Shown here in pieces: positions 1 to 64,000 of a stretch of DNA of 64,000 bases (positions are counted from its first letter, which is position 1; every line of letters starts with the position of its first letter). The notes below the pieces were generated by a model. That model did no database searches. It had not been told where the DNA came from and saw only the letters and a program-made list of their open reading frames with translations. The position numbers and the translations under genes were made by a program. Source of the stretch: a bacterium (GTDB taxonomy: Bacteria; Patescibacteriota; Patescibacteriia; Patescibacteriales; UBA12465); assembly GCA_030696105.1 (NCBI GenBank), contig JAUYNJ010000001.1:134903-198902 (forward strand). Reading direction: 5' to 3'.

Positions 1-18
1 TTGTTTTTATATACTACG

Positions 19-90
19 AGCGGGTAAGGGGAATCGAACCCCTTTCTCAACCATGGCAAGGTTGCATAATAACCATTATACGATACCCGC
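19..90 (-). tRNA. tRNA-Gly(GCC)
   Basis: Reverse complement GCGGGTA...CAACC-TTGCCAT-GGTTG...GGTTCGATTCC...TACCCGC-T forms a cloverleaf; anticodon GCC; no encoded CCA. Confidence 0.95.
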
Positions 91-169
91 AAAAACTATA
101 TAACTTATATAGCAAATAAAAAGAAGCAAGGCAAGCCCTAAAATTGGGGAAAATTTGATTTCGTAAGAA

Positions 170-370
170 ATTCGTGCCGCGGGCGGGAATCGGTCACGGT
201 CGCTAAGTCTCGCTTGTCCGCCCTGGGCGGACTGCGCTCACTAAGCGCCCCGACCCGGCCTCGCGATGCCTGCGGCATATCGCTCCGGCTTTCTCTTCCC
301 GACGCGAGCAAATCAATTTGCTCGCTCCCTTGCCCTCATGCTATCGCATTCGTGCCGCGGGCGGGAATCG
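170..370 (-). mobile_element. Putative tRNA-targeted mini-element: 155-bp GC-rich hairpin segment (193-347) flanked by a 23-bp direct repeat of the tRNA-Leu 3' end
   Basis: ATTCGTGCCGCGGGCGGGAATCG occurs at 170-192 and 348-370; internal hairpins GTCCGCCC/GGGCGGAC, GCGATGCC/GGCATATCGC, GCGAGCAAAT/ATTTGCTCGC. Confidence 0.6.
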
Positions 371-436
371 AACCCGCACTGTATCTCTACAACTGGATTT
401 TAAGTCCAGCGCGTCTACCAGTTCCGCCACCGCGGC
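353..436 (-). tRNA. tRNA-Leu(TAA)
   Basis: GCCGCGG-TGGCGGAACTGGTAGACGC-GCTGGA-CTTAAAA-TCCAG, long variable arm, GGTTCGATTCC, CCGCGGC-A. Confidence 0.95.
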
Positions 437-446
437 AAGATAATTG

Positions 447-830
447 TGGAGATGATGGGAGTTGAACCCATGTCTAATAAGTGACCCTAGATACGTTTAC
501 ATAAATAGCCTGATTTATTTGTGTCACCAACGTTCTCAAAAATCAGACAAAAGAAACGTCAGTCACCCCTCGTTGTGTCGAAATCATCAGGAGGGGACCA
601 GTGATTTCCAAGCCTCGATAATGACACCGGTTGTTGATGCTGAGGCAGCACCAGTCCGATGGCTATGGCTATTTTTTAATTAAGCCATAACAGGGGCGTA
701 ACTCGGAACATTCCAAGTAAACGCCTTTGCAGTGTTTTTGACACTTGTTTTTTAGGTTATTTTTACGGTTTAACCAAAACCCGCTATGAATATCTAAGGA
801 CAATCTTAATTATCGATACCCGGCATCCCC
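447..830 (-). ncRNA. ssrA: tmRNA (SsrA)
   Basis: 5' GGGGATG, 3' GACATGGGTTCAACTCCCATCATCTCCA tRNA-Ala-like ends with a G-U pair; lies directly downstream of smpB; internal tag frame at 742-680 ends in ...APVMA*. Confidence 0.92.
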
Positions 831-841
831 GGTATCCATAA

Positions 842-1312
842 CTATCTGCTGTTGCCCTGTCTTTTTGTTAATGTCCTTATTTGCCTTTCCACGTCGCGCT
901 TCTTAATTGCTTCGCGTTTGTCATACTTCTTTTTACCGCGACCTAAGGCAAATTCTAACTTTACAAAACTGCGTTTAGTATACATTTTCAACGGAACGAG
1001 TGTCAAGCCCTTTTCTTGGGTTTTTCCGACGAGGTGCGCTAACTCCTTCTTCGTCAGCAGCAACTTCCTTTCCTGAGTCGGATTATACCCCTCTAACTGA
1101 CCAGCATAGCTGTATGCAGAGATATGAGCGTTAAGCAGCCAGGCTTCGGGTCCGCTTAGCTTGTTGCGTAAACTGATATGAGCACCTTTTAAGTTGACGT
1201 GCCCTGCTTTAGCGGACTTTGCTTCCTGTCCAGACAATATTAACCCCGCCTCATAGTTTTCTAGGAGTTCAAAATCAAAACTAGCTCTGCGATTGTGTGC
1301 CAGTGTCGGCAT
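842..1312 (-). CDS. smpB: SsrA-binding protein SmpB
   Basis: N-terminal NRRASFDFELLENYEAGLILSGQEAKS, RKLLL and GKKKYDKRE motifs; adjacent to tmRNA. Confidence 0.97.
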   Translation of the reverse strand: MPTLAHNRRASFDFELLENYEAGLILSGQEAKSAKAGHVNLKGAHISLRNKLSGPEAWLLNAHISAYSYAGQLEGYNPTQERKLLLTKKELAHLVGKTQEKGLTLVPLKMYTKRSFVKLEFALGRGKKKYDKREAIKKRDVERQIRTLTKRQGNSR

Positions 1313-2591
1313 AATTCCATTTTTTTAACTTCGATATAACTTCATCATTAAACATCATGTTTTCTAGATGGCGGCGATACTCGGGAGCAGCCATGCGCTT
1401 CACCGCTTCGGCGTCTTGCGCATACATTTTCTTATAGGCTTCAAGCTTTTCATCTATTGCTTCTTTTTTCACTTCAACTTTTTCAATAATACCAACCTCA
1501 CGAATAATGAGAGCGGTTTTAATTCTCTTCACGGCATTAGGTAATAAATCTAAACGTAATGCCTCTTTCGTCTTATTGATATGTTTTAAATAATCTTCAA
1601 AATTACCACCCTGACTAATGACGTTACGCTCTAGCTCCTGCATCATGCCGTCAGACTCACTGGCAATAAGAGTATCTGGAATATCCCCAAACTTTGCCTT
1701 ATCGGCAATCGCCTCTAGCATTTTTAATTCCGACTTTATATCGGCTTGTCTTTCACGATCAGCGGCAATATTTTTTTTGATTGCATCTTTTAAATCATCA
1801 ACATTCTTAAAATGCATTTCCTTAGCTAATTCATCGCTTAGAGCGGGTAGTTCACGCTTATAAACAGCGGTCGCCTTTACTTCAAATTCAACCATCTTGC
1901 CAGCCAAATGCGCCTGATGATGTGTTGCTGGATATTGCAATTTGAATTCTCTTTTTTCATCTGCTTTAATGCCGGTAACCTTATCATCAAAACCTGGAAC
2001 CATATATTCTTTACCAAGCATCACCGTGACATCCTTAGCTTGTCCGCCTTCAACTGGGACTTTATCAAGACTGATGTTAATGTTTAACATTAACTTATCA
2101 CCAAGCTTTGCCGGCTCATCAGTTAATGACTCTTTTGCGCGCATCTCAATAATTTCTTTCAGGGTTTTTTCAATATCTTCACTTGAGACAACAACTTCTT
2201 CGCGCTTAATCTTTAAATCCTTATACAAACCAAGAGCAACTGTAGGTAACAAAGAAATTGTAACTTTATATTCAAGAGGGTTACCTGGCGCCAATTTTGT
2301 AATCTCGACATTTGGCTGTCCAACCGGCTGCCTGCCGGCTAATTCCTTAGCAAATATTTCATCAATGGTTTTACGAATAGCAATATGGGCCGCTTCCTCT
2401 AAAATGCTAATTTCACCAACTTTCTGCTTTAAAACGTCGTAGGGAACTTTGCCAGCGCGAAAGCCTTCAATCTTAACATGTTCTGAAATGTGCTTGGCAC
2501 CTTTTTCAATATATGGCTCAAATTCGCCAACTTCCAGGATTACAGTTAACTCTACCGCTGATTTTTCTAAGTCCTTTTTTGTTACTTGCAT
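1281..2591 (-). CDS. tig: Trigger factor
   Basis: GFRAGKVP ribosome-binding signature, FKBP-like middle domain, 436 aa; overlaps the smpB start by 32 nt. Confidence 0.95.
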   Translation of the reverse strand: MQVTKKDLEKSAVELTVILEVGEFEPYIEKGAKHISEHVKIEGFRAGKVPYDVLKQKVGEISILEEAAHIAIRKTIDEIFAKELAGRQPVGQPNVEITKLAPGNPLEYKVTISLLPTVALGLYKDLKIKREEVVVSSEDIEKTLKEIIEMRAKESLTDEPAKLGDKLMLNINISLDKVPVEGGQAKDVTVMLGKEYMVPGFDDKVTGIKADEKREFKLQYPATHHQAHLAGKMVEFEVKATAVYKRELPALSDELAKEMHFKNVDDLKDAIKKNIAADRERQADIKSELKMLEAIADKAKFGDIPDTLIASESDGMMQELERNVISQGGNFEDYLKHINKTKEALRLDLLPNAVKRIKTALIIREVGIIEKVEVKKEAIDEKLEAYKKMYAQDAEAVKRMAAPEYRRHLENMMFNDEVISKLKKWNYADTGTQSQS

Positions 2592-2684
2592 ATTCTTATT
2601 ACAATTAGAAACGAGCCTTGTTGAGCTCGCTTGATTTATTCCTTTATTCCTTATATCTTAGCATTTAATTAAGAAAAGGCAAGT

Positions 2685-2740
2685 TTGACTTTTTTTCAAC
2701 AATATACTAAAGTCACGCTATGTTCACTTAAAAAGGAGGT
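2685..2740 (+). promoter_or_regulatory. sigma70-type promoter, boxA-like motif and SD for ORF 2746
   Basis: TTGACT(2685-2690)-17-TAAAGT(2708-2713), then GTTCACTTAAAA(2722-2733) and AGGAGG. Confidence 0.55.
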
Positions 2741-2745
2741 ATATC

Positions 2746-3069
2746 ATGTCGTACTGGATATCAGTCCAAGTAATTAATAAGAAGCCTGTGTCAGGAAAAC
2801 CCTTCTCATCCGAAGAGGTTAATGAGGAAAGTATTAGACGCGGAGGGATTTCAAGGGTAGATATCTGTTACCCTACAAAATACTACCTACGCGAAATGGT
2901 GGAGGCTGAGTATTTTACATTTGACAACACAGGTCCGCAACTACGTTATCAAGCGACTGAGCAATTTCTCGTCCTCGCCAAAGCACACCCACAGTGTGTT
3001 GAAAAGGGCATCAGAATTGATTTAATGGCCTGCCTGAGAGAGCTACACCGCGCCCTAGGAGAAGCTTAG
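2746..3069 (+). CDS. Hypothetical protein (107 aa, ORFan)
   Basis: ORF with its own promoter, an AGGAGG SD and a downstream terminator; no recognisable family. Confidence 0.75.
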   Translation: MSYWISVQVINKKPVSGKPFSSEEVNEESIRRGGISRVDICYPTKYYLREMVEAEYFTFDNTGPQLRYQATEQFLVLAKAHPQCVEKGIRIDLMACLRELHRALGEA

Positions 3070-3090
3070 TAATCATCGCCAATGCGAATC

Positions 3091-3131
3091 AAAAAAGCGC
3101 CAGCTTAATATATGCGGCGCTTCTTTTTTTT
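3091..3131. terminator. Bidirectional intrinsic terminator
   Basis: AAAAAAGCGCC...GGCGCTTCTTTTTTTT between convergent genes. Confidence 0.7.
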
Positions 3132-3144
3132 TGCTTTTTCTGTT

Positions 3145-5142
3145 TTAAATCAGTAGACCGATAATTAATAAGGCAACGATGTTTAGAACCTTGATCATTG
3201 GGTTAATTGCAGGACCAGCGGTGTCTTTATAAGGATCGCCGACAGTGTCACCGGTCACAGCCGCTTTGTGAGCATCTGAGCCCTTGCCACCGAAATGACC
3301 AAGTTCAATATACTTCTTGGCATTATCCCAAGCGCCGCCACCAGAGGTCATTGAGATGGCCACAAAGACACCGGTAATAATAGAGCCGACTAGTAAGCCG
3401 CCAAGAGCATCGATGCCAAGACCAAAACCAACTACAATCGGCACAACAATCGGAATAGCAGCCGGAACAATCATTTCTTTTAAAGCCGCTTTAGTAACGA
3501 TATCAACGGTACGGCCGTAATCTGGTTTTTCAGTGCCAGCCATAATACCTAACTTCTCCTTAAACTGAGCACGCACATCATCAACCACGGCGCCAGCGGT
3601 ACGTCCGACAGCCTTCATAGTTAATGCGCCGAAATAGTATGGAAGTAATCCACCAATAAATAAGCCGGCGAGAACGTATGGATTATCAATTAAAAACTGT
3701 TTGTCGCTAGGCAAGTAATGTGTGAAGTCAGCAAAGAGCACGAGGGCCGCCAAAGCAGCTGAGCCGATAGCGTAACCTTTAGTCACGGCTTTCGTAGTAT
3801 TACCAACCGCATCAAGCGGATCAGTGATGTTACGCACATCTTCGCCTAACTCTGCCATTTCCGCGATACCACCTGCGTTATCAGTAATTGGACCATAAGC
3901 ATCAATTGTAACGATGATGCCGGCCATTGATAACATGGCAACAGCCGCCACTGCTACTCCGTATAAACCAGCCAAAGCGTGAGCACCTAAAATTGCAGCG
4001 ACGATTACTAGAATCGGTAAGGCAGTTGACTGCATAGAAACTGCGAGACCAGCAATCACGTTAGTGCCGTGTCCGGTACGTGATGCTTCCGCAATACTTT
4101 TTACCGGAGCGAACTTAGTTGAAGTATAGTATTCAGTGATAACAACTAATGCAGCGGTCACAACCAAACCGATGAGACTGGCAAAATATAGATTTAAAGC
4201 TAAAGCTGCGTCCGAAATAAACATCATTGTCAACGGATAAAAGGCAATGGCGGATAAAACGCCAGCAGCAATTAGTCCTTTATACAAAGCGCGCATGATG
4301 TGTTGTTTTTTTCCAAGACGAATAAAGAAAATACCGATGATAGAAGCGATGATGGAGACGGCCCCTAAAACAAGAGGGTAGATAACAATATCAGTGTTTC
4401 CTGGGAATAATAATGAGCCAAGCACCATCGCGGCAATTGAGGTCACCGCATACGTTTCAAATAAGTCAGCTGCCATACCAGCACAATCACCAACGTTGTC
4501 ACCAACGTTGTCAGCAATAACAGCTGGGTTGCGAGGGTCATCTTCAGGAATACTGGCCTCGACTTTGCCGACAAGGTCAGCGCCAACATCAGCTGCTTTA
4601 GTGTAAATGCCGCCACCGAGACGAGCAAAGATTGAAACTAAGGATCCACCAAAGGCAAAACCAATCAAGGCAGTTAAAGTTTCTTTTTCACTTATAAACT
4701 GCAAGGCTAATAAATAAAACCCGGCTGTACCTAAAAGTGCTAGTCCGACGACCAGCATACCAGTAACGCTGCCGCCACGCACGGCGACGTTCATAGCTTT
4801 TTGTAAGCCACCGCGAGCAGCTTCAGTTGTGCGCACGTTTGCGCGCACACTCACAAACATACCGATGTAACCGGCAAGACCAGAGAAAAATGCCCCCAAG
4901 AGGAAGGCGGCCGCAGTCCACCAGCTTAAGAATAAGCCAAGAACTACAAATAAAATGATGGCCACAATCGCCACGGTGCGATATTGGCGATTTAAGAAGG
5001 CGCGAGCTCCGTCCTGAATGGCGGCAGCAATCTCCTTCATTTTTTCGTTGCCCGCAGGCAAGCGCAAAACAGCAGCCACAGCAATTAAGCCATAAATGAT
5101 GGCGACCACTGCACTACCGAGGATTAAAAGATTTGTCAGCAT
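3145..5142 (-). CDS. hppA: Membrane-bound pyrophosphatase (H+/Na+-translocating; K+-independent-type GNTTKA motif)
   Basis: [56 protein letters not shown]; start placed at ATG 5142 (MLTNLLIL) to avoid the nusA overlap. Confidence 0.96.
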
Positions 5143-5170
5143 ATTGATATTATTAATTAAATTTTTACTT

Positions 5171-6412
5171 TTATTCCTCCTTGCTTTCTTCCGCCGGATT
5201 CTCCTCGACAACGTCAATATCAGCAACGATAATGTTTTCATCTTCACTGTCAGCAATTTTTTTCTCACCTTCAGCTTCAATAATGTCGATTTTCCAGGTT
5301 GTCAGATGTGCTGCTAAGCGAACGTTCTGACCACTCTTACCAATCGCTAAGGATAATTTATCAGCAGCAACCTTTACGATTGCTTTATGATTCTCCTCAT
5401 CCAACTCAATGCTAGAAATTTTAGCTGGAGACAAAGCGTTAGCAATAAACTTTGCTGGGTCCTCATCATATTCGATAATATCGACTTTTTCCCCGCCTAA
5501 TTCTGAAATAATTGTCTGTATGCGAGCCCCGCGTTGTCCGACGCAGGAACCAACTGGGTCAACGTTCTCCGCTTCAGTATAAATCGCGACCTTAGAGCGC
5601 GAACCAGCTTCACGGGCAACTGCCTTAATCTCTACTAAGCCGTTAGCTATTTCCGGAATTTCTAAGTAAAAAATCTTTTTTAATATTTCTTCACTTCTTC
5701 TTGATAGAATTATTTCTGGACCCTTGTGACCTTCGCGCACTTCTTTAATGTATACTTTTACGCGCTCACCTGGGCGGTAGAATTCATTGAATATTTGCTC
5801 CTCTGGCGGCAATATACCGATGGCCTTGCCTAGGTCGACAAATACCATGCGACCCTCATTTCTTTGCACAACCCCACCGACGACTTCATGCTCCTTATCT
5901 TTAAATTCATGAAGAACCATATCACGCTCCATTTCGCGGAGCTTTTGAATAATTACTTGCTTTGCTGTTTGCGCAGCCATACGTCCATATGACTCTGGAA
6001 TTGGTAACTCGGTCATTATCTCGTCGCCTACTTTCACGTCGTGTTTAAAAATTACAGCGGCCTTAACCTGAATATCTGTCTTAGGGTTAAATTTACGTTC
6101 CTTCTCTTCGTCGTCACCTACAACTACCTCGCGCTTTTCTTCCTTCTCATCACGCTTATAGTCAGGGTCATTTAGACGGCGAATCATTTCTTCTTCCTCC
6201 TCTGCGGGTAAGTTTTCGACGACTGTTTTTACATCATAAATCTCCGACTTTGCCGTTACCGGGTCGAAAATGACTTTGATGTTCTGATTCTTTTCGCCGT
6301 AGTCCTTACGATAGGCAGCGGCGAGCGCCAGCTCAATCGTATTAACGACTGCCTGGTAATCTAGGTTTTTTTCTTCGCACACCTGCTTGATGGCGTTAGT
6401 TAAATCGGACAT
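5171..6412 (-). CDS. nusA: Transcription termination/antitermination factor NusA
   Basis: [13 protein letters not shown]1 domain, [34 protein letters not shown] motifs. Confidence 0.97.
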
Positions 6413-6468
6413 AGTTTTAAACCATTGTCACTCAGAAAGAGTAAAAATGGGGTAATTAATTGCTACTT

Positions 6469-6541
6469 AAAGAAAAAGCCAATTGTATTCAACAATCAGC
6501 TTTCTAATAGACAATATAGCAAATATTGTTGAAAAAGTCAA
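6469..6541 (-). promoter_or_regulatory. nusA promoter followed by a leader terminator-like hairpin
   Basis: TTGACT(6541-6536)-17-TGC-TATATT(6518-6513); hairpin AAAGCTGATTG/CAATTGGCTTT plus TTCTTT at 6503-6469. Confidence 0.55.
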
Positions 6542-6556
6542 CGAAAATTTCCGCGC

Positions 6557-6979
6557 CTAGGGAAGTAGTGGATTGTTGCCAACCGCGGCGGCAAGATTCC
6601 TCATAATGAAGTAGGTAATACCCCAGGCACCCAAAATAATTAGTAAGCCAATAACACCCTGCGTTATTTGCTTTATCGCGGCTCTTGTCTGCTCCTCATT
6701 GCCGGCAGCAGTCATATATTTAAAGCCCGCAATTACTAAAATGATGACAAAGATTATGCCAATAAGCGAAAGTATGGAAACAATAATGCGTGCGGCTGTA
6801 TACCTTATATCCGCAGGATCCTCAGGACCGAAGGCAGATTTAATCTCACCATTCTCCTTAAATCCATACTGACTGCCAAGCAATGACTCGTCTGCCATTA
6901 CTGGCTGAACTGGAAATAGTAGGCTCACCTGAAAAAAAGCGATGGCAATGAGTAAAGTAAGTGATAGTTTTCTTTTCAT
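6557..6979 (-). CDS. TrbC/VirB2-like pilin (CPR type)
   Basis: Signal peptide plus two TM helices flanking GFKYMTAAGNEEQTRAA, the same motif as the 52-55 kb paralogues. Confidence 0.8.
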   Translation of the reverse strand: MKRKLSLTLLIAIAFFQVSLLFPVQPVMADESLLGSQYGFKENGEIKSAFGPEDPADIRYTAARIIVSILSLIGIIFVIILVIAGFKYMTAAGNEEQTRAAIKQITQGVIGLLIILGAWGITYFIMRNLAAAVGNNPLLP

Positions 6980-7050
6980 AAGTAATGCTCATTAATTTAA
7001 TGATATGATATAATCATTATATAAAAACTTCCCAGAAATAACAAGAAATT

Positions 7051-8487
7051 ATGAGCTTGCAGCGTAAAATATTCCGCAATACCCTCATCCAAATAATTGG
7101 TAAAATAGCCTCAACCGGTCTTAACCTTTTTGCGTTTGCCTTAATGACGCGAGAATTAGGACAGGCGGGCTTCGGTGAATACACGACCGCCATTACCTTC
7201 TTGTCATTTTTTGCTATTATCGCTGACTTAGGATTAACCCTCGTAACCGCACAGATGATTAGCAGTGAACCCGAGAAGGAGGAACAAATTCTTGGTAATT
7301 TGTTTGGGCTTCGTTTGATTTCTGCTCTACTCTTTATTGGCTTAGCACCGGCCGTCGTCCTGCTCTTCGACTATAGCTCGGGCATTAAGATGGGTGTTTT
7401 ACTAGCCGCTGCCTCATTTATCTTTACCGCCTTAAATCAAATAATGGTTGGGCTCTTTCAAAATCGTTTGAAAATGGATCGTGTGGCCTGGGCTGAAACA
7501 TTAAGTCGCTTCGTATTAATCACCGGCGTCATCTTATCCGTCGTCTTTGACTGGGGTTTATACGGCATATTAATAACGACTTCAGCAGCGAGTCTAGCTA
7601 GTTTTCTTTTGCACTTTTATTTTGCTAAGCAGTTTGCACGCATTAGACCCTTATTTGAACGTGCCTGGTGGCGCAAAATTATCGCCTTATCCTGGCCCCT
7701 CGCCATTACTATCGCCTTCAATCTTATCTACCTGCGCGCCGACACCTTAATCTTGTCTCTTATTAAAGGCCAAGAAGAGGTTGGACTTTACGGTGCAGCG
7801 TATAAGATAATTGATGTGCTCAGCTCCTTGCCTTTTATGTTCGCTGGTATTATATTGCCTTTACTGGTCACTGCCTGGCAGTTAAAAGATAACGAGCGCT
7901 TTAGTAAAGTCCTGCAAAAATCATTTGATGTCATGGCGATGTCGGCTTTGCCAATTGTCGTTGGCGCTCAGTTCTTAGCGGACGAAATCATCATTCTGAT
8001 TGCCGGACCCGAATTTAGCGAAGCGGGAGCCATCCTGCGTATCCTGATTTTGGCGGTCGCCGCTATTTTCTTGGGTAATATGGCGGCTCATGCTATTATT
8101 GCGGTTAAAGCCCAGAAGAAAGTGATAGGCATTTACGTATTTACCGGCATAAGCTCGCTGCTTGCCTATCTTTACCTTATCCCTCGCTATTCATATTTTG
8201 GAGCAGCGGCCGTGACGGTCTACAGCGAAAGCGCAATTACCATTCTAACCGGCATCTTTCTATATCGTCATTTGAAACTACGCTTAAACTTATCAGGCCT
8301 CACTAAGGCTGTAATTGCCTCGGCTGTAATGGGCGCCCTGCTCTGGTTCTGGCCCAGTGCCTACGCTGACACTATATTAGGATTACTCGCAACTTTAACT
8401 TTAGCCACCCTCACCTATTTTGCTTCTTTGTTCTTGCTGCGAGCATTCTCAAAAAGCGATTTAGAATTAATAATGAAACAGAAATAA
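7051..8487 (+). CDS. Oligosaccharide flippase (Wzx/MOP superfamily)
   Basis: About 14 TM helices; RELGQAGFGEY, ADLGL, D-TLILS and VGLYGAAYK patterns. Confidence 0.9.
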   Translation: MSLQRKIFRNTLIQIIGKIASTGLNLFAFALMTRELGQAGFGEYTTAITFLSFFAIIADLGLTLVTAQMISSEPEKEEQILGNLFGLRLISALLFIGLAPAVVLLFDYSSGIKMGVLLAAASFIFTALNQIMVGLFQNRLKMDRVAWAETLSRFVLITGVILSVVFDWGLYGILITTSAASLASFLLHFYFAKQFARIRPLFERAWWRKIIALSWPLAITIAFNLIYLRADTLILSLIKGQEEVGLYGAAYKIIDVLSSLPFMFAGIILPLLVTAWQLKDNERFSKVLQKSFDVMAMSALPIVVGAQFLADEIIILIAGPEFSEAGAILRILILAVAAIFLGNMAAHAIIAVKAQKKVIGIYVFTGISSLLAYLYLIPRYSYFGAAAVTVYSESAITILTGIFLYRHLKLRLNLSGLTKAVIASAVMGALLWFWPSAYADTILGLLATLTLATLTYFASLFLLRAFSKSDLELIMKQK

Positions 8488-8489
8488 TT

Positions 8490-9278
8490 ATGAAAACATT
8501 AGAAACGCCTCACGGCGCAATAAAAATATTACATGAGGATGACGATTTGTTAATCATCGACAAACCATCTGGCTTAGTCGTGCACGAGGGAGACACAACT
8601 ACGGAGCCCACACTCGCCGATTACTTACTCGCCGCTTATCCCAAGATCGCCGGCGTTGGTGAAGATGAACTGAGACCCGGTATTGTCCATCGCCTTGACC
8701 GTGAAGCGAGCGGCTTAATGGTTATTGCGCGCAATAATAAAGCCTTCGAACACTTAAAGAAACAGTTTAAGAAAAGAACAATTAAAAAAGAATACATTGC
8801 CCTAGTTTTTGGAAAAGTCATAAAAGACGAAGGTAAAATATTATTTCCTATTGTTCGTTCACGCGCCGGCTTCAAGATGGCGGCCCTACCAATGAGTGCT
8901 GATAAAATTGAAGAGTCAAAAAAGGGACGTTTGTCCAACCGCGACAAAGGCGTCATTGAAGCTTATGAAAAATCTCGTGAAGCCATCACCGAATTCGAGG
9001 TTACAAAAAAATGGAATCATTTAAGTCTACTAAGCGTAAAAATAAAGACTGGTCGCACTCATCAAATTAGAGTTCACTTCGCTGCCTACGGACACCCACT
9101 CGTCGGCGATGATATCTATGGCACCCCGAAGACTAAGGCGCGTAATAAAAAAATCAATCTGGGACGTATCTTCCTGCACGCCCACAAACTAAGCTTCACT
9201 GGTTTAAACAAGGAAAAAAAGGAATTTGTTTCAGATCTACCGGACAATCTTTCCGGATATCTTAACAAACAAAAATAA
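8490..9278 (+). CDS. RluA-family pseudouridine synthase
   Basis: DKPSGLVVH, GIVHRLDREASG, TGRTHQIRVH, GDDIYG. Confidence 0.95.
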   Translation: MKTLETPHGAIKILHEDDDLLIIDKPSGLVVHEGDTTTEPTLADYLLAAYPKIAGVGEDELRPGIVHRLDREASGLMVIARNNKAFEHLKKQFKKRTIKKEYIALVFGKVIKDEGKILFPIVRSRAGFKMAALPMSADKIEESKKGRLSNRDKGVIEAYEKSREAITEFEVTKKWNHLSLLSVKIKTGRTHQIRVHFAAYGHPLVGDDIYGTPKTKARNKKINLGRIFLHAHKLSFTGLNKEKKEFVSDLPDNLSGYLNKQK

Positions 9279-9343
9279 TTTTGACAACGAGGCCGTAATT
9301 TCCTATAATAACGTAATAAAGAAACTAATTATTAATAAACAAT

Positions 9344-10357
9344 ATGAGTAAAATGTTTAATCGTTTTTTACAGAATAAGCGAGCTGTTGGCACCGGTTTA
9401 ATTGTATTGGCCGTCGTCGTCGTAGCCGCTCTTTTCCTTTTTGGTCCATGGGGCCAGGCGGGCACAAAGTTAAGTAGTGAAGAAGCAAGCACAAAGTCAG
9501 AATCGTTTATTAATGATTTTCTAATGCCTAGCGGCAGTAAGGCAACGATTTCTGAGGTTAGCGAAGAGTATGGTTTATATAAGATGATGATTGATATTGG
9601 CTCAGAAAGCCCAGTAGAATCATACGTCACAAAAGATGGTCGCCTTTTCTTCCCACAAGCCATTGATATGGATGAAATGCTCGGCGAACAGTCACCAACT
9701 GCAGGCGCCCCTGGCGCCAATACAGCGATTGATTTAAATATTCCTAAGACTGATAAGCCGGTCGTTGAATTATTCGTGATGAGCTACTGCCCATACGGCA
9801 CTCAAATCGAAAAAGGCATGCTTCCGGTTATCGAAACGCTCGGTGATAAGATGGACTTCCGGTTAAAGTTTGTTGATTACATCATGCACGACAAGGAAGA
9901 AATCGATGAAAACCTTATTCAGTACTGTATTCAAGAGGAACAACCAGAACAACTTCTTTCATACTTACAGTGTTTCCTCGCTGATGGTGACACTGCTGGA
10001 TGTTTAAGTGGAAAGAATATTAATAAGAGTAAGATCGAAAGCTGTGTAGCTGCTACTGATAAGAAGTTCAGCGTCACTGACAATTACAACAAAAAACTAG
10101 ATTACCGCGGTCAGTTCCCAGGATTTAACGTTGATAAAGAAGATAACGCCAAGTACGGCGTTGGCGGCTCTCCGACATTAGTAATCAACGGCCTTGAGGT
10201 TTCAAGTGGCCGCGACTCCGCCACTTTGCTCGCCACTATCTGCTCAGCTTTTAACGAAGCTCCGGCTGAATGTGCCACTCAGTTAAATGCTCAGTCACCA
10301 ACTCCAGGCTTTGGCTTTGATTATAACGTTGCCTCCACTGACGCTTCCTGCAACTAA
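9344..10357 (+). CDS. Membrane-anchored thioredoxin-fold (DsbA/GILT-like) protein
   Basis: N-terminal TM helix, VELFVMSYCPYG, YGVGGSPTLVING cis-Pro motif, Cys-rich C-terminus. Confidence 0.75.
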   Translation: MSKMFNRFLQNKRAVGTGLIVLAVVVVAALFLFGPWGQAGTKLSSEEASTKSESFINDFLMPSGSKATISEVSEEYGLYKMMIDIGSESPVESYVTKDGRLFFPQAIDMDEMLGEQSPTAGAPGANTAIDLNIPKTDKPVVELFVMSYCPYGTQIEKGMLPVIETLGDKMDFRLKFVDYIMHDKEEIDENLIQYCIQEEQPEQLLSYLQCFLADGDTAGCLSGKNINKSKIESCVAATDKKFSVTDNYNKKLDYRGQFPGFNVDKEDNAKYGVGGSPTLVINGLEVSSGRDSATLLATICSAFNEAPAECATQLNAQSPTPGFGFDYNVASTDASCN

Positions 10358-10380
10358 AAAAGTAAGTAAAAATTGATACT

Positions 10381-10411
10381 AAAAAAGGCTATCTGCGTGA
10401 TAGCCTTTTTT
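10381..10411. terminator. Bidirectional intrinsic terminator
   Basis: AAAAAAGGCTATC-TGCGT-GATAGCCTTTTTT. Confidence 0.85.
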
Positions 10412-10425
10412 GATGCTCTGATGTA

Positions 10426-11652
10426 TTATCTCCCGCGCCAATGTTTGGCGGCGAGTATACGACGTACCGCTAAAATATAGGCGGCCTGCCTTAAACTAAT
10501 CCCTGTTTTTTCTTTGTAAACATCATAAGTGCGCTGCCAATTTGCTCTCATCTTTTTTTCTAGGAGATTTCGTAAATATTCTTCATCGAGAATCTGTCCA
10601 GTGCGATTCTGCGCCCATTCAAAGTAACTCACAATCACGCCACCTGAGTTAGCGAGAATGTCGGGAACAATTACGACGCCCGCCTCATCTAAAATCTTAT
10701 CGGCTGCTAAATCAATCGGCCCATTAGCCAATTCAATAATGTGCTTGGCTTTAATTCTGTGTGCATTGTCCGCCGTGATCTGATTTTCTAGGGCGGCAAG
10801 AATTAATATATCAACATCAAGCTCGAGTAAAACCTCATTGCTAATTGGCGCGCCTGGCTGAAAACCTTCAACCGCCTTACCCTCAGCTTTAAACAAGCTT
10901 AGCTTGGCAACATCTAACCCGTCAGCATTAAATATACCGCCGCGGCTATCAGATGCAGCTACTACTTTATAACCGTCAGCAAAAATCTTTTCTGCCATTA
11001 AGGCACCGGCATTGCCGAAGCCTTGAATAGCGACTGAGATGTCAGAAGGCTTGCGGTTTTTAATAAACATTTTCGCCGCTTCCTGCATCACAAAATATCC
11101 ACCCTGCGCAGTCGCATCTGCTCTTAACTTAATGCCGCCAAGCTCAACAGGTTTACCAGTAATCATCCCTGGCTCGTGTCTACCTGTTACTTTTTCAAAT
11201 TCATCGAGCATCCAGGACATAATCTGACTATTGGTATAAACGTCTGGCGCTGGGATATCCTTATCCTGCCCAAGCACATCAGCAAAAGTGCGTGCGTAAG
11301 CGCGCGAAACTGCTTCGAGTTCTGCCTTATCAGCAGTTTTAGGATCGAACTTAACGCCGCCTTTGGCGCCGCCGTAAGGGATGTCGGCTAATGAGTTCTT
11401 TAAAGCCATCCAGAAGGCGAGTGACTGCACCTCATCTTCACTCACATCGGGGTGATAGCGAATACCGCCCTTACCGGGACCAAGGTCTGAACTATAGAGA
11501 ATACGCCAAGCGGGATATTCCTTTCCGTTTACCTCCATGTTTTTATACGACACTCGTGCGGGCGTGCTCAGCAATACCAAATCTGACTCGCTTATACTGT
11601 CGAGCGCTGCGACCGTTGTCAAACGATTAAGATTGTCCTGAAAGATACTCAT
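10426..11652 (-). CDS. gdhA: Glu/Leu/Phe/Val dehydrogenase (glutamate dehydrogenase)
   Basis: GPGKGGIRYHP, PYGGAKGG, DIPAPDVYT, IQGFGNAG, PDILANSGGVIVSYFEW. Confidence 0.92.
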   Translation of the reverse strand: MSIFQDNLNRLTTVAALDSISESDLVLLSTPARVSYKNMEVNGKEYPAWRILYSSDLGPGKGGIRYHPDVSEDEVQSLAFWMALKNSLADIPYGGAKGGVKFDPKTADKAELEAVSRAYARTFADVLGQDKDIPAPDVYTNSQIMSWMLDEFEKVTGRHEPGMITGKPVELGGIKLRADATAQGGYFVMQEAAKMFIKNRKPSDISVAIQGFGNAGALMAEKIFADGYKVVAASDSRGGIFNADGLDVAKLSLFKAEGKAVEGFQPGAPISNEVLLELDVDILILAALENQITADNAHRIKAKHIIELANGPIDLAADKILDEAGVVIVPDILANSGGVIVSYFEWAQNRTGQILDEEYLRNLLEKKMRANWQRTYDVYKEKTGISLRQAAYILAVRRILAAKHWRGR

Positions 11653-11717
11653 ATATATCGATGGTTATTATATAAACAAAGCGACCGCAAAATACGGCCG
11701 CTTGGTCTTTTTATATG

Positions 11718-12047
11718 TTATAAATGCTTCTCGAGGCTTGCTCGTAAATCATCCTGACTTCTTAAGCCGATGAATTCTTCAACCACCTGCCCGCCCTTGA
11801 ACAACTTCATGTTAGGGATGCTTTGGATTTGGTATTGAATAGCTAAGTCTTGATTCTCAGGATTCTCAGTATCAACTTTTGTAATCTTCATTTTACCATC
11901 AAAAGTTGTTGCTAATTCATCGAGAATTGGCGCCATCATCCGACACGGCGCACACCATGGTGCCCAAAAATCGACGAGAACCGGTGTCTCACTTTTTAAT
12001 ACCTGTTCTTTAAAAGTGCTTTTTGTTAAATCAATTGCTTTACCCAT
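11718..12047 (-). CDS. trxA: Thioredoxin
   Basis: VLVDFWAPWCAPC, IQSIP. Confidence 0.96.
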   Translation of the reverse strand: MGKAIDLTKSTFKEQVLKSETPVLVDFWAPWCAPCRMMAPILDELATTFDGKMKITKVDTENPENQDLAIQYQIQSIPNMKLFKGGQVVEEFIGLRSQDDLRASLEKHL

Positions 12048-12067
12048 AAATTTATATTTTATGTTTA

Positions 12068-12313
12068 TTATTTTTTAATTACTTCTTTTAGCAAGCCGGC
12101 CATCTTTTCACGTTTTGCCGGCGATATTTTACCATTTAAACAACGGTCCAACTCAGAAGAAAGTATTTGCTCGGTGAGCGATGACATCGCAGAACGAACA
12201 GCCTTCATTTGATTAAGCAAAGGAAAGCAATCCTCCGGAGCTTGAGCAAGCATCCGCTTGATGCCTTCTAGCTGTCCAATAATATTGTTTATCCTTTGTT
12301 CTGAGGTTTTCAT
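12068..12313 (-). CDS. CsoR/RcnR-family repressor
   Basis: RINNIIGQLEGIKRM...C..LLNQMKAVRSAM...C; start at ATG 12313. Confidence 0.88.
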   Translation of the reverse strand: MKTSEQRINNIIGQLEGIKRMLAQAPEDCFPLLNQMKAVRSAMSSLTEQILSSELDRCLNGKISPAKREKMAGLLKEVIKK

Positions 12314-12331
12314 AAATTTGTATCTATTCTG

Positions 12332-12361
12332 AGTATACACCACACCCCAGGGGGGTGTCAA
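12332..12361 (-). promoter_or_regulatory. Promoter with a CsoR/RcnR-type G/C-tract operator in the spacer
   Basis: TTGACA(12361-12356)-18-TATACT(12337-12332); inverted repeat ACACCCC-AGG-GGGGTGT overlaps the -35 and spacer. Confidence 0.75.
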
Positions 12362-13059
12362 GAGCTTTGAGTTTTTTCTGCAATTATCCAGTAATTGTAG
12401 CCACTGTTATTGTCTTTTATTACTTTCCAGCCAGCGGCTTCTATTTCGCGACGAAAGCCTGAACGGGTGAATAGGTGATAATACCGGGTCGCCATTTCCT
12501 TGCCGTCATCGCCCTTCCAAGGGAAAACAAAATCTAGCCAGCCGTAAGGATGTGCGCCGCGTATTTTTTTTAACCAGGTTTGATAGAGCTGACGCCGATA
12601 CTTTCCTCTAAACTTCCAATAACTAATAATTAATTTGCCACCGGGAGCGGTCGCGTTATAAATATTTTTCAGTGCCTGAATTCTTTCATTCTTACCCGGG
12701 ATGTGACCCAGTACCGCCGAACAAAAAACGGCACTGTATTTATCAGTGGGAAGAGAGTTAATAATGGTTAAATCAGCGACCTCAAACTGAAAGGCAGGGT
12801 GATCTTGGCGGGCAATTTCAATTAAAGCCCGACTTTGATCGATGCCGAGATAGTTATTAGGATTAATGCTCAGCCAGTCGAGTAGTCGCCCGTTACCGCA
12901 ACCAGCATCAAGCACAAAATCATCTGCTTGAATATGCCCCATCGCCCAAAAAAAATCTAAGCCAGGTGCTTTAACCCTAGTGGCCGCGAAATGCTTCGCC
13001 GCGACTTCGTATGAAGACGCAACCATCTCTTTTAGTTGTCGAAGCTTATTTTCTTTCAT
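12358..13059 (-). CDS. Class I SAM methyltransferase, Trm9/ALKBH8-like
   Basis: Y-x-x-x-A-x-HF-x-x-TR, LDAGCGNGR, SAVLGHI...ER, PGGKLIISYW, D-x-x-x-PW, RYYHLF. Confidence 0.8.
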   Translation of the reverse strand: MKENKLRQLKEMVASSYEVAAKHFAATRVKAPGLDFFWAMGHIQADDFVLDAGCGNGRLLDWLSINPNNYLGIDQSRALIEIARQDHPAFQFEVADLTIINSLPTDKYSAVFCSAVLGHIPGKNERIQALKNIYNATAPGGKLIISYWKFRGKYRRQLYQTWLKKIRGAHPYGWLDFVFPWKGDDGKEMATRYYHLFTRSGFRREIEAAGWKVIKDNNSGYNYWIIAEKTQSS

Positions 13060-13061
13060 AA

Positions 13062-14819
13062 TTAATAGCTGGCGAGGTATTCTCGTTTTGGCATTTTACC
13101 GCGACGCATACAATTATCACAGTGTCCGCAGAGTTTTGGATCATCTTCTCCGAAATATTTCAAGATAAACTGCTGTCGACACATATTAGTGCGCACGTAT
13201 GCTTCCATTTCTTCAAGTTTAGCACGTGCCCGACCAGCCTTTTCTTCTAGAGCAGAAAAGTCGACGTCTATTTCTTCGGGGTCCGTTTCTTTCAGTATTC
13301 GAATTTCAGTGCCCTTAAAAGGAGGGCGGTATTCAACTAAGTCTTGCTCAGCCATTTTTTTTATCGCTCGGTTAAGCACGTCTTTTTTGATGCGTAAACT
13401 AAGAGCTGCTTCCTCGGCAACAAATTGCCAGCCATTTTGTATTTCATCCTCGTAGCGTTCTTTAAGTTTTTCTGCAATCGCAAGCTGCACTTTAGCGCGT
13501 GGACTAATGGCTGCAATTAATTCTTCCCACGATTTCAATAACTTTAAATAACTATTTGTGGTTCTTTCGTTGGGACGAGAGACATAGCCTTCTTTTTCTA
13601 AAATTTTAATAGCCGTGCCCACTGCCATTTCCGGCGCCGATTCTGACAACTGCTTAGTGAGTTCGCCGTAGGTAATTAAAACGGTTTCTTCATGCTCAGG
13701 ATTATTTTCTTTCGCCTGCAACAGAAAACGATACACATCTTTTATCAGTTGTGGTCCGGGGTTATCACCTTGAATAAAGAATTCTCGTAGGTAACGGTCG
13801 GAAGGGGAGTGAAACAAAATGCAAATACTTGGCCGCCCATCACGTCCGGCGCGACCTGCTTCTTGATAATAAGCTTCCAGTGTTCCCGGTAAATCATGGT
13901 GTAAAACAAAACGTATATCTTTCTTGTTGATCCCGAGACCAAAGGCGTTAGTGGCGACTACCACCTGCGCTTCTTTGCGCATAAACTGTTCCTGCACCCA
14001 ATTGCGACTATCAGCATCCATGCCGCCGTGATATGCAACGGCCGTAATGTCGTAATCAGACAGATATTCAACAATCTCATCAGCTTTCGAGCGCGTCCCC
14101 ACATAAACAATGCCGGAACCGCTTTCTTGTGAGCGAATAGCATCAAGAATATATTCAAATTTATCACTACCTTTTGCCTGCACAGCCGCCAACTGCAAAT
14201 TAGGTCGCGCAAAACCACTAACGACCAGCTCATAATCACTCAGACCTAATTGTTTGGCGATATCAGTTCGCACCTCCGTTGTGGCAGTAGCGGTAAGAGC
14301 GACCACGGTCGGATTGCCACAAAACTTTATCACTTCTTTTAAGCGTAAGTAGCTTGGACGGAAGTCGTGTCCCCACTGGCTGATGCAGTGCGCCTCATCA
14401 ATGGCAAACAAAGATACTTTTAATTTTTTTAGTTCATCCAAAAAAGCGCGATTATAAAAACGCTCGGGGGCAATGTAAATTAAACGAAAAGCGCCATCTC
14501 TTATTTGCGCTAAACGTTTAGTCGTTTCACTCAGCGACACGGATGAGTTAATAAAAGTTGCGGGAATGCCAACTTTTTCGAGAGAATCTACCTGATCTTT
14601 CATTAAGGCAATAAGGGGTGAGACGACTAAAGTTACCCCCTCTAAAACCAGAGAGGGCAATTGAAAAATCATCGATTTACCAGCCCCAGTCGGCAGAACG
14701 GCGACCGTATCTTTTCCATTTAAAAGGGCGTCAATCGCTTTTTCTTGTCCGGGACGAAAAGACTCGTATCCAAAATGGATGCGAAGCAGCTCAATTACTT
14801 GTTTCTTCTTAATCTCCAT
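13062..14819 (-). CDS. recQ: RecQ-family ATP-dependent DNA helicase
   Basis: [45 protein letters not shown]-terminal CRxxxILxYFGE...CGHCDNC; alternative start at 14852. Confidence 0.93.
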
Positions 14820-14885
14820 GGAGTCTATAGACAAGTAAAGCCATGCGGACATGGCTATTACTTTATTTAATCTAACATTTTCAAA

Positions 14886-15737
14886 TTATTGACGGCGACG
14901 ATATATTTCAACCACATTTTTAAATAGAAAGGCGATGGTCATTGGACCAATTCCTCCTGGCACTGGGGTAATAGCGGCGGCATTATTTGCAGCACTATCA
15001 AAATCAACATCACCATGCACATGTCCATGGTCAGTGTTAATACCAATATCAACAATCACCGCTCCCTCGCGAACATAGTCCTCGTTTAAAAATAAAGGTA
15101 GACCGAGCGCGGTAACAATTAAATCCGCTTTCTTACTCACTGCTGTTAAACGATCTCGTAAAGCATTATCAGTGAGTGGGCTTTCGTCTTCTTTCACGGG
15201 CAACAAATCAACTTGCAGACCAAGTTTTTCTAAGTGCGATTTGAAAGATTCTCCAAAAACAGCGGAACGATGAAATACGCAAGCTCGACCGGTAATTTTT
15301 TTCTGCTTAGCAATATAATCGACTGCAGCGATGACCGGCGAAAGTACGTATTCTGGATGATAGGGATGGAAACCGTCCGCATCTTTGTAAGGACTAATAG
15401 CGGCAATCATTTTATCAGTATCAAATGAAATTGGCAGCGGTAACTGCAGCAATATCGCATCAACGCTTTCATCTTTATTCAAAAAATCAATCACAGTAAG
15501 CAGCTCCGCTTCGCTTGATTCCTCTTCCAGTCTATAAATATGAGTATCAATACTCACTTTTATGGCCTCTCGTTCTTTTAAAGAAACATAGAGCTTAGAG
15601 TCAGGGCGATCACCAACTAAAATAATTGCGAGACTGGGCCTACTTTCACCGCCATTCTCAAAAATCTCCGCCGTAATTTCATCTTTAATCTTTTCGGCGA
15701 TTTTTCTGCCATCAATTATTTGTTTAATTACTTTCAT
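14886..15737 (-). CDS. folD: Methylenetetrahydrofolate dehydrogenase/cyclohydrolase
   Basis: IDGRKIA, YVSLK, LLQLPLP, KDADGFHP, ITPVPGGIGPMT. Confidence 0.93.
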   Translation of the reverse strand: MKVIKQIIDGRKIAEKIKDEITAEIFENGGESRPSLAIILVGDRPDSKLYVSLKEREAIKVSIDTHIYRLEEESSEAELLTVIDFLNKDESVDAILLQLPLPISFDTDKMIAAISPYKDADGFHPYHPEYVLSPVIAAVDYIAKQKKITGRACVFHRSAVFGESFKSHLEKLGLQVDLLPVKEDESPLTDNALRDRLTAVSKKADLIVTALGLPLFLNEDYVREGAVIVDIGINTDHGHVHGDVDFDSAANNAAAITPVPGGIGPMTIAFLFKNVVEIYRRRQ

Positions 15738-15739
15738 GT

Positions 15740-16981
15740 TTAAGCCGGGATAGGATAGCGTTTACAAAATTCCGCTGTCTTACCTTTTAATTCTAATAAC
15801 TTCACTTCATCTTCACGGTTAATAATCGCATCATCAATAATATCGGCTACAACTTTCATGTCTGCCTCTTTAAGTCCACGTGTCGTCACAGCTGGTGTGC
15901 CAATGCGAATACCCGAAGGATTCATTGGGGGATTAGGGTCATCAGGAATGGTGGAACGAGAAACGGAAATACCAAGTGCCTCGAGAGCCTTCTCCGCTTC
16001 CTTACCGACTAAGCCCTTAGTTGATAGGTCGACGACAAAAAGATGATTATCAGTACCGCCGGAGACAATACTATATCCTTTCGCAATTAAGGCGTCTGAT
16101 AAAGCCTGCGCATTTAAAATTGTTTGATGAGAGTACTCAGCAAATTCTGGTTTTAAGGCTTCACCAAAGGCAACAGCTTTAGCGGCGGTAACATTATCAT
16201 GAGGACCGCCTTGCATGCCTGGAAATACGGCACGATCAACTTGTTTTGCAAACTGCTCCTTACACATAATAACGGCGCCTCTCGGTCCGCGCAGGGTTTT
16301 ATGAGTCGTCGTTGCCACAACATCAAATATCGGCACCGGGTTAGTCAGTTGTTTGCCAGCAATTAGACCAGCAATGTGCGCGATATCAGCAAAAGTGTAG
16401 GCGCCAATTTCATCAGCAATTGCCTTAAATCCCGCCCAGTCAATTTCACGTGAGTAGGCGCTAAAGCCGGCTACAATCATTTTCGGTCTTTCGGCGAGAG
16501 CAACTTTGCGCAGCTCGTCCATATCAATGCGACCAGTTTTTGGGTCTAAGCCGTATTGTACAAAGTTATATAAGCGACCAGAGAAGTTTACACTATGTCC
16601 GTGAGAAAGGTGTCCGCCGTGATCAAGGCGTAAGCCTAGAACCTTATCACCTGGCTCCAGGAAAGCCATATAGACCGCGGCGTTGGCCGGTGACCCGGAC
16701 AAAGGCTGTACATTCGCGTGTTCAGCAGAAAAAAGCTCCTTAACGCGATTAATCGCCAAAGTTTCAATTTCATCAATAATACTGTTCCCGCCGTAATATC
16801 GTTTACCGGGGTAACCTTCGCTATATTTATTCGTTAAGACCGAGGACAAAGCCGCTCGCACCGCAGGTGAGGCGTAATTTTCAGAAGCAATGAGCTCAAG
16901 CTCATTATCTTGTCGTGTTTCCTCGCGTTCGATTATCTCGTCAACGACGGGGTCAAAAGTTGATAGTTCTTGTATTTTCAT
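15740..16981 (-). CDS. glyA: Serine hydroxymethyltransferase
   Basis: LIASENY, NKYSEGYPGKRYYGG, TTTHKTLRGPRG, GIRIGTPAVTTRG. Confidence 0.98.
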   Translation of the reverse strand: MKIQELSTFDPVVDEIIEREETRQDNELELIASENYASPAVRAALSSVLTNKYSEGYPGKRYYGGNSIIDEIETLAINRVKELFSAEHANVQPLSGSPANAAVYMAFLEPGDKVLGLRLDHGGHLSHGHSVNFSGRLYNFVQYGLDPKTGRIDMDELRKVALAERPKMIVAGFSAYSREIDWAGFKAIADEIGAYTFADIAHIAGLIAGKQLTNPVPIFDVVATTTHKTLRGPRGAVIMCKEQFAKQVDRAVFPGMQGGPHDNVTAAKAVAFGEALKPEFAEYSHQTILNAQALSDALIAKGYSIVSGGTDNHLFVVDLSTKGLVGKEAEKALEALGISVSRSTIPDDPNPPMNPSGIRIGTPAVTTRGLKEADMKVVADIIDDAIINREDEVKLLELKGKTAEFCKRYPIPA

Positions 16982-17045
16982 ATCTCTATCTTAGTTTAGC
17001 TAAGACCTTTTGTCAAAAGCTAAAATGCACTTTATTATAGCATTT

Positions 17046-18623
17046 TTAGAGCTTTTTTATCATATATCCGCCCGCTAAGCGATAGCCTAGTTTACGGTAA
17101 TAGCCTCTGACGCCGACGCCAGAGATTACAGCCAGCTTATCTGCCTTTTCTTGCTTAGCAATGCGCTCCGCTTCTTGCATTAAGCGTTTACCCAGGCCAC
17201 GATGCTGAACGCTCTTTTGACCACCAACAGGTGCTAGCTCGCCGTAGACGTGTAACTCACGGATAATCGCAGCGGCAACTGGACTAGATTTATCCAGGCG
17301 TAAGCGGCAGAATCCGTAAATTGTTTTACAATCAGTACTATCTAGACTAATGAAGTATTCCTCCCCACCGGAAGCTTTATACTGCTGCACATTTAAACTG
17401 TGTTCGCCGATTGAGGCCGTTTTTGGCTCACGGCACCTAATACAATGGCAAATAGCTCCCCGCTGCTGCATCACTTGTCTTAGGTTGGTAATTTTATTAC
17501 CGGCAATAATAGACTCGGCTGGTATATCGCGGATCAAACGAATAATGCGGACATAGGACGGGACTAAAGCTTTGCATTTTAAGATTAAGTTCTGCAAAAC
17601 TTTATCAGAATATGGTTTATATTTACCCGCCTTATACCATTTGTATAATAAGCTTCCCTTAGTTACGACGGTGGGATAAAATTTTATTTGATCTGGTTGA
17701 AATCGGGCATCAATAAACAAACGAGCAAACAATTTTAAATCTAAGCGAGGGTTCGAGCCTGGTAAAGCAGGCATTAGGTGATATGTGATCTTAAAGCCGT
17801 ATTGCTTTAATAAGGTAGTCGCTTCAGCAATAGCAGCGACGCCATGTCCACGTTTATTTAATTTTAAGATTGCGTCATCAACCGCTTGCACACCCATTTC
17901 CACGCGGGTGCATCCAAATTCGCGCATCTGCTCAAGCTCTTTTTTATTAATATAATCAGGGCGAGTCTCTAAAGTAAGACCAATGATGCGATACCGCGCT
18001 TGCTCATTTCTTTTTTGTTCCCGCTGCAATATTATTTTTAAATCGCTTAACTTAGTACTTAGAGGATAAGGCGTATTTACGAGCTTGCCGTTCGCTCGGT
18101 AATCATTAGCGGCCTTAAAGCAATTTACGATATACCAATATTTGTATTTTTCAGGCAGATAACTCCAAGTGCCACCAATAACAATGAGCTCCATCTTCGT
18201 GGGCTCATGACCGTTGTTCTCTAACGCACGCAAACGGGAGACAACTTGAATGTAGGGATGATAATCACAACGAATCGCACGCATTACCGCTGGTTCATTA
18301 GCCAGATAACTCACGGGGACGTCGGTTTCCCTGGGACAGTAAGCGCAAGTGCCTGGACAGGGATAGGATTTTGTTAAAACTGCAATCGGCGCAATTCCTG
18401 ATAATGTGCGCACCGAACGCTTCCTTAATAATGATTCAAAAGCTAAATTAGGTTTAAGTATTTTTTCACTAACCAGTCGCTTATATTCGCGAATTATCTC
18501 GTCATTACGAATAGCGTCAAGCTTATATTTTTTAGTATAAACTCTTTTTAGAGATGACAACTCATCCCGGTTGCGAACGGAATTTATACCCTCTTTGATT
18601 AATTCAGAAATTGCCTGGACCAT
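17046..18623 (-). CDS. elp3: Elp3-family radical SAM/KAT tRNA U34 carboxymethyltransferase
   Basis: VRTLSGIAPIAV, CPGTCAYCP, IGGTW, ETRPDY, RIIRLIRDIP, CxCIRCRE, IRELHVYG, QHRGLG, VISGVGVRGYYRKLGY; start at ATG 18623. Confidence 0.93.
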   Translation of the reverse strand: MVQAISELIKEGINSVRNRDELSSLKRVYTKKYKLDAIRNDEIIREYKRLVSEKILKPNLAFESLLRKRSVRTLSGIAPIAVLTKSYPCPGTCAYCPRETDVPVSYLANEPAVMRAIRCDYHPYIQVVSRLRALENNGHEPTKMELIVIGGTWSYLPEKYKYWYIVNCFKAANDYRANGKLVNTPYPLSTKLSDLKIILQREQKRNEQARYRIIGLTLETRPDYINKKELEQMREFGCTRVEMGVQAVDDAILKLNKRGHGVAAIAEATTLLKQYGFKITYHLMPALPGSNPRLDLKLFARLFIDARFQPDQIKFYPTVVTKGSLLYKWYKAGKYKPYSDKVLQNLILKCKALVPSYVRIIRLIRDIPAESIIAGNKITNLRQVMQQRGAICHCIRCREPKTASIGEHSLNVQQYKASGGEEYFISLDSTDCKTIYGFCRLRLDKSSPVAAAIIRELHVYGELAPVGGQKSVQHRGLGKRLMQEAERIAKQEKADKLAVISGVGVRGYYRKLGYRLAGGYMIKKL

Positions 18624-18678
18624 AGTTTTAGGATATAATAACGGTATAATTATAGCAAATATTTGTAATTTTTTTATT

Positions 18679-19818
18679 ATGACCAACAAACTCAAGGCGC
18701 TTATTGCGACAACTGCCACCATCCTCCTCTTTGCCCCCTTTATTGCGGACGCAGCCGAGGTAAAATCGCAAAACAATATTTATGTGCCTGCAGGCGAAAC
18801 AATTGATGGCAATTTATATGCTGCCGGCAACAATATCACGATTGACGGAGAAATAAAAGGCGATCTAATTGCCGCCGCTCAAACAATCACCGTCAACGGC
18901 CGTCTTGATGGCGACCTTATTGCCGCCGCTCAAACTATTACTATTAACGGGGAAATCAACGGTAACGTGAGAATCGCTGCTAATAGCGCCAGCCTCAATG
19001 GTGTGGTTGCTCGCAATGTTAACTTTATTGGTAATTCAATTGCCCTTGGTAAAAATGCGAGAGTTGGCTGGGATTTACTAAGCGCCGCCATGAACACCGA
19101 CATTATGGGCGTGATTGACGGGAACGTCTACGGTGAGGGTGACAATATAATACTCTCAGGTAAAATCGGAAAGAACTTTAGTTTTCTCAGTGATAACCGT
19201 AATCGCAACATCACCCTAGCGCCTCAAGCAACCATTAATGGCAACCTGACCTACGGCGAGGGCACAAATATAAATATACAAGATGGCGCTAGTGTCGCCG
19301 GTGAAGTTAATCCTGTTAAACAAGAAAGCAAGAGTGGCAGCAAGGCGATGAACAAGCTCTGGTCAATAATATACAGTATTTTCGCCGCAATTGTGATTGG
19401 TTTAGTGATAATTAAACCAGGCAGAAAAATTGCGCTAGGGATGAATAATATAATCAGACAACAGCCGGGTATGGTTTTTGTCTGGGGACTTCTCACCTTC
19501 CTCGTCGTGCCGATGGGTGCTTTAATTTTAATATTCACCATCATCGGCGCACCGCTAGCTATAATCTTGCTTGGTCTATGGTTAATGATGTTATGGATAG
19601 GTAAAATTATTACCGCGATATTTGTTGGTCAAACCTTGGTCGCTCGCTTTAGTCGTGGCGAAGAAAACTCCAAAACTTTAACCGTTGGCTTAATGATTGG
19701 TGTTATCATTCTCTGGTTGCTGTTCGCTATTCCATTTGTTGGTTGGCTCATTTCTCTTGCTGCAACCTGCCTTGGCACCGGTGCCCTTATTCTCTTATTT
19801 ACAAGCCGTAACTCTTAA
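18679..19818 (+). CDS. Secreted/membrane protein with bactofilin-like beta-helix repeats and a C-terminal TM bundle
   Basis: Signal peptide, repeated GDLIAAAQTITxNG units, about 5 TM helices with TIIGAPLA and IPFVGWL. Confidence 0.8.
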   Translation: MTNKLKALIATTATILLFAPFIADAAEVKSQNNIYVPAGETIDGNLYAAGNNITIDGEIKGDLIAAAQTITVNGRLDGDLIAAAQTITINGEINGNVRIAANSASLNGVVARNVNFIGNSIALGKNARVGWDLLSAAMNTDIMGVIDGNVYGEGDNIILSGKIGKNFSFLSDNRNRNITLAPQATINGNLTYGEGTNINIQDGASVAGEVNPVKQESKSGSKAMNKLWSIIYSIFAAIVIGLVIIKPGRKIALGMNNIIRQQPGMVFVWGLLTFLVVPMGALILIFTIIGAPLAIILLGLWLMMLWIGKIITAIFVGQTLVARFSRGEENSKTLTVGLMIGVIILWLLFAIPFVGWLISLAATCLGTGALILLFTSRNS

Positions 19819-19822
19819 TACC

Positions 19823-21202
19823 ATGTTTAATCCTTCAATTTTTAAAGCATACGACATCCGCGGTATTTACGAAACGGACTTTGATTTAAGTTTTGTCACC
19901 CGTCTCGCTTACGCCTTCGTCGCTCTACGTCGTCTTGATGGCGACAGTGATGTGAGTAAACCCTTAACCATTGTTGTTGCTCGTGATATGCGACTCAGCT
20001 CACCGGCAATCAGTGAAGTTCTAATCGCTGGTCTGCAAAGTGCTGGCGCAAAAGTAATAGATGCCGGTCTTCTCTCTACCCCCGCTTTCTACTTCACTGT
20101 TTCCAATCAAAAAGCGGATGGCGGTATTATGGTCAGTGCCTCTCACAACCCAAAGGAGTGGAATGGTTTTAAGATGGTGCGCGCCATGAGTCGTCCAATA
20201 AGCGGCGATAGCGGTATTAACTGGATGCGCGATGAAATCCTAAAAAGCGAAGAGTTTGATATTATCGAAGAAGAGCACCTAGCAGTTACTTCGCTCGCTA
20301 ACGCTGCCGAAGCACAATTGACACATGATTTGGAACACATTGATGTTAACATCATCAAACCTCTGCGCGTAGTGGCCGACGCTGCAAACAGCATGGGCGC
20401 TCAATATTTAGATTTACTTGCCTCAAAATTACCAATACAACTTGAAAAATTAAACTTCACGCTTGACGGTTCATTTCCAGCTCATGAAGCCGACCCTTTA
20501 AAGAGCGAAAATTTAGAGCAACTGAGTCAGACTGTAAAAAAGGCAGGTGCCGATCTCGGTATTGCGACGGATGGTGACGGAGACCGCATCTTCTTTGTTG
20601 ACGAAAAAGGAGTGCTTGTTGATCCTTCAATAATTCGAGGCCTACTCGCACAAATTTTCTTAAAAGATAAACCTGGCAGTAAAATTTGTTATGATGTCAG
20701 GCCCGGTAAAATCACTGTCGACTTGATCACGGCCAGCGGCGGCATTCCAGTACCTTCTCGCGTTGGCCACTCCTTAATTAAAGAACAGATGCTCGCTGAA
20801 AACGCCTACTTCGCCGGCGAGTCTTCCGGTCATTTCTTTCTAAATTTAGAAGTTGGCTGTTATGAAATGCCAATGATTATGATCGGCAAACTCCTCGCCC
20901 TCTTCTCAGCGACCGAACTACCATTGTCTGAGTTCTTAAAACCATATAGGCGTTATTTCCACTCCGGAGAAATAAACCGCAGTGTTAAAGATAAGGATAA
21001 AATATTTCAGCTCTTACAGGAAAATTACAGTGACGGTGACATCAGCTTACTAGACGGTGTTAGCATCACTTATCCAAACTTTTGGTTCAATGTTCGCGGC
21101 TCAAATACAGAAGATAAGGTGCGCTTAAATCTCGAAGCTGATTCCTCTGATGTAATGACCACCAGAAGAGATGAGGTATTACAACTGATTGAAAACTCTT
21201 AA
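19823..21202 (+). CDS. Phosphomannomutase/phosphoglucomutase
   Basis: FKAYDIRG, SASHNP, DGDGDR, GESSGH, VRGSNTE; start at ATG 19823. Confidence 0.95.
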   Translation: MFNPSIFKAYDIRGIYETDFDLSFVTRLAYAFVALRRLDGDSDVSKPLTIVVARDMRLSSPAISEVLIAGLQSAGAKVIDAGLLSTPAFYFTVSNQKADGGIMVSASHNPKEWNGFKMVRAMSRPISGDSGINWMRDEILKSEEFDIIEEEHLAVTSLANAAEAQLTHDLEHIDVNIIKPLRVVADAANSMGAQYLDLLASKLPIQLEKLNFTLDGSFPAHEADPLKSENLEQLSQTVKKAGADLGIATDGDGDRIFFVDEKGVLVDPSIIRGLLAQIFLKDKPGSKICYDVRPGKITVDLITASGGIPVPSRVGHSLIKEQMLAENAYFAGESSGHFFLNLEVGCYEMPMIMIGKLLALFSATELPLSEFLKPYRRYFHSGEINRSVKDKDKIFQLLQENYSDGDISLLDGVSITYPNFWFNVRGSNTEDKVRLNLEADSSDVMTTRRDEVLQLIENS

Positions 21203-21214
21203 GTTTTACAAAAT

Positions 21215-21244
21215 AAAAAGAGCGCTGAACAAGCGCTCTTTTTT
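21215..21244. terminator. Bidirectional intrinsic terminator
   Basis: AAAAAGAGCGCT-GAACA-AGCGCTCTTTTTT. Confidence 0.85.
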
Positions 21245-21253
21245 GTATCGTTT

Positions 21254-21529
21254 TTATTTCTTAACAACAACAATGCTGCCCTTGTTTAGTAAGGCGGCTA
21301 ACGCACCGACGGCGGCGAGCACTGGAGCAAATACTGCGCCAATAACTGCAAAAGTGACTGGAATTTCCATCATTACCTTGCCTTTTTCATTTTTGATAAT
21401 AATGCGGCGAACATTACCTTCTTTAATAAGCTTTTTTATCTTCTCCACTAGCTCATGTCCAGCAACTGAAAACTCCTCGAACTGATCGTCGGTTGATGAG
21501 TTTTTTGTTTTTGTTTTTTTTGCCTGCAT
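21254..21529 (-). CDS. DUF4342-like small protein
   Basis: LVEKIKKLIKEGNVRRIIIK...EIPVT plus a hydrophobic Ala/Gly tail; start uncertain (21529 or 21574). Confidence 0.8.
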   Translation of the reverse strand: MQAKKTKTKNSSTDDQFEEFSVAGHELVEKIKKLIKEGNVRRIIIKNEKGKVMMEIPVTFAVIGAVFAPVLAAVGALAALLNKGSIVVVKK

Positions 21530-21554
21530 ATAAATGCTTATAGTTTTAATTTTA

Positions 21555-22346
21555 TTATTGTTGATTATATTCATCTATATCCTCCGACTCCTCTATCACC
21601 TGCCTCGAACTCTCCTTATCATGATTACCATTTGTTTCGCCGTTATTAATTTCGTTCTTCCCACTCTTTTTTAAAGATGAAAAAACAATATACATCATTT
21701 CTAACTGATTGATTATAGAGCGCACAAAGAAGTCTTGATCTTTGTTGTTCAGCTTGGCCGATAATATACAATAAGCTTTGATGTTAATATTTTCTTGCTC
21801 AGATTTCACAATTGTACACCTATCATCTTTACACTTACCAGATATAATTTCGCTATTTTCAATCTTGCCATAATTAATATCCTGATTGTTGCGAGAAAAC
21901 TTATCTTCGCGAATTGTACGTCCGTTTTTCATGTCAATGACGCGGATAATGACCCAGTCAGTGTTAACCATGCTGAGTATTTTTTCAGCAAAGTATGCAA
22001 ACACGGTACGAATATCTTTTTTATTCTCCGGGTACTTTTTAAAATTCGAAAAGGCCTGCCTCATTTCTTCCATCTGCAAATTTACAGAACCAATATACTT
22101 AAAGGTGTCTTGTAGTCTGTCCTCAAGATTAACTTGATAACGATGAAGGCGCCAATATTCTTTTAGGCACATTGAGTTAATAAAAAAAGCGGCGGCTAGT
22201 AGGCCGCCGATAATTAATGACTCTGCAACCTCTTCGCCAAAGCCAAGGATTGGTCCATTAATAATCTGCGGAATTGCAGCTGATACGAAAAAAATAAGAG
22301 CTAAAACACTAAAGAAAAGTATTCTGCGACTATATAGATATTTCAT
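21555..22346 (-). CDS. Hypothetical membrane protein (two TM helices plus coiled coil)
   Basis: Long ORF with N-terminal hydrophobic segments; start uncertain (22346 or 22367). Confidence 0.7.
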   Translation of the reverse strand: MKYLYSRRILFFSVLALIFFVSAAIPQIINGPILGFGEEVAESLIIGGLLAAAFFINSMCLKEYWRLHRYQVNLEDRLQDTFKYIGSVNLQMEEMRQAFSNFKKYPENKKDIRTVFAYFAEKILSMVNTDWVIIRVIDMKNGRTIREDKFSRNNQDINYGKIENSEIISGKCKDDRCTIVKSEQENINIKAYCILSAKLNNKDQDFFVRSIINQLEMMYIVFSSLKKSGKNEINNGETNGNHDKESSRQVIEESEDIDEYNQQ

Positions 22347-22437
22347 ATAATCTATCTTCTTTATCAAATATTAAGCTTACAATGTCATTATAGCTTTTTT
22401 AACATTAAAATGTAACACAAGCGACTTACTCAAACGA

Positions 22438-23565
22438 CTAGGCCTTCACGCTCTCTCCTTTTTTATCAAATAATAGCCAAACTGCTAAAACCGTGGCAAT
22501 AGGCATCGTTAGACACAGACCAATAACTCCAACTAAGCCGCGCACAATTTCAGTGGCAATCTCTTCGTGATTAATAACCTGTGAAAAACTTAAGAATGGC
22601 GCGCTGTTAATTTTAAATAACAGAATTAGCGGCAGGGAAGCGCCAACGTAGGCAAGAAATAAAGTATTAATGATTGCACCGAGATGCGCCCGCCCAATTG
22701 TCATAGCTGATTTAAACAAGTTTACTTTTGATTGATTTGGATTATTTAAGCGCAACTGTTCAACGGCCTCAATTTGACCGATTGCAATATCATCAAGCAC
22801 ACCGAGGGCGCCGATAATAATCGCCGCGAGAAGTAATCCTTGAAAATTCAAGGCCGCAATATTGTCACCTATTAAATATATTACCTCCTCGCTCGAGGTG
22901 CCACTTAAGCGAGTTAAGTTTACAAACAGCCAGGAAAGTAGAAAGGTAATAATTAAAGCAACAAAAATACTCAACATCGCAATATGCGCCTTACGATTGA
23001 ACCCATCAGTTATGTATATCAGGGCCGCAAGAATTAAAATCGTTGCAATTGGACCGATAATTATTGGGTTATAGCCGGCAAGAATTAATGGGGCAAGGAA
23101 TTCTAGAATCAACATGAAACTAATTACCAGTGCCAGTAGGGAGCGCCAGCCAACTTTTCCACCAATTAGACCAACAACAATTACGAACAGAATAACTAAA
23201 ATTATCAAACCGCGTTCGCGCACGAAGTCTGTAATATATACCACTCTATTGTTTTGCTCATCATACTCTATGCTTACAAAAACGATGTCTCCAGCTTTAT
23301 ATAGACGTGAAGATACGACATCAATAGTACTTATACCCTTAAACTCAAGTGTTTCACCCTTAGTGGTGCCACCAAGACTCACGAGCTCGACGTTTTGCTG
23401 TGTGATTACATCGCCGTTTTCACGGGTAATTGTTCTTTCGTCAAGAATACGCGTCACACGCGCCTTTACACTTTCTGCTTGAGTGATGGTTTGAGCCTGT
23501 GCAATGGGCACGACAAAAAAGAATAGAAAAAAAAGAAGCAAAACTGAAAGTGACTTTCTCAACAT
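22438..23565 (-). CDS. YibE/F-family membrane protein
   Basis: IIGALGVLDD, INTLFLAYVGASLPL, EIVRGLVG. Confidence 0.9.
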   Translation of the reverse strand: MLRKSLSVLLLFFLFFFVVPIAQAQTITQAESVKARVTRILDERTITRENGDVITQQNVELVSLGGTTKGETLEFKGISTIDVVSSRLYKAGDIVFVSIEYDEQNNRVVYITDFVRERGLIILVILFVIVVGLIGGKVGWRSLLALVISFMLILEFLAPLILAGYNPIIIGPIATILILAALIYITDGFNRKAHIAMLSIFVALIITFLLSWLFVNLTRLSGTSSEEVIYLIGDNIAALNFQGLLLAAIIIGALGVLDDIAIGQIEAVEQLRLNNPNQSKVNLFKSAMTIGRAHLGAIINTLFLAYVGASLPLILLFKINSAPFLSFSQVINHEEIATEIVRGLVGVIGLCLTMPIATVLAVWLLFDKKGESVKA

Positions 23566-23583
23566 AATCTCAATGCTTATTAA

Positions 23584-24420
23584 TTAAGCAGATAATAGGC
23601 TTTTTTCTAAGGCCTCAATTTCTTTTAGACCTTCTAAGTAAAAACTTTTCATTGGTCCTTCTTCACTGATAATGCCCTCGCAATATAAATACCAATCAGT
23701 TAGAAATGGCTGTTTATTTTTATCAATCATAATTGTTCCACCAGCTGGGTTATGGTGAATGTATCCTTTTTCGGCCGCTTCTCTATATACCACTTTTACC
23801 TTTTCAAGTATTTCTAAAAGCTCAGTAATATCAATACTCTCGCGTGCAGTCATTACCTCTTCTGAAAAATCTGGGCCCTCGACGTACTCCATTAACAGGG
23901 AACCATTTAGGCCGTCGTAAGCAGCACCATAAAACTTAGGGATTCCTTTCGTACCTTGTAAGGCTGCCATTGCCTTTGCCTCGTTATATAAATAATCGAC
24001 CACCAGTTTATCATCTTTATGATCGGCGTGATTAATAAGCTCATACCTCGGTTCTGAATCCATTTTTTGAGGCACCTCACCCATATTCACCAAAGCAAAA
24101 CGTCTCTCGATTTCTTTTACCTCAGAATAAGTGCGTTCAATTACATCAAACTCTTGTCCGTTTTCACGACTTTTTACGCGTAATTTAAACAGAGGGCCGA
24201 ACGAGCCACCACTACAAGCCTCTCTTTCACTTAATAAATCAAAGCCGTTTCTTCTAAGAACGTCACGCACCTTGTTTAAGTCGGGTAACTCTAGCTTGCC
24301 TTCTTGGTTTTCCGGCCCCTCAAGCGCTTTAAGTTGTTCGGCACTAATACCAATGTCATTTACATGTAACAATATCAGCTCTTCCTGTCCGTCTAGTTGG
24401 ATATTTTTCTTGCGCGCCAT
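23584..24420 (-). CDS. Protein-kinase-like fold protein (degenerate catalytic loop)
   Basis: GGSFGPLFK, NEAKAM, IPKFYG, LLMEYVEG, GYIHHN, FLTDW. Confidence 0.65.
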   Translation of the reverse strand: MARKKNIQLDGQEELILLHVNDIGISAEQLKALEGPENQEGKLELPDLNKVRDVLRRNGFDLLSEREACSGGSFGPLFKLRVKSRENGQEFDVIERTYSEVKEIERRFALVNMGEVPQKMDSEPRYELINHADHKDDKLVVDYLYNEAKAMAALQGTKGIPKFYGAAYDGLNGSLLMEYVEGPDFSEEVMTARESIDITELLEILEKVKVVYREAAEKGYIHHNPAGGTIMIDKNKQPFLTDWYLYCEGIISEEGPMKSFYLEGLKEIEALEKSLLSA

Positions 24421-24556
24421 ATATGTAAATTGTTTATATATCGTTATTTAATCTTACCTTATCTGCAAATTTAAGCCAATACTAATACTTCTATGAAACC
24501 AGCATTATTGCCAAAAAATTTCTAAGAGGATAGACTGTAATTAAATCGAAATAGTC

Positions 24557-25222
24557 ATGAAAAAGTTCGTTAAAAATCTGATCAGCATTTTTATGCTGTT
24601 ATTATTTTGGCTGATTGGCTGGTGGTTGTTTCGAGTAAGAAATAAAACTACCATTATCGGCCTTGAGAATCTTCCCAAACAAACAGGCTTACTGCTCCTG
24701 TCTAACCATCAAAGTTTGGTTGACTCGATGCTCATTGGTTACGCCCTGTTTGATCCTCATGAAATTCTGAGTCGCTACCGCCAAATTCCTTGGAATGCGG
24801 CCGCCTGGGAAAACTTTTTTCATAAAAAAGTATTTCTGCGCACATTCTGTTATTTTTTGAAAACAATCCCTGCTTACCGTCAACTCGGAGCTGAGTTAGC
24901 TAATCAAAATATTCGGGAGTACGACGAAATCCTTAAGCATGGCAATTTACTTTTGTTCTTTGAAGGCACACGCAGTCGCAACGGTGATATTGGTCCCTGT
25001 GCCTATGGCCCAGCGAAAATCATCGCCATGCGTCAACCAACAACCATCCCCATTAAAATTGAGGGAATGGACAAGGTAATGCCTATCAGTGCTGGTTTTA
25101 AATGGCATCACATTAAGGGTGGCAAAAAGATTACAATCAAAGTCGGCAAACCGATGGAGTTTCAATCTTTAACCCTTGATGACATTCGCCAAACTGTACT
25201 GAGTAGTGTAAAAAATCTCTAG
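24557..25222 (+). CDS. Lysophospholipid acyltransferase (PlsC family)
   Basis: GLENLP, SNHQSLVD (HX4D), FFEGTRS. Confidence 0.9.
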   Translation: MKKFVKNLISIFMLLLFWLIGWWLFRVRNKTTIIGLENLPKQTGLLLLSNHQSLVDSMLIGYALFDPHEILSRYRQIPWNAAAWENFFHKKVFLRTFCYFLKTIPAYRQLGAELANQNIREYDEILKHGNLLLFFEGTRSRNGDIGPCAYGPAKIIAMRQPTTIPIKIEGMDKVMPISAGFKWHHIKGGKKITIKVGKPMEFQSLTLDDIRQTVLSSVKNL

Positions 25223-25310
25223 CCCGTTTACTCTTGTAGCGGGCTTTTTGATAATTGAAAAGGCCTCGAAGAATATTTTTCGAGGCCTCGCTTTATTTTT
25301 TTGTGTGGGT

Positions 25311-25763
25311 TTATTTGGTAACCCGCACTTGAATTGGCTTAAAGCGGATAAACATGTCCGTTGTGCCAGGAATCAGCATTTCAGGCTCACCTGTTGGTGA
25401 AAAAGTTTTAAGTTCCGATTCCGGTCTAACTTTTTTGTCACCTGTTTTATAAATGTCTATCACCATCCGCACTGCCCCGGTTGTCTCGTTTTTTGAAGTT
25501 AAAACTACAACTTTATCGGCGGTGAAGGTTTCACCGGCATAAGTATAGTCAATATAGTAGTTCTTTGTTACTATAATTTTTTTATACCTGTCGCCTCGGC
25601 GGATATGCTTGGGCACGTTAATTGTCTTACCGTCCGCGTCGATGAACGTGTGGGCATCCATAATTGTAAAAAATTCATCCGTTGGTGGTGGACATGTTAC
25701 TTTCACATTAAACATGGTTGTTAATGTTTCGTAGCGTGGTCCGGTGTTTGTTTTCGTTTCCAT
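25311..25763 (-). CDS. Hypothetical protein (150 aa), unit 1 of the accessory array
   Basis: ORF bounded by its own promoter (25905-25877) and a hairpin at about 25261-25289. Confidence 0.75.
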   Translation of the reverse strand: METKTNTGPRYETLTTMFNVKVTCPPPTDEFFTIMDAHTFIDADGKTINVPKHIRRGDRYKKIIVTKNYYIDYTYAGETFTADKVVVLTSKNETTGAVRMVIDIYKTGDKKVRPESELKTFSPTGEPEMLIPGTTDMFIRFKPIQVRVTK

Positions 25764-25795
25764 TTGCTGTTTTTTTTGTTTGGTTTGATGATTAA

Positions 25796-25845
25796 TTGGA
25801 TTGATTGCTAAACCTACGAATTCATAGGCTTGGCAATCAATCCAA
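25796..25845. repeat. Imperfect inverted repeat in the leader (copy 1)
   Basis: TTGGATTGATTGC...GCAATCAATCCAA, a 50-nt hairpin homologous to 26755-26810 and 27394-27448. Confidence 0.8.
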
Positions 25846-25855
25846 GAAACAGCAT

Positions 25856-25905
25856 TTGTAAATGAACCAACCGTTTATAATATCATATAATTGAAATATT
25901 GTCAA
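25856..25905 (-). promoter_or_regulatory. Promoter plus boxA-like motif
   Basis: TTGACA(25905-25900)-17-TGA-TATTAT(25882-25877); GGTTCATTTACAA(25868-25856). Confidence 0.7.
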
Positions 25906-25934
25906 TGTTTGGCTTTTGATACTATTATTACAAT

Positions 25935-26192
25935 AAAAAAGAGGGTTAATTACTTAACCCCCGTAACTCAGAACTCATTGAACTGCTTTCGAGGTTATTT
26001 CACTCTATTCGCTCCTTCGATCAACAGGGACGGTATTTAACATTTAGACTCCGCTAAAGCTGGCGCATTAGCTTCACAGTCTCCCGTCTATTCTACACAT
26101 TGTTAATCTATCTTTAAGCCAACATACGGGAGTCGGACCCGCGGACATCAATTTGATGTTTGTGCCCCTTGCACTATATTGTTTCTGAATTA
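25935..26192 (-). ncRNA. Candidate structured ncRNA with a tRNA-like 5' domain
   Basis: Promoter TTGACA(26227-26222)-17-TAATAT; closing helix AATTCAGAA/TTCTGAGTT; D-like and T-like arms; terminator GGGTTAAG-TAA-TTAACCC-TCTTTTTT; no ORF of 60 aa or more. Confidence 0.55.
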
Positions 26193-26339
26193 ATTAAAAT
26201 ATTATACAGATATTTGTTGTTTGTCAATAAAAAAGACCCAAATTTCTTCAGGCCTTATGGTGTTTCATATCTCTCGCCTATTTGTGAACCGAGACTCATT
26301 TTCAACGTTTCTATGAATTTGCATCACAGGCCTTTTAGG

Positions 26340-26732
26340 TTAGCGGATTGCCGTGAATTTTTCGAGTATATCTTCGAATTTTTCCGGCATTCTTATGCTT
26401 TGTCTGGCAATAGACTCGGATAATCCAGCTTCTATTAAGTCTTGCGCGGACAGTGATGAGTAAACCAACACCTTAAGAGACGAACTTATTTTCTGAAGTA
26501 TCTTAATAAGATGTATTCCAGATTCGTAGCCGCGATTTATTGTCGGCTTAGGGTGGTTTAATAAACTTAGAGGAACAAAGGGGTCAATAATCAAAAAATC
26601 AATTTGCTCGATGTTTTCCAATATTTCCTGTTCGTGTTGAAAAAACAGAACATTAAAACCCTTCCACTTCAGCTGTTCGCCAATACACTGCCTTATAGAC
26701 AGTGAGTCGATTATAATTACCACATTTTTCAT
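26340..26732 (-). CDS. Stand-alone response-regulator receiver-like protein, unit 2
   Basis: MKNVVIIIDS...IDFLIIDP...SGIHLIKIL...KVLVYSS receiver pattern; start at ATG 26732. Confidence 0.7.
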   Translation of the reverse strand: MKNVVIIIDSLSIRQCIGEQLKWKGFNVLFFQHEQEILENIEQIDFLIIDPFVPLSLLNHPKPTINRGYESGIHLIKILQKISSSLKVLVYSSLSAQDLIEAGLSESIARQSIRMPEKFEDILEKFTAIR

Positions 26733-26754
26733 GACTCCGTTTTTTTTGTTTAAC

Positions 26755-26810
26755 AATCGGGTTAATTGTTAAAGTCACTAATCATAGAAACCTTAATAAT
26801 TAACCTGATT
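26755..26810. repeat. Imperfect inverted repeat in the leader (copy 2)
   Basis: AATCGGGTTAATTGTTAA...TTAATAATTAACCTGATT. Confidence 0.8.
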
Positions 26811-26816
26811 ACTGTT

Positions 26817-26874
26817 TGTAAAGGAGCGAGTATATATAACAAAATATTATGTAAAACAAATACTATTTTGTCAA
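26817..26874 (-). promoter_or_regulatory. Promoter plus boxA-like motif
   Basis: TTGACA(26874-26869)-17-CATAAT(26851-26846); GCTCCTTTACA(26827-26817). Confidence 0.65.
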
Positions 26875-27075
26875 TCACTTTGTCCTATTTAACCTGGTAG
26901 GCTTAATTTTGTGTTGGTATATGTAATAAATGCGCGTCTTCGGCTCGTCTTTGTTAAACAGGTTCGTTAAACGTAAGTCTTGGCAAACCTTTTTATTGGA
27001 GTATTTAGTTAAATAAAAAACTACCTCAACCTTAATGGTATATTGGTAGTAATTAATTGCTTCATGCCTTAGAGG

Positions 27076-27369
27076 CTACACTCTCACGTAATTCATAGGT
27101 TGAGAATATCCAACACCACCGCCTTCGGACGCCCATTTTACCCACAACACAGGTTCTCCCTCAGTAAATTCCATAGGTGCGACACCTTGAACCTCACCAA
27201 TGCCCTCCATGTTGGGGTGTGTAACTTTCATCCCATGTTTGGCGGGAATCACTTTTCCATCCTTATTAGGGATTAAAAAATGCTTGCAAGCCGCGTTTGA
27301 GATGTCAACCACAAATGCGTGATCCGTGTGCGCGGTAACCTTAATTTTATTAACACTTTTTTTAGGCAT
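27076..27369 (-). CDS. Hypothetical protein (97 aa), unit 3
   Basis: Start ATG 27369 preceded by AGGAGG; own promoter. Confidence 0.7.
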   Translation of the reverse strand: MPKKSVNKIKVTAHTDHAFVVDISNAACKHFLIPNKDGKVIPAKHGMKVTHPNMEGIGEVQGVAPMEFTEGEPVLWVKWASEGGGVGYSQPMNYVRV

Positions 27370-27393
27370 GTACCCTCCTTTTTTAGTGTAAAC

Positions 27394-27448
27394 AATCAGA
27401 TTAATTATTAAATCTACTATTTCAATAAAATTGACAACTAACCTCATT
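27394..27448. repeat. Imperfect inverted repeat in the leader (copy 3)
   Basis: AATCAGATTAATTATTAA...TTGACAACTAACCTCATT; aligns with copies 1 and 2. Confidence 0.7.
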
Positions 27449-27455
27449 ATTACTC

Positions 27456-27507
27456 TTAAATGAACCGCTTAACCGAAAATAATAATGTATAACTACAGTT
27501 GTGTCAA
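27456..27507 (-). promoter_or_regulatory. Promoter plus boxA-like motif
   Basis: TTGACA(27507-27502)-17-TATTAT(27484-27479); GGTTCATTTAA(27466-27456). Confidence 0.65.
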
Positions 27508-27675
27508 ACTGCCGTCCACCCTACACTTATAAATAATAATCCAGTTGAGGCTGGATTTTCTTATTACAGGAGGGGGCTACTCTTAAAAGTTGGATAGCTT
27601 TTTTGATGAATTATTTGGTGAAATTATAAAGGCCTTTGATATGATCTCTGGCCAAATATATAAATTTTTATCCTT

Positions 27676-27951
27676 TTAAAAAAAGGGTGTTAATAAATCT
27701 TTAGTCAAAACAAGCCCTATGACCAAAGTTACTAAGCTCGCAACCTGAATAATTACTGCACCTATTTGAATTTTGATTAGCATATCAGAAATTCTCCATC
27801 CCTTATCCCTGTCTCTGCCGTGAAGCCACCCAAATGCGTGGTAATTGACAAATAACATGCAAATCATATTAATCAGCATGCCAAATACAATAAGGCCTAA
27901 ATAGAATATAGGCAGAGAAACTAATTCTCTAAAAAATTCTACACTTTCCAT
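27676..27951 (-). CDS. Small membrane protein (91 aa, 2 TM), unit 4
   Basis: Two hydrophobic helices; promoter TTGACA(28024-28019)-17-TGA-TATATT; AGTTCATTAAAA motif. Confidence 0.7.
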   Translation of the reverse strand: MESVEFFRELVSLPIFYLGLIVFGMLINMICMLFVNYHAFGWLHGRDRDKGWRISDMLIKIQIGAVIIQVASLVTLVIGLVLTKDLLTPFF

Positions 27952-28114
27952 GATTCTTGTTTTTTAAGGTTAGTATTTTAATGAACTATGCCTTTAATAT
28001 ATCACGTTTATTATATTTTGTCAATTAGCTTGGCCCTAGGGATTATTTGATAAATTAATACAAAAAAAGACCCTTGATGTTATCGCGGGTCTTGCGTTGT
28101 TTTAACTAACGTCA

Positions 28115-28435
28115 TTAACCAACAATTGATTGTCTTTTACTTGGCATTAGCATGCCAATAAAACACAAGGTATATGTCAAAATATTTAAAACAAGCGTTA
28201 ATTTTGACACTTCGAGAATAATTACCTGAGACAAGGAGAGTCCGATTATTCCGAGTCCCAGAAGGAATCCTTTGTTAGTTATTCTTTTGTTTAAATTATA
28301 TTTAGGGTTTGCAATAACGATTGCTGTTAAGATGCTGGCAAGCATTGGCCCTATATATAATAAAAAGGATAAAACGAAAGAAAGGAGCAAAACTAAAATT
28401 GATACCCCGATCCATTTAATAGATTGTGCTTTCAT
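28115..28435 (-). CDS. Small membrane protein (106 aa), unit 5
   Basis: 3-4 hydrophobic helices; promoter TTGACA(28505-28500)-17-TGA-TATAGT; terminator at about 28062-28093. Confidence 0.7.
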   Translation of the reverse strand: MKAQSIKWIGVSILVLLLSFVLSFLLYIGPMLASILTAIVIANPKYNLNKRITNKGFLLGLGIIGLSLSQVIILEVSKLTLVLNILTYTLCFIGMLMPSKRQSIVG

Positions 28436-28653
28436 CTCCGTGTGTTTTTGGTTTGTTTTTAAATAACTGTGCTTTTACTATATCATATTTATTAAATTCT
28501 GTCAACTAGTTTATACTCCCGTAACGGCTACCCCTTTTTTTAAACAAAATAGCCTTACATGTTTCCTTAATATTGGTGACTTGCGTGGTCGCTCCGCCTC
28601 AGAATACTGACCGCCGCTTGTCCGCTTCCCAGCAGGGATTACGTATTTATAGC

Positions 28654-28685
28654 AAAAAACACCCCTTTTTATTGGGATGTTTTTT
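28654..28685 (-). terminator. Intrinsic terminator after tRNA-His
   Basis: AAAAAACACCCC...GGGATGTTTTTT. Confidence 0.65.
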
Positions 28686-28698
28686 ATTCACTACTAGG

Positions 28699-28770
28699 GG
28701 TGCCTATCGGGAATCGAACCCGAAATAACAGGACCACAACCTGCTGTGTTACCACTACACCATAGGCACC
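28699..28770 (-). tRNA. tRNA-His(GTG)
   Basis: G-1 GTGCCTA...GCAGG-TTGTGGT-CCTGT...GGTTCGATTCC...TAGGCAC-C. Confidence 0.95.
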
Positions 28771-28805
28771 ATGTTAATCTTAATTACTTAAGACTCATTA
28801 TTTAA

Positions 28806-28949
28806 TTATTCAGCGTCTCCGCAATGGTGTTCGCAGCGACTGCAGTCACAACTAAAATCCATTGAAAACATGTTTTCAATTTCTTCTCTTGTCTTCTTTT
28901 CGCTTACTGGCTTTACAGCAGCCTTAGCCTTAACAGTTTTCTTTTCCAT
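28806..28949 (-). CDS. 47-aa small protein with a C-terminal CxCxxCxxxC motif (below the ORF-track cutoff)
   Basis: MEKKTVKAKAAVKPVSEKKTREEIENMFSMDFSCDCSRCEHHCGDAE*; fills the gap between two tRNAs, AT-rich leader. Confidence 0.65.
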   Translation of the reverse strand: MEKKTVKAKAAVKPVSEKKTREEIENMFSMDFSCDCSRCEHHCGDAE

Positions 28950-28979
28950 ATATAATTGAATTAATGAATTAATTAAACG

Positions 28980-29051
28980 TACGCCCAGTAGGAATCGAAC
29001 CTACGTAACCAGCTTAGAAGGCTGGTGTTCTATCCATTGAACTATGGGCGC
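28980..29051 (-). tRNA. tRNA-Arg(TCT)
   Basis: GCGCCCA...CCAGC-CTTCTAA-GCTGG...GGTTCGATTCC...TGGGCGT-A. Confidence 0.95.
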
Positions 29052-29101
29052 TCCCTTTATCAATTTGATAATACTAGATAAAAAACTGACTGTCAATTAA
29101 A

Positions 29102-29896
29102 TTATTTCTTCTTAATATTAGCCCCGTTCTTTAAATCACGTTGTCTTTTTGCCTCAAAAATGATAATGGCGGCACTAACGGAAACATTTAAGGAGTCGAT
29201 TCCGGTTTGCATGGGGATGATAATATTCTTGTCGGCCTCTTTAATCCAAAAATCGCTTAAGCCAGTTGCCTCCGTGCCCATGATGATTGCTGCGCCCTCT
29301 GACCAATCAACCTCTGTGTATGGGGTCGCGGCTGTTATATTCGTAGCAAGTACTTTTATTTTATTCTTCTTCAGCCAGGCTAATGTTTCCGCTTCATCGG
29401 CGATGGCGACCTGATCGCTAAATACATGACCGGAGCTGGCTTTAATGACGTTGGGATTATAGAAGTCGGTTTGAAGGTTATTGATAATCACCGCATCAAT
29501 GTTAGCGGCGTAGGCGGTCCGCAGCATCGCACCCAGATTACCTGGTTTCTCCACCGCCTCTAAAACCAGAACCAGTGGATTTGCTTTTAATTTTAAATCG
29601 TCCAGTGTGCGGTAGCGGGGCTTAACCAGAGCCAACCAACCATTTGGGTTGTCGGCGTAGGCGGCCTTTTTAAAAACCTCAAGACTAACGGGAGTCGGTA
29701 TAATCGGTGCCTGCTTCCAATCTTCTGTACTTAGTTCAGGACAGTGTAATAGTTCAACAAATTCAAAACCATAGTCAAAGGCGACTTTTATTTCTCTTAA
29801 GCCGTCGACGATAACCAAATCTTGCTGCTTACGTGCTCTGGCTTTCCGTAGTTTAACAATATTTTTTATCAACGTGTTTTGGGGACTGGTAATCAT
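29102..29896 (-). CDS. TrmH/SpoU-family RNA 2'-O-methyltransferase
   Basis: ITSPQN, EKPGNLGAMLRTA, MGTEATGLS, IPMQTGIDSLNVSVS. Confidence 0.93.
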   Translation of the reverse strand: MITSPQNTLIKNIVKLRKARARKQQDLVIVDGLREIKVAFDYGFEFVELLHCPELSTEDWKQAPIIPTPVSLEVFKKAAYADNPNGWLALVKPRYRTLDDLKLKANPLVLVLEAVEKPGNLGAMLRTAYAANIDAVIINNLQTDFYNPNVIKASSGHVFSDQVAIADEAETLAWLKKNKIKVLATNITAATPYTEVDWSEGAAIIMGTEATGLSDFWIKEADKNIIIPMQTGIDSLNVSVSAAIIIFEAKRQRDLKNGANIKKK

Positions 29897-30034
29897 ATAT
29901 TTTTACTATCTACAGATTATAGGGTATTTGACAAAATTTCAATACTCTTATGAATTAGTTGCTATATTTTTGTTTTCGTCTTTTTCATTATAGGGAAAAG
30001 TCTGTTATAATGTGGTTGTTATTATATACATATT

Positions 30035-30943
30035 ATGAGTAAAAAAGCCCAAATACGCTATAACCTTCTTTCGGGACAGAGTGTCATTTTTGCCCCTGAA
30101 CGTGAAAAAAGACCTAATGATACCAAAAAAAAGAAGTCTACTGACTGTCCTTTTTGTATTGAGAATGTAGCGAAGAGTAAGATTATTAGCCAAGTGCCGA
30201 CTTCCGGTAAATGGCAGGCAGTGTCAATTAAGAACGTTTTCCCTGTAATGTCAGCTGATAACAAGCAGGCATATGGTTTTCAGGAGGTTGTTATTGATAC
30301 TCCTGCTCATCTAGAAAATTTTTCTGACTTGGGCGTGGAACAAATAGAGGCAGTTTTACGGTTATATCAAGTCCGTAGTGAAAAATTGATGCGCGATAAA
30401 AATATTAAATATATCCTCTGCTTCAAAAATCAAGGCAAAGCGGCAGGCGCCTCCCTTCGACACATTCACTCACAAATATTTGCTTCCACTATTTTGCCTC
30501 CCGATATTATTGAAGAGCGCAAACGGGTTGCAATCTTAAAAGCAGAAAGCAGTCGCTGTCCCTATTGTGACTTAAGTAAACAGGAAGAGCGTGGTGATTT
30601 AGAAATATATAGTGATTCAAATATCGTTGCCTTCTGCCCATTTGCCTCATCCTATCCATATGAGGCTTGGGTTATAACGCGCCGTCACGTAGATAACATT
30701 GCTTTATTAAAAACTTCTGAAATCACTTCTCTTGCTAAAGCTTTGAAATTAATTTCTCAAAAATTAAAAGATTTGGGGTGCGATTTCAATTTTTTCACTC
30801 ATAACGACATTGATAATGAGAATCAACATTTTTATTTAAAGGTTCAACCGCGCCGAGGTGTCTGGGCCGGTGTTGAATTAGGCTCCGGATTAATAATTAA
30901 TACTGTTTTACCAGAAAAAGCCGCTAAGCATTATCGTCAATAA
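30035..30943 (+). CDS. galT: Galactose-1-phosphate uridylyltransferase-like (GalT/HIT superfamily)
   Basis: APEREKRP, CPFC, FKNQGKAAGASLRHIHSQ, CPFAS.YPYE.W. Confidence 0.8.
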   Translation: MSKKAQIRYNLLSGQSVIFAPEREKRPNDTKKKKSTDCPFCIENVAKSKIISQVPTSGKWQAVSIKNVFPVMSADNKQAYGFQEVVIDTPAHLENFSDLGVEQIEAVLRLYQVRSEKLMRDKNIKYILCFKNQGKAAGASLRHIHSQIFASTILPPDIIEERKRVAILKAESSRCPYCDLSKQEERGDLEIYSDSNIVAFCPFASSYPYEAWVITRRHVDNIALLKTSEITSLAKALKLISQKLKDLGCDFNFFTHNDIDNENQHFYLKVQPRRGVWAGVELGSGLIINTVLPEKAAKHYRQ

Positions 30944-30951
30944 TAATATAT

Positions 30952-33462
30952 ATGCCCATACCAAAATTAAAAACTGTTTCTTCTCCTAAAGCTGAGTTCT
31001 GGAGAAATAAAGATAAACGAAAATCACCAAGTAGTTGGAAGAAGAAAATTCTACTAGCTCTTGTTATTTTTGCATCACTCGGATTACTTTCATCCTTTAT
31101 TCTTGTGGCCTGGGTTTCCCGTGATCTTCCGGAACCAAACCAACTAATCGATCGTGATGTTGCACAGAGCACTAAAATTTTTGATCGTAGCGGTGAAAAC
31201 GTTCTCTATGAAATTCATGGTGATGAAAAACGTACATTGATGAGCCTGGATGAAATCCCCGACAACGCTAAAAATGCAACTATTGCCATTGAAGATAAGA
31301 ACTTCTACAGACATGGTGGTTTTAGTGTTTGGGCAATGTTTCGAACGCTGGTAACAAATGTTATGTATAACCGCCGCGCCGGTGGCTCAACTTTAACACA
31401 GCAGTTTGTTAAGAACGCAATTCTAACCTCTGAGAAAAAAATTACAAGAAAAATTAAGGAAATTGTTTTAGCGCAACGCATCGAAAAGAAATTTTCTAAA
31501 GATGAGGTCTTGCAAATGTACTTAAACGAAATCCCCTACGGCTCTAATGCTTATGGAATTGAAGCGGCGAGCCAAAAATACTTTGGAAAAAGTGTACGTG
31601 ATATTAACTTAGCCGAATCCGCCTTACTTGCCGCATTAATTCAAACACCAAGTCGCTACTCGCCTTATGGACCCAACAAAGAGCTTTTATTAGGACGTAA
31701 AGATTATGTTCTAACCTTAATGGCGGAACAAGGGTATATCACGGAACCAGAAAAAGAGGCTGCTAAAAGCTATGAGTTTGTATTTCAACAGGCCGAAACC
31801 AGTATTAACGCACCTCACTTTGTCATGATGGTAAAGCAAATTCTTTCCGAAAAATATGGTGAGAGTGAAGTGGAGCGTGGCGGCTTAAAAATTTACACCA
31901 CCCTAGACTGGGATAAACAAAAGTTTGCCGAGGAGGTTATTAAAGAAAAAACTGAGAATTATAAAGAAAAATATAATGCTGACAACGCTTCTCTTGTAGC
32001 CATTGATCCTAAAACTGGTCAGGTCTTAGCACTAGTGGGCTCACGTGACTACTTTAATGATGAAATTAAAGGTCAGGTTAACGTAGCTGATCGACCCCGC
32101 CAACCCGGCTCTTCTTTAAAACCAATAGTCTACGCCGCCTTATTTGAGCAGGGATACACCCCCAACACAAAGTTATACGATGTTGTAACAAATTTCTCCA
32201 CCAACCCCAGCGAACCTTATATTCCTCAAAATTACAGCGGTGGCGAGCTTGGTCCCGTTTCTATTAGACAGGCCTTGGCTGGCTCTTTAAACATCCCCGC
32301 CGTTAAAGCAATTTATCTTGCTGGAATCAATCAAGTTATTAATCTCACTGAAAACCTTGGCTATAGCACTTTATCCGATCGCAGTCGTTTTGGTTTAGCC
32401 CTTGTTTTAGGAGGTGGAGAAATTAAACTGTTAGAGCACACTAATGCTTATAGTGCTTTCGCGCGTGAGGGTAAGGTTAATGAGCTTTCCTACATCCTTA
32501 AAATTGAAGATAAAGACGGAAAAATACTAGAAGAATATCAACAAAAAGAAAGCCGCGCTTTAACAACCGAGACTGCTCGCAAGATTAATAGTATTTTAAG
32601 TGATAATGAAGCACGCGCTTATGTCTTCGGAACAAGAAACACCCTAACACTTGGTAGTCGTCCCGTAGGAGCCAAGACGGGCACCACCAACGATTTTAAA
32701 GACGCTTGGACGATAGGTTACACCCCCTCGCTCGTAGCGGGCGTCTGGGTGGGTAATACCGATAACTCCAAAATGAGCAGCGGTGCTGATGGTAGTGTTA
32801 TTGCCGCACCAATCTGGAATGAATTTATGAAGCGAGCCCTTGGTGACTCGCCGGTTGAAACTTTTAACCCCTGGGATGGTAAAAATACCGGTAAAGCCGC
32901 AATAGATGGTGAAGTATCGGGATCCCGCAAGATTATAGTCGATATCTCAACCGGTCTACCTGCCGGCATTGATACACCCGATGAATTAAAGCAGGAATTA
33001 GAGGTCTTTAATCATCACTCCATTCTTCATTATATAAATCGTGAAGATCCCCTTGGACCCGAACCGGAAAAACCAGAGGCTGACCCTCAATATCTGGTTT
33101 GGGAAGAAGCTATAAGAAAGTGGGCGGAAAAGAATAACCAGGAATCAAATCAGGAGCTTATTAATAACGTTGAACAGATAAAACCAGAAAACACACCGAG
33201 TATTAACTTCATATCCCCTGGCGATGGTGAGCTTGTAAACTCCAATATAATCTTAATTAAGGTTGAGGCAAGCGCGCCGCGTGGCATTAAAACAATTAAA
33301 TATTTATTAAATGATGTTATTCTTGCTGGCGGTGGTTCCGAGTCAGAAATAAATGCTGCTCTTGATGGACTGGAAAATGGTTATCATAAGTTAACCGCCA
33401 CCGCTTGTGATGATGTTGGAAACTGTAACAGCGCTAGTATAAATATAAATTTAGTAAGATAA
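30952..33462 (+). CDS. Class A penicillin-binding protein (PBP1A family) with a C-terminal Ig-like domain
   Basis: EDKNFY.H.G, GGSTLTQQFVKN, RKIKE, SSLK, SLN and KTGT motifs. Confidence 0.95.
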   Translation: MPIPKLKTVSSPKAEFWRNKDKRKSPSSWKKKILLALVIFASLGLLSSFILVAWVSRDLPEPNQLIDRDVAQSTKIFDRSGENVLYEIHGDEKRTLMSLDEIPDNAKNATIAIEDKNFYRHGGFSVWAMFRTLVTNVMYNRRAGGSTLTQQFVKNAILTSEKKITRKIKEIVLAQRIEKKFSKDEVLQMYLNEIPYGSNAYGIEAASQKYFGKSVRDINLAESALLAALIQTPSRYSPYGPNKELLLGRKDYVLTLMAEQGYITEPEKEAAKSYEFVFQQAETSINAPHFVMMVKQILSEKYGESEVERGGLKIYTTLDWDKQKFAEEVIKEKTENYKEKYNADNASLVAIDPKTGQVLALVGSRDYFNDEIKGQVNVADRPRQPGSSLKPIVYAALFEQGYTPNTKLYDVVTNFSTNPSEPYIPQNYSGGELGPVSIRQALAGSLNIPAVKAIYLAGINQVINLTENLGYSTLSDRSRFGLALVLGGGEIKLLEHTNAYSAFAREGKVNELSYILKIEDKDGKILEEYQQKESRALTTETARKINSILSDNEARAYVFGTRNTLTLGSRPVGAKTGTTNDFKDAWTIGYTPSLVAGVWVGNTDNSKMSSGADGSVIAAPIWNEFMKRALGDSPVETFNPWDGKNTGKAAIDGEVSGSRKIIVDISTGLPAGIDTPDELKQELEVFNHHSILHYINREDPLGPEPEKPEADPQYLVWEEAIRKWAEKNNQESNQELINNVEQIKPENTPSINFISPGDGELVNSNIILIKVEASAPRGIKTIKYLLNDVILAGGGSESEINAALDGLENGYHKLTATACDDVGNCNSASININLVR

Positions 33463-33474
33463 TTTCTTCAATAC

Positions 33475-33505
33475 AAAAAAGCCACTGATTATCAGTGGCT
33501 TTTTT
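33475..33505. terminator. Bidirectional intrinsic terminator
   Basis: AAAAAAGCCACTGAT-T-ATCAGTGGCTTTTTT. Confidence 0.85.
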
Positions 33506-33517
33506 AACAGACTCTTC

Positions 33518-34639
33518 CTAATTTCTAATTGGCATTACAATATATAAATAGTTCTCATCGTCAGTAGTGCTTACAGCACAAGGGGTGTTGTTATTAATAA
33601 TCTTAATACTAACTGTATCACTCTCAATAATATTTAACCCATCAAGTAAGTAACGATAATTAATCGTAATATCGTTATCATCGCCGCTCAGGTCTCCACT
33701 TAAATCAATTGAACTCTCACCACTTTGCCCTGATGAAGAAAAAATATTAACTAATCCTTTTTTAAACACCAGCGAAATATCCTGCACCCCAACCCGAGAA
33801 AAAATTGATGATGCTTTTAAGGCTCTAATTAAATCTTGTCTTTTAACTACCATTTCAGTTTTATACTTATCAGGGATAATTTGTTTATAGTCCGGATATT
33901 GACCATTAATAAGGCGTGAGATTAATTCAACCGAATCAAGTGCAAATAATATTTGATTGTCAGCAATATAAATTTTTAAGATATCACTTTCGATTGCTTG
34001 AGGGTCAGCACTAATCCCAGAAATAATTCTTAAAACCTCCTGCACTGTTCTTGCTGGGACAATAACCCTACCTTCGTTTATATTACCACCTTTAACAGCG
34101 AGTTTTCGCTCTGACAGACGATAGCTATCAGTTGCCACTAGTGTTAGGTGCTCCTCATTAAATTCAAATAGAACCCCTGACAACTCTAAGCGGTTGTCAT
34201 TATTAGCAACGGCGAAAGCAACTCCACTTAAGGCCTTTTTAAAATCAAAAATATTAAACTCAGCATATCGTGAGCGATCAATTACTGGGATTAAAGGAAA
34301 CTCCTTAGCTGATTCTCCTTTTATTTTTGTCTTATAGTTACCACACTTCAGCGAAGCCTCATCCTCCTTCTCATTAAATTCAATCTTTTCTGAAGGTAAT
34401 AGGTTTACATAATCACTTATAATCTTTGCATCAACTGTTGTTTCCCCAAGCTCCTCCACCTTTGCTCTTAGTTGATGAGTGATACCAATCTCTAAATTAG
34501 TGCTAACCAACTCAAGACCACTCTCATTTGACCTTATAAGGATATTATTAAGAATAGGTAAGTTTATGTTTTTATTATTAATGTGACTAACAACTGCTAA
34601 TCCTTTTTTTAAGTTCTCCTGCAAGCAGATGAATTTCAT
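33518..34639 (-). CDS. dnaN: DNA polymerase III beta clamp
   Basis: LPILNNILI, STNLEI, VATDSYRLS, SRLINGQYPDY, YIVMPIR; downstream of dnaA. Confidence 0.97.
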   Translation of the reverse strand: MKFICLQENLKKGLAVVSHINNKNINLPILNNILIRSNESGLELVSTNLEIGITHQLRAKVEELGETTVDAKIISDYVNLLPSEKIEFNEKEDEASLKCGNYKTKIKGESAKEFPLIPVIDRSRYAEFNIFDFKKALSGVAFAVANNDNRLELSGVLFEFNEEHLTLVATDSYRLSERKLAVKGGNINEGRVIVPARTVQEVLRIISGISADPQAIESDILKIYIADNQILFALDSVELISRLINGQYPDYKQIIPDKYKTEMVVKRQDLIRALKASSIFSRVGVQDISLVFKKGLVNIFSSSGQSGESSIDLSGDLSGDDNDITINYRYLLDGLNIIESDTVSIKIINNNTPCAVSTTDDENYLYIVMPIRN

Positions 34640-34901
34640 ATATATTATATAATTTATATATATTTAATAAATAATAACAATAAGGGGTGGGGACAATTCA
34701 AAATTGATTGATTCTTTCGCTACTATTAGATGTGAACGCCTGTGATTTAGGTTCTGTGTAGACGGTGTAATTAGGCTTATATCAGGTGGACAGATTCCTG
34801 AGCTATTTAATAAGTGACGCTTGTTAACTATTAGTTAGACCTCTATACACAGCGACATGCACAGTATAAGTAGTGCTTACTAACAGGTAGTCCACAGACT
34901 T
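34640..34901. other. oriC (dnaA-dnaN intergenic): degenerate DnaA boxes, GC tract, DnaA-trio-like repeats and AT-rich DUE
   Basis: CTATACACA(34843), TAGTCCACA(34888), TGTGTAGAC(34755), TGGGGACAA(34688); minus strand box-CCCC-TTATTGTTATTAT-AT-rich. Confidence 0.75.
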
Positions 34902-36299
34902 TTAGTATAATGGGTTGGCGTATAGCTGCTTAATGGACTCTAGGTCTTGCTTTAACTTCTCATTATCATTCTCCTTTACCTCTCTAAGAATTTTGTTATA
35001 AGCGTGCATGGCGGTGGTGTGGTCTCTTCCACCTATTTCTTGGCCGATACTTGGATAAGAGGAACTCAGCTCTTCACGAATTAAGTATATAGCGACCTGC
35101 CGGGGGCCAACCAACTCTTTACGGCGGCTATTACCAGATATTTCTTTCAGACTAACTTCATAAAAACGTGAAACCGCTTCAATAATTTCCTTAGCGGTAA
35201 GTGACTTTGCTTGTAAACTGGAAACATAATCACTTAAAGCGTTTCGAACACTCTTTAAAGTTGGCACCGAGTTGCTTAATTGGTGAATAACAACAACCTT
35301 ATTTAAAGCACCTTCAAGCTCACGAATATTATTCTGAACATTATTTGCGATATAAATTAAGACATCTTTATCAAGTGGAAAACCCTTTTCAATTGATTTG
35401 CGCTCTAAAATTGCAATTTTAGTCTCCATATCAGGTTTCCCAACATCGGCAACCATACCAGACTCAAAACGAGATATTAATCTTTTTTCAATCGCTGGGA
35501 TTGACTTGGGTGGGCGATCTGAGGTCATTACAATCTGTTTATCTCCCTGCTGTAGTTCATTAAAGGTATGAAAAAACTCTTCTTGAGTACCGTCTTTTCC
35601 ACCCATGAACTGGACATCATCAACTAATAATAAATCAACGTTGCGGTAAATATTTTTAAAGTCTTTCGCTTTTCCAGTTTGAACAGCCTGAATATAATTA
35701 TTCGTAAACTTTTCACTGGTTGCGTATAAAATTTTATCAGTATGTTTAGCAACCTCGTTGCCGATGGCTTGTAGGAGATGGGTCTTACCTAATCCAACAC
35801 CACCATAAATAAATAAAGGGTTGTAAGCCTTGCCTAGATTATTTACTACTGCACGGCAAGCAGCGTGAGCTAATTCATTTCCACGCCCAACCACAAAATT
35901 ATCAAATACATATTTAGGATTTAAACCAAAGCGATTAGCGGTAACAGCCTTTACAGTGGTGTCCGGAGTTTGAATTTTAGATTCAGAAACAGAAGCATCC
36001 TCAGTATTTTTTATTTGACGCACATTTAAACCAATATTATTTGAGCCATGGCGCAACTCAATTTTATAAATAATCTCGTGCAGTTTATGCTTCGTAATAT
36101 TTTCTAAAGAGTTTACAATATTCTTGTGATACTTTTCTTCCAACCATTTTTTTACAAATGCGTTAGGTACACAAATAATTGCCCGTCCATCTTCGAAGGA
36201 TGACAGGAAGGTATCTTTAAACCATGTTACAAAATTAACCCGAGAAAGGTTAATCTCTAACTCGCCTAGGGTTGCTTGCCAAATTTGATCATTATTCAT
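34902..36299 (-). CDS. dnaA: Chromosomal replication initiator DnaA
   Basis: YNPLFIYGGVGLGKTHL, LLVDDVQF, QEEFFHTFN, NIRELEGAL, GRDHTT. Confidence 0.99.
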   Translation of the reverse strand: MNNDQIWQATLGELEINLSRVNFVTWFKDTFLSSFEDGRAIICVPNAFVKKWLEEKYHKNIVNSLENITKHKLHEIIYKIELRHGSNNIGLNVRQIKNTEDASVSESKIQTPDTTVKAVTANRFGLNPKYVFDNFVVGRGNELAHAACRAVVNNLGKAYNPLFIYGGVGLGKTHLLQAIGNEVAKHTDKILYATSEKFTNNYIQAVQTGKAKDFKNIYRNVDLLLVDDVQFMGGKDGTQEEFFHTFNELQQGDKQIVMTSDRPPKSIPAIEKRLISRFESGMVADVGKPDMETKIAILERKSIEKGFPLDKDVLIYIANNVQNNIRELEGALNKVVVIHQLSNSVPTLKSVRNALSDYVSSLQAKSLTAKEIIEAVSRFYEVSLKEISGNSRRKELVGPRQVAIYLIREELSSSYPSIGQEIGGRDHTTAMHAYNKILREVKENDNEKLKQDLESIKQLYANPLY

Positions 36300-36465
36300 A
36301 AGCCTGATGTTTGTTTCTTTATTATAATGTATAAATACAGGGCTAACAAGCGATTCCTATGTTTACAAGGTGTTTATAATAAGTGCATAACTATTTCAGC
36401 TAAGATTGTTGACCTTTTAAAATATTAGTGTTATGTTAGATATAATTATTTAGAATCATTGTATT

Positions 36466-36603
36466 ATGCCCAAAAGAACGTATCAACCAAATAAGAAGCG
36501 CGCCTCTAAGAAGCACGGGTTCCTGAAACGCATGAGTACTAAGGATGGGCGTGATGTTTTGAAGCGCCGCCGCGACAAAGGACGCGAAGTATTGTCTAAA
36601 TAA
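36466..36603 (+). CDS. rpmH: 50S ribosomal protein L34 (missed by the ORF track)
   Basis: [40 protein letters not shown]; divergent from dnaA. Confidence 0.97.
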
Positions 36604-36616
36604 CTGGCTTTTCGCC

Positions 36617-36952
36617 ATGTTGCCAAGAAAATACAAATTATCTCTCAATAAAGATTTTGAAAAAACATTTAAGGCCGGCCGTAGTGTATACGGGCGGTTT
36701 TTAGGCTTTAAAATCATCAAAAATAATCTAGACTATTCTAGATTTGGCGTAGTGTTAGGAGTAAAAATAGAAAAAAGTGCAGTTAAAAGACATGTGTTAA
36801 AAAGGCGCGTTTATACAATATTAGAGAAGGTGCAGCTTAATTTATCAATTCCTTCTGATTGTGTTATAATTGCTTTAGCTGGAATTAAGGACGCCACAAT
36901 CACTGAACTTAGGCACGAAATTCTAGAAACGTTCGCTAAAATCAATAAATAA
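36617..36952 (+). CDS. rnpA: Ribonuclease P protein component
   Basis: L...DF..., [23 protein letters not shown]; synteny. Confidence 0.9.
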
Positions 36953-36956
36953 CGAT

Positions 36957-37214
36957 ATGCTAAAGCTGGTTTCTGCAATAATCGGCAATTTTTTGGTTTC
37001 CGTAATTAAGGTTTACCAAAAAACACTCTCTCCAGACCACGGGGTATTCAAATATAAGCATCCCTACGGTTTTTGTCGTTTTCATCCGACCTGCTCAAAT
37101 TATAGTATTCAGGCAATTGAAAAATATGGGCCACTTCTTGGCTCGCTAAAGGCGACCTGGCGGGTGTTGCGCTGCAACCCATTTAACAAAGGCGGTGAAG
37201 ACCCATTAAAATAA
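36957..37214 (+). CDS. yidD: Membrane protein insertion efficiency factor
   Basis: [32 protein letters not shown]. Confidence 0.95.
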
Positions 37215-37218
37215 CATT

Positions 37219-37971
37219 ATGATCTACTTATTTAACACAATTTTTTACCAACCAATCTTCAATTTACTCGTATTCTTGTATAACTCAGTTACTTTTCAAG
37301 ATTTAGGTATTGCAATCATTCTTCTTACGATAATTATTAAGCTGATTCTTTGGCCATTATCAAGAAAGTCAATCAAGTCACAGCAATCATTACAAACACT
37401 TCAACCCAAGATTGATGCTCTCAAGGCCAAGCACAAAGGTAATCAACAAGAGATGGGTAAGGAAATGATGGCGCTTTATAAAGAGCACAAAATTAATCCT
37501 TTTTCTTCTTGTTTGCCTTTAATTCTACAATTACCTTTCTTTATTGCGGTGTATCAAGTTTTGCGTAAGGGTCTTGATAACAACTTTGAGATGCTATACC
37601 CCTTTATTACTAGACCAGAAGTTATTAACCCCTTCCTACTAGACTTCTTAGATTTATCTAAACCAAATATTTATCTAGCGGTCTTAGCTGGTGCGGCGCA
37701 GTTCTGGCAAGCAAAAATGATGATGGCTAAGCGTGTCGATGTAAAAGCTGGGGGCGAGGGGTCAAAAGATGAAAACATGGCAGCAATTATGAGTAAGCAG
37801 ATGGTTTACTTTATGCCCGCCTTAACTGTGTTTATTGGTATTACCCTCCCGGGTGGACTAACACTTTACTGGCTAACCATCACCTTGTTGACCGTGTTAC
37901 AACAAGTACTGATGGCAAGAAAACAACCAAAAAATGACCCACCAGCCATTGAGGGTCAAATCATTAAATAA
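37219..37971 (+). CDS. yidC: YidC/Oxa1 membrane insertase
   Basis: GIAIILLTIIIKLILWPL, LQPKI, INPFSSCLPLILQLPFF, GLTLYW. Confidence 0.95.
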   Translation: MIYLFNTIFYQPIFNLLVFLYNSVTFQDLGIAIILLTIIIKLILWPLSRKSIKSQQSLQTLQPKIDALKAKHKGNQQEMGKEMMALYKEHKINPFSSCLPLILQLPFFIAVYQVLRKGLDNNFEMLYPFITRPEVINPFLLDFLDLSKPNIYLAVLAGAAQFWQAKMMMAKRVDVKAGGEGSKDENMAAIMSKQMVYFMPALTVFIGITLPGGLTLYWLTITLLTVLQQVLMARKQPKNDPPAIEGQIIK

Positions 37972-37983
37972 ATATATTTGTAC

Positions 37984-38010
37984 AAAAAAACCGGGTCAAC
38001 CCGGTTTTTT
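37984..38010. terminator. Bidirectional intrinsic terminator
   Basis: AAAAAAACCGGG-TCAA-CCCGGTTTTTT. Confidence 0.85.
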
Positions 38011-38752
38011 ATATGAATCCTCTTTCTTTACCAACGATTACATTTATCTTTTGTGGAATTATACCCACCTCTGTGGGTAAAGGAATTGTAACTGAATTAT
38101 CGAGGATTAATTCACCCTCTCCGGAAATCTTAATATTATTGCTTGTTAAAAATGTGTTATCCTCACCACGCCCACTGATCACCAGATTTAAATCATTATC
38201 ATAGGGATCAATTCTGTCCTTACAGAATAAATTTAAATCATCGTTAAGGTTAATGATTTTAATTGTAGTTTTTTTAGTAAGCTCAAGGGTGTATTCTTCA
38301 TTAATACTCAGCTGGGCACTGCTACTCGTGATTTCTGCTTTATTTAAGAAGATATTATTACCAGCTATACCAATGTCAATTTTTTTAATACGTCTCGCCA
38401 GCAAGATATTGCAAGCATCTTCCTCTTTTTTTATACCGAGTGAAGTGGCAATTGAATTATTGTCACCGATTGGAATAATTGAAAATAGAACATCTTTCTG
38501 GAAAAAACCGTAGGCTTTGTTGGTTATCATTGCACTAATAACCTTATTTGCCGTTTCATTATTGCCCACCGCAATAATATTTTTTATACCGTTCTTAATT
38601 TCTGCCTGTATTACATCACGGACATTTTTTATAGAGCCTAAACGAATGATCTTGCCATTAAGGCCAAGGTCAGTCAGCCTGATCTCGATACGATTTAAAG
38701 CGCGGCGATAACGGCCCTTATTTAAATAGTCGTCGTAAATGTAAGCATTCAT
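38009..38752 (-). CDS. Diacylglycerol-kinase-like protein (degenerate)
   Basis: IIAVGNNETANKVI (GGDGT equivalent), IIPIGDNNSIATSLGI, IDIG. Confidence 0.7.
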   Translation of the reverse strand: MNAYIYDDYLNKGRYRRALNRIEIRLTDLGLNGKIIRLGSIKNVRDVIQAEIKNGIKNIIAVGNNETANKVISAMITNKAYGFFQKDVLFSIIPIGDNNSIATSLGIKKEEDACNILLARRIKKIDIGIAGNNIFLNKAEITSSSAQLSINEEYTLELTKKTTIKIINLNDDLNLFCKDRIDPYDNDLNLVISGRGEDNTFLTSNNIKISGEGELILDNSVTIPLPTEVGIIPQKINVIVGKERGFI

Positions 38753-38766
38753 ACAGCAATTAAGCG

Positions 38767-39168
38767 CTATTCAGCCTCCTCGACAGCTTCAGATTTTTTA
38801 TCAGCTCGTTTAGCATCAGAGGCAGAGACGAGAATTTGACCAGTAATTGAAGCGCCGCGTTCGATGGATATTTCACCACACTGAACGTCACCGGCAATTT
38901 TTGCAGTTTTGCCTATTGCCAAATAGCGACGAGCTTTAATGTTACCACTGATTTCGCCGTTAATTAATGCTTCATTTGCTTCAACGTTGGCATTTACGCG
39001 CGCTTTTTCACCGATGAACACATTAGCCTCAGTTTTTAGGCTACCCTCAAGGAATCCTTCGATGACAATGTCTCCTTTACCATTAAAATTTCCTTTAACG
39101 CGAATCGAAGCACCAATAATTGTTTCGGCGTCTTTCATACGCTCCAATTTGTTGTCTTTGCTAAACAT
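38767..39168 (-). CDS. Bactofilin (polymer-forming cytoskeletal protein)
   Basis: TIIGASIRVKGNF...IEG.LEG.L...IGEKARVNANVEA...I.G.I.GNI. Confidence 0.9.
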   Translation of the reverse strand: MFSKDNKLERMKDAETIIGASIRVKGNFNGKGDIVIEGFLEGSLKTEANVFIGEKARVNANVEANEALINGEISGNIKARRYLAIGKTAKIAGDVQCGEISIERGASITGQILVSASDAKRADKKSEAVEEAE

Positions 39169-39366
39169 AAATTTAAATAATCCGGTCCATTAACGAAACG
39201 GATGTGCAATTTAAAAGGCAATGTAAATATAGTTGTTAATTAGAATTGCTTATATTTTAGTATATATATTGTAAGTTGTCAAAAATTTAGTTAATGTTAT
39301 TGCAATAAGTTCAGAATATAAGGGTTGTAAAAAAAATTAATTTCGGTTATTATTATTCTTGACCTG

Positions 39367-39438
39367 GCCCTTGTAGTTTAATGGATAAAACAAGAATCTC
39401 CTAAGTTCTAGATCCAGGTTCGATTCCTGGCGAGGGCA
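39367..39438 (+). tRNA. tRNA-Arg(CCT)
   Basis: GCCCTTG...AGAAT-CTCCTAA-GTTCT...GGTTCGATTCC...CGAGGGC-A. Confidence 0.94.
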
Positions 39439-39491
39439 CCCACTTGCCTATTGACAAATATAGATAATTATAGTGTTAAGTAACAATCCAC

Positions 39492-40460
39492 CGTTCTTCG
39501 CAGAACATTATGGGCCATTAGCTCAGTTGGCTAGAGCGCTTCCATGGCATGGAAGAGGTCAAGGGTTCAAGTCCCTTATGGTCCACACTAAGAAAGACTT
39601 TTATAGTCTTTCTTTTTTTGTACTTAAACCACATTTATCTCGTCATCGACAGTTTTGTTCTACGCAGAACAACCTAAAGGAGCCATCTACCTCGACAAGT
39701 GACGCAATTATACAATAATAAACACCAAATTATTAACTCAGAGCACTTAAATAGCTACTAACAGCATTGTTCTGTGCAGAACACCGGTCAATATCAAGTA
39801 AATTATATTTTTTATGGCTATTTAAAAGCGTTGGCATGATAAATTCCTGCCAAATTATTCTAGCGGCGCCACTATTTGATTTCTCGTTAAATTATCAATG
39901 CGCTGTCAGCAAATATGGGCAGCAAAGCAATCCTTGTTCGTTGTTTGATGATTAAGATCTATTTTATCTGCGTTGTTCTACACAGAACAACACTATAAAT
40001 CATCATCGTGCGTTTAATGTACGAGCTATGAGATAGCAGCAGAGATCTAAATATCTAGCGACTTATTATTCGTCGAACAAGTTAAAGCTATATATTGGCG
40101 TAATTAATTCTGCTTTGCTAAATAACTTATTCTTATATGCAAAATAATTACTTGCGAATAGTGTTCTGTTAACGTTAATATCCTTAGATTTTGTTCTTTA
40201 CAGAACAAGCTCTAGAAATAATATCATCTTCTAGGACTTGCACCTGAAACTATTTTGTGTGCAAGCAATTGTTCCACAAAGAACAAAGCTAATACAGCTG
40301 TAAATCCTAATAAGACAATTAATCACACGCCAAGTGGGGGTTAGATACAGTCATTAATGGGCTTGTGGAATTTATCTATAATAAATATAACTGTTCTGCG
40401 TAGAACATCCGTAGTATTAGGGACAATAAAGGCTGAGGAGGTGCTGTTCCGCGTAGAACA
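39492..40460. repeat. Cluster of eight 16-bp parS-like palindromes (consensus TGTTCY-N4-AGAACA)
   Basis: Sites at 39492, 39656, 39768, 39974, 40192, 40270, 40392 and 40445, e.g. TGTTCTACGCAGAACA and TGTTCCGCGTAGAACA; 3-4 kb from dnaA. Confidence 0.8.
39512..39585 (+). tRNA. tRNA-Ala(GGC)
   Basis: GGGCCAT-TAGCTCAGTTGGCTAGAGC...CTTCC-ATGGCAT-GGAAG...GGTTCAAGTCC...ATGGTCC-A; G3-U70. Confidence 0.95.
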
Positions 40461-40587
40461 CTGTTTTTATTACTAACATTAAACAAATACTATAAAAGTA
40501 TGCTAAAATTAGCGCAATATTGAAGCTTTGCTTTTTAAATATTTAAACACTATAATATTAGTATTGAAATTAAAAATTAAACTAAAT

Positions 40588-41517
40588 ATGTACGACACAA
40601 TTATTATTGGTCAGGGACCAGCAGGCATCACTGCCGGCATATACGCAGTGCGCCGCGAGATGAAGACGCTCATTATTGGCAAGGAGCCAGGCGGGCAAAT
40701 AATTTGGGCTAGCGATATCGAAAATTATCCGGGCTTCGTCAGTATAACTAACTTTGAGTTGATTGATAGATTTAATGAGCACGCTATTAAGTCTGGGGTA
40801 GAAATAAAAAACACCACCGTCACTAGCTTACTTAAAAAGGATGACGGCACTTTTGTTGTAACTACAGAGGCGGGCGATTTCGAAGCCAAAACTGTTATTA
40901 TTACCATGGGGCTAGCACCGCGCCGCTTATCAGTACCTGGGGAAATGGAGTTAAGTGGGCGCGGCGTTTCCTACTGTGCTAACTGTGACGGGCCTTTATA
41001 TAAAGGTAAGACCGTGGCTGTTGTTGGTAGTGGCAACTCTGCTTTTGACGCTGCTGAGGTTATGTCAAAAATTGCTGAGAAAGTATATCTCGTAATTCGA
41101 AGCAGTACTTATAAAGCCTTTGACGCCTTAGTGAAAGAAGTGCAATCAAGACCAAATATCGAAATACTTATGGAGGCAAAAACCGTTGAAATAAAGGGCG
41201 AAGCAAAGGTTGAGGCGTTAATATACGAGAATACCAAGCAGGAAAAAATTACCTTACCACTCGAAGGTGTATTTGTAGAAATTGGACGTATTGCAAGCAC
41301 AGATTTGTTAAAAGATTTTGTTGAGCGTGATGAGCAGGGGCAGCTTTTAGCGGATGATAAACAAGAAACAAAAACGCCTGGTTTATTTGCTGCAGGCGAC
41401 GTTGTGCACAGTGAATACAAACAGATAACTATTGCGATGGGGCAAGCAACAGTAGCCGCCTTGTCTGCTTATCAATACATACAGAAGCAAGAGACAAAAA
41501 AACACGAAGTGAAATAA
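40588..41517 (+). CDS. trxB: Thioredoxin reductase
   Basis: IIIGQGPAG, IENYPG, GRGVSYCANCDG, VVGSGNSA, GLFAAGD; start at ATG 40588. Confidence 0.92.
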   Translation: MYDTIIIGQGPAGITAGIYAVRREMKTLIIGKEPGGQIIWASDIENYPGFVSITNFELIDRFNEHAIKSGVEIKNTTVTSLLKKDDGTFVVTTEAGDFEAKTVIITMGLAPRRLSVPGEMELSGRGVSYCANCDGPLYKGKTVAVVGSGNSAFDAAEVMSKIAEKVYLVIRSSTYKAFDALVKEVQSRPNIEILMEAKTVEIKGEAKVEALIYENTKQEKITLPLEGVFVEIGRIASTDLLKDFVERDEQGQLLADDKQETKTPGLFAAGDVVHSEYKQITIAMGQATVAALSAYQYIQKQETKKHEVK

Positions 41518-41528
41518 TTTAAAACAAT

Positions 41529-41557
41529 AAAATCGCCCTTTCAGGGGCGATTTTTTT
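41529..41557 (+). terminator. Intrinsic terminator
   Basis: AAAATCGCCC-TTTCAG-GGGCGATTTTTTT. Confidence 0.85.
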
Positions 41558-41596
41558 ATAGTATAATGAAGGTGATTATATATTTAAATAAAACCT

Positions 41597-42874
41597 ATGA
41601 ATAATAAGATTCACCTTGTCGCGGTTGATATGGGCTATGGTCACCAGCGTGCCGCTTATCCATTACTAGAACTAAGTCGAGAAGGAGCGCTTAATTTAAA
41701 TGATTACGAAGGGGTTGAAAATTGGGAAAAATCATACTGGTTGAAATCTCAAAAAACCTACGAAAAAATATCATACTTCAAACGAATTCCAGTTCTCGGG
41801 TCTTTAGTTTTTAAGGCGATGGATTATTTCCAGCAGATTGATAAGTTTTATCCTCGTCGTGATTTATCACCGATGACACTGCAGCAAAAAATGTTTTTTA
41901 GTGCCATCAAGAAAGGTGTGAGCCGTGGGTTGATTGAACGCTTAACTAAGGAGCCCTTACCATTCGTAACCAGTTTTTTTGTAGCTGCTTATGGTGCTGA
42001 GCATTATAATTATCCAGGCGACATTTATTGTATAGTTTGTGACGCTGATATTTCGCGTGCTTGGGCGCCTATTGATCCTAAGAATAGTCGCATCAAGTAT
42101 TTTGCGCCCAATGAAAGGGGACGTGAGCGCCTTAAACAATATGGTGTACCAGTAAATAATATAATAGTAACTGGTTTTCCATTACCCCTAGAAAACATCG
42201 GTGAAAATGATGAAATTATTAAAAGCGATTTAGGAAAAAGAATTGTATCGCTCGACCCGCTTAACATTTTTCGGAAAACGTACGAAAATTATCTTAAAGA
42301 TAACCTTGAGTTGCCGTTAGACTCAGGACGTCCTCTCACCGTTACTTTTGCGGTTGGCGGAGCTGGTGCACAACGCGAAATTGGTAGTCAAATAATTACT
42401 AAACTACAATCACACATCAAAGAAGGAAATATAAAAATGAATTTAATAGCAGGAAGTCGTGAGGATGTGCGTGATCACTTTAAAAAAACTCTAACTGAGA
42501 TCGGTTTAGAAAATAATCAGAATGCGCGTATTATTTATCATCCGCAAAAAATGGAATACTTCCGACAGTTTAATGAATGTATCCGGGAGACTGATGTATT
42601 ATGGACAAAGCCATCAGAGCTTAGTTTCTACTCAGGTTTAGGATTGCCAATTATTATGTCGGAACCAGTAGGATCGCAAGAGCACTTTAACCGCGAGTGG
42701 CTAATATCTATCGGGGCTGGCTTAGATAGTCCTGATCCGGAATACGTAGCTGAATGGTTGCTTGACTGGCGCCTGGATGGGCGCTTAGCAAGAGCTGCTT
42801 TTAATGCTTATTTAAACGCGCCAAGAGATGGAGTAGTAAATATTAAGAAAGCCTTATTTAATGAAAACCTATGA
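41597..42874 (+). CDS. GT-B fold glycosyltransferase-like protein (MGDG synthase/UgtP-like)
   Basis: DMGYGHQRAA, VTGFPLP, GGAGAQ, TKPSE, PVGSQEHFN. Confidence 0.7.
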   Translation: MNNKIHLVAVDMGYGHQRAAYPLLELSREGALNLNDYEGVENWEKSYWLKSQKTYEKISYFKRIPVLGSLVFKAMDYFQQIDKFYPRRDLSPMTLQQKMFFSAIKKGVSRGLIERLTKEPLPFVTSFFVAAYGAEHYNYPGDIYCIVCDADISRAWAPIDPKNSRIKYFAPNERGRERLKQYGVPVNNIIVTGFPLPLENIGENDEIIKSDLGKRIVSLDPLNIFRKTYENYLKDNLELPLDSGRPLTVTFAVGGAGAQREIGSQIITKLQSHIKEGNIKMNLIAGSREDVRDHFKKTLTEIGLENNQNARIIYHPQKMEYFRQFNECIRETDVLWTKPSELSFYSGLGLPIIMSEPVGSQEHFNREWLISIGAGLDSPDPEYVAEWLLDWRLDGRLARAAFNAYLNAPRDGVVNIKKALFNENL

Positions 42875-43809
42875 GTTGGATAATTGTTGCTTTTGCTGCA
42901 TACTTCTTATTAGCCATCGCAAATTTAGTAGACAAATATTTAGTAGAAAAAGTCGTTGGCAGCGCGCGCGCCTATACTTTTGTCGCCTGTGTTTTAGGCG
43001 CAGTCGTATTTGTGGCTGCCCCCTGGGTATTAGAGTGGCCAGGTTGGCAAGGCTTATTATATAATGTTATTCTAGGCGGCATATTCGCTGCCGCCTTGTT
43101 ACTACTCTTTGCGTCGCTCAGAAGAGGAGAAGCTTCAAGAGCTTTAGTAGTTATTGGCGGTTCAACGCCGGTGTTTACAATACCGCTCGCTTTTTTAATT
43201 CTAGGCGATCGAATTCCGTCAGGCGAGCTCATGGCTATAGGCTTTTTAATCGCTGGCGTCGCCGTGGTAGCACTGTTGCCTAGCCAAAAACCAAGCCTAT
43301 GGTCAAAAATTGTGGGTATGGTTAAGAAAAGACCTTCAACCAAAACAAGTATTGCCCTGGCTCTTGCCTCCGGTTTAGCTTACTCCCTGTTCTTTGTCGG
43401 CAGTAAGTATGTATATCAGGACCAATCGTTTTTGAGCGCCTTTCTCTGGATGCGTCTTGGTGCGGCAATGTTTGCTTCACTACTGCTTATTTCCCCTCGC
43501 GCACAGCAAGAGGTGAAGGCTCTGTTTACACGCAAGCCGGGAAGTAAGCGCAATCAAGGATTGGTGGTGGGCAATCAGGTACTTGGTGCTCTCGGTTTCA
43601 TCTTACAAAACTATGCTGTATTTCTCGGGCCAGTTGCTTTAGTGAACGCTTTACAGGGTGTGCAGTATGCCTGGATAATTGTGCTTGGTGCTCTTGTTAC
43701 TGTCTTTAGGCCAGATATTCTTAAAGAGGATATCAGCTGGCGGGCATTAACTCAAAAAGGTCTTGCGATTTTACTTATTGGTATTGGTTTATATCTTTTA
43801 GCGGTATGA
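42871..43809 (+). CDS. EamA/DMT-family transporter
   Basis: Ten TM helices in two EamA-like repeats. Confidence 0.8.
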   Translation: MSWIIVAFAAYFLLAIANLVDKYLVEKVVGSARAYTFVACVLGAVVFVAAPWVLEWPGWQGLLYNVILGGIFAAALLLLFASLRRGEASRALVVIGGSTPVFTIPLAFLILGDRIPSGELMAIGFLIAGVAVVALLPSQKPSLWSKIVGMVKKRPSTKTSIALALASGLAYSLFFVGSKYVYQDQSFLSAFLWMRLGAAMFASLLLISPRAQQEVKALFTRKPGSKRNQGLVVGNQVLGALGFILQNYAVFLGPVALVNALQGVQYAWIIVLGALVTVFRPDILKEDISWRALTQKGLAILLIGIGLYLLAV

Positions 43810-44807
43810 AATTAAAAATGAAAATATTTTGGCTCGTCTTAATTGTGCTAGCGGTGAGCCTAGTCTTAATCATGAAAATTTTTAACTACAGTCGAGAGAA
43901 TCTCGTTATTGAGCGAAACCCAGAATTTTTTGGCGTCACTTACTCAAAAAAGTATGCTCAAGGGATTGGCTTAAACTGGCGTGAAACCTATATCGCAATT
44001 CTTGACGATTTAAAAGTTAAGCATTTACGCCTGCCAATCTATTGGGATGAAATTGAAAAAGAAAAAGGCGTATTTGATTATAGCGACTATGACTACATGA
44101 TTTCTGAGGGATTAAAGCGTAATGTGCATTTTGTCATCAATATCGGCTGGCGCCTACCTCGTTGGCCAGAGTGTCATGCTCCCGCTTGGACGAATCAGGA
44201 GAGTATTTCTGATATTCAGGAGGACACCTTGCACATGATAGAAAAAACTGTTAAAAGATATCAGGACAATCCGGCAATCATGTATTGGCAAATCGAGAAT
44301 GAGCCATTTTTGAATACATTCGGTATTTGCCCCCCAAGTGATGAGGAATTTTTTGCTCGTGAAATTGCGTTGGTAAGATCGTTAGATAAAAGACCTATTA
44401 TCGTTTCTGGGCCCGGTGAGCTTAATATGTGGCGCAAAGAAGCAAAATACGGGGATATATTTGGAACCACCATGTACCGCGTCATCTGGAACCCAATGAT
44501 TGGCTACCTGCGTTACCCAATTCCAACCTGGTATTATCCGCTGAAAGCTTGGTTTGTTGGTATTCCACCTGAAAAACGCATCATTGCTGAACTACAGGCA
44601 GAACCATGGGTACCTCAGGGCAAAATTATATACTTATCAAAAAGCGAGGCTGACTATTCATTTAATGTTGATCAATTCAAAGCGAATTTAAATTACGCGC
44701 AGAAAACAAAATTCAAAAAAGCGTACCTTTGGGGTGTTGAATGGTGGTACTGGCAGTATAAACACGACGATCCTGCTTTTTGGGAATTAGCGCGCACCCT
44801 TTTCTAG
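43806..44807 (+). CDS. Membrane-anchored clan GH-A glycoside hydrolase-like protein
   Basis: RLPIYWDEIE, PRWPECH, WQIENEP (acid/base), ELQAEPW (nucleophile), LWGVEWW. Confidence 0.75.
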   Translation: MKLKMKIFWLVLIVLAVSLVLIMKIFNYSRENLVIERNPEFFGVTYSKKYAQGIGLNWRETYIAILDDLKVKHLRLPIYWDEIEKEKGVFDYSDYDYMISEGLKRNVHFVINIGWRLPRWPECHAPAWTNQESISDIQEDTLHMIEKTVKRYQDNPAIMYWQIENEPFLNTFGICPPSDEEFFAREIALVRSLDKRPIIVSGPGELNMWRKEAKYGDIFGTTMYRVIWNPMIGYLRYPIPTWYYPLKAWFVGIPPEKRIIAELQAEPWVPQGKIIYLSKSEADYSFNVDQFKANLNYAQKTKFKKAYLWGVEWWYWQYKHDDPAFWELARTLF

Positions 44808-44811
44808 TAAT

Positions 44812-45513
44812 ATGTTATCGATAGTTATACCGACTCTAAATGAAGAAAAGTATTTACCTCTACTGCTTGAAGCTATCAAGAAGCAGGGTTTTTCTGACTA
44901 TGAAGTTATAGTTTCAGACGGCAAGTCAGAGGATAAAACAATTAGTATAGCCTTTAATGCTGGCTGTAGAGTGGTTGAGGATGAAGGGCGTTCGCCGGCA
45001 AGACAGCGAAACTTAGGCGCGCAGGTTGCTAAGGGCGACACCATATTATTTTTAGATGCGGATTCACTCTTGCCCGACGACTTTCTGCCCGCCGCCTATA
45101 AGGAGTTTAGAAAAAAAAATTTAAGCGCTGCGGGTTTCTATTTGCACTTCAATTCCCCTAAACGTGTTTATCGTTTTATTGAGCCCGCTTTTCGTATTAT
45201 GAGTTATCTGGGTCAGTACTTTTTTCCAGCCTCCGTCGGCGTAGGGATTATGGCGTCAAAAATTGCTCATGATACGATTAAAGGTTTTGACGAGAGCATC
45301 TATATTGGCGAGGATTATGATTATATTAATCGCCTTGCCGGTGTCGGTAAGTACCGAATGATTGCGAGTACGTTCCTCTATTTTTCGGTGCGTCGCTTAG
45401 AAAAAGAGGGGGTCGCGCCGGTACTTTGGAAATGGTTTGTGGGTGGGATCTATTTTATCATCAGGGGACCGATACGGAAGAAAATTGTGAAGTATGAGTT
45501 TGGGAAATACTAA
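44812..45513 (+). CDS. Family 2 glycosyltransferase
   Basis: SIVIPTLNEE, VSDGKSEDKT, RNLGA, FLDAD, GFDE, GEDYD, SVRRL. Confidence 0.92.
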   Translation: MLSIVIPTLNEEKYLPLLLEAIKKQGFSDYEVIVSDGKSEDKTISIAFNAGCRVVEDEGRSPARQRNLGAQVAKGDTILFLDADSLLPDDFLPAAYKEFRKKNLSAAGFYLHFNSPKRVYRFIEPAFRIMSYLGQYFFPASVGVGIMASKIAHDTIKGFDESIYIGEDYDYINRLAGVGKYRMIASTFLYFSVRRLEKEGVAPVLWKWFVGGIYFIIRGPIRKKIVKYEFGKY

Positions 45514-45553
45514 AAAACAGCCATAAAGTGGCTGTTTTTTGATATATTGTGTG

Positions 45554-45625
45554 AGCGGGTAAACGGAATCGAACCGTCATCCTCAGCTTGGAAGGCTGAT
45601 ATAATAACCATTATACGATACCCGC
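45554..45625 (-). tRNA. tRNA-Gly(TCC)
   Basis: GCGGGTA...TCAGC-CTTCCAA-GCTGA...GGTTCGATTCC...TACCCGC-T. Confidence 0.95.
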
Positions 45626-45672
45626 GCTTACTCAAACTTCATAATAAGAGATTTTAAGGTAGTAGTCAAATA

Positions 45673-46854
45673 TTAACGCGTGTCTTTAATGATGTATAAA
45701 AACAGGAAGCCAGAGGACATTAATAAGGCAATGAAAATAAAAAGATACTCGAGTGGGTAGAACAAGAGCACAATAGCGGCTAAGCCAGTTCCCACTAAAT
45801 ACCCAAGAGGAGAAGCTGTTCTAAAAAAATTAATATAAGGCACATCGTCGGCGGCCACAAGCTTGAAAAAGTATGACTCTCTCATAGCCTCGATTAAAGC
45901 CGCGCCAACACGGCTCAGAAATAATAAGCCGCCCCAAATCCAAATGTCGGGAGTTTTTATGGCAAAAAATAAAAACAAGGCGAGAATAATTATTCCTAGG
46001 CCGATGCCTAGCATTTCTTTTTCTCCAAAATACTTGTCGGCCAGATAACCGGCTGGAATTTCTATAAGAAGGAACGGCAATAACATAAAAGAAAACATTA
46101 TACCGAGAACAGCCCAGGAGAAACCAAGATTTTGGTGAAGATAAATTGGAATATAAACAACCGCACTACTGAAAAAAATACTGAGTAATAGAGAAATAAA
46201 ATAAATACCGCGCAAATTCTTATTTTTCCATAAACCCTTAATTGTTTTTACAATCGAAGCAGTTTTATAGCGATGTGAGTCTTTAAAGCGTCGTCGATAA
46301 TTAATCAGTAAAGCAAAAAAAGGAACTAAAAATATTGCTGCTATAATAAATACCCAGTAGTAACCGGCACGCTGAACTAAGACACTAGACAAGAAGGGGG
46401 CTAAAATCCAACCAAGATTAATGGCGGTAAAATATATAGTTCTTGTTCTGCCGGTTGAGGCATCTTCGGAAAATTTCTCAACCAACAAATCCATGTTAAT
46501 CCAGATCAAGTTGCTAACGACACTAAGTAAAATGAAGGAGGCAAAAATCGCTATAAAATTGGTTGCCAGACTCATTCCCAGCAGAGATAAAACAAAGAGA
46601 AAAAGGTTTACCTCAGTTGTAACAAGATTGCCAAAACGCTTAATTAAGCGTGGAAAATAAATAATAGCGAAAACAGCTATAAGGTTAGCGACGGCAAAGA
46701 AGATGCTAATCCAGGTAATGGAAAGCATTGTTCCTAGATAGTTTGACTGGATGTATGCCGGCAGTGCATTAGCAATTGCTAAAATTGTGCCCAAAATGTA
46801 AAGGAGGACAAGGTTTTGTTTAGGGTTGTTGCGATGGAATAAACGGATTTTCAT
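45673..46854 (-). CDS. MFS transporter
   Basis: Twelve TM helices; GYLADKYFGEK motif A-like loop. Confidence 0.88.
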   Translation of the reverse strand: MKIRLFHRNNPKQNLVLLYILGTILAIANALPAYIQSNYLGTMLSITWISIFFAVANLIAVFAIIYFPRLIKRFGNLVTTEVNLFLFVLSLLGMSLATNFIAIFASFILLSVVSNLIWINMDLLVEKFSEDASTGRTRTIYFTAINLGWILAPFLSSVLVQRAGYYWVFIIAAIFLVPFFALLINYRRRFKDSHRYKTASIVKTIKGLWKNKNLRGIYFISLLLSIFFSSAVVYIPIYLHQNLGFSWAVLGIMFSFMLLPFLLIEIPAGYLADKYFGEKEMLGIGLGIIILALFLFFAIKTPDIWIWGGLLFLSRVGAALIEAMRESYFFKLVAADDVPYINFFRTASPLGYLVGTGLAAIVLLFYPLEYLFIFIALLMSSGFLFLYIIKDTR

Positions 46855-47657
46855 AATTGACGGATTTTTAATGTTATAGAAAGCCAGGTGGCGGTTAAGA
46901 TAATAAATATGAGACTTGCTATTTGTGGCCAGCGAAGACCAAGGAGCATCGGCGTAGGATCAATTTTAATAAATTCCAAAGTAAAACGTAATAAGGAGTA
47001 GGCGATTAGATAGATGGCAACAATTAGCATCTGACGTCGGTAATTTAAAACAGAAAAACGATTAATAAGGTATATAAGAACGAAAAAAATTATTAAACTA
47101 CCAAGACTTTCATATAAGAAGGTCGGATGAAAATACTGAAATGACTCATACCCTATCGGTCTATTAATGAACGATATCGGAATGCCCCAGGGCAGGCTTG
47201 TTGGTAGGCCAAACAGCTCTTGATTGAACCAATTTGCAAAACGACCAATCGCTTGACCAAGGGCAAGTCCAGGAACAATAATCGCTGCTAGTATCAGCGC
47301 GTCGTAATGATGGCGCTTAGCAAAAAGAAAAAGCGCCAGTGCGCCGCCGATAATACCTCCATGAATAGCGAGTCCGCCTTCCCAAATTTTAAAGATAGAA
47401 ATGGGACTAGAGGCGTAGTACGAGAATTCAAGAAATACTTCGTAAAGTCGAGCCCCTAGTAAACCGCCTACAATCACCCAGACAGATAAATCAAGGATAG
47501 TATCGCGCTCAATTTTGTATCGACGCGCAATATATACGGAGCTCATGATACCAGCTATCATCGCTATCACTAAGATTAGTCCGTACCAGCGAATATTTAC
47601 CGGTCCAAGGGAAAACAACAATGGGTCCGGTGTGAATTTATGTAAGAGGTTAATCAT
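46851..47657 (-). CDS. lgt: Prolipoprotein diacylglyceryl transferase
   Basis: IRWYG, GARLY, IWEGGLAIHGG, GQAIGRFANWFNQELFG, HPTFLYES. Confidence 0.97.
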   Translation of the reverse strand: MINLLHKFTPDPLLFSLGPVNIRWYGLILVIAMIAGIMSSVYIARRYKIERDTILDLSVWVIVGGLLGARLYEVFLEFSYYASSPISIFKIWEGGLAIHGGIIGGALALFLFAKRHHYDALILAAIIVPGLALGQAIGRFANWFNQELFGLPTSLPWGIPISFINRPIGYESFQYFHPTFLYESLGSLIIFFVLIYLINRFSVLNYRRQMLIVAIYLIAYSLLRFTLEFIKIDPTPMLLGLRWPQIASLIFIILTATWLSITLKIRQL

Positions 47658-47674
47658 TTGTAATCACTAAAGTG

Positions 47675-47756
47675 TGCGGACGGAGAGACTCGAACTCTCA
47701 AGGGTTGCCCCGCTAGCTCCTAAGGCTAGTGCGTCTACCAATTTCGCCACGTCCGC
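47675..47756 (-). tRNA. tRNA-Leu(TAG)
   Basis: GCGGACG-TGGCGAAATTGGTAGACGC...CTAGC-CTTAGGA-GCTAG...AGTTCGAGTCT...CGTCCGC-A. Confidence 0.95.
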
Positions 47757-47859
47757 TAATTCGTGCCTGCTAATATCTTATGGTATTATTATGATAAAGT
47801 AAAGAATATGCTATAATGCCAATATAGTTTTGCAATAAAAAAATTTAAAGATATTGTTT

Positions 47860-50265
47860 ATGAACAAGCCCGTATTCGTTCGTTTTTTTGAAGAGCTGTC
47901 TATTAAAGATGTGCCTTCAGTCGGAGGGAAAAACGCCTCTTTGGGCGAGATGTATCGCAAGTTGCATGATCAAGGTATTAAAGTGCCTAACGGTTTTGCG
48001 ACAACTGCCTCGGCCTACAACTATTTTCTAGAAAGTACTGGTCTCAAAAAAAGAATTAAAGACATATTAAAAGATTTAGATACGAAAGATACTCGTAATC
48101 TAATGGCTCACGGTAAACGTGTTCGCGAAGAGATTTTAAAAGTGCAATTGCCAGCTGATTTTAAAAAAGAGATTGTTGCTGCTTACAAAAAACTCTCCGC
48201 TGAAAGTAAAGTGAAGGCTACAGATGTGGCTGTTCGCTCAAGCGCTACCGCTGAAGATTTACCAGACGCCTCTTTTGCTGGCCAGCAAGAAACATTTTTA
48301 AATATAGTCGGCGAAAAAGAATTATTGCTTGCCGTAAAGAAGTGTATTGCCTCTTTATTCACGGACCGCGCAATTTCATATCGTGAAGATAAAGGGTTTG
48401 ATCATTTTTCTATCGCTCTTTCGGTGGGTGTACAGAAAATGGTGCGCTCTGATCTTGGTTCCTCTGGCGTAATGTTCACCATCGACACTGAATCCGGTTT
48501 TCGTAATACCGTTTTAATAAATTCAATCTACGGACTCGGCGAGAATATTGTTCAAGGGCGTGTTAATCCCGATGAATACTATGTTTTCAAGCCGACGCTG
48601 GCGATTATTTCGCGCTCAATTGGCAAGAAAGAGGTGCGCATGATTTATAACCGTAAAGGTAAATCTCCTGTAAAAAACATTCCGGTATCAGCGAGTGATC
48701 GATTAAAGCCATCAATTAGTGATGCTCAAGTTAAGCAGTTAGCAAAATGGGGCATGATTATTGAGGAGCATTACGGCCGCGCCATGGATATAGAGTGGGC
48801 CTTAGATGGACGTAATAACGAATTATATATTATTCAGGCCCGCCCGGAAACGGTGCAAAGCATGAAGAACTTGAATGTCGTGGAGGAGTTCCGTTTAGAA
48901 AAAAAAGGTCGCATTATTGTTAAGGGGCAAAGTGTAGGCAATAAAATTGGTGCTGGTAAAGTCAGGCGGATTATGGATGTTAAACAAATTCATAGTTTCA
49001 AGCCTGGCGAGGTGCTGGTAACAGATATGACTGACCCCGACTGGGAACCAATCATGAAAATTGCCTCAGCTATAGTTACTGATAAGGGTGGGCGCACTTG
49101 TCACGCCGCCATTGTCTCACGTGAGCTAGGAATTCCTTGCGTCGTGGGCACTAATCGCGGCTCAGCACTAATTTCTAATGGCAGAAATGTAACTGTTAGT
49201 TGTGCTGAAGGAGAAGAGGGCTTTGTTTATGAAGGTAAACTTCCCTTTAAAGTATTATCAACTGATATTAAGGGTTTAAAAAAGACAAAGACGAAAATAA
49301 TGATGAATATTGGGGAGCCAGAAATGGCCTTCGCCCAATCATTTATCCCAAATGACGGTGTTGGTTTGGCCCGCTTAGAATTTATCATTAATAACTACAT
49401 TAAAATTCACCCTCTAGCTTTAATTAATTATTCTAAGCTGCAGGATAAAGAGGCTAAGAAGCAAATTGATGAATTGACTATCGGATATAGTGATAAGGCG
49501 CAGTACTTTGTTGACCGCCTAGCACAAGGCGTTGCTATTTTAGCGGCCGCCTTTTCACCGAAAGATGTTATTGTTCGTCTATCAGACTTTAAAACAAACG
49601 AATACGCAAATTTAATTGGCGGCAAGGAGTTTGAGCCACTCGAATCTAATCCGATGATTGGTTGGCGTGGGGCTAGTCGTTATTATGCAAAGCAGTTTGT
49701 GCCCGCCTTTAATTTGGAATGTAAAGCGATGAAACGCGTACGCGATGACTATGGCTTAACCAACCTTAAAATAATGGTACCCTTCTGTCGCACGGTTGAA
49801 GAGGGTGTTAAAGTGCAGGAAATCATGGCTAAGAATGGATTGAAACGCGGTAAGAATGGCTTGCAGCTATACATGATGGCCGAAATACCATCAAATATAA
49901 TTCTCGCCGATAAATTTTGTGGTATTTTTGACGGCTTTTCTATCGGCTCTAATGATCTTACGCAGTTAGTCCTCGGTATTGATCGCGACTCCGGTGGTAG
50001 CCTGAAGATTGAAGGGGTCTCGAATGAAAATAATGAGGCGGTCAAGATTATGATTAAGAGCCTTATTGCTGTCGCTAAGAAACGTAAACGCAAAGTCGGT
50101 ATTTGTGGACAGGGTCCAAGTGACTTCCCTGAATTTGCTGAGTTCCTTGTTTCTGCCGGTATCGATAGTCTCTCTCTGATTCCTGATACAATTATTCCAA
50201 CAACACTTAACTTGCTCAAAAAAGAAAAAAGACTGCGTCGACGCGGCTTGCTCTCAATGGTCTAA
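47860..50265 (+). CDS. ppsA: Phosphoenolpyruvate synthase
   Basis: VGGKNASLGEM, AVRSSATAEDLPDASFAGQQ, GGRTCHAAIVSRELG, FSIGSNDLTQ, GICGQGPSD. Confidence 0.98.
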   Translation: MNKPVFVRFFEELSIKDVPSVGGKNASLGEMYRKLHDQGIKVPNGFATTASAYNYFLESTGLKKRIKDILKDLDTKDTRNLMAHGKRVREEILKVQLPADFKKEIVAAYKKLSAESKVKATDVAVRSSATAEDLPDASFAGQQETFLNIVGEKELLLAVKKCIASLFTDRAISYREDKGFDHFSIALSVGVQKMVRSDLGSSGVMFTIDTESGFRNTVLINSIYGLGENIVQGRVNPDEYYVFKPTLAIISRSIGKKEVRMIYNRKGKSPVKNIPVSASDRLKPSISDAQVKQLAKWGMIIEEHYGRAMDIEWALDGRNNELYIIQARPETVQSMKNLNVVEEFRLEKKGRIIVKGQSVGNKIGAGKVRRIMDVKQIHSFKPGEVLVTDMTDPDWEPIMKIASAIVTDKGGRTCHAAIVSRELGIPCVVGTNRGSALISNGRNVTVSCAEGEEGFVYEGKLPFKVLSTDIKGLKKTKTKIMMNIGEPEMAFAQSFIPNDGVGLARLEFIINNYIKIHPLALINYSKLQDKEAKKQIDELTIGYSDKAQYFVDRLAQGVAILAAAFSPKDVIVRLSDFKTNEYANLIGGKEFEPLESNPMIGWRGASRYYAKQFVPAFNLECKAMKRVRDDYGLTNLKIMVPFCRTVEEGVKVQEIMAKNGLKRGKNGLQLYMMAEIPSNIILADKFCGIFDGFSIGSNDLTQLVLGIDRDSGGSLKIEGVSNENNEAVKIMIKSLIAVAKKRKRKVGICGQGPSDFPEFAEFLVSAGIDSLSLIPDTIIPTTLNLLKKEKRLRRRGLLSMV

Positions 50266-50279
50266 AGGTTTATATACAC

Positions 50280-50315
50280 AAAACACCCGCCCCGTTTTAC
50301 GGGGAGGGTGTTTTT
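50280..50315. terminator. Bidirectional intrinsic terminator
   Basis: AAAACACCCGCCCCGT-TTT-ACGGGGAGGGTGTTTTT. Confidence 0.8.
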
Positions 50316-50330
50316 ATATTGCTTTGAATA

Positions 50331-50981
50331 TTATTTTACTTCTTCAAGCACTTCGATGGTGGCACGCTTGACGCCAAATTGTCTGGCATCTGCGTATTCA
50401 AGCATCCAAATGTCGACACGATCGGTATAACGTCTATTCATGCGATCGCGAACAACGAAGACACGGTCGCCGAATAATTCTGGAATACGTATCTTTGTAC
50501 CGAATTTCAGAAAGTTGGCGGCTACAGTATCTTCAATGCCATGTTCACAGACATTGAAATTATTGGCCGTGATACAAGGAGTGCTATCAGTTTGAGCCTC
50601 AAGTGAGTTATAGGCAGTCATAGAGTGGGTGCTGGTGCGTACAACGCGGTACTCGGGTTCTGTTTTGACTTGTTCTGTCTCATCTGTAATTTCAAGCTTT
50701 AACTCTGGGGCTGGTTCTGGCTTAATACCGACATATGGCAACTCTAAGGCTGCACTGGCCTGACTCTCTGCATTTTCGATTAATGCTGCCACAATCGGTG
50801 AGGCTGCACTCTTACTCATGACGCCAAGCTTAACGACGTCTTCTTTAGCCATTGCCTCAGCCGCTAGGACGGGGGCGAAGAAAAACATGAATTGGAACAC
50901 ACAAACAACGATTAGTCCTAAGACTTCTCGCTGGCGTCTACTAAGAGGCACTAAGTCCTCGCTCATCTTGATGATTTTCAT
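50331..50981 (-). CDS. 3D-domain (MltA-like) cell-wall protein
   Basis: TAYNS...QTDSTPCITA, VAANFLKFGTKIRI, VRDRM, VDIW, FG; start at about 50981. Confidence 0.85.
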   Translation of the reverse strand: MKIIKMSEDLVPLSRRQREVLGLIVVCVFQFMFFFAPVLAAEAMAKEDVVKLGVMSKSAASPIVAALIENAESQASAALELPYVGIKPEPAPELKLEITDETEQVKTEPEYRVVRTSTHSMTAYNSLEAQTDSTPCITANNFNVCEHGIEDTVAANFLKFGTKIRIPELFGDRVFVVRDRMNRRYTDRVDIWMLEYADARQFGVKRATIEVLEEVK

Positions 50982-51112
50982 AGCAGCGTAGGTTAATTTA
51001 ATCAAACAAAAAATCCCGACTATATAATTGATAAACAAATAAGTGGGATTTTGTAACTTACATTTATATCATGTCTGGATTAAAAAGTCAAGGGTGTCCT
51101 GGGGAAAAGTTA

Positions 51113-51229
51113 TTGACAGATGTCAAAATATGTGATATATTTTATAGTTACCAGCTAGAATGACAAATTTTAGCTAATAATGAGTAAAAGTACATTTAAC
51201 AATCAAACAAACCAAAAAAAACTGATATC
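51113..51229 (+). promoter_or_regulatory. Promoter, hairpin, boxA-like motif and A/C-rich leader for ORF 51230
   Basis: TTGACA(51113-51118)-17-TGA-TATATT(51136-51141); AGTACATTTAACAA(51189-51202); AAACAAACCAAAAAAAAC before the ATG. Confidence 0.65.
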
Positions 51230-52060
51230 ATGAAAAAAGTAGCAATTTTGTTTATGCTTATCGTTGTGACGATTTGCGTAAACGCTCAAACCCGCCAGCA
51301 AATTAAGGCGGAAAAGAAAATCCGAATAGAACTATCTCAGCTGTATGCGCAACTAAGGGTAGTTAACAGCAGAATTTCAGGTCTCGCCTCCGACACGGCT
51401 AAAATCTTTGAACAAAAACAAAGACTTAACGCCGCTATTAATGGTGGTGCAATCACCGGGGAGCAGGAGTTCGCCTACAAGAATCAGCTTGGCAAAATTG
51501 AGACGGTTTTACGATCGGCTCGTACTAAAACAAACTCTTCACACTACCAAGGTCTTAAGACTGAGGAAATGCGTCTGCAGTTTCGCATCACTGAGCTCCA
51601 GCTGAATCTGCGAGATTTCACCGACAAAACGGTAAAACAAGCCTACAAAGACGAAATCCCACGCGAACTAACAGTTACAGAGGAAAAACGTCGTAAACGC
51701 GGCAACAACATCCGTCGCGAAGAGCTTGGCTATAAAAAGCTCGAGGCTACCACGGTGAACGCGGATCCAGTTCAAGGTTATCTTGGGTTAATATGGAACC
51801 AAACCAGGTACACCCCAGCACTGTTTGTCATCAAGGACGCTAGCGGACGCGATGTTGATAAAGGAACGTTTTTTCTCCAACCCGGAGAAAGTGTTGAAGC
51901 ATACTTGCTTCCTGGCCAGTATATCGGCGTTGTCAAAGTACACGGTCAAATATCGGGCAGTTCCATGATTAAATCGGAACCTTCTCAAAAGTATATTGAC
52001 GCCGGTAAAGGCAAAAACCAATATCATTGGTTTCTAACAAAAACCCGTGACGGTATCTGA
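51230..52060 (+). CDS. Secreted hypothetical protein (coiled coil plus beta-rich C-terminus)
   Basis: Signal peptide MKKVAILFMLIVVTICVNA-Q; own promoter and terminator. Confidence 0.8.
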   Translation: MKKVAILFMLIVVTICVNAQTRQQIKAEKKIRIELSQLYAQLRVVNSRISGLASDTAKIFEQKQRLNAAINGGAITGEQEFAYKNQLGKIETVLRSARTKTNSSHYQGLKTEEMRLQFRITELQLNLRDFTDKTVKQAYKDEIPRELTVTEEKRRKRGNNIRREELGYKKLEATTVNADPVQGYLGLIWNQTRYTPALFVIKDASGRDVDKGTFFLQPGESVEAYLLPGQYIGVVKVHGQISGSSMIKSEPSQKYIDAGKGKNQYHWFLTKTRDGI

Positions 52061-52162
52061 AGAGCGTCTCGCAATAACGAACGTATAAGCCATTATCTAA
52101 TAATGGCTTTTTTTCTATCAAAAAAGGCATTTGTAAAATGCCTTTTTAAGTAACACGATTTA

Positions 52163-52594
52163 TTACACACCGACAACCCCGCCGTTATTTGTGCTACCCC
52201 CCGTCATCGGCAACTCTCTGAAGATAAAGGTGGTGATGGCGAAGGCGGCGAGAATGATGATTAGGCCGATAATTGAAGTCTTTAAAGTATGCTTAGCTTT
52301 AGTGACCGCTTCTTCATTTCCAGACGCAGTCATCCAGCGGTAGCCAGTAAATATCATTAGAACTAAGAATATAATACCGAGTAAACTTAAAATCACTTTA
52401 ATCAGTGTGGCAATCATGTAACTTAGTGAAGTGTCGCCGAGTTGGGCGGTTGTTTGCATTGCAGCGGCTGGGCCGCTTATATTATCTATATAGTTAGTTC
52501 CTCCAGTAGTGGTGTTCTGAGCTAGCACAAGAGCAGGTAAAACAAGTAGCGCGACAACGAAGACAAAAACGGTGTATTTAATAGTTTTACTCAT
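52163..52594 (-). CDS. TrbC/VirB2-like pilin
   Basis: Signal peptide (VLA-Q) plus GYRWMTASGNEEAVTKAK between two TM helices. Confidence 0.82.
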   Translation of the reverse strand: MSKTIKYTVFVFVVALLVLPALVLAQNTTTGGTNYIDNISGPAAAMQTTAQLGDTSLSYMIATLIKVILSLLGIIFLVLMIFTGYRWMTASGNEEAVTKAKHTLKTSIIGLIIILAAFAITTFIFRELPMTGGSTNNGGVVGV

Positions 52595-52598
52595 ATAT

Positions 52599-53027
52599 TT
52601 ATAATTTAGCGATAATTTCGAAGAGAACAAAGGTCCAAATGCCCCAGGCGCTGAGAACTATTATTAAACCGATAACCGCGCTGGTTATTATTTTTTTTGC
52701 CTTTGATACGGATTCTTCGTTACCAGACGCCGTCATCCAATTGAATCCAGCATAGATAATTAAGACAACAAAGATAATGCCCAGCAGACTTAAGGCGGCG
52801 TTAACTATTGTGCCGATAGTTTTGGGTAAGGTGTTTTCATCGGCAGTGTTATAGGGCCCAGCTGCACCTGGGCTGCCAGTCCCTACCTTTTCTAACATTT
52901 GCAGGGGATTAGCGTCGGCACTAATGGTGCCAGTATTTGCAGTTTGCGCAAACACGAAATAAGGCAAAACCATTACAGCTGTGAGAATAATTAAGGTCAG
53001 AACCGGTTTTAAAGCTTTAATTTTCAT
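52599..53027 (-). CDS. TrbC/VirB2-like pilin
   Basis: GFNWMTASGNEESVSKAK motif. Confidence 0.82.
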   Translation of the reverse strand: MKIKALKPVLTLIILTAVMVLPYFVFAQTANTGTISADANPLQMLEKVGTGSPGAAGPYNTADENTLPKTIGTIVNAALSLLGIIFVVLIIYAGFNWMTASGNEESVSKAKKIITSAVIGLIIVLSAWGIWTFVLFEIIAKL

Positions 53028-53036
53028 ATGAAAAAA

Positions 53037-53435
53037 TTAGGTAACGAGATTAATTACAAAATAAGAAATCGCGTAAGCCGACAAAATTATAATTAAACCG
53101 AGCAATGACTGCACGATGATAGTTCTGCCTTTTTTAGTTTTTTCTTCATTACCAGCGGCTGTTAAGTACAAAAATCCACCGTAAATAACAAACAAAACAA
53201 AGATAATGCCTAATAAGGAAATAATGGCAGTGACAATTCTTCCAGCTAGCGACTCAACGGTGATTCCAGGCAGATAACCGCCGCCTTGCTCAGCAACTGT
53301 CTGCAGAGGCTTATTGGTGTCTCTTTTGAAGGCATCTTTAAGGGTTGGCGCAGCTAATACATCATTCACAAACAACGTAAAAAAGGCAAAACTGCCGATG
53401 ATGTAGTGAGAAACAGTTTTTATAGAAATATTCAT
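53037..53435 (-). CDS. TrbC/VirB2-like pilin
   Basis: GFLYLTAAGNEEKTKKGR motif. Confidence 0.82.
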   Translation of the reverse strand: MNISIKTVSHYIIGSFAFFTLFVNDVLAAPTLKDAFKRDTNKPLQTVAEQGGGYLPGITVESLAGRIVTAIISLLGIIFVLFVIYGGFLYLTAAGNEEKTKKGRTIIVQSLLGLIIILSAYAISYFVINLVT

Positions 53436-53439
53436 GCAC

Positions 53440-53844
53440 TTAACTCTTGGTAGTTAATACTAGTTGTAAAACAAAGTAGCTGATTGCATAAGCTGCAAGC
53501 ACAATAATTAAACCAATGATAGATTCTGTGAGTAATTCTTTTGCTTTACGTACTTTTTCCTCGTTGCCTTGGGCTGTCATCCAGGTGATGCCAGCATAAA
53601 TTATTAAGGCTAAAAAGATAACACCGAGGACGGAAATAATTACTGTAATGATTTTAGAAACATAACCTTCAAGCGTCGGGGCAGAAGCGCCAATATCATA
53701 ACCAGCGGCAGCGCCTGTTTTGTCGAGTCCACTCTGCTCACTAAAATTATAAGAGCCCCCATCTTGAGCGAGAGCTAAAACAGGAGCGAATATTGAAGAG
53801 GCAATAATTAAGAAGGCGAAGATGGAGCCAAGTACCCTTTTCAT
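53440..53844 (-). CDS. TrbC/VirB2-like pilin
   Basis: GITWMTAQGNEEKVRKAK motif. Confidence 0.82.
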   Translation of the reverse strand: MKRVLGSIFAFLIIASSIFAPVLALAQDGGSYNFSEQSGLDKTGAAAGYDIGASAPTLEGYVSKIITVIISVLGVIFLALIIYAGITWMTAQGNEEKVRKAKELLTESIIGLIIVLAAYAISYFVLQLVLTTKS

Positions 53845-53847
53845 AGA

Positions 53848-54252
53848 TTAAATTAATTTATCACCAACAAAGGCGGTAATTGCGTAGGCAGCCAGAACGA
53901 TAATAAGACCAATAATTGCATTTATCATTAAATCTTTGGCTTTCGTAACCTTTTCACTGTTGCCTTGGGCGGTCATCCAACTAAGTCCGGCAAAAATCAT
54001 CAGCACTAAGAATAAAACGCCGATAAAAGACAACACCAGCCCTATAAGTGAGCCGACTCTGGTGGCTAAAAAGTTGTCGCTGCTAGCTCCGACCTGATCT
54101 TTGTAAGCATCAACCATTCCGGCTGTTGCATCGAGCCCGTACTTATCAGGTTCTGTCAGTGCGGAAACCGTTGTGCCTATAAAAAAACCGGCAAGCAAAG
54201 CACAGGTTAAGACAAAAGTTGATACGATTCTGGTAATTTTCGTACTAATCAT
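53848..54252 (-). CDS. TrbC/VirB2-like pilin
   Basis: GLSWMTAQGNSEKVTKAK motif. Confidence 0.82.
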   Translation of the reverse strand: MISTKITRIVSTFVLTCALLAGFFIGTTVSALTEPDKYGLDATAGMVDAYKDQVGASSDNFLATRVGSLIGLVLSFIGVLFLVLMIFAGLSWMTAQGNSEKVTKAKDLMINAIIGLIIVLAAYAITAFVGDKLI

Positions 54253-54305
54253 ATATATTATTTATTTTTTCACTGCTCTGCATACCAGCGAAGCTGATTT
54301 TCAGA

Positions 54306-54338
54306 GCAGTGGCCCCTGTTTTAAACAAGGGCCGTGCT
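54306..54338 (-). terminator. Intercistronic hairpin after the first pilin (terminator or stabiliser)
   Basis: GGCCCCTGTT-TT-AAACAAGGGCC inverted repeat. Confidence 0.55.
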
Positions 54339-54365
54339 TTTCTAAAATCGATTTTAGAAACTTAA

Positions 54366-54767
54366 TTACCCGTTGACGATCTGACCTCCAGTCGCCTCGA
54401 CTAATTCTCTCAAGATGAAGGTGGCGATACCCCAGGCAGACAAAATGATGACTAAGCCGATAACACCAGCGCCCATGAGCTTTCTGGCTTCAGCAACCTT
54501 TTCTTCATTTCCACCTGCAGTCATCCATTTGAAACCAGCAGCAAGAATGATGACAACGGCGATGATGCCCAAGAAGAGCATGGCTACGTTGATTAATCTA
54601 GCGACGGTTTCTCTTGGATCGGTGTTGGTTAAGCCGTTGTCTCCAAAGCCTGTTTCGATTTGTTCAAGGCCTAAGTTGAGGTTGCCCTGTGCAAAAGTTA
54701 CAGCAGGCACCATTAAAAAGGAGAGCATGGCAAAAGCCATTAAGTATTTTACGATTGTTTTTTTCAT
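54366..54767 (-). CDS. TrbC/VirB2-like pilin (probable major subunit)
   Basis: GFKWMTAGGNEEKVAEAR motif; first in the array; SD-like AGGTGGTGA. Confidence 0.85.
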   Translation of the reverse strand: MKKTIVKYLMAFAMLSFLMVPAVTFAQGNLNLGLEQIETGFGDNGLTNTDPRETVARLINVAMLFLGIIAVVIILAAGFKWMTAGGNEEKVAEARKLMGAGVIGLVIILSAWGIATFILRELVEATGGQIVNG

Positions 54768-54870
54768 AAATTCACCACCTTTCTAGTTGTTGATTGTTTA
54801 CTAACGTAATCATATTTTATCATATGTAAGTAGCAAAGACAAACAATTGGAGTTATGATAAGATATATTT

Positions 54871-56466
54871 ATGACTAAAAATTACCAAAAATTGTCAATA
54901 GTTCTCGGCTTGGGCCTATTTTTTGTGGGTATGTTTATTTTAGCCTTGGTAAATTCCTACTCATATTCAGATAACGATTTAGGCTGGCACTTACGTATTG
55001 GTAATGATATTGCTGTTTCAGGGGTGGCGCCGACCATAAACTATTATAATTATACCCTTGCTGGGGATAAATGGGTTGATCACGAGTGGCTTCTAAATCT
55101 CGCGATGTTTAAGGTTTTCGAGTTTGGCGGCTTTTCTGGTTTACATATTATATTTGCTCTGCTGGTATTACTTATTGTATATCTAGCCTGGCAGAGGACG
55201 AGAGAATTTAATGGTAAGTCCATCGCTGGCAGCGTTATTAGCCTGGCTCTAATCGCACTTGCAATATGGGCGAGCCGGCCTCATCTTGGCATTAGGGTAC
55301 AGGAATTTGCCTTGTTACTAATTCTACTGTTGCTCTACGCGATTGATTTGTTCCCGCTTAAAACTAGATTATTCTGTTTTTTACCATTAGTCTTTATATT
55401 CTGGGCAAATATCCACGGTAGCTTTATTTTAGGCTTGGGTATTTTATTCGCTTATAGTGTTTACCTGTGGGCGCAGCCACTCTTACGTAGAATTGCATTC
55501 TTACATAATCTATTACATTCAAAATATAGTAAACAAGACAAAATAATCTCTAGTGTTGTCCTGTCGCTATCTCTGTTAGGTACCTTAATTAATCCTTACG
55601 GAGTAAAGTTATATGCTTTCTTGGGTGGCTATACCAACACTTTTTACATGAAGCATATTTCGGAGTGGCAAGGTCAATCTTCAATTCCTTTATACTATCC
55701 TCAGCTCGTTTATTTAGCTATTTTTGTTTCTTTTGTTGGTATATTTCTTTATATCAATCGTGGCAATAAAAATAACCAGTCTCTTTGGGACTGGGGCGTG
55801 TCACTTTTGTTTTTTGTTTTAGCTCTACGGTCACGGCGCCACTTTCCTATATTCGCTTTTGCCTCCTTACCCCTACTAGTTTTGGCCGTAAAGCAGATGA
55901 TTGCCGGCGCTCAGCTTAAGTTAAGTAACAGGTTAAAAAAAATCATTACCGTTTTAATGATCGCAGCTGTCTTACTGGCTTTCATATCCTTAGCCATTCG
56001 CTTGCCTGTTAAACAAGGTAGCATTAATGACGGATGTGAGACAAAATATCCGTGTGCTGCTGTAAGTTTTTTGAAACAGCAAACAGAAATGCAAGATTTA
56101 AGACTGTTAAACGAGTTTAATTGGGGCGGGTATTTACTCTACGCTTACCCGGAAAGACAAATATTTATTGACGGACGCATGCCGCAAGCGTCTTATAAAG
56201 AACATACGATTTTAGAAGAGTATTCTCAGTTCAAAGTCGCAGACACAGACTTTCGGGCCTTACTTACTGAGCATGACATCGGGCTCGTGCTCTTATATTC
56301 GTCAGACAGACAAGTTAAAATTAGTAAATTCGAGCAGTTATTTCTACATATTGAACCAGAAGAGGTGATAGTGGACAGTTATTTGAGAGATTATTTGTCA
56401 TATTCCCCAGCCTGGGAAGAAATTTATAGAGATAATCTGAGTATTGTATTTAAGCGAAAGAAGTAA
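54871..56466 (+). CDS. Multi-TM protein, GT-C (ArnT/PMT-like) glycosyltransferase candidate
   Basis: First loop DNDLGWHLRIG...WVDHEWL, WANIHGSF, INPYG, ISEW, WGGYL, FIDGR. Confidence 0.65.
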   Translation: MTKNYQKLSIVLGLGLFFVGMFILALVNSYSYSDNDLGWHLRIGNDIAVSGVAPTINYYNYTLAGDKWVDHEWLLNLAMFKVFEFGGFSGLHIIFALLVLLIVYLAWQRTREFNGKSIAGSVISLALIALAIWASRPHLGIRVQEFALLLILLLLYAIDLFPLKTRLFCFLPLVFIFWANIHGSFILGLGILFAYSVYLWAQPLLRRIAFLHNLLHSKYSKQDKIISSVVLSLSLLGTLINPYGVKLYAFLGGYTNTFYMKHISEWQGQSSIPLYYPQLVYLAIFVSFVGIFLYINRGNKNNQSLWDWGVSLLFFVLALRSRRHFPIFAFASLPLLVLAVKQMIAGAQLKLSNRLKKIITVLMIAAVLLAFISLAIRLPVKQGSINDGCETKYPCAAVSFLKQQTEMQDLRLLNEFNWGGYLLYAYPERQIFIDGRMPQASYKEHTILEEYSQFKVADTDFRALLTEHDIGLVLLYSSDRQVKISKFEQLFLHIEPEEVIVDSYLRDYLSYSPAWEEIYRDNLSIVFKRKK

Positions 56467-56475
56467 TATTTATTA

Positions 56476-56829
56476 CTACAAAAAGTGTGGATAATATTCT
56501 AAGGAGGCCTTACCGTTATGTACACTAATAATAATTAAGGCGTAAGAGACAGAGAGTTCCGAAATATTCATCTGCTCACAAAAGGCTCTGTGCGCTAGTC
56601 GCAAATGAGCCTTTTGTCTTTCTGATATGATATTTGTCGCCGCTCGATTTCGTCTTGTTTTAACTTCAAACAGGCAACAGTGATCGTCTTTGCGGGCGAT
56701 GATGTCAATTTCAAATCGCTTGATGCGATAATTGCGTCTAATATTTTCCCAGCCCAAGCTATGCAAATAAAGGGCTGCCGCCGCCTCACCTCGTTTACCT
56801 AAGTCCTGACGAGCATCGGCAGTGTTCAT
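56476..56829 (-). CDS. yraN: YraN-family nuclease
   Basis: LGKRGEAAAALYL, RNYR...EIDIIA, FEVKTR. Confidence 0.9.
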   Translation of the reverse strand: MNTADARQDLGKRGEAAAALYLHSLGWENIRRNYRIKRFEIDIIARKDDHCCLFEVKTRRNRAATNIISERQKAHLRLAHRAFCEQMNISELSVSYALIIISVHNGKASLEYYPHFL

Positions 56830-56881
56830 GATAATTTCAGATTAACTTTAACAAAAACCCCTCCAGTTGGAGGGGTTTATT

Positions 56882-57265
56882 TTAGGGAATGTATTTTTTG
56901 AATTCCTTGTCTTTTTCAATCTGCTCTTTCTTTAGTGGGATTAAGCGGTAGCTTTTTATTAATGGATATATCCAGGCGAGCATCACTAGCAGCCAGAGTA
57001 GCAACCAAAAGCGTGCCGATAAGAAAGCCGCTCTTTCGTAGTTAAAGAAGAAAAAAAAGACGCTGATTACAAGGTTGCTAAAACTGAAGGCATACATCCG
57101 GCTCCAAAACTTTTTGTATAAACCCTTTTTTCTTTGCTTAAAAGCAGTGAAGATTGTGGCTACAAGCAATAAGCCAAGAAAGCCCAAGAAAAGATTTGTA
57201 AATAGTGGCAACAGAGGTTCGGGGCGCATAGCGAACCAGAAGCGCCAAGTCAACAGGTTTTGCAT
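56882..57265 (-). CDS. Hypothetical membrane protein (3 TM)
   Basis: Hydrophobic helices, FLSARFW, KYIP C-terminus. Confidence 0.75.
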   Translation of the reverse strand: MQNLLTWRFWFAMRPEPLLPLFTNLFLGFLGLLLVATIFTAFKQRKKGLYKKFWSRMYAFSFSNLVISVFFFFFNYERAAFLSARFWLLLWLLVMLAWIYPLIKSYRLIPLKKEQIEKDKEFKKYIP

Positions 57266-57271
57266 AATTTT

Positions 57272-57823
57272 TTATGATTTATGAAATATTAATCCGTAAT
57301 GATAAGTTCCAGCTTCAAATTCAGTTTCAAGTACAAGACCCAGCTTTGGGGCTGCTTGTTTTAAGGCGTCTTTGCTAACGCGCTTATCACCGCTTGGGCC
57401 AAATGGGTTGTCGCTCGCTTTCCACTCAACAATTAACATCTTGCCTCCAGACTTTAGCATACGTACAGCTTCGCGCAATATCTCGACGCGTTTGCTAGAC
57501 TGGTGGATGACATTTATTAATAATACGCGGTCTAGACTTGAGCTCTCAATTTTTGTTCCTTTAAATATTTCCAGATTACTCCAGACGGTTTCAATTTGCT
57601 GCAGATTTTCCAACAAGGCTCTTTTGCGGATTTCCTCGAGCGTTGTTTTGAGGATATCGACGGCATAAAGGCGACCCCCCGCTCCGATTAACTTAGCGGT
57701 CGGAAAAACAAAGTAGCCAAAATTGCCACAACCGAGCTCAGCAACGTGATGGTTCTCGCTTATAGTTATTTTATTCAAAATACCATGAATGTCAAATAAT
57801 GTGGTATTAGTTTGTTTGTTCAT
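57272..57823 (-). CDS. Class I SAM-dependent methyltransferase
   Basis: VAELGCGNFG, LYAVDI, LKSGGKMLIVEWK. Confidence 0.85.
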   Translation of the reverse strand: MNKQTNTTLFDIHGILNKITISENHHVAELGCGNFGYFVFPTAKLIGAGGRLYAVDILKTTLEEIRKRALLENLQQIETVWSNLEIFKGTKIESSSLDRVLLINVIHQSSKRVEILREAVRMLKSGGKMLIVEWKASDNPFGPSGDKRVSKDALKQAAPKLGLVLETEFEAGTYHYGLIFHKS

Positions 57824-58484
57824 ATGATTCTTCAACTAAGATTTGGCGTTGAATAAGGCTTTCTCGGCCATATTTCTTCTTGGCGCTAATGGTAATGTTG
57901 TTTAAACCCCTTTTTAGCCTTATTTCATGAGTAAAGCTTCCATCCTCTGTGCTCATGATGCTGGTATTGTTAATACTTATTTCAGTTTCGGGGTCACTTT
58001 TACCCTTAACTTCGATTAATAAGGCATTCGTAATCAAATTTTCGCTTGGATACTCCAGGCTTAAGTCCGGCGCGAGAGTGAGACGTCTAAAATAGATTAG
58101 TAGGTATAAAAGAAAAATGCAGAATAAGCCGATTAATAGTGCATTGCGGATAATTTTGGGAAAGACGAGAAACTTATGGCGACGGAGAATTTTTTGTGAA
58201 AAGGGATTGTCGCCAGTCTTCTCTTCGGAGTAGGGGGTAAGGCGGACAAGCTTGCGGTAGTCAAGTTTAAGTAACTGACTGTATTCTTTTAGAAACTGAC
58301 GACCATATAAGCCAGAAGGTAAGCGGTCATATTCCTCATTTTCAAGAGCGGCAAGATATTCTACGCGTATGTGTAAAATTTCAGCAGCATCTTTTAGCGT
58401 CGCCTTTTTATCTTCTCGAGCGCGGCGAAGTTTTTCACCCACTCTTTCTTCGGTTGCGAGCGTTTTCAAGGTGAACAGGGACAT
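57807..58484 (-). CDS. RodZ-like HTH membrane protein with a C-terminal Ig-like domain
   Basis: VGEKLRRARE, YLAALENEEYDRLP..LYGRQFLKEYS, one TM helix, LKRGLNNITISA. Confidence 0.85.
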   Translation of the reverse strand: MSLFTLKTLATEERVGEKLRRAREDKKATLKDAAEILHIRVEYLAALENEEYDRLPSGLYGRQFLKEYSQLLKLDYRKLVRLTPYSEEKTGDNPFSQKILRRHKFLVFPKIIRNALLIGLFCIFLLYLLIYFRRLTLAPDLSLEYPSENLITNALLIEVKGKSDPETEISINNTSIMSTEDGSFTHEIRLKRGLNNITISAKKKYGRESLIQRQILVEESYEQTN

Positions 58485-58510
58485 GGGTATATTATTAATT
58501 TCTTATAGTA

Positions 58511-58912
58511 TTAAGTGACAGTCGAGGCTGTGTAGGTGCCGTCCCAGCTTATGCCCATGGTATCTAGAACAAGGCGGATAATAACAAAACTCGCGAAGAC
58601 AATGACAAGGCCGATAGTGGCGGCAATCAGAATATTTTTAGCCTTGCCAACCTTTTCGCTGCTGCCTGAAGAAATTAAAAACATTAAACCACCATAGACA
58701 AACATGAGTAGCGCGAGTGAGCCGACAACACCTAAGATTATACGCGAAGCTCTAATGGCGAGAAGCACCATGTCATCTAAGTCATAGTTACCTTGCGCGT
58801 ACTTTGGATCTTCAGTGTTGATAATAGACTGGGCAAGAGTAGGCTCCGGAAGAGCAAGTGGAATTAAAAAGAGGGCGAGAATAAAAGCGGCGATTGATAA
58901 TTTTTTTATCAT
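58511..58912 (-). CDS. TrbC/VirB2-like pilin
   Basis: GSLALLMFVYGGLMFLISSGSSEKVGKAK. Confidence 0.8.
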   Translation of the reverse strand: MIKKLSIAAFILALFLIPLALPEPTLAQSIINTEDPKYAQGNYDLDDMVLLAIRASRIILGVVGSLALLMFVYGGLMFLISSGSSEKVGKAKNILIAATIGLVIVFASFVIIRLVLDTMGISWDGTYTASTVT

Positions 58913-58916
58913 AGTA

Positions 58917-60287
58917 TTAATTAACCGTTTGCTGTACTTTGGCAGCGCCGGCATTGATAGCGTCTATAATCTTATCTAAATTTTCACTCGCAGATTTTAT
59001 CATTTCAGCAATAGCGGTCTCAGCTGCTTGCGCATTCTTTCCTTTATACCAACTTTTAGCGGTTAAAAGTTGAGAAGCAAAGACGCCGATTTCATCGTCA
59101 TTTCTCTGTTCGGAGACTAATGAGCGTAGGGCGGTTGGCTTACCGCTTATTTCTAAATACTTCTTAGCCTGCTGTTCTTTGGTTGCAAATATTACGAAAT
59201 CCCAGGCCTCATTTGGATATTTACTTTTCTTTGAAACCGTTTCAATCCAGTAGTTGGCAAAGTTTACTTCAACTGGGCTCCCTTCAATCTGTGGCAATTT
59301 GCTAACGGAAAAGTTTAATTTAGGAGACATCGCTTTAATAGTCGCGACATGATACGAATAGCCAAACATCATTGCTAGCTTGCCGCTGGCAAATAATTCA
59401 ATTGAGTTTGGTAATTCATCGTTCCAAGAATAAACTTCTTTCCCGGGATTGGCAAAATCGATATAGAAGCGTAGCGCCTCTAATCCCGGGTTATATTTAT
59501 TTTCTCTGTTTGCTTGGGGTAAGACGTGAAATAAGACACGACTTCCTTCCATCATAGTCGCACCATTTTGCATCATTAAAATAGAAAGAATGTCACTATA
59601 GCGCTCGATATTAGTGCCCCCGCCTAAAGCAATGCCGGACTGAACAAGTCCGAGAACAGCATCTTGGCGGGTTAATTTCTTTACGTTTTGCTGAAACTCT
59701 TTATTCCAGTATAAAGGGGCCTGCACAATACTAGCGTTATTAAAAAGGTCGCGGTTGTAAAATAAAGCTAAGGTGTCTACTGACAGAGGCAGGCCGTAAA
59801 CCTGATTATCACTCATAACAACATCGCCGTAGACGACGTCAATAAAGCGGTCCTTGATTTCTTTTAAGGTCGGGCTTTTAACAGTTTGTAGTTGCGGAAT
59901 AACTTCTTTTTTAATAGAGCCCTGTTCAATTGGATAAGCCATAGTGATGTTATCGGGCATCGGGGTTAATTTATTCAGGTACTTTGGCATCCAAGTGTTG
60001 TGGATTGAAAGAATGTCAGGACCGCGATCTTCGGCAAGTGCGTTTAGCAATTCAACTTCATACTCATCGTAACGGAGTTTGCGATAAGTTATATTAATAT
60101 TTGGATGAATGGTGCGGTAAGATTCAATAATAGGTGCGAGTGTATCGGGTCCGTCAAAAACACGCCAGTACGACAAGGTTATCGGCTGCATGGCTTCTTG
60201 AGTTTTTTTATCAACTGTTTTACAACCAAATCCGGTTGTGAGCACAAAAATTCCGATTAAAAATAGGGCGAGAGTTTTTTTCGGCAT
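58917..60287 (-). CDS. Extracellular solute-binding lipoprotein (family 1)
   Basis: Lipobox TGFGC, PDI, YGLPLSVDTLALFYNRDLF, FASGKLAM. Confidence 0.88.
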   Translation of the reverse strand: MPKKTLALFLIGIFVLTTGFGCKTVDKKTQEAMQPITLSYWRVFDGPDTLAPIIESYRTIHPNINITYRKLRYDEYEVELLNALAEDRGPDILSIHNTWMPKYLNKLTPMPDNITMAYPIEQGSIKKEVIPQLQTVKSPTLKEIKDRFIDVVYGDVVMSDNQVYGLPLSVDTLALFYNRDLFNNASIVQAPLYWNKEFQQNVKKLTRQDAVLGLVQSGIALGGGTNIERYSDILSILMMQNGATMMEGSRVLFHVLPQANRENKYNPGLEALRFYIDFANPGKEVYSWNDELPNSIELFASGKLAMMFGYSYHVATIKAMSPKLNFSVSKLPQIEGSPVEVNFANYWIETVSKKSKYPNEAWDFVIFATKEQQAKKYLEISGKPTALRSLVSEQRNDDEIGVFASQLLTAKSWYKGKNAQAAETAIAEMIKSASENLDKIIDAINAGAAKVQQTVN

Positions 60288-60393
60288 AAATATATCACTA
60301 AGGTAAGACGCCCTCTTTATTGATGGGGGCGATTATTGTCATTATACCAAATTATCAGCAATTAAGTAAATCGAATAAATGCACTCCGCATTA

Positions 60394-61890
60394 CTATTTA
60401 TTGTCTAATCGATAGCTAAGCGCTTCGGCAATATGTCTCGGCAGAATATTATTTTCGGAGTCTAAATCGGCGATGGTACGCGCGACCTTAAATAGCCTAT
60501 CATAGGCGCGTGCCGACAACTTTAATGAATCAGCTGCTTGAAGAGCTAAGCTTTCTGCCTCTTTATTATCTTTTTGCCAGAAGCGTAAAACTACTGAAGG
60601 CGCTCGGGCATTTAGATGTGACTGACGTCTGAGTTGTTTTTTAGTAGCACTCTCAACTGCCAATAAGGGAGGCGCCTGTGCGTCACCCGCTATGCTTGAA
60701 AGTTCCGACGGCAATAAACGAGGGACGTTTAGCTGTAAATCAAAGCGATCAAGAATGGGCCCAGATATCCTTTGACGATATCTTTGAATACTTGTCTGTG
60801 AGCAGGTACAGGCTCGTCCGTCATCACCATCATAACCACAGGGACAGGGATTCATGGCGGCGAGTAGCAAAAAGTCGGCGGGAAAGTGGAGGTGGTTATC
60901 AGCGCGACTAATCAAAATCTGGCCTTGTTCAATTGGTTGTCTTAAGGCATCAATAATTACACGAGAAAACTCCGGGAGTTCATCTAAAAATAGGGCGCCA
61001 CGATGAGCTAGTGTAATTTCGCCGGGCTTAGGGCCACGACCACCACCCAATATAGACGCTAAGGACGCATTGTGGTGCGGAGCCCGAAAAGGGGGGCGAT
61101 GGAGCTGTTTAGCAACGCGGTCGAATTCGCCGGCAACGCTATATATTTGCGCCACTTCCAACTGTCTTTGCGGACTAAGATCAGGCAATAAGGCCGCTAG
61201 AGAGTTGGCGAGTAAGCTTTTGCCACTGCCAGGCGGTCCTATCATGAGCAGATTGTGACCCCCGGCAGCTGCAATCGTTAAGGCACGCTTTGCCTGTGTC
61301 TGCCCCTTAATATGACTCCAGGGGTTAACACTTTTCATTAAGACGGGCGTAGTTTCTGGCTTGAAAGCGGGTATATTAATTTCGCCCTTTAATTTGGCAA
61401 TCGTCTGTTTCAGATTTATGACAGGAATAATTTCTATGCCAGGTACTAAGGCCGCTTCAGCGGCATTACTTACTGCTAAATAGGCCGTTTTCAGGCCGGC
61501 TCTTTTAGCAGCCAGAATAAACGGCAGCACTGAGCGTAGAGGTCGGACCTCCCCATCAAGCGATAACTCCCCGCAAAATATTGATCGTTCAAAATCGAAC
61601 TTAAAGCGATTACTAAGACATAGTATGCAAACGGCAATAGGTAAATCATAGCCTGAGCCCCTCTTTTTTAAGTGTGCCGGTGCTAAGTTAACAGTTAATT
61701 TTCTTTTAGGATACGGCAGACCACAATTAACAAGAGCGCTTTTTACCCTTTCACGGGCCTCCGATATGGCTACATCAGGCAGCCCCACTATTGCTATTTG
61801 GCCGAACTCGCCACCGGCGCTGGTGGCTTCAACTTGAATTATTTCTGCGCCCAAGCCAGAGATGGCTGCTGTGAGTATGATTTCTGACAT
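60394..61890 (-). CDS. comM: ComM/YifB Mg-chelatase-like AAA+ helicase
   Basis: IVGLPD, VNLAPA.LKK.GSGYDLPIA, GPPGSGKS, FRAPHH, PGEITLAHRGALFLDE, AMNPCPCG, ARTIADL. Confidence 0.93.
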   Translation of the reverse strand: MSEIILTAAISGLGAEIIQVEATSAGGEFGQIAIVGLPDVAISEARERVKSALVNCGLPYPKRKLTVNLAPAHLKKRGSGYDLPIAVCILCLSNRFKFDFERSIFCGELSLDGEVRPLRSVLPFILAAKRAGLKTAYLAVSNAAEAALVPGIEIIPVINLKQTIAKLKGEINIPAFKPETTPVLMKSVNPWSHIKGQTQAKRALTIAAAGGHNLLMIGPPGSGKSLLANSLAALLPDLSPQRQLEVAQIYSVAGEFDRVAKQLHRPPFRAPHHNASLASILGGGRGPKPGEITLAHRGALFLDELPEFSRVIIDALRQPIEQGQILISRADNHLHFPADFLLLAAMNPCPCGYDGDDGRACTCSQTSIQRYRQRISGPILDRFDLQLNVPRLLPSELSSIAGDAQAPPLLAVESATKKQLRRQSHLNARAPSVVLRFWQKDNKEAESLALQAADSLKLSARAYDRLFKVARTIADLDSENNILPRHIAEALSYRLDNK

Positions 61891-61956
61891 AAATAAAACC
61901 ACTTAATATTAAGTGGCTTTATTATAACTGTTGGGTGTTAAATTTTTTTTAACATT

Positions 61957-64000
61957 TTAACTACGGAAAGCGTTAATATCATCCAGTCGAATACTTAGTA
62001 ATTGACTAACACCATCTGCTTTCATGGTGACGCCGTAGATAATGCTTGCTCGCTTCATTGAGGCGCGGTTATGAGTGATGGTGACAAACTGTGTTTTTGA
62101 TGATAGGTCATCAAGAATTTGAGCGAGGCGCTCAGAATTTGCCTCATCAAGAGCGGCGTCAACTTCATCAAGCACAACGAATGGGGAGGGATTCGCACTG
62201 ATGATGGCACAGATAAGGGCAATCGCGGTTAAGGCACGTTCACCACCAGATAACATCGAAATTGTCTGAATTTTTTTGCCTGGAGGAGTTGCTTGAATTT
62301 CGATACCGGCAAGCCCAAGAGAACTGCGCTTACGCAATAGTTTTAGGCGTTTAAAACGGTCATCTTCGCTGCTAGTAGAGGCAGCGTCAACTGTTACCCC
62401 TTCCTCATTATCTAAAGTTTCAAGTTTATCAATTTTAGCGGAGCCGCCATTGAATAGTATCTTAAAATATTCGCTGAATTTTTCAGATATAATTTTAAAT
62501 TCTTTTTCAAAGCGCTCTTTAATATTGATATCAAGCTCAGCAATTACTTTTTCAAGCGATTGAATCGCTGTGTCTAAATCAGCCGTTTGTTTTTCTAAGA
62601 AATTATAGCGTTCATTTGTTTCCGAATATTCTTTTTCGGTCTCAGGGTCGATGCCGCCAATCATTTCTAATTGATTTTTTAGTTCGTTGATGCGCTTACG
62701 TAAGCGGTCGTCGTCAAGACCGTCATCAGTTTCACTAGCGACGTATTCTTTGATTAAAGAAATTTCTAACTCATCGTCGCGGATATTATTTTCAAGATCT
62801 TCAAGTCTAGTTTCTTGTCTTGCCGCCTCTACCTTTAAGGCGTTTAATTCATTAGAGATAATGTTAAGGCCCGATTGTAGTCCTTGAATTTGCGATTGGA
62901 AGGCAAATAAACGGCGCTTTTCTTCATTCTGACGTTCATTTTCAGACTGCAACTCTGCTTGCCAGGAAGAAATCTGAGCATCAATTTCAGCTAAACGCTT
63001 ATTTAAGGCTGCCTTATCGCGATTAATCTTATCAGCGTCAAACTTCACCTGACTCTTGGCAATTTTTTCTTGGATGTCTTTTATTTCCTTGCCGAGCTGG
63101 CGCAATTTTTCATTCAGGTGACGCTGCTTGTCACTCTTTGAGGCAGTAGCTACACGACATTCATTAATTTCGTTGACTAGGCGTTGTCTGTCATTATATA
63201 GATTACCAGTCTGACTTTCAGTTAAGGCTTTTATTATTTCCTCCTCGAGGCTACTTAGCTGTTTGTTTAAAACTTCTTTTTCGTTGTTAATTTTTATAGC
63301 ATCAAACTTAACTTCGCTGCGGGCGATATTATCTTTGATTTCTTTAATTTCACGACTAGCTTGTATTTGCTGAGCTTCTAGTAGGCGACGACGCTCTTGT
63401 CTAGTTGAGAGCTCTAGGCGCAAATCATTAATTTCGGCTATTAAAGCTTGTCGGTCTTCGCTGTACTTAATAATCTCCTCCTGCAAGGTTCTAGCTTTTT
63501 CTAGCTTGGCTTCGTTTTCACCATCGATAAGAGTACGTATCTGCTTTTGAAATTCCTGCTTTGCTTCTTCAATCAAAGTTTTAATACGATCAAGATTTTC
63601 TTCATTTTTAATAGCATCAAGACGGCTTAAGAAGTTTTCGATACTTAAATTTATCTCATCACGACTGGCGACTGGTTTAGCGCTGGCTTTAATTTCACGA
63701 TTAATATTTTGTAATTCAGTATTACCTTGAGCAATCAAGCTATCAAGTTGCACTCGTTGTGAATCTAAACCGCTGACTTCACCACGTAAAGTGTCAACAT
63801 CTATTTTTGAAATCTCTTGATTAATGCTATCGAGAGCACGATTTAATTCGTCGTGTTTATTATTCAACCAAGCAACATCAAATTGACCTTGGGCTTCAAG
63901 GTTTGCTTCAAGCACAGCGTCCAGTCTCGCTAAACGCTTTAAGAGTTGATTCTTTTCTTCTTGTTTTGCCTCAGTCGCGCGCTTAATTTCCTCGCGACGG
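61957..64000 (-). CDS. smc: Chromosome segregation protein SMC (C-terminal part; continues beyond the window)
   Basis: Long coiled coil, LSGGERAL signature, PFVVLDEVDAALDEAN, ITHN. Confidence 0.93.
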   Translation of the reverse strand, partial: RREEIKRATEAKQEEKNQLLKRLARLDAVLEANLEAQGQFDVAWLNNKHDELNRALDSINQEISKIDVDTLRGEVSGLDSQRVQLDSLIAQGNTELQNINREIKASAKPVASRDEINLSIENFLSRLDAIKNEENLDRIKTLIEEAKQEFQKQIRTLIDGENEAKLEKARTLQEEIIKYSEDRQALIAEINDLRLELSTRQERRRLLEAQQIQASREIKEIKDNIARSEVKFDAIKINNEKEVLNKQLSSLEEEIIKALTESQTGNLYNDRQRLVNEINECRVATASKSDKQRHLNEKLRQLGKEIKDIQEKIAKSQVKFDADKINRDKAALNKRLAEIDAQISSWQAELQSENERQNEEKRRLFAFQSQIQGLQSGLNIISNELNALKVEAARQETRLEDLENNIRDDELEISLIKEYVASETDDGLDDDRLRKRINELKNQLEMIGGIDPETEKEYSETNERYNFLEKQTADLDTAIQSLEKVIAELDINIKERFEKEFKIISEKFSEYFKILFNGGSAKIDKLETLDNEEGVTVDAASTSSEDDRFKRLKLLRKRSSLGLAGIEIQATPPGKKIQTISMLSGGERALTAIALICAIISANPSPFVVLDEVDAALDEANSERLAQILDDLSSKTQFVTITHNRASMKRASIIYGVTMKADGVSQLLSIRLDDINAFRS

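Follow-up and report, generated by a model that had tools for sequence, protein, structure and literature searches.

The region at 25250..28510 of the window, the 64,000-nucleotide stretch of bacterial DNA analysed here, raises the question of why unrelated small genes should share a common leader. Five short open reading frames (ORFs) and one ORF-less unit follow a tRNA-His gene on the minus strand; the bacterium itself is tiny and likely parasitic. As the initial annotation had described, six sites with TTGACA, a 17-bp spacer and a -10 element are present on this strand (28505, 28024, 27507, 26874, 26227 and 25905), three of them with TG ahead of the -10 element (28505, 28024 and 25905), and terminator-like hairpins lie 3' of most units. 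Genome-wide, 101 such sites were counted; about 0.2 would be expected per 3.3-kb strand, compared with 6 at the locus. The features are the following:

28697..28769, minus strand: tRNA-His(GTG), the constant upstream anchor of the variable region
28436..28505, minus strand: unit A leader, with promoter, boxA-like word (G at 28467), short A/C-rich start region and G at -1
28115..28435, minus strand: ORF A, 106 aa, hydrophobic, without a Pfam match and with no homologue in 16 relative regions
27952..28024, minus strand: unit B leader, with promoter, boxA-like word (G at 27986) and C at -1
27676..27951, minus strand: ORF B, 91 aa, two hydrophobic stretches, its only match (DUF6328) being below threshold
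27370..27507, minus strand: unit C leader, with promoter, boxA-like word (G at 27465), family hairpin (about 27388-27453), GGAGG Shine-Dalgarno (SD) site and C at -1
27076..27369, minus strand: ORF C, 97 aa counted from the ATG 3' of the SD site, or 123 aa if an upstream ATG is used
26733..26874, minus strand: unit D leader, with promoter, boxA-like word (G at 26827), family hairpin at 26755-26810 and C at -1
26340..26732, minus strand: ORF D, 130 aa, weak likeness to a stand-alone receiver domain
25930..26227, minus strand: ORF-less unit, with promoter and a conserved non-coding RNA of about 250 nt (tRNA-like 5' fold, closing stem, terminator)
25764..25905, minus strand: unit F leader, with promoter, boxA-like word (G at 25867), family hairpin at 25796-25845, A-rich start region and A at -1
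25311..25763, minus strand: ORF F, 150 aa, predicted all-beta model (pLDDT 80)
25261..25288, minus strand: terminator-like hairpin closing the region ahead of a convergent acyltransferase gene

For ORF C just one homologue was found (62% identity), and ORF D has a homologue (55%) at the corresponding locus of one relative (G005), its match to PF00072 (E 3.6e-4) falling below the cut-off. ORF F has orthologues, at 30-35% identity, at the tRNA-His locus of four genomes of the same genus. Structure comparison of its predicted model gives weak matches, mostly to OB folds (best Z 4.5, the rest 2-3); the Foldseek search returned no match with E < 0.1 and none was found in the PDB, and there was neither a usable Atlas feature match nor a structural match at TM 0.5.

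The ORF-less unit is set apart by the lack of a boxA-like word (motif score 2.1). Its RNA has a full-length homologue at the corresponding locus of another genus (E 4.5e-35), and this conservation, like that of the long leader hairpins, had been overlooked before. Neither the RNA nor the leader hairpin matches an Rfam family at gathering score, and no viral copy of the RNA was found. A hammerhead identity was considered and dropped, as the core was unmatched and Rfam empty. Another conserved, tagged ORF-less transcript lies near the uvrA side (C1:126025), the G013 copy of which has no Rfam match.

The boxA-like words of the five ORF leaders are confirmed, with motif scores of 10.2, 14.1, 8.2, 12.1 and 13.6, and de novo motif discovery behind the 168 perfect -35 promoters of two genomes ranks the same word first. 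It precedes 54 of 82 accessory but only 2 of 38 core genes (p 1e-10). This supports the suggested standard module for expressing accessory genes, the motif being far from equally frequent at housekeeping promoters. The promoter-plus-word pattern occurs in 54/61 genomes of the family, with 0 matches for the reversed control, and roughly 30 mRNAs per genome are tagged in this way. In a search across all bacteria, Patescibacteria are named in 43 of the 80 matches listed. The leader consists of a perfect sigma70 promoter, the boxA-like word and a foreign start context; some leaders also have, between the last two, a covarying hairpin of about 60 nt.

The identification of the word with boxA gains support from its occurrence at fixed positions in 4/4 rRNA leaders of two genomes and directly 5' of tRNA genes. 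At matching positions in G000 and G013, the scores are 7.3 and 8.6 ahead of 16S and 11.0 and 12.2 ahead of 23S rRNA. In 30 of 60 phage (viral) loci scanned, a tRNA begins right after the motif match; a second count on viral loci with different options was lower (17/80). A nusB gene is present (E 9.9e-37), adjoining rnc. Nus-dependent licensing against Rho does not hold, since the Rho RNA-binding domain was found in 0/41 genomes and the search for Rho in G000 gave only matches at the level of ATP synthase.

A long homologous hairpin (z -6.6, -3.9 and -2.4) separates the word from the ATG in three of the five leaders. Covariation is seen in 12 of 22 pairs, where columns fixed by the search pattern cannot vary, and the sense strand is the more stable one in 26/36 leaders. 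About two thirds of 124 leaders are hairpin-free. When loci were chosen by the hairpin alone, the word was recovered in 55/71 (control 1), U stood at -1 in 3 of 55 ORFs, and the 55 proteins fell into 46 families. The long covarying RNA duplex and the encoded rnc are as expected of an RNase III leader hairpin. A phage origin of the hairpin was considered and is unsupported: metagenomes gave more than 122 matches, viral contigs 1.

These leaders also bear on the origin of the locus. The tRNA-Arg/tRNA-His pair lies 3' of spoU in 15 of the 16 relative regions compared, while the content beyond it varies among relatives rather than following a fixed gene order, and in some of them the units adjoin IS30-like and recombinase genes. 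Variable gene order and content, and near-identical hairpin leaders ahead of unrelated genes, would suit a leader or hairpin acting as the recombination site of an undescribed gene-capture system, but several observations make this highly improbable. The reported absence of an integrase holds for tyrosine recombinases: the genome has a single one (one PF00589 match), located on contig C1 and not on that of the array. No att-like copy of the tRNA-His end was found near the locus, nor a duplication at its far border. Not even the ORF F orthologues all have the hairpin (three do, two do not), and it lies inside the transcript, with the RNA strand favoured. Unlike in integrons, each unit has its own promoter and the hairpin, where present, is 5' of the gene. 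The leader, moreover, is spread across the chromosome. Of the earlier interpretation, the expression module is supported and the local gene-capture cassettes are not: the units at the tRNA-His locus mark one insertion hotspot of a class of Patescibacteria genes that extends across the genome and the phylum.

What had been missed is a second dialect of translation start. U occupies position -1 in 670/752 core starts but in 1/64 tagged genes, which show instead a purine at -3 (58/64) and A at -14 to -11 (66, 88, 80 and 86%), A at -6 not being enriched (27%). A context-blind first-ATG rule gives the same picture (1/65 tagged genes against 31/36 for the comparison), the tagged value lying below the background of 22%. 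In the reverse test, the word was found at 22 of 32 host-like starts and at 12 of 256 U(-1) starts. The non-U context is retained by the ORF F orthologues in 5/5 genomes despite their low identity, and among the listed all-bacteria matches naming Patescibacteria, U is at -1 in 1/35 called ORFs. In Flavobacterium, as far as the available text of PMC6847099 goes, A-3 and A-14 to -11 determine the start, and the tagged starts match this Bacteroidota region in the A-run and the purine at -3. In other lineages the tagged genes have SD sites. Codon use of the tagged genes differs modestly.

A similar partition is suggested by the genetic code. In G395, where UGA encodes Gly, UGA is absent from 8 of 259 Gly-rich ORFs, compared with 0.12 expected, and a strong word lies within 130 nt in 2 of these 8 and in 0 of the other 251 (p 8e-4); tagged genes in a UGA=Gly genome are mostly UGA-free. 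Across the UGA=Gly order the pattern does not exceed background (8 matches in 6/141 genomes, 6 control matches), and in G680 one matched gene has three UGA codons and U at -1, which counts against the host-delivery reading set out below. In the class-wide search most matched loci had UGA-free neighbours. Seven RF2-poor small genomes (G316, G179, G214, G160, G091, G197 and G275) gave no usable code test, and G203 was rejected as a UGA=Gly genome since its code is standard. Three of the tallies count the unpublished genome G190 as a single row, on which no conclusion depends.

Foreign genes that keep donor start signals and the standard code behind strong promoters, unadapted so far, could in principle produce both partitions. 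The UGA-free ubiquitin-like operon is confined to G395 among the 141 genomes, which fits recent import, and the tRNA-linked hotspots with variable content, the adjoining IS30-like and recombinase genes, the Bacteroidales among PhoH relatives outside the clade and the modest codon-use difference point the same way. Such moron-like import is nevertheless quite improbable: a single conserved hairpin precedes 46 unrelated families, U at -1 is below background and was never gained by orthologues at 30-35% identity, and the barrel and T9SS-tailed proteins belong to ancient families that have diverged widely (median 27%). The TTGACA/TATAAT promoter of the tagged leaders is not a known Bacteroidota housekeeping type, and we know of no single donor type that combines their promoter and start types.

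The products encoded in relatives bear on where the tagged messages are read. A T9SS tail occurs in 29/61 family genomes, and of the 16 readable loci that had a promoter 15 carry the word; SprA was found in 1/61 (partial; bin 82% complete) and BamA in 0/5 genomes. A porin-like barrel family of seven known proteins, whose models resemble those of KdgM and DUF481 (TM 0.74-0.78), is preceded by the leader at 5/5 readable loci; the G000 barrel candidate has a single-sequence model of pLDDT 32. A supposed absence of Lgt and LspA was rejected as support for host delivery: both are present, so tagged lipoproteins could be processed in the parasite itself. A signal-peptide-plus-Gln pattern was likewise rejected as a class discriminator in G000 (1/12 vs 17/98).

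Taken together, we propose, with confidence evenly balanced for and against, that the parasite transcribes the tagged stand-alone genes, keeps their mRNAs off its own ribosomes by the boxA tag and the missing U, and delivers them to the host for translation. The observed basis is how the leader is built, that it is confined to accessory genes, the motif match in rRNA leaders, the two start dialects and a cargo that needs outer-membrane machines absent from these genomes; retention, delivery and host translation of the mRNAs are what we infer from these sequence comparisons. By analogy with suhB and lambda N, NusB-S10 would bind the word and block initiation in cis, and boxA is reported to repress translation up to 100 nt away in the accessible part of PMC5725501. 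The parasite ribosome would require U at -1, and the hairpin may serve as a site for RNase III or for a binding protein, by which the message is stabilised or matured. The RNA might use the attachment conduit as its passage, which could be a type IV secretion-like channel. A VirD4/TrwB-like ATPase gave only weak matches (E ~2e-5). The host of this family would be a Bacteroidota cell, and the SD-led tagged lineages would use SD-reading hosts.

Several results count against host delivery or its generality. The SuhB family (PF00459) was not found in G000 or G013; in E. coli, SuhB belongs to the repressing complex. Family f34 shows no match (0/26), and U is at -1 in 6/31 tagged genes of family loci, near the 22% background. 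G000 itself lacks a T9SS-tail gene and its barrel candidate gave no reliable model, and for the five proteins of the locus no clear target in a host is apparent.

The tagged genes may instead be translated in the parasite by a second, regulated route, in which Nus-boxA silences them, RNase III cleavage or a life-stage switch releases them following the logic of the lambda N leader, and the proteins are secreted into the host envelope or cytoplasm as effectors. The neighbouring nusB and rnc genes, the covariation and sense-strand stability of the hairpin, the boxA repression of mRNAs described in PMC5725501, as far as that text is available, the encoded Lgt and LspA, and a T9SS-tailed and barrel cargo that could be transferred as proteins are all consistent with this route. 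It is rather unlikely, as it leaves unexplained both the Bacteroidota-like start here with the SD type elsewhere and the avoidance of UGA by tagged genes in a UGA=Gly genome, and about two thirds of the leaders have no hairpin.

Extending mRNA delivery to the phylum, Patescibacteria could possibly reprogramme their hosts by exported boxA-tagged mRNAs, written in the start dialect and code of the host, for porins, surface proteins and signalling decoys, a view that we hold tentatively and just short of even confidence. If true, this would be mRNA-based host manipulation between bacteria, of which the literature search returned no described case; a search that covered freely readable papers found no report of boxA-tagged mRNAs, a U(-1) rule or mRNA export in Patescibacteria. 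It would bear on how these bacteria exploit their hosts and on which hosts most lineages have. In that case the phylum of the host could be read from the genome of an uncultured lineage through the start context of its tagged genes (Bacteroidota for this family), and the sequence rule would list candidate effectors per genome. Even without export, a phylum-wide class of boxA-tagged mRNAs and a strict two-dialect start code are defined.

Among known systems, the cultured patescibacterium strain OT8 resembles the proposal in its RNA-carrying tubes, which penetrate the host (bioRxiv 10.64898/2026.06.21.733656); in that case the RNA moves from host to parasite, as food and against the direction proposed here, and parasite mRNA export is not described in the accessible part of the preprint. 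With the rRNA boxA/Nus complex and the boxA-repressed mRNAs such as E. coli suhB, the leaders share the motif family (G1, C4, T6, T7, A9) and its location near the 5' end, insofar as it is given in the available text of PMC5725501, from which 0-7 boxA mRNAs per gamma-proteobacterial genome are implied (407 in 314 genomes), compared with about 30 here. The rRNA leaders of this bacterium match and nusB is encoded, but Rho and SuhB were not found in the searches above and the word goes together with start signals of a foreign kind. The lambda N leader (nutL, RNase III hairpin, N start) has the same order of promoter, boxA, long hairpin and start. Its hairpin is reported to be an RNase III site. 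It is likewise under translational repression by Nus factors, as discussed in the accessible portion of PMC5725501. Unlike lambda N, the tagged class comprises many unrelated, chromosomal genes. The Bacteroidota initiation region, with A at -3, an A-run at -14 to -11 and no SD (PMC6847099, in the text available), resembles the tagged starts. Here, however, it occurs in a Patescibacteria genome with U at -1 of the core starts, and the tagged class shows no enrichment of A at -6. The units resemble phage morons and tRNA-linked genomic islands in being single genes at tRNA ends, each with a promoter and a terminator, and in varying between relatives; the units differ in having one leader common to genome and phylum, no integrase or att site, and a start dialect that departs from that of their own genome in a fixed way. 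Finally, recoded phages have code-partitioned genomes, in which the reassigned codon is missing from genes destined for a standard-code ribosome; here the genome is that of a cell, and the partition would separate the ribosomes of two organisms.

All six promoters that the initial annotation placed downstream of tRNA-His lie at their positions, where the genome-wide rate predicts 0.2, and the boxA-like word it quoted is present in the leaders of all five ORF units (A, B, C, D and F). Three of these five carry a long hairpin between the word and the ATG, homologous to each other and to leaders in relatives. The source genome (G000) comprises 844 kb in 9 contigs, with completeness rated at 100%. 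Among 16 relative regions fetched, the anchor of spoU, tRNA-Arg and tRNA-His is constant in 15, and the segment after tRNA-His varies in content (~0.3 to 5.9 kb, different in every genome). ORFs A, B and C have no homologue among these regions and ORF D has one; ORF F has three by tblastn and one by alignment, at 30-35% identity, in four genomes whose SpoU is 61-73% identical. Neither an integrase nor a duplicated tRNA end was found at the locus, and the leader occurs genome-wide; the proposed local gene-capture cassette system is thus not upheld, and what lies here is a hotspot of insertion rather than an integron. At 23584-25222 of the window, an acyltransferase gene precedes a kinase gene, the reverse of their order in five relatives: the border of the island is locally rearranged. 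A 47-aa Cys/His-tailed ORF with U at -1 (28806-28949, minus strand) lies between tRNA-Arg and tRNA-His and is kept in 9 of the 16 regions. A tmRNA with the tag VKNTAKAFTWNVPSYAPVMA (446-830, minus strand) is followed by tRNA-Leu and tRNA-Gly.

The remaining, ORF-less unit, whose leader lacks the boxA-like word, is a conserved RNA.

Conserved non-coding RNA of ~250 nt (two members known)
Window 25930-26190, minus strand: the ORF-less unit
L042:10392-10665, minus strand: the second member

An nhmmer search of all fetched loci returned one full-length homologue, at the tRNA-His locus of another genus. The fold of the 5' domain is cloverleaf-shaped like that of a tRNA, with an acceptor arm, a D arm, a variable anticodon arm and a T arm, accompanied by a closing stem and a terminator; an Rfam search gave no match. 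Another tagged promoter without an ORF behind it (C1:126025 of the source genome, plus strand; L086:6161) is kept in G000 and the same-genus genome G013, and its transcript, also without an Rfam match, is likely an undescribed non-coding RNA.

The leader was then followed across G000 and G013, the latter rebuilt nearly whole (7.4 kb of one contig missing). For the 168 intergenic promoters with a perfect -35 in the two genomes, an EM motif search ranked TaGTTCwTTAAmA first, with ~57% of them carrying it. At a motif score of at least 8, with the motif trained on the promoters it was counted on but the gene-class label hidden, the word precedes 54 of 82 genes without a counterpart in the other genome, as against 2 of 38 core genes, in line with the suggested shared leader for accessory genes; corresponding counts are 9/18 for intermediate genes, 0/11 for tRNA genes and 3/19 for promoters without a called ORF. 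The promoter-plus-word pattern matches 54 of 61 family genomes (reversed control 0), and a stricter version, with control counts of 0 and 1 respectively, 9 of 301 genomes from the phylum and 18 of 201 genomes of another class. One family gave 0/26, and of 80 matches listed when all GTDB species were scanned, a Patescibacteria lineage is named in 43. Records named Falkowbacteria carry the same leader as G000, which is itself probably a Falkowbacteria-like member of Patescibacteria.

A metagenome search by the hairpin alone returned more than 122 loci. Of the 81 examined first, 71 were distinct and usable (10 dropped as duplicates or at an edge), with the word in 55 (control 1), a promoter in 53 and an ORF in 55 (3 with U at -1), whose products group into 46 families. 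A further 42 loci gave the word in 24/39 and U at -1 in 1/28 ORFs. Compensatory change is seen in 12 of 22 hairpin pairs. Leader lengths are bimodal, with a strong fold in 36 of 124 leaders.

From its sequence context, the word appears to behave as a boxA. Its matches in the 16S and 23S leaders sit at the same places in G000 and G013, and in phages a tRNA gene directly follows the pattern in 30 of 60 loci scanned (80 listed). Many phage tRNA clusters (viral loci L533-L612) open with a sigma70 promoter and the boxA word, the latter 5-20 nt before the first tRNA in those 30. Among the factors named in the initial annotation, nusB is encoded, directly upstream of rnc and two genes ahead of the 23S unit. 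A search of 41 genomes found no Rho, and a SuhB-family gene was not found in G000 or G013. G000 C9:122000-125000 (minus strand) has nusB, rnc, a PilT-like ATPase gene and the 23S-5S unit side by side; the 16S, on a separate contig, has a promoter and a processing stem of its own. In the available text on B. subtilis, boxA-like RNA is bound by NusB, though Rho is dispensable in that species (PMC13753749). For E. coli, the portions available report that boxA in a 5' UTR represses translation across up to 100 nt and that this requires the polymerase-bound complex (PMC5725501; preprint 10.1101/091223).

Tagged genes, i.e., those with promoter and word, also differ at their starts. Among 752 core starts (376 orthologue pairs with matched N-termini), 670 have U at -1, compared with 1 of 64 tagged genes; the latter show a purine at -3 (58/64) and a run of A from -14 to -11. 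Since the initial choice of starts favoured A-rich contexts, the analysis was rerun taking as start the first ATG followed by an open frame of 45 codons, giving U at -1 in 1/65 tagged vs 31/36 core genes (background 22%). In 31 family matches the U depletion is weaker (U-1 in 6, R-3 in 28, A-13 in 27). Conversely, the word is found at 22 of 32 host-like starts vs 12 of 256 U(-1) starts in one of the two genomes, and at 28/42 vs 12/218 in the other. The start determinants tested in Flavobacterium are an A at -3 and As from -14 through -11, according to the available part of PMC6847099. Strong SD sites follow this promoter and word in other lineages, and unit C has an SD site as well.

The genetic code was inspected in G395, a UGA=Gly genome covered to about half, in which TGA accounts for 3129 of 5924 glycine codons (273 ORFs). 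Of 259 Gly-rich ORFs, 8 contain no TGA, where 0.12 would be expected, with a strong word within 130 nt at 2/8 vs 0/251 others; a third has the word farther upstream, and two more lie in an operon behind a tagged gene. The third protein resembles outer-membrane porins (7 known members), and its four homologues in metagenome loci all stand behind promoter, word and hairpin (4/4). A lipoprotein gene of G395 has its sole TGA two codons before TAA. Against a code partition count the background-level pattern in an order-wide UGA=Gly search, one matched gene in that order with TGA three times, and the restriction of a TGA-free ubiquitin-like operon to one genome. That four-gene operon (L389:14524-18298, minus strand; E2, JAB, ThiF and ubiquitin-like genes) stands behind a tagged promoter. 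Eight small, near-complete genomes (G179, G197, G214, G245, G275, G289, G316 and G160) have a weak or no RF2 match, and the pieces read gave no clear TGA recoding.

Most tagged proteins have no assigned family; among the exceptions are a sugar-efflux PQ-loop protein, an amidase, PIN-PhoH, lone receiver domains and Fib_succ_major lipoproteins. Of the 61 family genomes, 29 have T9SS tails, of a system that published abstracts describe as limited to Bacteroidota; none was found in G000. Among the 23 of 30 tail loci with readable upstream DNA, 16 have the promoter, 15 of these with a word scoring at least 6, and 3 of the 23 have U at -1. SprA was found in 1/61 family genomes, as a partial match, and BamA in 0/5 genomes checked. 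Candidate outer-membrane barrels, each with a signal peptide and alternating beta-strands, are encoded at L117:196-1203 (minus strand), G000 C1:111063-111900 (minus strand) and L095:17446-18306 (plus strand), all in genomes without BamA.

Taken together, a native promoter, an untranslated-RNA tag, cargo for the host envelope, and starts and a code of host type suggest messages made in the parasite and read in the host. On this simplest account, the parasite would transcribe the tagged genes from its native promoter, and their messages would be exported, in a predicted step, to the host for translation. Regulated translation inside the parasite, followed by protein delivery, would be a less likely alternative, and import of genes that have not adapted an improbable one. 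The available text of PMC11809585, PMC13293708 and PMC13059738 names no host for the G000 family and mentions no mRNA export. By analogy, a conduit for RNA between parasite and host is plausible, because the tubes of a cultured relative, in the part available of bioRxiv 10.64898/2026.06.21.733656, penetrate the host and carry RNA inward.

Follow-up and report, generated by a model that had tools for sequence, protein, structure and literature searches.

One promoter–leader module, often with a covarying RNA hairpin, precedes unrelated accessory genes of Falkowbacteria-type bacteria

A single promoter–leader module serves many unrelated small accessory genes of uncultured, ultra-small bacteria of the Candidatus Falkowbacteria type, and the hairpin that it can carry in its 5′ leader is selected as a paired single strand. 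Almost nothing is known of gene regulation in bacteria of the candidate phyla radiation, which cannot be grown alone. As a structured RNA motif the hairpin is well supported, with clear covariation; it is essentially confined to a single family and goes with the most rapidly changing part of the genome, the small exported or membrane ORFans in cassette arrays by tRNA genes. The 150-nt module, which divides into three separable parts and has two candidate factors, offers a handle on the expression of newly acquired genes where SD sites are few and Rho was not found, and the motif can be used as a marker for accessory islands in these genomes.

Results

Three hairpins in one accessory island

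We analysed a 64-kb stretch of DNA (the window), in which the initial annotation had aligned three homologous inverted repeats in the leaders of three unrelated genes. All three repeats are present (Table 1). The window yields a list of 24 inverted repeats, headed in length by copies 1 and 2, whose arms of 25 and 26 nt are 88% and 81% complementary, respectively; copy 3 escapes the list owing to its many G·U pairs. The alignment had been made on the plus strand, whereas the genes are encoded on the minus strand; read in that direction, each repeat does fall between a boxA-like word and the ATG. Copy 3 is stable only on the minus strand, where none of 200 shuffled sequences folded as well; its plus-strand fold reaches only −2.6 kcal/mol (z −0.79). 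The basal pairing of copy 1 extends to 3 nt from the ATG.

Table 1. Features of the hairpin-bearing leaders and their surroundings (window coordinates)
Feature	Position	Strand	Remarks
Hairpin copy 1	25796..25845	-	Leader of the 150-aa gene 1; −31.5 kcal/mol, z −9.95; 73 bits
boxA-like word GTTCATTTACAAA, copy 1	25855..25867	-	Set against the boxA words of the genome's own 16S and 23S leaders
Sigma-70-type promoter, copy 1	25877..25905	-	TTGACA, 17 nt, TATTAT
Gene 1, 150 aa	25311..25763	-	No Pfam family; ATG at 25763
Hairpin copy 2	26755..26810	-	Leader of the receiver-domain-like gene 2; −21.3 kcal/mol, z −5.74; 73.4 bits
boxA-like word GCTCCTTTACAAA, copy 2	26815..26827	-	
Promoter, copy 2	26846..26874	-	TTGACA, 17 nt, CATAAT
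Gene 2, 130 aa	26340..26732	-	Weak, sub-threshold match to Response_reg (21 bits); ATG at 26732
Hairpin copy 3	27394..27448	-	G·U-rich; −16.6 kcal/mol, z −5.05; 69.6 bits
boxA-like word GTTCATTTAAGAG, copy 3	27453..27465	-	
Promoter, copy 3	27479..27507	-	TTGACA, 17 nt, TATTAT
Gene 3, 97 aa	27076..27369	-	No Pfam family; ATG at 27369
Hairpin-less version of the module leader	27949..28024	-	Promoter, GTTCATTAAAATA, AACCTTAAAAAA, ATG of a 91-aa membrane gene
tRNA-His gene	28697..28769	-	Accessory island begins just past its 3′ end
Island non-coding RNA	25935-26194		Conserved

The island spans ~3.4 kb and holds one non-coding unit and five single-gene units, every one of which brings a promoter and a terminator with its gene. 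A Pfam scan of the open reading frames at 13–36 kb of the window placed only housekeeping genes around it. No integrase was found near the island, and the one tyrosine recombinase of the genome (PF00589) lies on contig C1.

A conserved and covarying stem

A covariance model built from the three copies found five more in the same genome (E-values of 2.9e-9 to 4e-3), so the similarity is not the AT-rich chance that had been named as a refuting explanation; a second model added a ninth copy. We aligned 65 copies from related genomes using MAFFT, extending an earlier set of 37. The hairpin stacks 13 pairs, one position that is C·A or U-A and a further 10 pairs below an apex that varies; in about three quarters of copies a basal extension adds 7 bp. 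Its 24 rungs make about two helical turns, and the weak pairs sit centrally as a conserved run of C·A, A-U, A-U and G·U. Insertions and deletions are almost absent from the stem; the apex alone varies in length and takes a 15-nt insertion.

In the 65-copy set the 23-pair stem is 95.5% paired, with compensatory double changes at 19 of its 23 pairs. The whole structure is 90.8% paired compared with 80.9% in shuffles, none of which (0/500) reaches the observed value, and with 26–50% when the partners are slid against each other; because the copies were gathered with a structure-aware model, these percentages are inflated, whereas the compensatory changes are not. The 37-copy set gives the same picture. 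The differences between copies, earlier said to preserve the dyad, are largely compensatory. Some 17 pairs of the stem hardly vary in sequence (65/65 copies have U20-A86 and U25-A81), and neighbouring pairs covary freely beside them. Wobble pairs are held at defined places, with G36·U70 in 54 and U41·G65 in 50 of the 65 copies. On the mRNA-sense strand of the 37 copies, G·U or U·G cells number 115 and A·C cells 19, with orientation set by gene context (3/37 copies scored better on the strand opposite the gene and were turned accordingly). We infer that the transcript would adopt the predicted hairpin.

Across the whole window, the hairpin matched no Rfam 15 family at gathering score; a search of 25200–28100 with E up to 5 returned only microRNA-precursor hits of 19–25 bits, against cut-offs of 47–120. 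The covariation, the excess of G·U on the mRNA strand, the constant position after the promoter and before the ATG, and the lack of an Rfam match all support the proposal of a novel cis-acting RNA hairpin, which is a candidate for a new Rfam family. Judged by titles and abstracts, literature searches on candidate-phyla-radiation RNA motifs, leaders and Falkowbacteria cassettes found no description of the element.

Covariance-model matches occur in 112 of the 148 genomes of the same family, at 1–10 places per genome, and number more than 500 with model R2. Only 2/132 genomes of sister families have matches, which are patchy but multi-copy. Among 80 listed loci that fit an AT-rich, palindromic source pattern, scored with model R1 under an E-value limit of 0.001, at least about 17 carry the motif (best-strand score of about 38 bits or more) and a further four give weaker or partial matches (28.6–32.9 bits).

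A portable promoter–leader module

The hairpin is part of a module with a fixed order: a sigma-70 promoter, the boxA-like word (about +5 to +20), the hairpin, an A-rich tract, often AATCTTAAAAAA, and the ATG. A promoter of the form TTGACA-N16-18-TATAAT lies 5′ of the hairpin in 33/37 and 28/28 copies of the two sets (61/65), and an open reading frame starts just 3′ of it in 36/37 and 28/28 (64/65); on the opposite strand, which served as the control, the corresponding counts are 3/37 and 4/37. The median 5′ untranslated region is about 110 nt long. Within it, about 20 predicted single-stranded nucleotides precede the stem, in most copies 1–2 nt separate the box from the foot of the extended stem, and the hairpin ends 6–33 nt before the ATG. 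Several module promoters contain an operator-like palindrome. Modules are homologous from the −35 box up to a point shortly before the ATG and no further, and the promoter and leader therefore form a portable unit.

The box words, G[TCA][TA]C[ACGT]TT[TA]A[CA]AA, resemble the boxA words of the genome's own rRNA leaders: TGAACTTTGACAATTT and TTGCTCGTTAACACTT, of the 16S and 23S leaders (the latter on contig C9), are close to them. Many leaders have the box without the hairpin, so the two are separable, and the module exists in both forms. SD-like words are rare, being found in 8/64 module leaders and, genome-wide, in 3.8% of 714 crude open-reading-frame starts; A makes up 54% of the 25 nt that precede the ATG.

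Four other roles for the leader were considered and set aside. A terminator would not fit: what follows the stem on the sense strand is a run of A and not of U, and on the opposite strand the run of T comes before the stem. The loop holds no conserved upstream open reading frame, as its short frames beginning with ATG or TTG vary among copies. The 16S processing stem differs in sequence from the hairpin, which therefore does not mimic it. Competition of the box with the 5′ arm for the 3′ arm would pair 9/13 positions, far weaker than the stem.

The module travels as a whole

The proteins encoded downstream of the module are small, bear no relation to one another and in many cases are exported. 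A crude hydrophobicity test marks 39 of the 64 that follow a hairpin as exported or membrane proteins, compared with 31% of 437 small background open reading frames. Homologues of gene 1 in two other genomes likewise carry the hairpin. The only orthologue of gene 2 that we found (55% identity) has a leader with neither hairpin nor box, and a 37%-identical homologue of gene 3 in another genus keeps the box and the A-rich tract without the hairpin. Because these relatives lack it, the hairpin is, by comparison of sequences, dispensable for at least two gene families. It behaves as a clean insertion or deletion of ~58 nt that leaves the box and A-rich tract adjacent, with no target-site duplication seen at the borders.

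Cassette islands that lie 3′ of tRNA genes commonly contain the module, and hairpin copies often stand in co-oriented tandem arrays. The initial annotation had entertained a recombination site travelling with the cassettes and had asked where the cassettes break relative to the repeat. The arrays are indeed cassette-like, but the edges visible in two of them are direct repeats resembling tRNA 3′ ends, about 100 nt from the hairpin, which is not itself a cassette edge. The travelling unit is the whole promoter–leader module.

Discussion

A predicted RNase III site and its alternatives

The hairpin probably sets the stability or translatability of the messages that it tags. Our best explanation, which we hold tentatively, is that the repeats form a conserved, covarying 5′ leader hairpin and a predicted docking or cutting site for RNase III that would act on message stability or translation. 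Substrates of RNase III follow a rule of two helical turns with a central weak site. The predicted stem supplies the 20 bp or more of double-stranded RNA that such a substrate needs, with almost no indels. The genome encodes the enzyme (G000:C9:123634-124263; PF14622, 133 bits; PF00035, 59 bits), rnc adjoins nusB and NusB is present. RNase III, possibly together with NusB/S10 at the box, would bind or cleave near the weak centre, and the processed leader would gain a different half-life and ribosome access, as does the cspA leader of Staphylococcus aureus. RNase III is near-universal, and its presence therefore does not separate this reading from others.

The near-invariant stem sequence and the low specificity of RNase III mean that a sequence-specific partner would fit better on this one point. 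We think it unlikely that the hairpin tags a post-transcriptional regulon in which a putative sequence-specific RNA-binding protein or RNA reads the invariant lower and middle stem and co-regulates the tagged genes; the recognised stem would be G-N-UUAAUU...YAAG / UUUA...AAUUAA-N-C with fixed G·U and C·A positions. Sequence conservation far exceeds the needs of pairing while adjacent pairs covary, the wobble sites are fixed while the apex is free to vary, and the enrichment before exported and membrane proteins would suit co-regulation. A regular A-form helix is seldom read sequence-specifically, however, and we found no candidate protein, the only double-stranded-RNA-binding (dsrm) domain found in the genome being that of RNase III. 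The conserved non-coding RNA of the island contains a near-identical helix (GAUUAAUAA/UUAUUAAUC), but the shared part is 9 bp long in an AT-rich genome and may be due to chance.

A passive stem is a less probable account. Such a stem would shield the 5′ end and insulate the A-rich, SD-poor tract, giving newly acquired genes expression that is independent of context; the scarcity of SD-like words in module leaders and genome-wide, the A-rich stretch before the ATG, the clean ~58-nt indel and the occurrence of the module before unrelated genes are all consistent with it. It would need no fixed sequence, length or wobble positions, and the stem is not at the extreme 5′ end.

We regard a nut-like site as similarly improbable. 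Here the box would load NusB/S10 and the hairpin would act as boxB, producing a termination-resistant RNA polymerase that runs through the co-oriented array. The order of promoter, boxA-like word and hairpin is that of lambda nut, and the likeness of the box to the genome's rRNA boxA words, the presence of NusB, the 1–2 nt between box and extended stem, the tandem arrays and the promoter palindromes all point the same way. Against this, the stem of 23–30 bp with a variable loop contrasts with a 5-bp boxB with a fixed loop, the units are single genes with their own promoters and terminators, and many leaders have the box without the hairpin; Rho was not found by PF07497 in a genome that is 100% complete by marker genes. 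A broader proposal, which we also consider improbable, would make box and stem a miniature rRNA leader marking shuffled cassettes, on which Nus factors and RNase III act and with which the island RNA, through its copy of the GAUUAAU helix, competes for the factor, yielding a lineage-specific post-transcriptional regulon of surface and accessory genes.

An element acting as DNA, whether a MITE-like insertion, an attC-like folded site or the repressor operator that had also been suggested, is highly improbable: orthologous leaders have or lack the hairpin as a discrete unit, the hairpin occurs in cassette-like arrays near tRNA genes and in patchy multiple copies outside the family, and a G·T excess would also suit a hairpin in one DNA strand, but all 65 copies share their orientation and place relative to promoter and start codon, which random insertion would not produce, target-site duplications, GTTRRRY/RYYYAAC cores and a nearby integrase were not found, the visible cassette edges lie away from the hairpin, and a two-half-site operator would need neither the covariation of the upper stem nor an apex of variable length.

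Comparison with known systems

The predicted RNase III site has clear precedents. The rnc and pnp leaders of Escherichia coli and the R sites of phage T7 are processed by RNase III. In S. aureus, cleavage by RNase III of a hairpin in the cspA 5′ untranslated region, which is 113 nt long, stabilizes the mRNA and raises translation (PMC3386247). Leaders of the cspA type share with the module a length of ~110 nt and a long irregular stem of at least two turns placed 5′ of the ribosome-binding region. The module differs in that dozens of unrelated genes share one homologous hairpin of strongly conserved sequence, in that a boxA-like word accompanies this hairpin, and in that cleavage is only predicted.

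Lambda nut sites and the rrn antitermination leader combine boxA with the boxB hairpin, which in lambda-type sites is read by an N-type protein, and boxA words conform to consensus sequences. NusB/NusE binds boxA (PMC2800207). The module likewise has a promoter-proximal boxA-like word beside a hairpin in a genome that encodes NusB; it departs from lambda nut in its 23–30-bp stem and variable loop, in its single-gene units and in that Rho was not found. We know of no N-like factor.

Integron attC sites are also imperfect inverted repeats of ~55–60 nt, strand-specific and set between small co-oriented genes. The initial annotation had doubted this identity on account of the position in the 5′ untranslated region and the ends, which are not GTTRRRY, and the doubt was justified: when RYYYAAC...GTTRRRY cores were sought on both strands of the three copies, the nearest words were GTTAATT, GTTAAAG and GTTAGTT, none of which fits, and no integrase lies nearby. 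Unlike attC, which closes a promoterless cassette at its 3′ end and marks its boundary, the repeat has no R″/R′ cores and no IntI or attI, lies inside a 5′ untranslated region and not at a cassette edge, and precedes a gene with its own promoter.

The Correia elements of Neisseria and REP/BIME sequences are transcribed palindromic repeats, some of which carry promoters or RNase III sites. The hairpin resembles them as a short palindromic repeat but is low-copy and fixed in orientation and position, and terminal repeats with target duplications were not seen.

Phage morons are autonomous units of promoter, gene and terminator. Reused or mobile promoters, in which a homologous promoter region stands before non-homologous genes, have been described (PMC3575422). 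To both, the module adds a structured, covarying RNA leader as part of the reused unit, found family-wide in a lineage of the candidate phyla radiation.

Distribution and layout of the leader hairpin

The initial annotation had proposed searching with a covariance model of the three inverted repeats, and this model (R1) brought out further copies in the genome under study (844 kb in 9 contigs, 42% G+C; the window corresponds to C9:134903-198902), with matches at 8 places in all. A second model (R2), made from 37 copies, gave a ninth. R1 matched all 15 genomes of the same genus, 6 of 21 from other genera of the family and none of 24 from other families. With R2, 112 of 148 family genomes matched (12 of 16 genera), at several places per genome; outside the family, only 2 of 132 genomes sampled from the order matched, each with multiple copies. 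No family in Rfam matched the hairpin. Among the matches listed, motif-bearing relatives are labelled Candidatus Falkowbacteria or 'Patescibacteria group'; at least 10 assemblies there, labelled 'uncultured Gammaproteobacteria bacterium', carry the full-length motif on short contigs, and for these contigs the label is probably wrong.

The three genes lie on the minus strand, and their repeats share one layout on that strand (promoter, boxA-like word or box, hairpin, A-rich tract, ATG), which recurs in 9/9 copies of the genome. Copies 1 and 2 are the longest two inverted repeats that a DNA repeat finder detected in the whole window. Copy 3 was not picked up because many of its pairs are G·U; it folds on the minus strand (−16.6 kcal/mol, z −5.05) but not on the plus strand (−2.6, z −0.79).

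Locations of the leader elements and associated features (C, contigs of the genome under study; L, loci from relatives or public records)
Feature	Location	Strand	Details
Hairpin copies 1, 2, 3	window 25796-25845, 26755-26810, 27394-27448	minus	
Ninth copy	C8:4798-4888		
Leader promoter	first element of leader layout	minus	TTGACA-N17-TATAAT-like
Leader spacer	between promoter and box word		~10 nt
Box	between spacer and hairpin		word like GTTCATTTACAAA
A-rich tract	between hairpin and ATG		20-30 nt
Hairpin-less leader	window 27949-28024		
ORF-free unit	window 25935-26194	minus	~260 nt, between hairpin units 2 and 1
Promoter of ORF-free unit	window 26222-26227, 26201-26206	minus	TTGACA, TATAAT
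Terminator of ORF-free unit	window, ending 25935-25960	minus	
Eighth unit	C9:158-767	minus	promoter, box, hairpin, 123-aa receiver-only gene, terminator
Palindromic promoter subtype, genome under study	C9:707-760, C5:99653 and 100347, C2:2062, C1:398		
Palindromic promoter subtype, relatives	L036, L171, L172, L174, L178, L186, L196		
Apex insertion carriers	L005:382, L165, L173, L181, L187, L189, L193		
47-codon ORF	window 28806-28949	minus	in same-genus genome at L161, ~1150-1245
tRNA-Arg	window 28979-29051		
tRNA-His	window 28697-28769		
Tandem array, another family	L211 6221-9957 (contig C3 of genome G274)		
nusB and rnc	C9:123634-124973	minus	
Gammaproteobacteria-labelled motif records	L049, L052, L064, L067, L076, L079, L098, L108, L113, L116		public records

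Covariation and strand of the fold

We aligned two sets of copies with MAFFT (A4, 37 copies; A6, 65 copies), orienting each by its gene; 3 of the 37 scored better on the opposite strand and were turned by gene context. RNAalifold predicted a single 23-pair stem with one interruption. Because the copies were collected by the model and are biased towards paired sequences, we place the weight on compensatory changes, which in the 65 copies affect both sides of 19 of the 23 stem pairs, rather than on percentages (95.5% pairing in the stem; 90.8% in the whole structure against 80.9% in shuffles, with 0 of 500 shuffles reaching 90.8%). Sliding the partners by 1-3 columns lowered pairing in this set to 26-50%. 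A basal extension of 7 pairs (AAGGTTA with TAATCTT) is 75.2% paired and has double changes at 6.

Stem length is constant and variation is confined to the apex in the 65-copy alignment; in about 8 copies a G+C-rich mini-hairpin of 15 nt (CCG.C.GC.GGCGG), similar from copy to copy, is inserted there, with the remaining stem unchanged. About 17 stem pairs are nearly invariant in sequence, and three non-Watson-Crick positions are kept: column 33/73 is C·A in 20/37 copies and U-A in 14/37, column 36/70 is G·U in 54/65, and column 41/65 is U·G in 50/65. In gene-sense orientation the 37-copy alignment holds 115 G·U cells versus 19 A·C cells, so the fold under selection is that of the sense strand. 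A promoter lies upstream of the hairpin in 33/37 copies of the first set and 28/28 of the second, and an ORF starts shortly downstream in 36/37 and 28/28; the same two tests on the opposite strand gave 3/37 and 4/37.

A portable module heading unrelated genes

In the first set, the 36 proteins encoded downstream form 33 clusters. Only one of eight scanned genes from the genome reached a Pfam cut-off, for a receiver domain, and a second had a weak receiver match. Hairpin-led genes are small (median 161 aa), and by a crude test 39 of 64 of their products have an N-terminal hydrophobic segment, compared with 31% of 437 small background ORFs. Occurrence is patchy: orthologues of gene 2 and gene 3 were each found in 1 of 60 other family genomes. 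Both box and hairpin are missing from the leader of the gene 2 orthologue (55% identity), and the gene 3 homologue (37% identity) retains GTTCATTT and ATTGTTTA...AAAAAAGGAG and lacks the ~58 nt between them, so that the hairpin is an optional, cleanly delimited insert in a broader type of leader. The window and other parts of the genome also hold hairpin-less versions of this type.

Together with box and hairpin, the promoter subtype TTGACAAATATTGACTG.TATGCTATAAT stands before eight distinct proteins from as many genomes. Among these leaders, homology runs from the −35 box and stops before the ATG; what is conserved is therefore the module of promoter and leader. We also observed a promoter subtype with a palindrome across the −35 to −10 region (AAAAGTATACC...GGTATACTTTT) that looks operator-like; in relatives it directly follows the 3′ ends of tRNA-Ser genes (four anticodons) or tRNA-Ser-like fragments.

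tRNA genes and cassette islands

Seven of the nine copies in the genome lie 0.1-3 kb downstream of a same-strand tRNA gene, in four islands behind tRNA-His, Asn, Ser and Tyr, and an eighth follows a tRNA-Ser-3′-like fragment. A 27-nt direct repeat, TTCCAACTACGTCCCACCCTCTCCGCA, stands on either side of this eighth unit and ends much like a tRNA-Ser 3′ end; the unit looks like a cassette inserted by site-specific recombination. Behind tRNA-His, one same-genus genome has an array of repeated blocks with tRNA-His-like ends. Among 59 loci from relatives, 17 had a tRNA on the same strand in the 1.5 kb of upstream sequence examined, where a simple estimate from tRNA density predicts ~4%; one further locus had a tRNA elsewhere and four others only a tRNA-3′-like fragment. 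The tRNA link is not absolute. In one genome from a different family, the interval between pheS and uvrC holds four hairpin-led genes in tandem (231-267 aa, without Pfam matches, followed by two more ORFans), and neither a tRNA nor a recombinase lies close by. No integrase was found in or near the window island, and the genome's sole tyrosine recombinase is on a different contig.

Between hairpin units 2 and 1 lies an ORF-free unit. Counterparts with 71-80% identity occur in five genomes from five other genera; same-genus genomes yielded no more than a 40-nt piece, in a single genome. In the three loci that were compared, the unit adjoins hairpin copies and is close to tRNA-His. A hairpin resembling a tRNA T-arm (GGTYCGAHTCC) is part of it. 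RNAalifold predicted 64 pairs, 16 with compensatory changes; Rfam gave no match to the unit. One invariant helix, GAUUAAUAA/UUAUUAAUC, is similar to the leader-hairpin core.

Two other features of the genome were recorded. tRNA-Arg and tRNA-His flank an ORF of 47 codons whose end is rich in Cys/His (..FSCDCSRCEHHCGD..); a same-genus genome has this ORF at the same place. The 16S rRNA gene (C6) and the 23S rRNA gene (C9) are not linked, and each has a separate promoter and boxA word. Behind the 16S gene come a processing-stem partner and an intrinsic terminator; insertions seem to be present in the 23S gene.

Possible functions of the hairpin

These comparisons demonstrate an RNA-sense hairpin under selection within a portable leader. 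As to function, our preferred though tentative reading is that the stem may be a double-stranded-RNA docking or cleavage site of RNase III, because its length is fixed at roughly two turns and its weak centre is conserved, RNase III has the sole dsRNA-binding domain of the genome, rnc adjoins nusB, and the neighbouring word is similar to the genome's own rRNA boxA words. In rRNA operons, boxA is followed by an RNase III processing stem. A direct precedent is given by Staphylococcus aureus cspA. Counting against RNase III, the strong sequence conservation of the stem suggests a specific partner. A rival reading, in which the hairpin would be a tag for a specific regulator, seems unlikely.

A passive insulator or stabiliser, quite unlikely overall, gains plausibility from the rarity of SD-like words, which were found in only 8 of 64 hairpin leaders and before 3.8% of 714 crude ORF starts of the genome. 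The 25 nt upstream of its ORF starts are 40% A, and translation start seems to be largely SD-independent. Hairpin and box together might form a nut-like antitermination site; we regard this as quite unlikely too; it is weakened by the single-gene nature of the units and by a PF07497 search that did not find Rho in the genome, whose completeness by marker genes is 100%. Readings at the DNA level are very improbable. The G·T argument, taken alone, would also be compatible with a hairpin in one single DNA strand; the G·U excess together with position points to the mRNA as the selected molecule.

In the titles and abstracts searched, we found no paper on this leader element. As a kind of element, a leader hairpin that acts in cis and sits on a reused promoter is already known; new are the spread of a structured module across a whole family, its coupling with a boxA-like word and its tie to cassette islands of a candidate-phyla-radiation lineage.

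Follow-up and report, generated by a model that had tools for sequence, protein, structure and literature searches.

Outside the ribosome, the sites at which rRNA binds protein are known to be imitated within mRNA leaders, by mimics that are small and partial. For uL1, both the autoregulatory site in the rplKA leader of the L11 operon and the archaeal L1 mRNA site are extraribosomal mimics of the site in 23S rRNA. The stalk helices of the RNA under study are numbered H76, H77 and H78 after those of the L1 stalk, the arm that binds uL1 and holds the E-site tRNA. PMC4810234 describes the L1 stalk as gripping the elbow of the E-site tRNA through two interdigitated T-loops, a motif shared with RNase P and T-box RNAs; the distal region of T-box Stem I and the S-domain of RNase P belong to the same class of elbow-docking motif as the stalk. 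PMC9297842 reports loss of H78 ('23Gap3') for some Parcubacteria 1 (including Falkowbacteria), Microgenomates, WWE3 and Berkelbacteria. The locus described here lies in a window of 64,000 nt, the whole stretch of DNA that was analysed, from the 844 kb genome (G000) of an ultra-small bacterium of CPR type. It is a stand-alone small RNA gene with promoter-like and terminator-like signals, and its product joins a tRNA-like domain to a second domain that is a complete copy of the 23S rRNA L1 stalk (H76-H78). No description of a free-standing L1 stalk, or of an L1 stalk fused to a tRNA-like element, was found in the literature searched, which covered few subscription journals, and the RNA family is apparently undescribed.

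The unit was free of ORFs and occupied approximately 26192-25936 on the minus strand (~255 nt), with the body of the RNA at ~26192 to 25965 and a predicted transcription start at ~26192. Its parts were delimited as follows:

26227-26199, minus strand: sigma-70-type promoter, with TTGACA at 26227-26222, a 17-nt spacer and TAATAT at 26204-26199; 10 of 12 matches in a consensus scan
26191-26183 with 25973-25965, minus strand: closing helix P1, 9 bp, AAUUCAGAA with UUCUGAGUU; 9 of 9 pairs change on both sides among 16 members, 91% of cells paired
26181-26120, minus strand: tRNA-like domain, comprising acceptor-like stem, D-like hairpin, hairpin with 3-nt loop and T arm
26181-26176 with 26125-26120, minus strand: acceptor-like stem CAAUAU/AUGUUG; 5 of 6 pairs change on both sides
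26174-26162, minus strand: D-like hairpin GUGC-AAGGG-GCAC
26159-26145, minus strand: hairpin with a 3-nt loop replacing the anticodon arm, ACAUCA-AAU-UGAUGU
26142-26126, minus strand: T-like arm GCGGG-UCCGACU-CCCGU; 4 of 5 pairs of the T stem change on both sides
26119-26109, minus strand: single-stranded linker GCUUAAAGAUA, 11 nt, from the 3' strand of the acceptor to H76
26108-26019, minus strand: complete copy of the 23S rRNA L1 stalk, by its match to Rfam LSU_rRNA_bacteria
26108-26101 with 26026-26019, minus strand: H76, 8 bp; 7 of 8 pairs change on both sides
26088-26084 with 26033-26029, minus strand: H77, 5 bp; 5 of 5 pairs change on both sides
26081-26047, minus strand: H78, which carries a K-turn-like GA/GA motif and, at 26070-26055, an apical hairpin; 5 of 6 pairs of the hairpin compensated
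26018-25974, minus strand: 3' junction region, with a 'CGAA' junction, a hairpin of variable length and a conserved motif GCAGUUCAAUGAG just before the 3' strand of P1
25962-25935, minus strand: intrinsic terminator, a 9-bp GC-rich stem at 25962-25941 followed by a U-run (T-run in the DNA)

An earlier reading of the sequence alone had proposed an ORF-less, self-contained transcription unit with its own promoter and terminator, and this was upheld: both signals flanked the RNA and both were conserved in homologues, while no ORF of at least 60 aa was found on the minus strand, that of the RNA itself, between 25764 and 26339. The two promoter hexamers were identical in the homologue from G021, TTGAC[AT] occurred upstream in 8 of the 11 members examined, and a hairpin with a T-run lay directly 3' of P1 in 10 of these 11. 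A TATAAT at 26206-26201 overlapped the TAATAT of the promoter on the same strand. The RNA gene of G092 had no promoter of its own and lay immediately after the 3' end of a tRNA-like sequence. On the opposite strand, a mechanical 87-aa ORF with a TTG start (26160-26423) overlapped the 5' end of the RNA, and a 49-aa ORF was present at 25891-26040.

The second domain had been read as an anonymous nested hairpin, a description that gave way to a more specific one. When the interval 26005-26120 was scanned alone, positions 26019-26108 matched positions 2126-2215 of the Rfam model LSU_rRNA_bacteria (RF02541; 41.5 bits, E = 7.3e-12), helix for helix, so that the domain is identified by homology as an L1-stalk copy. 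The Rfam LSU model was used because a blastn comparison of the stalk with E. coli genomes produced no match. The alignment took in the loop sequences and the K-turn-like GA/GA motif (Kt-77/78) at the base of H78. The family model R2, a second covariance model built from seven members of the family, in turn cross-matched the part of genuine 23S genes of relatives that encodes the L1 stalk; these partial matches covered model positions 84-173, and one of them, in G000 itself (C9:118982-119044), fell inside a 23S rRNA gene (L031) according to Rfam. The RNA therefore resembles the L1 stalk of 23S rRNA in its sequence, secondary structure, loops and K-turn-like GA/GA motif, and every helix covaries; it differs in that its H76 is closed after 8 bp, in having its own promoter and terminator, and in the tRNA-like arm fused to it. 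That the locus is part of a 23S gene was ruled out, given its own promoter and terminator and the intact, real 23S gene at approximately 117.5-120.5 kb of C9 in the same genome (L031). No rRNA flanks were found by BLAST or with the family model at the 11 member loci that came from outside the collection scan.

Among the pairings originally proposed for the second domain, GAUUAACA/UGUUGAUC, GACGG/CCGUC and GACU/AGUC were all present; AAGCU/AGCUU was displaced by a better pairing one register away, UAAUGC-GCCA-GCUUUA, which is the version kept in homologues. The proposed cloverleaf mimic was recovered in full on the minus strand, with D-like, 3-nt-loop and T-like hairpins and an acceptor-like stem, and the proposed pairing of the 5' and 3' ends corresponds to P1, all nine pairs of which are compensated among homologues. 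The minimum free energy was -74.8 kcal/mol, compared with -59.1 +/- 4.6 for 200 shuffled sequences (z = -3.44), one of which was equally good.

Comparison of the members separated a universal core from dispensable additions. The core consisted of P1, an acceptor-like stem of 6 bp that stacks on a T stem of 5 bp bearing a T loop of tRNA type, the 11-nt linker, the second domain, a variable hairpin and the 3' junction motif, which is conserved. Both the D-like and the 'anticodon' hairpin varied across members, were absent from two and are dispensable, while the T loop and the loop sequences of the stalk were the best-conserved parts. The T arm was of tRNA type: a 5-bp stem with compensated pairs and a 7-nt loop of the UUCRAnn type, beside the acceptor-like stem; in most members the T loop reads GGUUCGAWUCC. 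Within the stalk, 'UGA' and 'GAG(U/C)C' were kept in all 11 rows read, as was the GA/GA motif at the base of H78 (11 of 11); the RNA of G000 departs from consensus at one conserved stalk position (UUAAAUACC, against UGAAAUACC in most members). The length of the linker and its 'AUAG' motif were kept in most of the 16 aligned members, with exceptions that include L058 and L097. In the 3' region (25974-26018), a T-loop-like pentamer, 'UUCAA' or 'UGCAA', was kept in most members, while the hairpin was absent in G044 and reached ~40 nt elsewhere. The acceptor-like/T-arm and the L1 stalk emerge from one junction, and their lengths were nearly constant across deep divergence (6 bp of acceptor and 5 bp of T stem in the one, 8 bp of H76 and 5 bp of H77 in the other).

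The sequence-only reading had named a match to a known family as grounds for its own refutation, and this applies only in part: the stalk module alone matches LSU rRNA, and the RNA as a whole belongs to no Rfam family. A scan of the 64-kb window at Rfam gathering thresholds returned only eight tRNAs and a tmRNA (444-830), with nothing at the RNA, and a scan of 25700-26450 at E <= 10 found nothing inside it. ARAGORN called no tRNA at the RNA when applied to the window, where its tRNA and tmRNA calls agreed with Rfam, and the best Rfam tRNA-clan score for the tRNA-like part was 11.2 bits (tRNA-Sec), against a cut-off of 47 bits. These results agree with the earlier view that the domain is tRNA-like but not a tRNA; a tRNA was rejected also for the 3-nt loop in place of a 7-nt anticodon loop, and for a stem that is variable or absent in homologues. 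The tmRNA of the genome is elsewhere in the window (444-830), as had been stated, and tmRNA was excluded as an identity for the RNA, which has neither a CCA end nor a tag ORF. The core of the tRNA-like domain of tmRNA is likewise an acceptor stem plus T arm, with a dispensable anticodon arm; unlike tmRNA, the RNA has no free CCA end, tag reading frame or pseudoknots.

The suggestion of a tRNA mimic thus survived in part: there is a tRNA-like domain in a structured RNA, and the specific comparisons with YrlA and 6S RNA failed. Like YrlA and other bacterial Y RNAs, the RNA is a stand-alone ncRNA in which the ends pair as a closing stem and the tRNA-like module has a canonical T loop. However, its second module is an rRNA copy rather than a Ro site, its acceptor opens into a junction and its 'anticodon' stem is capped, so that the topology is different; there was no Rfam match at E <= 10, and a search of the whole genome for TROVE (PF05731) found no match, and hence no TROVE/Ro gene, while control genomes were matched. 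The 6S model (RF00013) matched nothing in the genome, and the fold is a multi-branched, four-way junction rather than a rod. RNase P RNA was found on another contig, in keeping with its reported absence here. The absence of SRP signatures was also confirmed, the small and large SRP RNA models (RF00169, RF01854) being unmatched in the genome; SRP RNA was rejected on this evidence, and neither the M domain nor the GTPase of SRP54 scored above cut-off.

The uL1 sites in mRNA leaders are, like the RNA, extraribosomal copies of the uL1 site. They are small, partial mimics placed beside rplA in an mRNA leader, whereas the RNA copies all three helices in full and has a gene to itself, on a contig other than that of rplA. 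An identity as the uL1 autoregulatory leader was dismissed, since rplA lies on contig C1, R2 had no match in the rplA locus, and a terminator follows the RNA. The T-box Stem I, the RNase P S-domain and the RNA are alike in having two arms of matched length that act as a ruler. T-box and RNase P RNAs bind tRNA in trans, as part of a riboswitch or ribozyme, while the presumed partner of this RNA is built in, without a regulated gene or catalytic core.

The search for homologues had been proposed together with a test for covariation, and both domains proved to be conserved. Among 40 relatives, BLAST recovered one full-length homologue (G021, 76% identity) and two short matches of 32-41 nt to the promoter and 5' end (G036, G009). 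The hairpin that replaces the anticodon arm was fully compensated between G000 and G021 (ACAUCA/UGAUGU to GUGUAU/AUAUGC). A covariance model, R1, identified seven full-length members in 148 genomes of the family, G000 included. R2, applied with lax filters to the other 15 species of the genus, produced no further member (1 of 16 for the genus); elsewhere it found two members in other families of the order (G195, G029) and two in a sample of 150 genomes from the phylum (G355, G283). In that phylum sample, 27 of 29 fetched loci were within 23S genes, and 13 further matches listed had no locus. When one genome per species was scanned for the pattern, eight matches were obtained, all of them full-length under R2; three were probable duplicates of known members and five were new, and the records concerned were labelled Candidatus Falkowbacteria, Moranbacteria, Gracilibacteria and Saccharibacteria, together with two oddly labelled bins. 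The family therefore comprises 16 distinct, full-length, stand-alone members from several CPR lineages, through which it is patchily scattered, and the RNA of G000 scored 244.5 bits over the full family model. Its presence in 7 of 148 family genomes, and in 1 of 16 within the genus, indicates that the RNA is dispensable.

Across the 16 members, 93.8% of pair cells were standard and both partners had changed in 45 of 53 pairs, a level reached in 0 of 500 shuffles and compared with 12-22 pairs in slid controls, figures to be read with an alignment fitted to the model and relatives that are not independent. R2 also matched true tRNAs weakly through its tRNA-like part, and three candidates, from G174 (L043), G009 (L029) and contig C8 of G000 (L032), were dropped as true tRNAs. 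A candidate from G224 (L039) was a match inside a 23S gene and was dropped, as was a spurious 21-bit hairpin match in G019.

Immediate neighbour genes differed between member loci, yet six of the seven family loci (all except G092) shared parts of one neighbourhood, defined by a phosphomutase, YibE/F, a SpoU-type methylase and PBP1A. In this genus, the site of the RNA is a hypervariable island that follows tRNA-Arg and tRNA-His. Pfam comparison of nine neighbouring proteins revealed nothing related to RNA save the SpoU/RlmB-type methylase, 2.9 kb away; of the 15 other genomes of the genus, all lacking the RNA, 13 have the gene for this methylase too. The downstream 150-aa gene, which is found also in relatives without the RNA, is served by a promoter of its own. 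In view of this promoter, of the terminator behind the RNA and of the unconserved neighbours, a cis-regulatory leader was rejected.

The 23S rRNA of the same genome shows how the stalk copy differs from its ribosomal counterpart. In the 23S gene of G000, H78 is cut to a tetraloop hairpin (GCC-UUCG-GGC), so that the stalk of the RNA is more complete than that of the cell's own 23S rRNA. H78 was trimmed in all seven carriers that could be evaluated (G000, G021, G080, G195, G096, G092 and G283); the 23S stalk region was sought in G355 and G029 and not found there, and G152, G044 and the five new members are outside this count. Eight genomes of the genus that lack the RNA gave the same shortened stalk match (63 nt in seven, 48 nt in one). 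Therefore, the trimmed H78 is a background feature of the lineage and not a correlate of the RNA. Selection nevertheless maintains a full H78 in the free RNA, where compensation is seen in 5 of 6 apical pairs, while the ribosome has dispensed with it, and this contrast is new here. The uL1 gene was present in G000 (C1:79283-79858), in 142 of 148 family genomes (119 of 120 of high quality) and in all seven carriers of the family; within the family, then, carriage of the RNA does not go with loss of uL1.

A pattern scan of viral contigs identified six loci. Two of these, L082 (1493-1579, on a contig of 117 kb) and L083 (59 kb), were lone copies of the L1 stalk with AT-rich flanks and no 23S context. 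These phage copies had no tRNA-like arm, no P1 architecture and no tRNA gene within 1.5 kb; the phage stalks are thus like the RNA in being free-standing copies of H76-H78 outside rRNA genes, and unlike it in lacking the tRNA-like arm and P1. Of the others, L085 was a true 23S gene, L080 was a 228-nt LSU-like fragment, and the remaining two touched contig ends.

The best reading of these observations, with perhaps an even chance of being correct, is that the molecule is a free uL1-binding RNA with its T-loop elbow docked in cis on the head of its own stalk, acting off the ribosome. The stalk module would bind uL1, creating a free RNA-protein particle; this is predicted because the Rfam-conserved stalk nucleotides are kept. 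The T-loop elbow would stack on the stalk head in cis and so copy the contact between E-site tRNA and the L1 stalk, which is predicted because the two arms leave one junction and hardly vary in length. Such a particle would work outside the ribosome; its most likely task would be to hold or buffer uL1, or else to present a partner with a preformed 'stalk plus tRNA' surface. The patchy distribution sits poorly with a housekeeping uL1 buffer, since it marks the RNA as dispensable. A free uL1 site of high affinity would also compete with the ribosome, which counts against the reading, as does the departure of the G000 RNA from consensus at one conserved stalk position.

A gene transcribed on its own in which selection retains an entire functional rRNA domain, joined to a mimic of that domain's natural ligand, the tRNA elbow, would be a new re-use of ribosome parts. 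The RNA offers a compact natural model of the contact between L1 stalk and tRNA, and, taken with the lone phage stalks, it points to the L1 stalk as a portable module that has a life off the ribosome. It also has a bearing on what allowed many CPR ribosomes to lose H78, uL1 or bL9 (PMC9297842). A more speculative and rather unlikely version would have the only complete L1 stalk of these cells sitting off the ribosome as an 'E site in a bottle': a uL1-stalk RNP clamped on a built-in tRNA elbow, which, by opening and closing, would take up tRNA or let uL1 go and thereby adjust translation where the ribosomal stalk has been trimmed, and which phages would have borrowed as a module.

Docking in trans rather than in cis is a doubtful alternative, although several observations point towards it. 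The stalk would capture the elbow of free tRNA (e.g., deacylated tRNA) or of pre-tRNA, with the tRNA-like arm as a displaceable pseudo-substrate, and the RNA would serve as a sensor or sponge. The elbow-docking loops of the stalk are conserved, known RNAs bind tRNA in trans by the same motif (PMC4810234), and the lone phage stalks (L082, L083) lack the tRNA-like arm, from which the stalk module alone seems to be useful. However, a tethered partner in cis would out-compete free tRNA unless the interaction were regulated, and the locus has neither an expression platform nor a conserved downstream gene.

It is improbable that the RNA is a precursor, cut by RNase P or RNase Z into a mini tRNA-like RNA and a separate L1-stalk RNA, one of which would be the working molecule. 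An acceptor/T-arm minihelix is the minimal substrate of RNase P and RNase Z, and the promoterless gene of G092, directly behind a tRNA-like 3' end, would suit such processing. Against this, P1 joins the 5' leader to the 3' end 1 nt from the acceptor, and the compensation of all nine of its pairs among the 16 members argues that the whole molecule is kept together; nor is there a CCA or RCCA after the acceptor, and only one nucleotide separates the acceptor from the D-like stem.

Another proposal, very improbable on present evidence, makes the RNA a decoy for an attacker or user of the E-site surface of stalk and tRNA (a phage factor, a toxin or an E-site translation factor), and thus an accessory, defence-like or regulatory RNA. 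Its patchy distribution, its position in a hypervariable island by tRNA-His and tRNA-Arg, and the existence of phage-borne stalk copies are all consistent with this role. However, Pfam identified no defence or mobile genes adjacent to the RNA, no partner was found, and the chromosomal neighbourhood shared in several genera points to vertical descent. Finally, a non-functional origin as a decayed rRNA/tRNA fragment or an assembly chimera, for which the local nature of the LSU match and the metagenomic derivation of the genome (as the run record suggests) could be cited, is scarcely credible and refuted in practice by 16 members from different assemblies with compensatory changes in every helix, by the conserved promoter and terminator, by constant arm lengths and by an intact real 23S gene elsewhere.

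A minor observation concerned G005, where a weak match of 17.3 bits (L089:1850-1944) occurred just after the homologue of the upstream gene. Rfam returned nothing at this locus, the strands of P1 were kept while the core was missing, and the DNA alignment was 58% identical; the locus may be a deletion scar, if not a convincing one.

A segment of the genus relative G005 (L089:1850-1944) gave a match of 17.3 bits to the RNA, in which both strands of the closing helix P1 and the conserved 3' junction motif were kept, and in which 32 nt stood in place of the 167-nt core. This match was found at the syntenic position, behind a homologue of the 138-aa gene, and may be what a deletion left of the RNA. 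An island of variable content was identified immediately behind tRNA-Arg(TCT) and tRNA-His(GTG):

Window 26800-29100 (also fetched loci L086-L089): hypervariable island with small unannotated ORFs

Five species of the genus each showed a different island content, with syntenic flanks.

Among the carriers of the RNA, the member in G092 (locus L014) came straight after a T arm and the 3' end of an acceptor stem, both of tRNA type and located in the 60-nt upstream region, and no promoter-like site was found upstream of it. Because such a site was absent and a tRNA-type 3' end directly preceded the RNA, this member may be co-transcribed with a tRNA. Solitary copies of the L1 stalk (H76-H78) were also present in two phage contigs, of 117 kb (L082:1493-1579) and 59 kb (L083); these had AT-rich flanks and occurred without 23S context and without a tRNA-like arm.

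In the 23S rRNA gene of G000 itself, which lies outside the window, helix 78 of the L1 stalk was cut to GCC-UUCG-GGC (G000:C9:118982-119044, equivalent to L031:1501-1563). The same reduction was seen in every relative whose 23S was read, and it agrees with the '23Gap3' loss reported in PMC9297842. The BLAST alignments of relatives' 23S genes to that of G000 jumped about 740 nt of G000 sequence (G000:C9, ~119213-119951, also outside the window), which suggests that the 23S gene holds an insertion or intron.

G000 and 40 relatives appear to lack the signal recognition particle. The whole G000 genome contained no match to RF00169 or RF01854 for the SRP RNA, no detectable SRP54 M domain, no SRP-type GTPase above the cut-off, and no ORF of at least 150 aa with the motif DT[AS]GR. 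An SRP54 M domain was present in only 1 of the 41 genomes of the order sample; this genome has 3% contamination, and the contig that carries the domain is 1.9 kb long. A literature search produced no clear statement on SRP absence.

Two further elements were observed in the window. The first lies between the promoter of the 150-aa gene (25905-25877) and its start codon (25763):

Window 25794-25847: near-perfect 54-nt hairpin, leader of the 150-aa gene

This hairpin was the source of a run of chance matches to miRNA models. The second was the tmRNA (window 444-830), for which ARAGORN predicted the tag peptide VKNTAKAFTWNVPSYAPVMA, with an ending that differs from the usual ...ALAA type.
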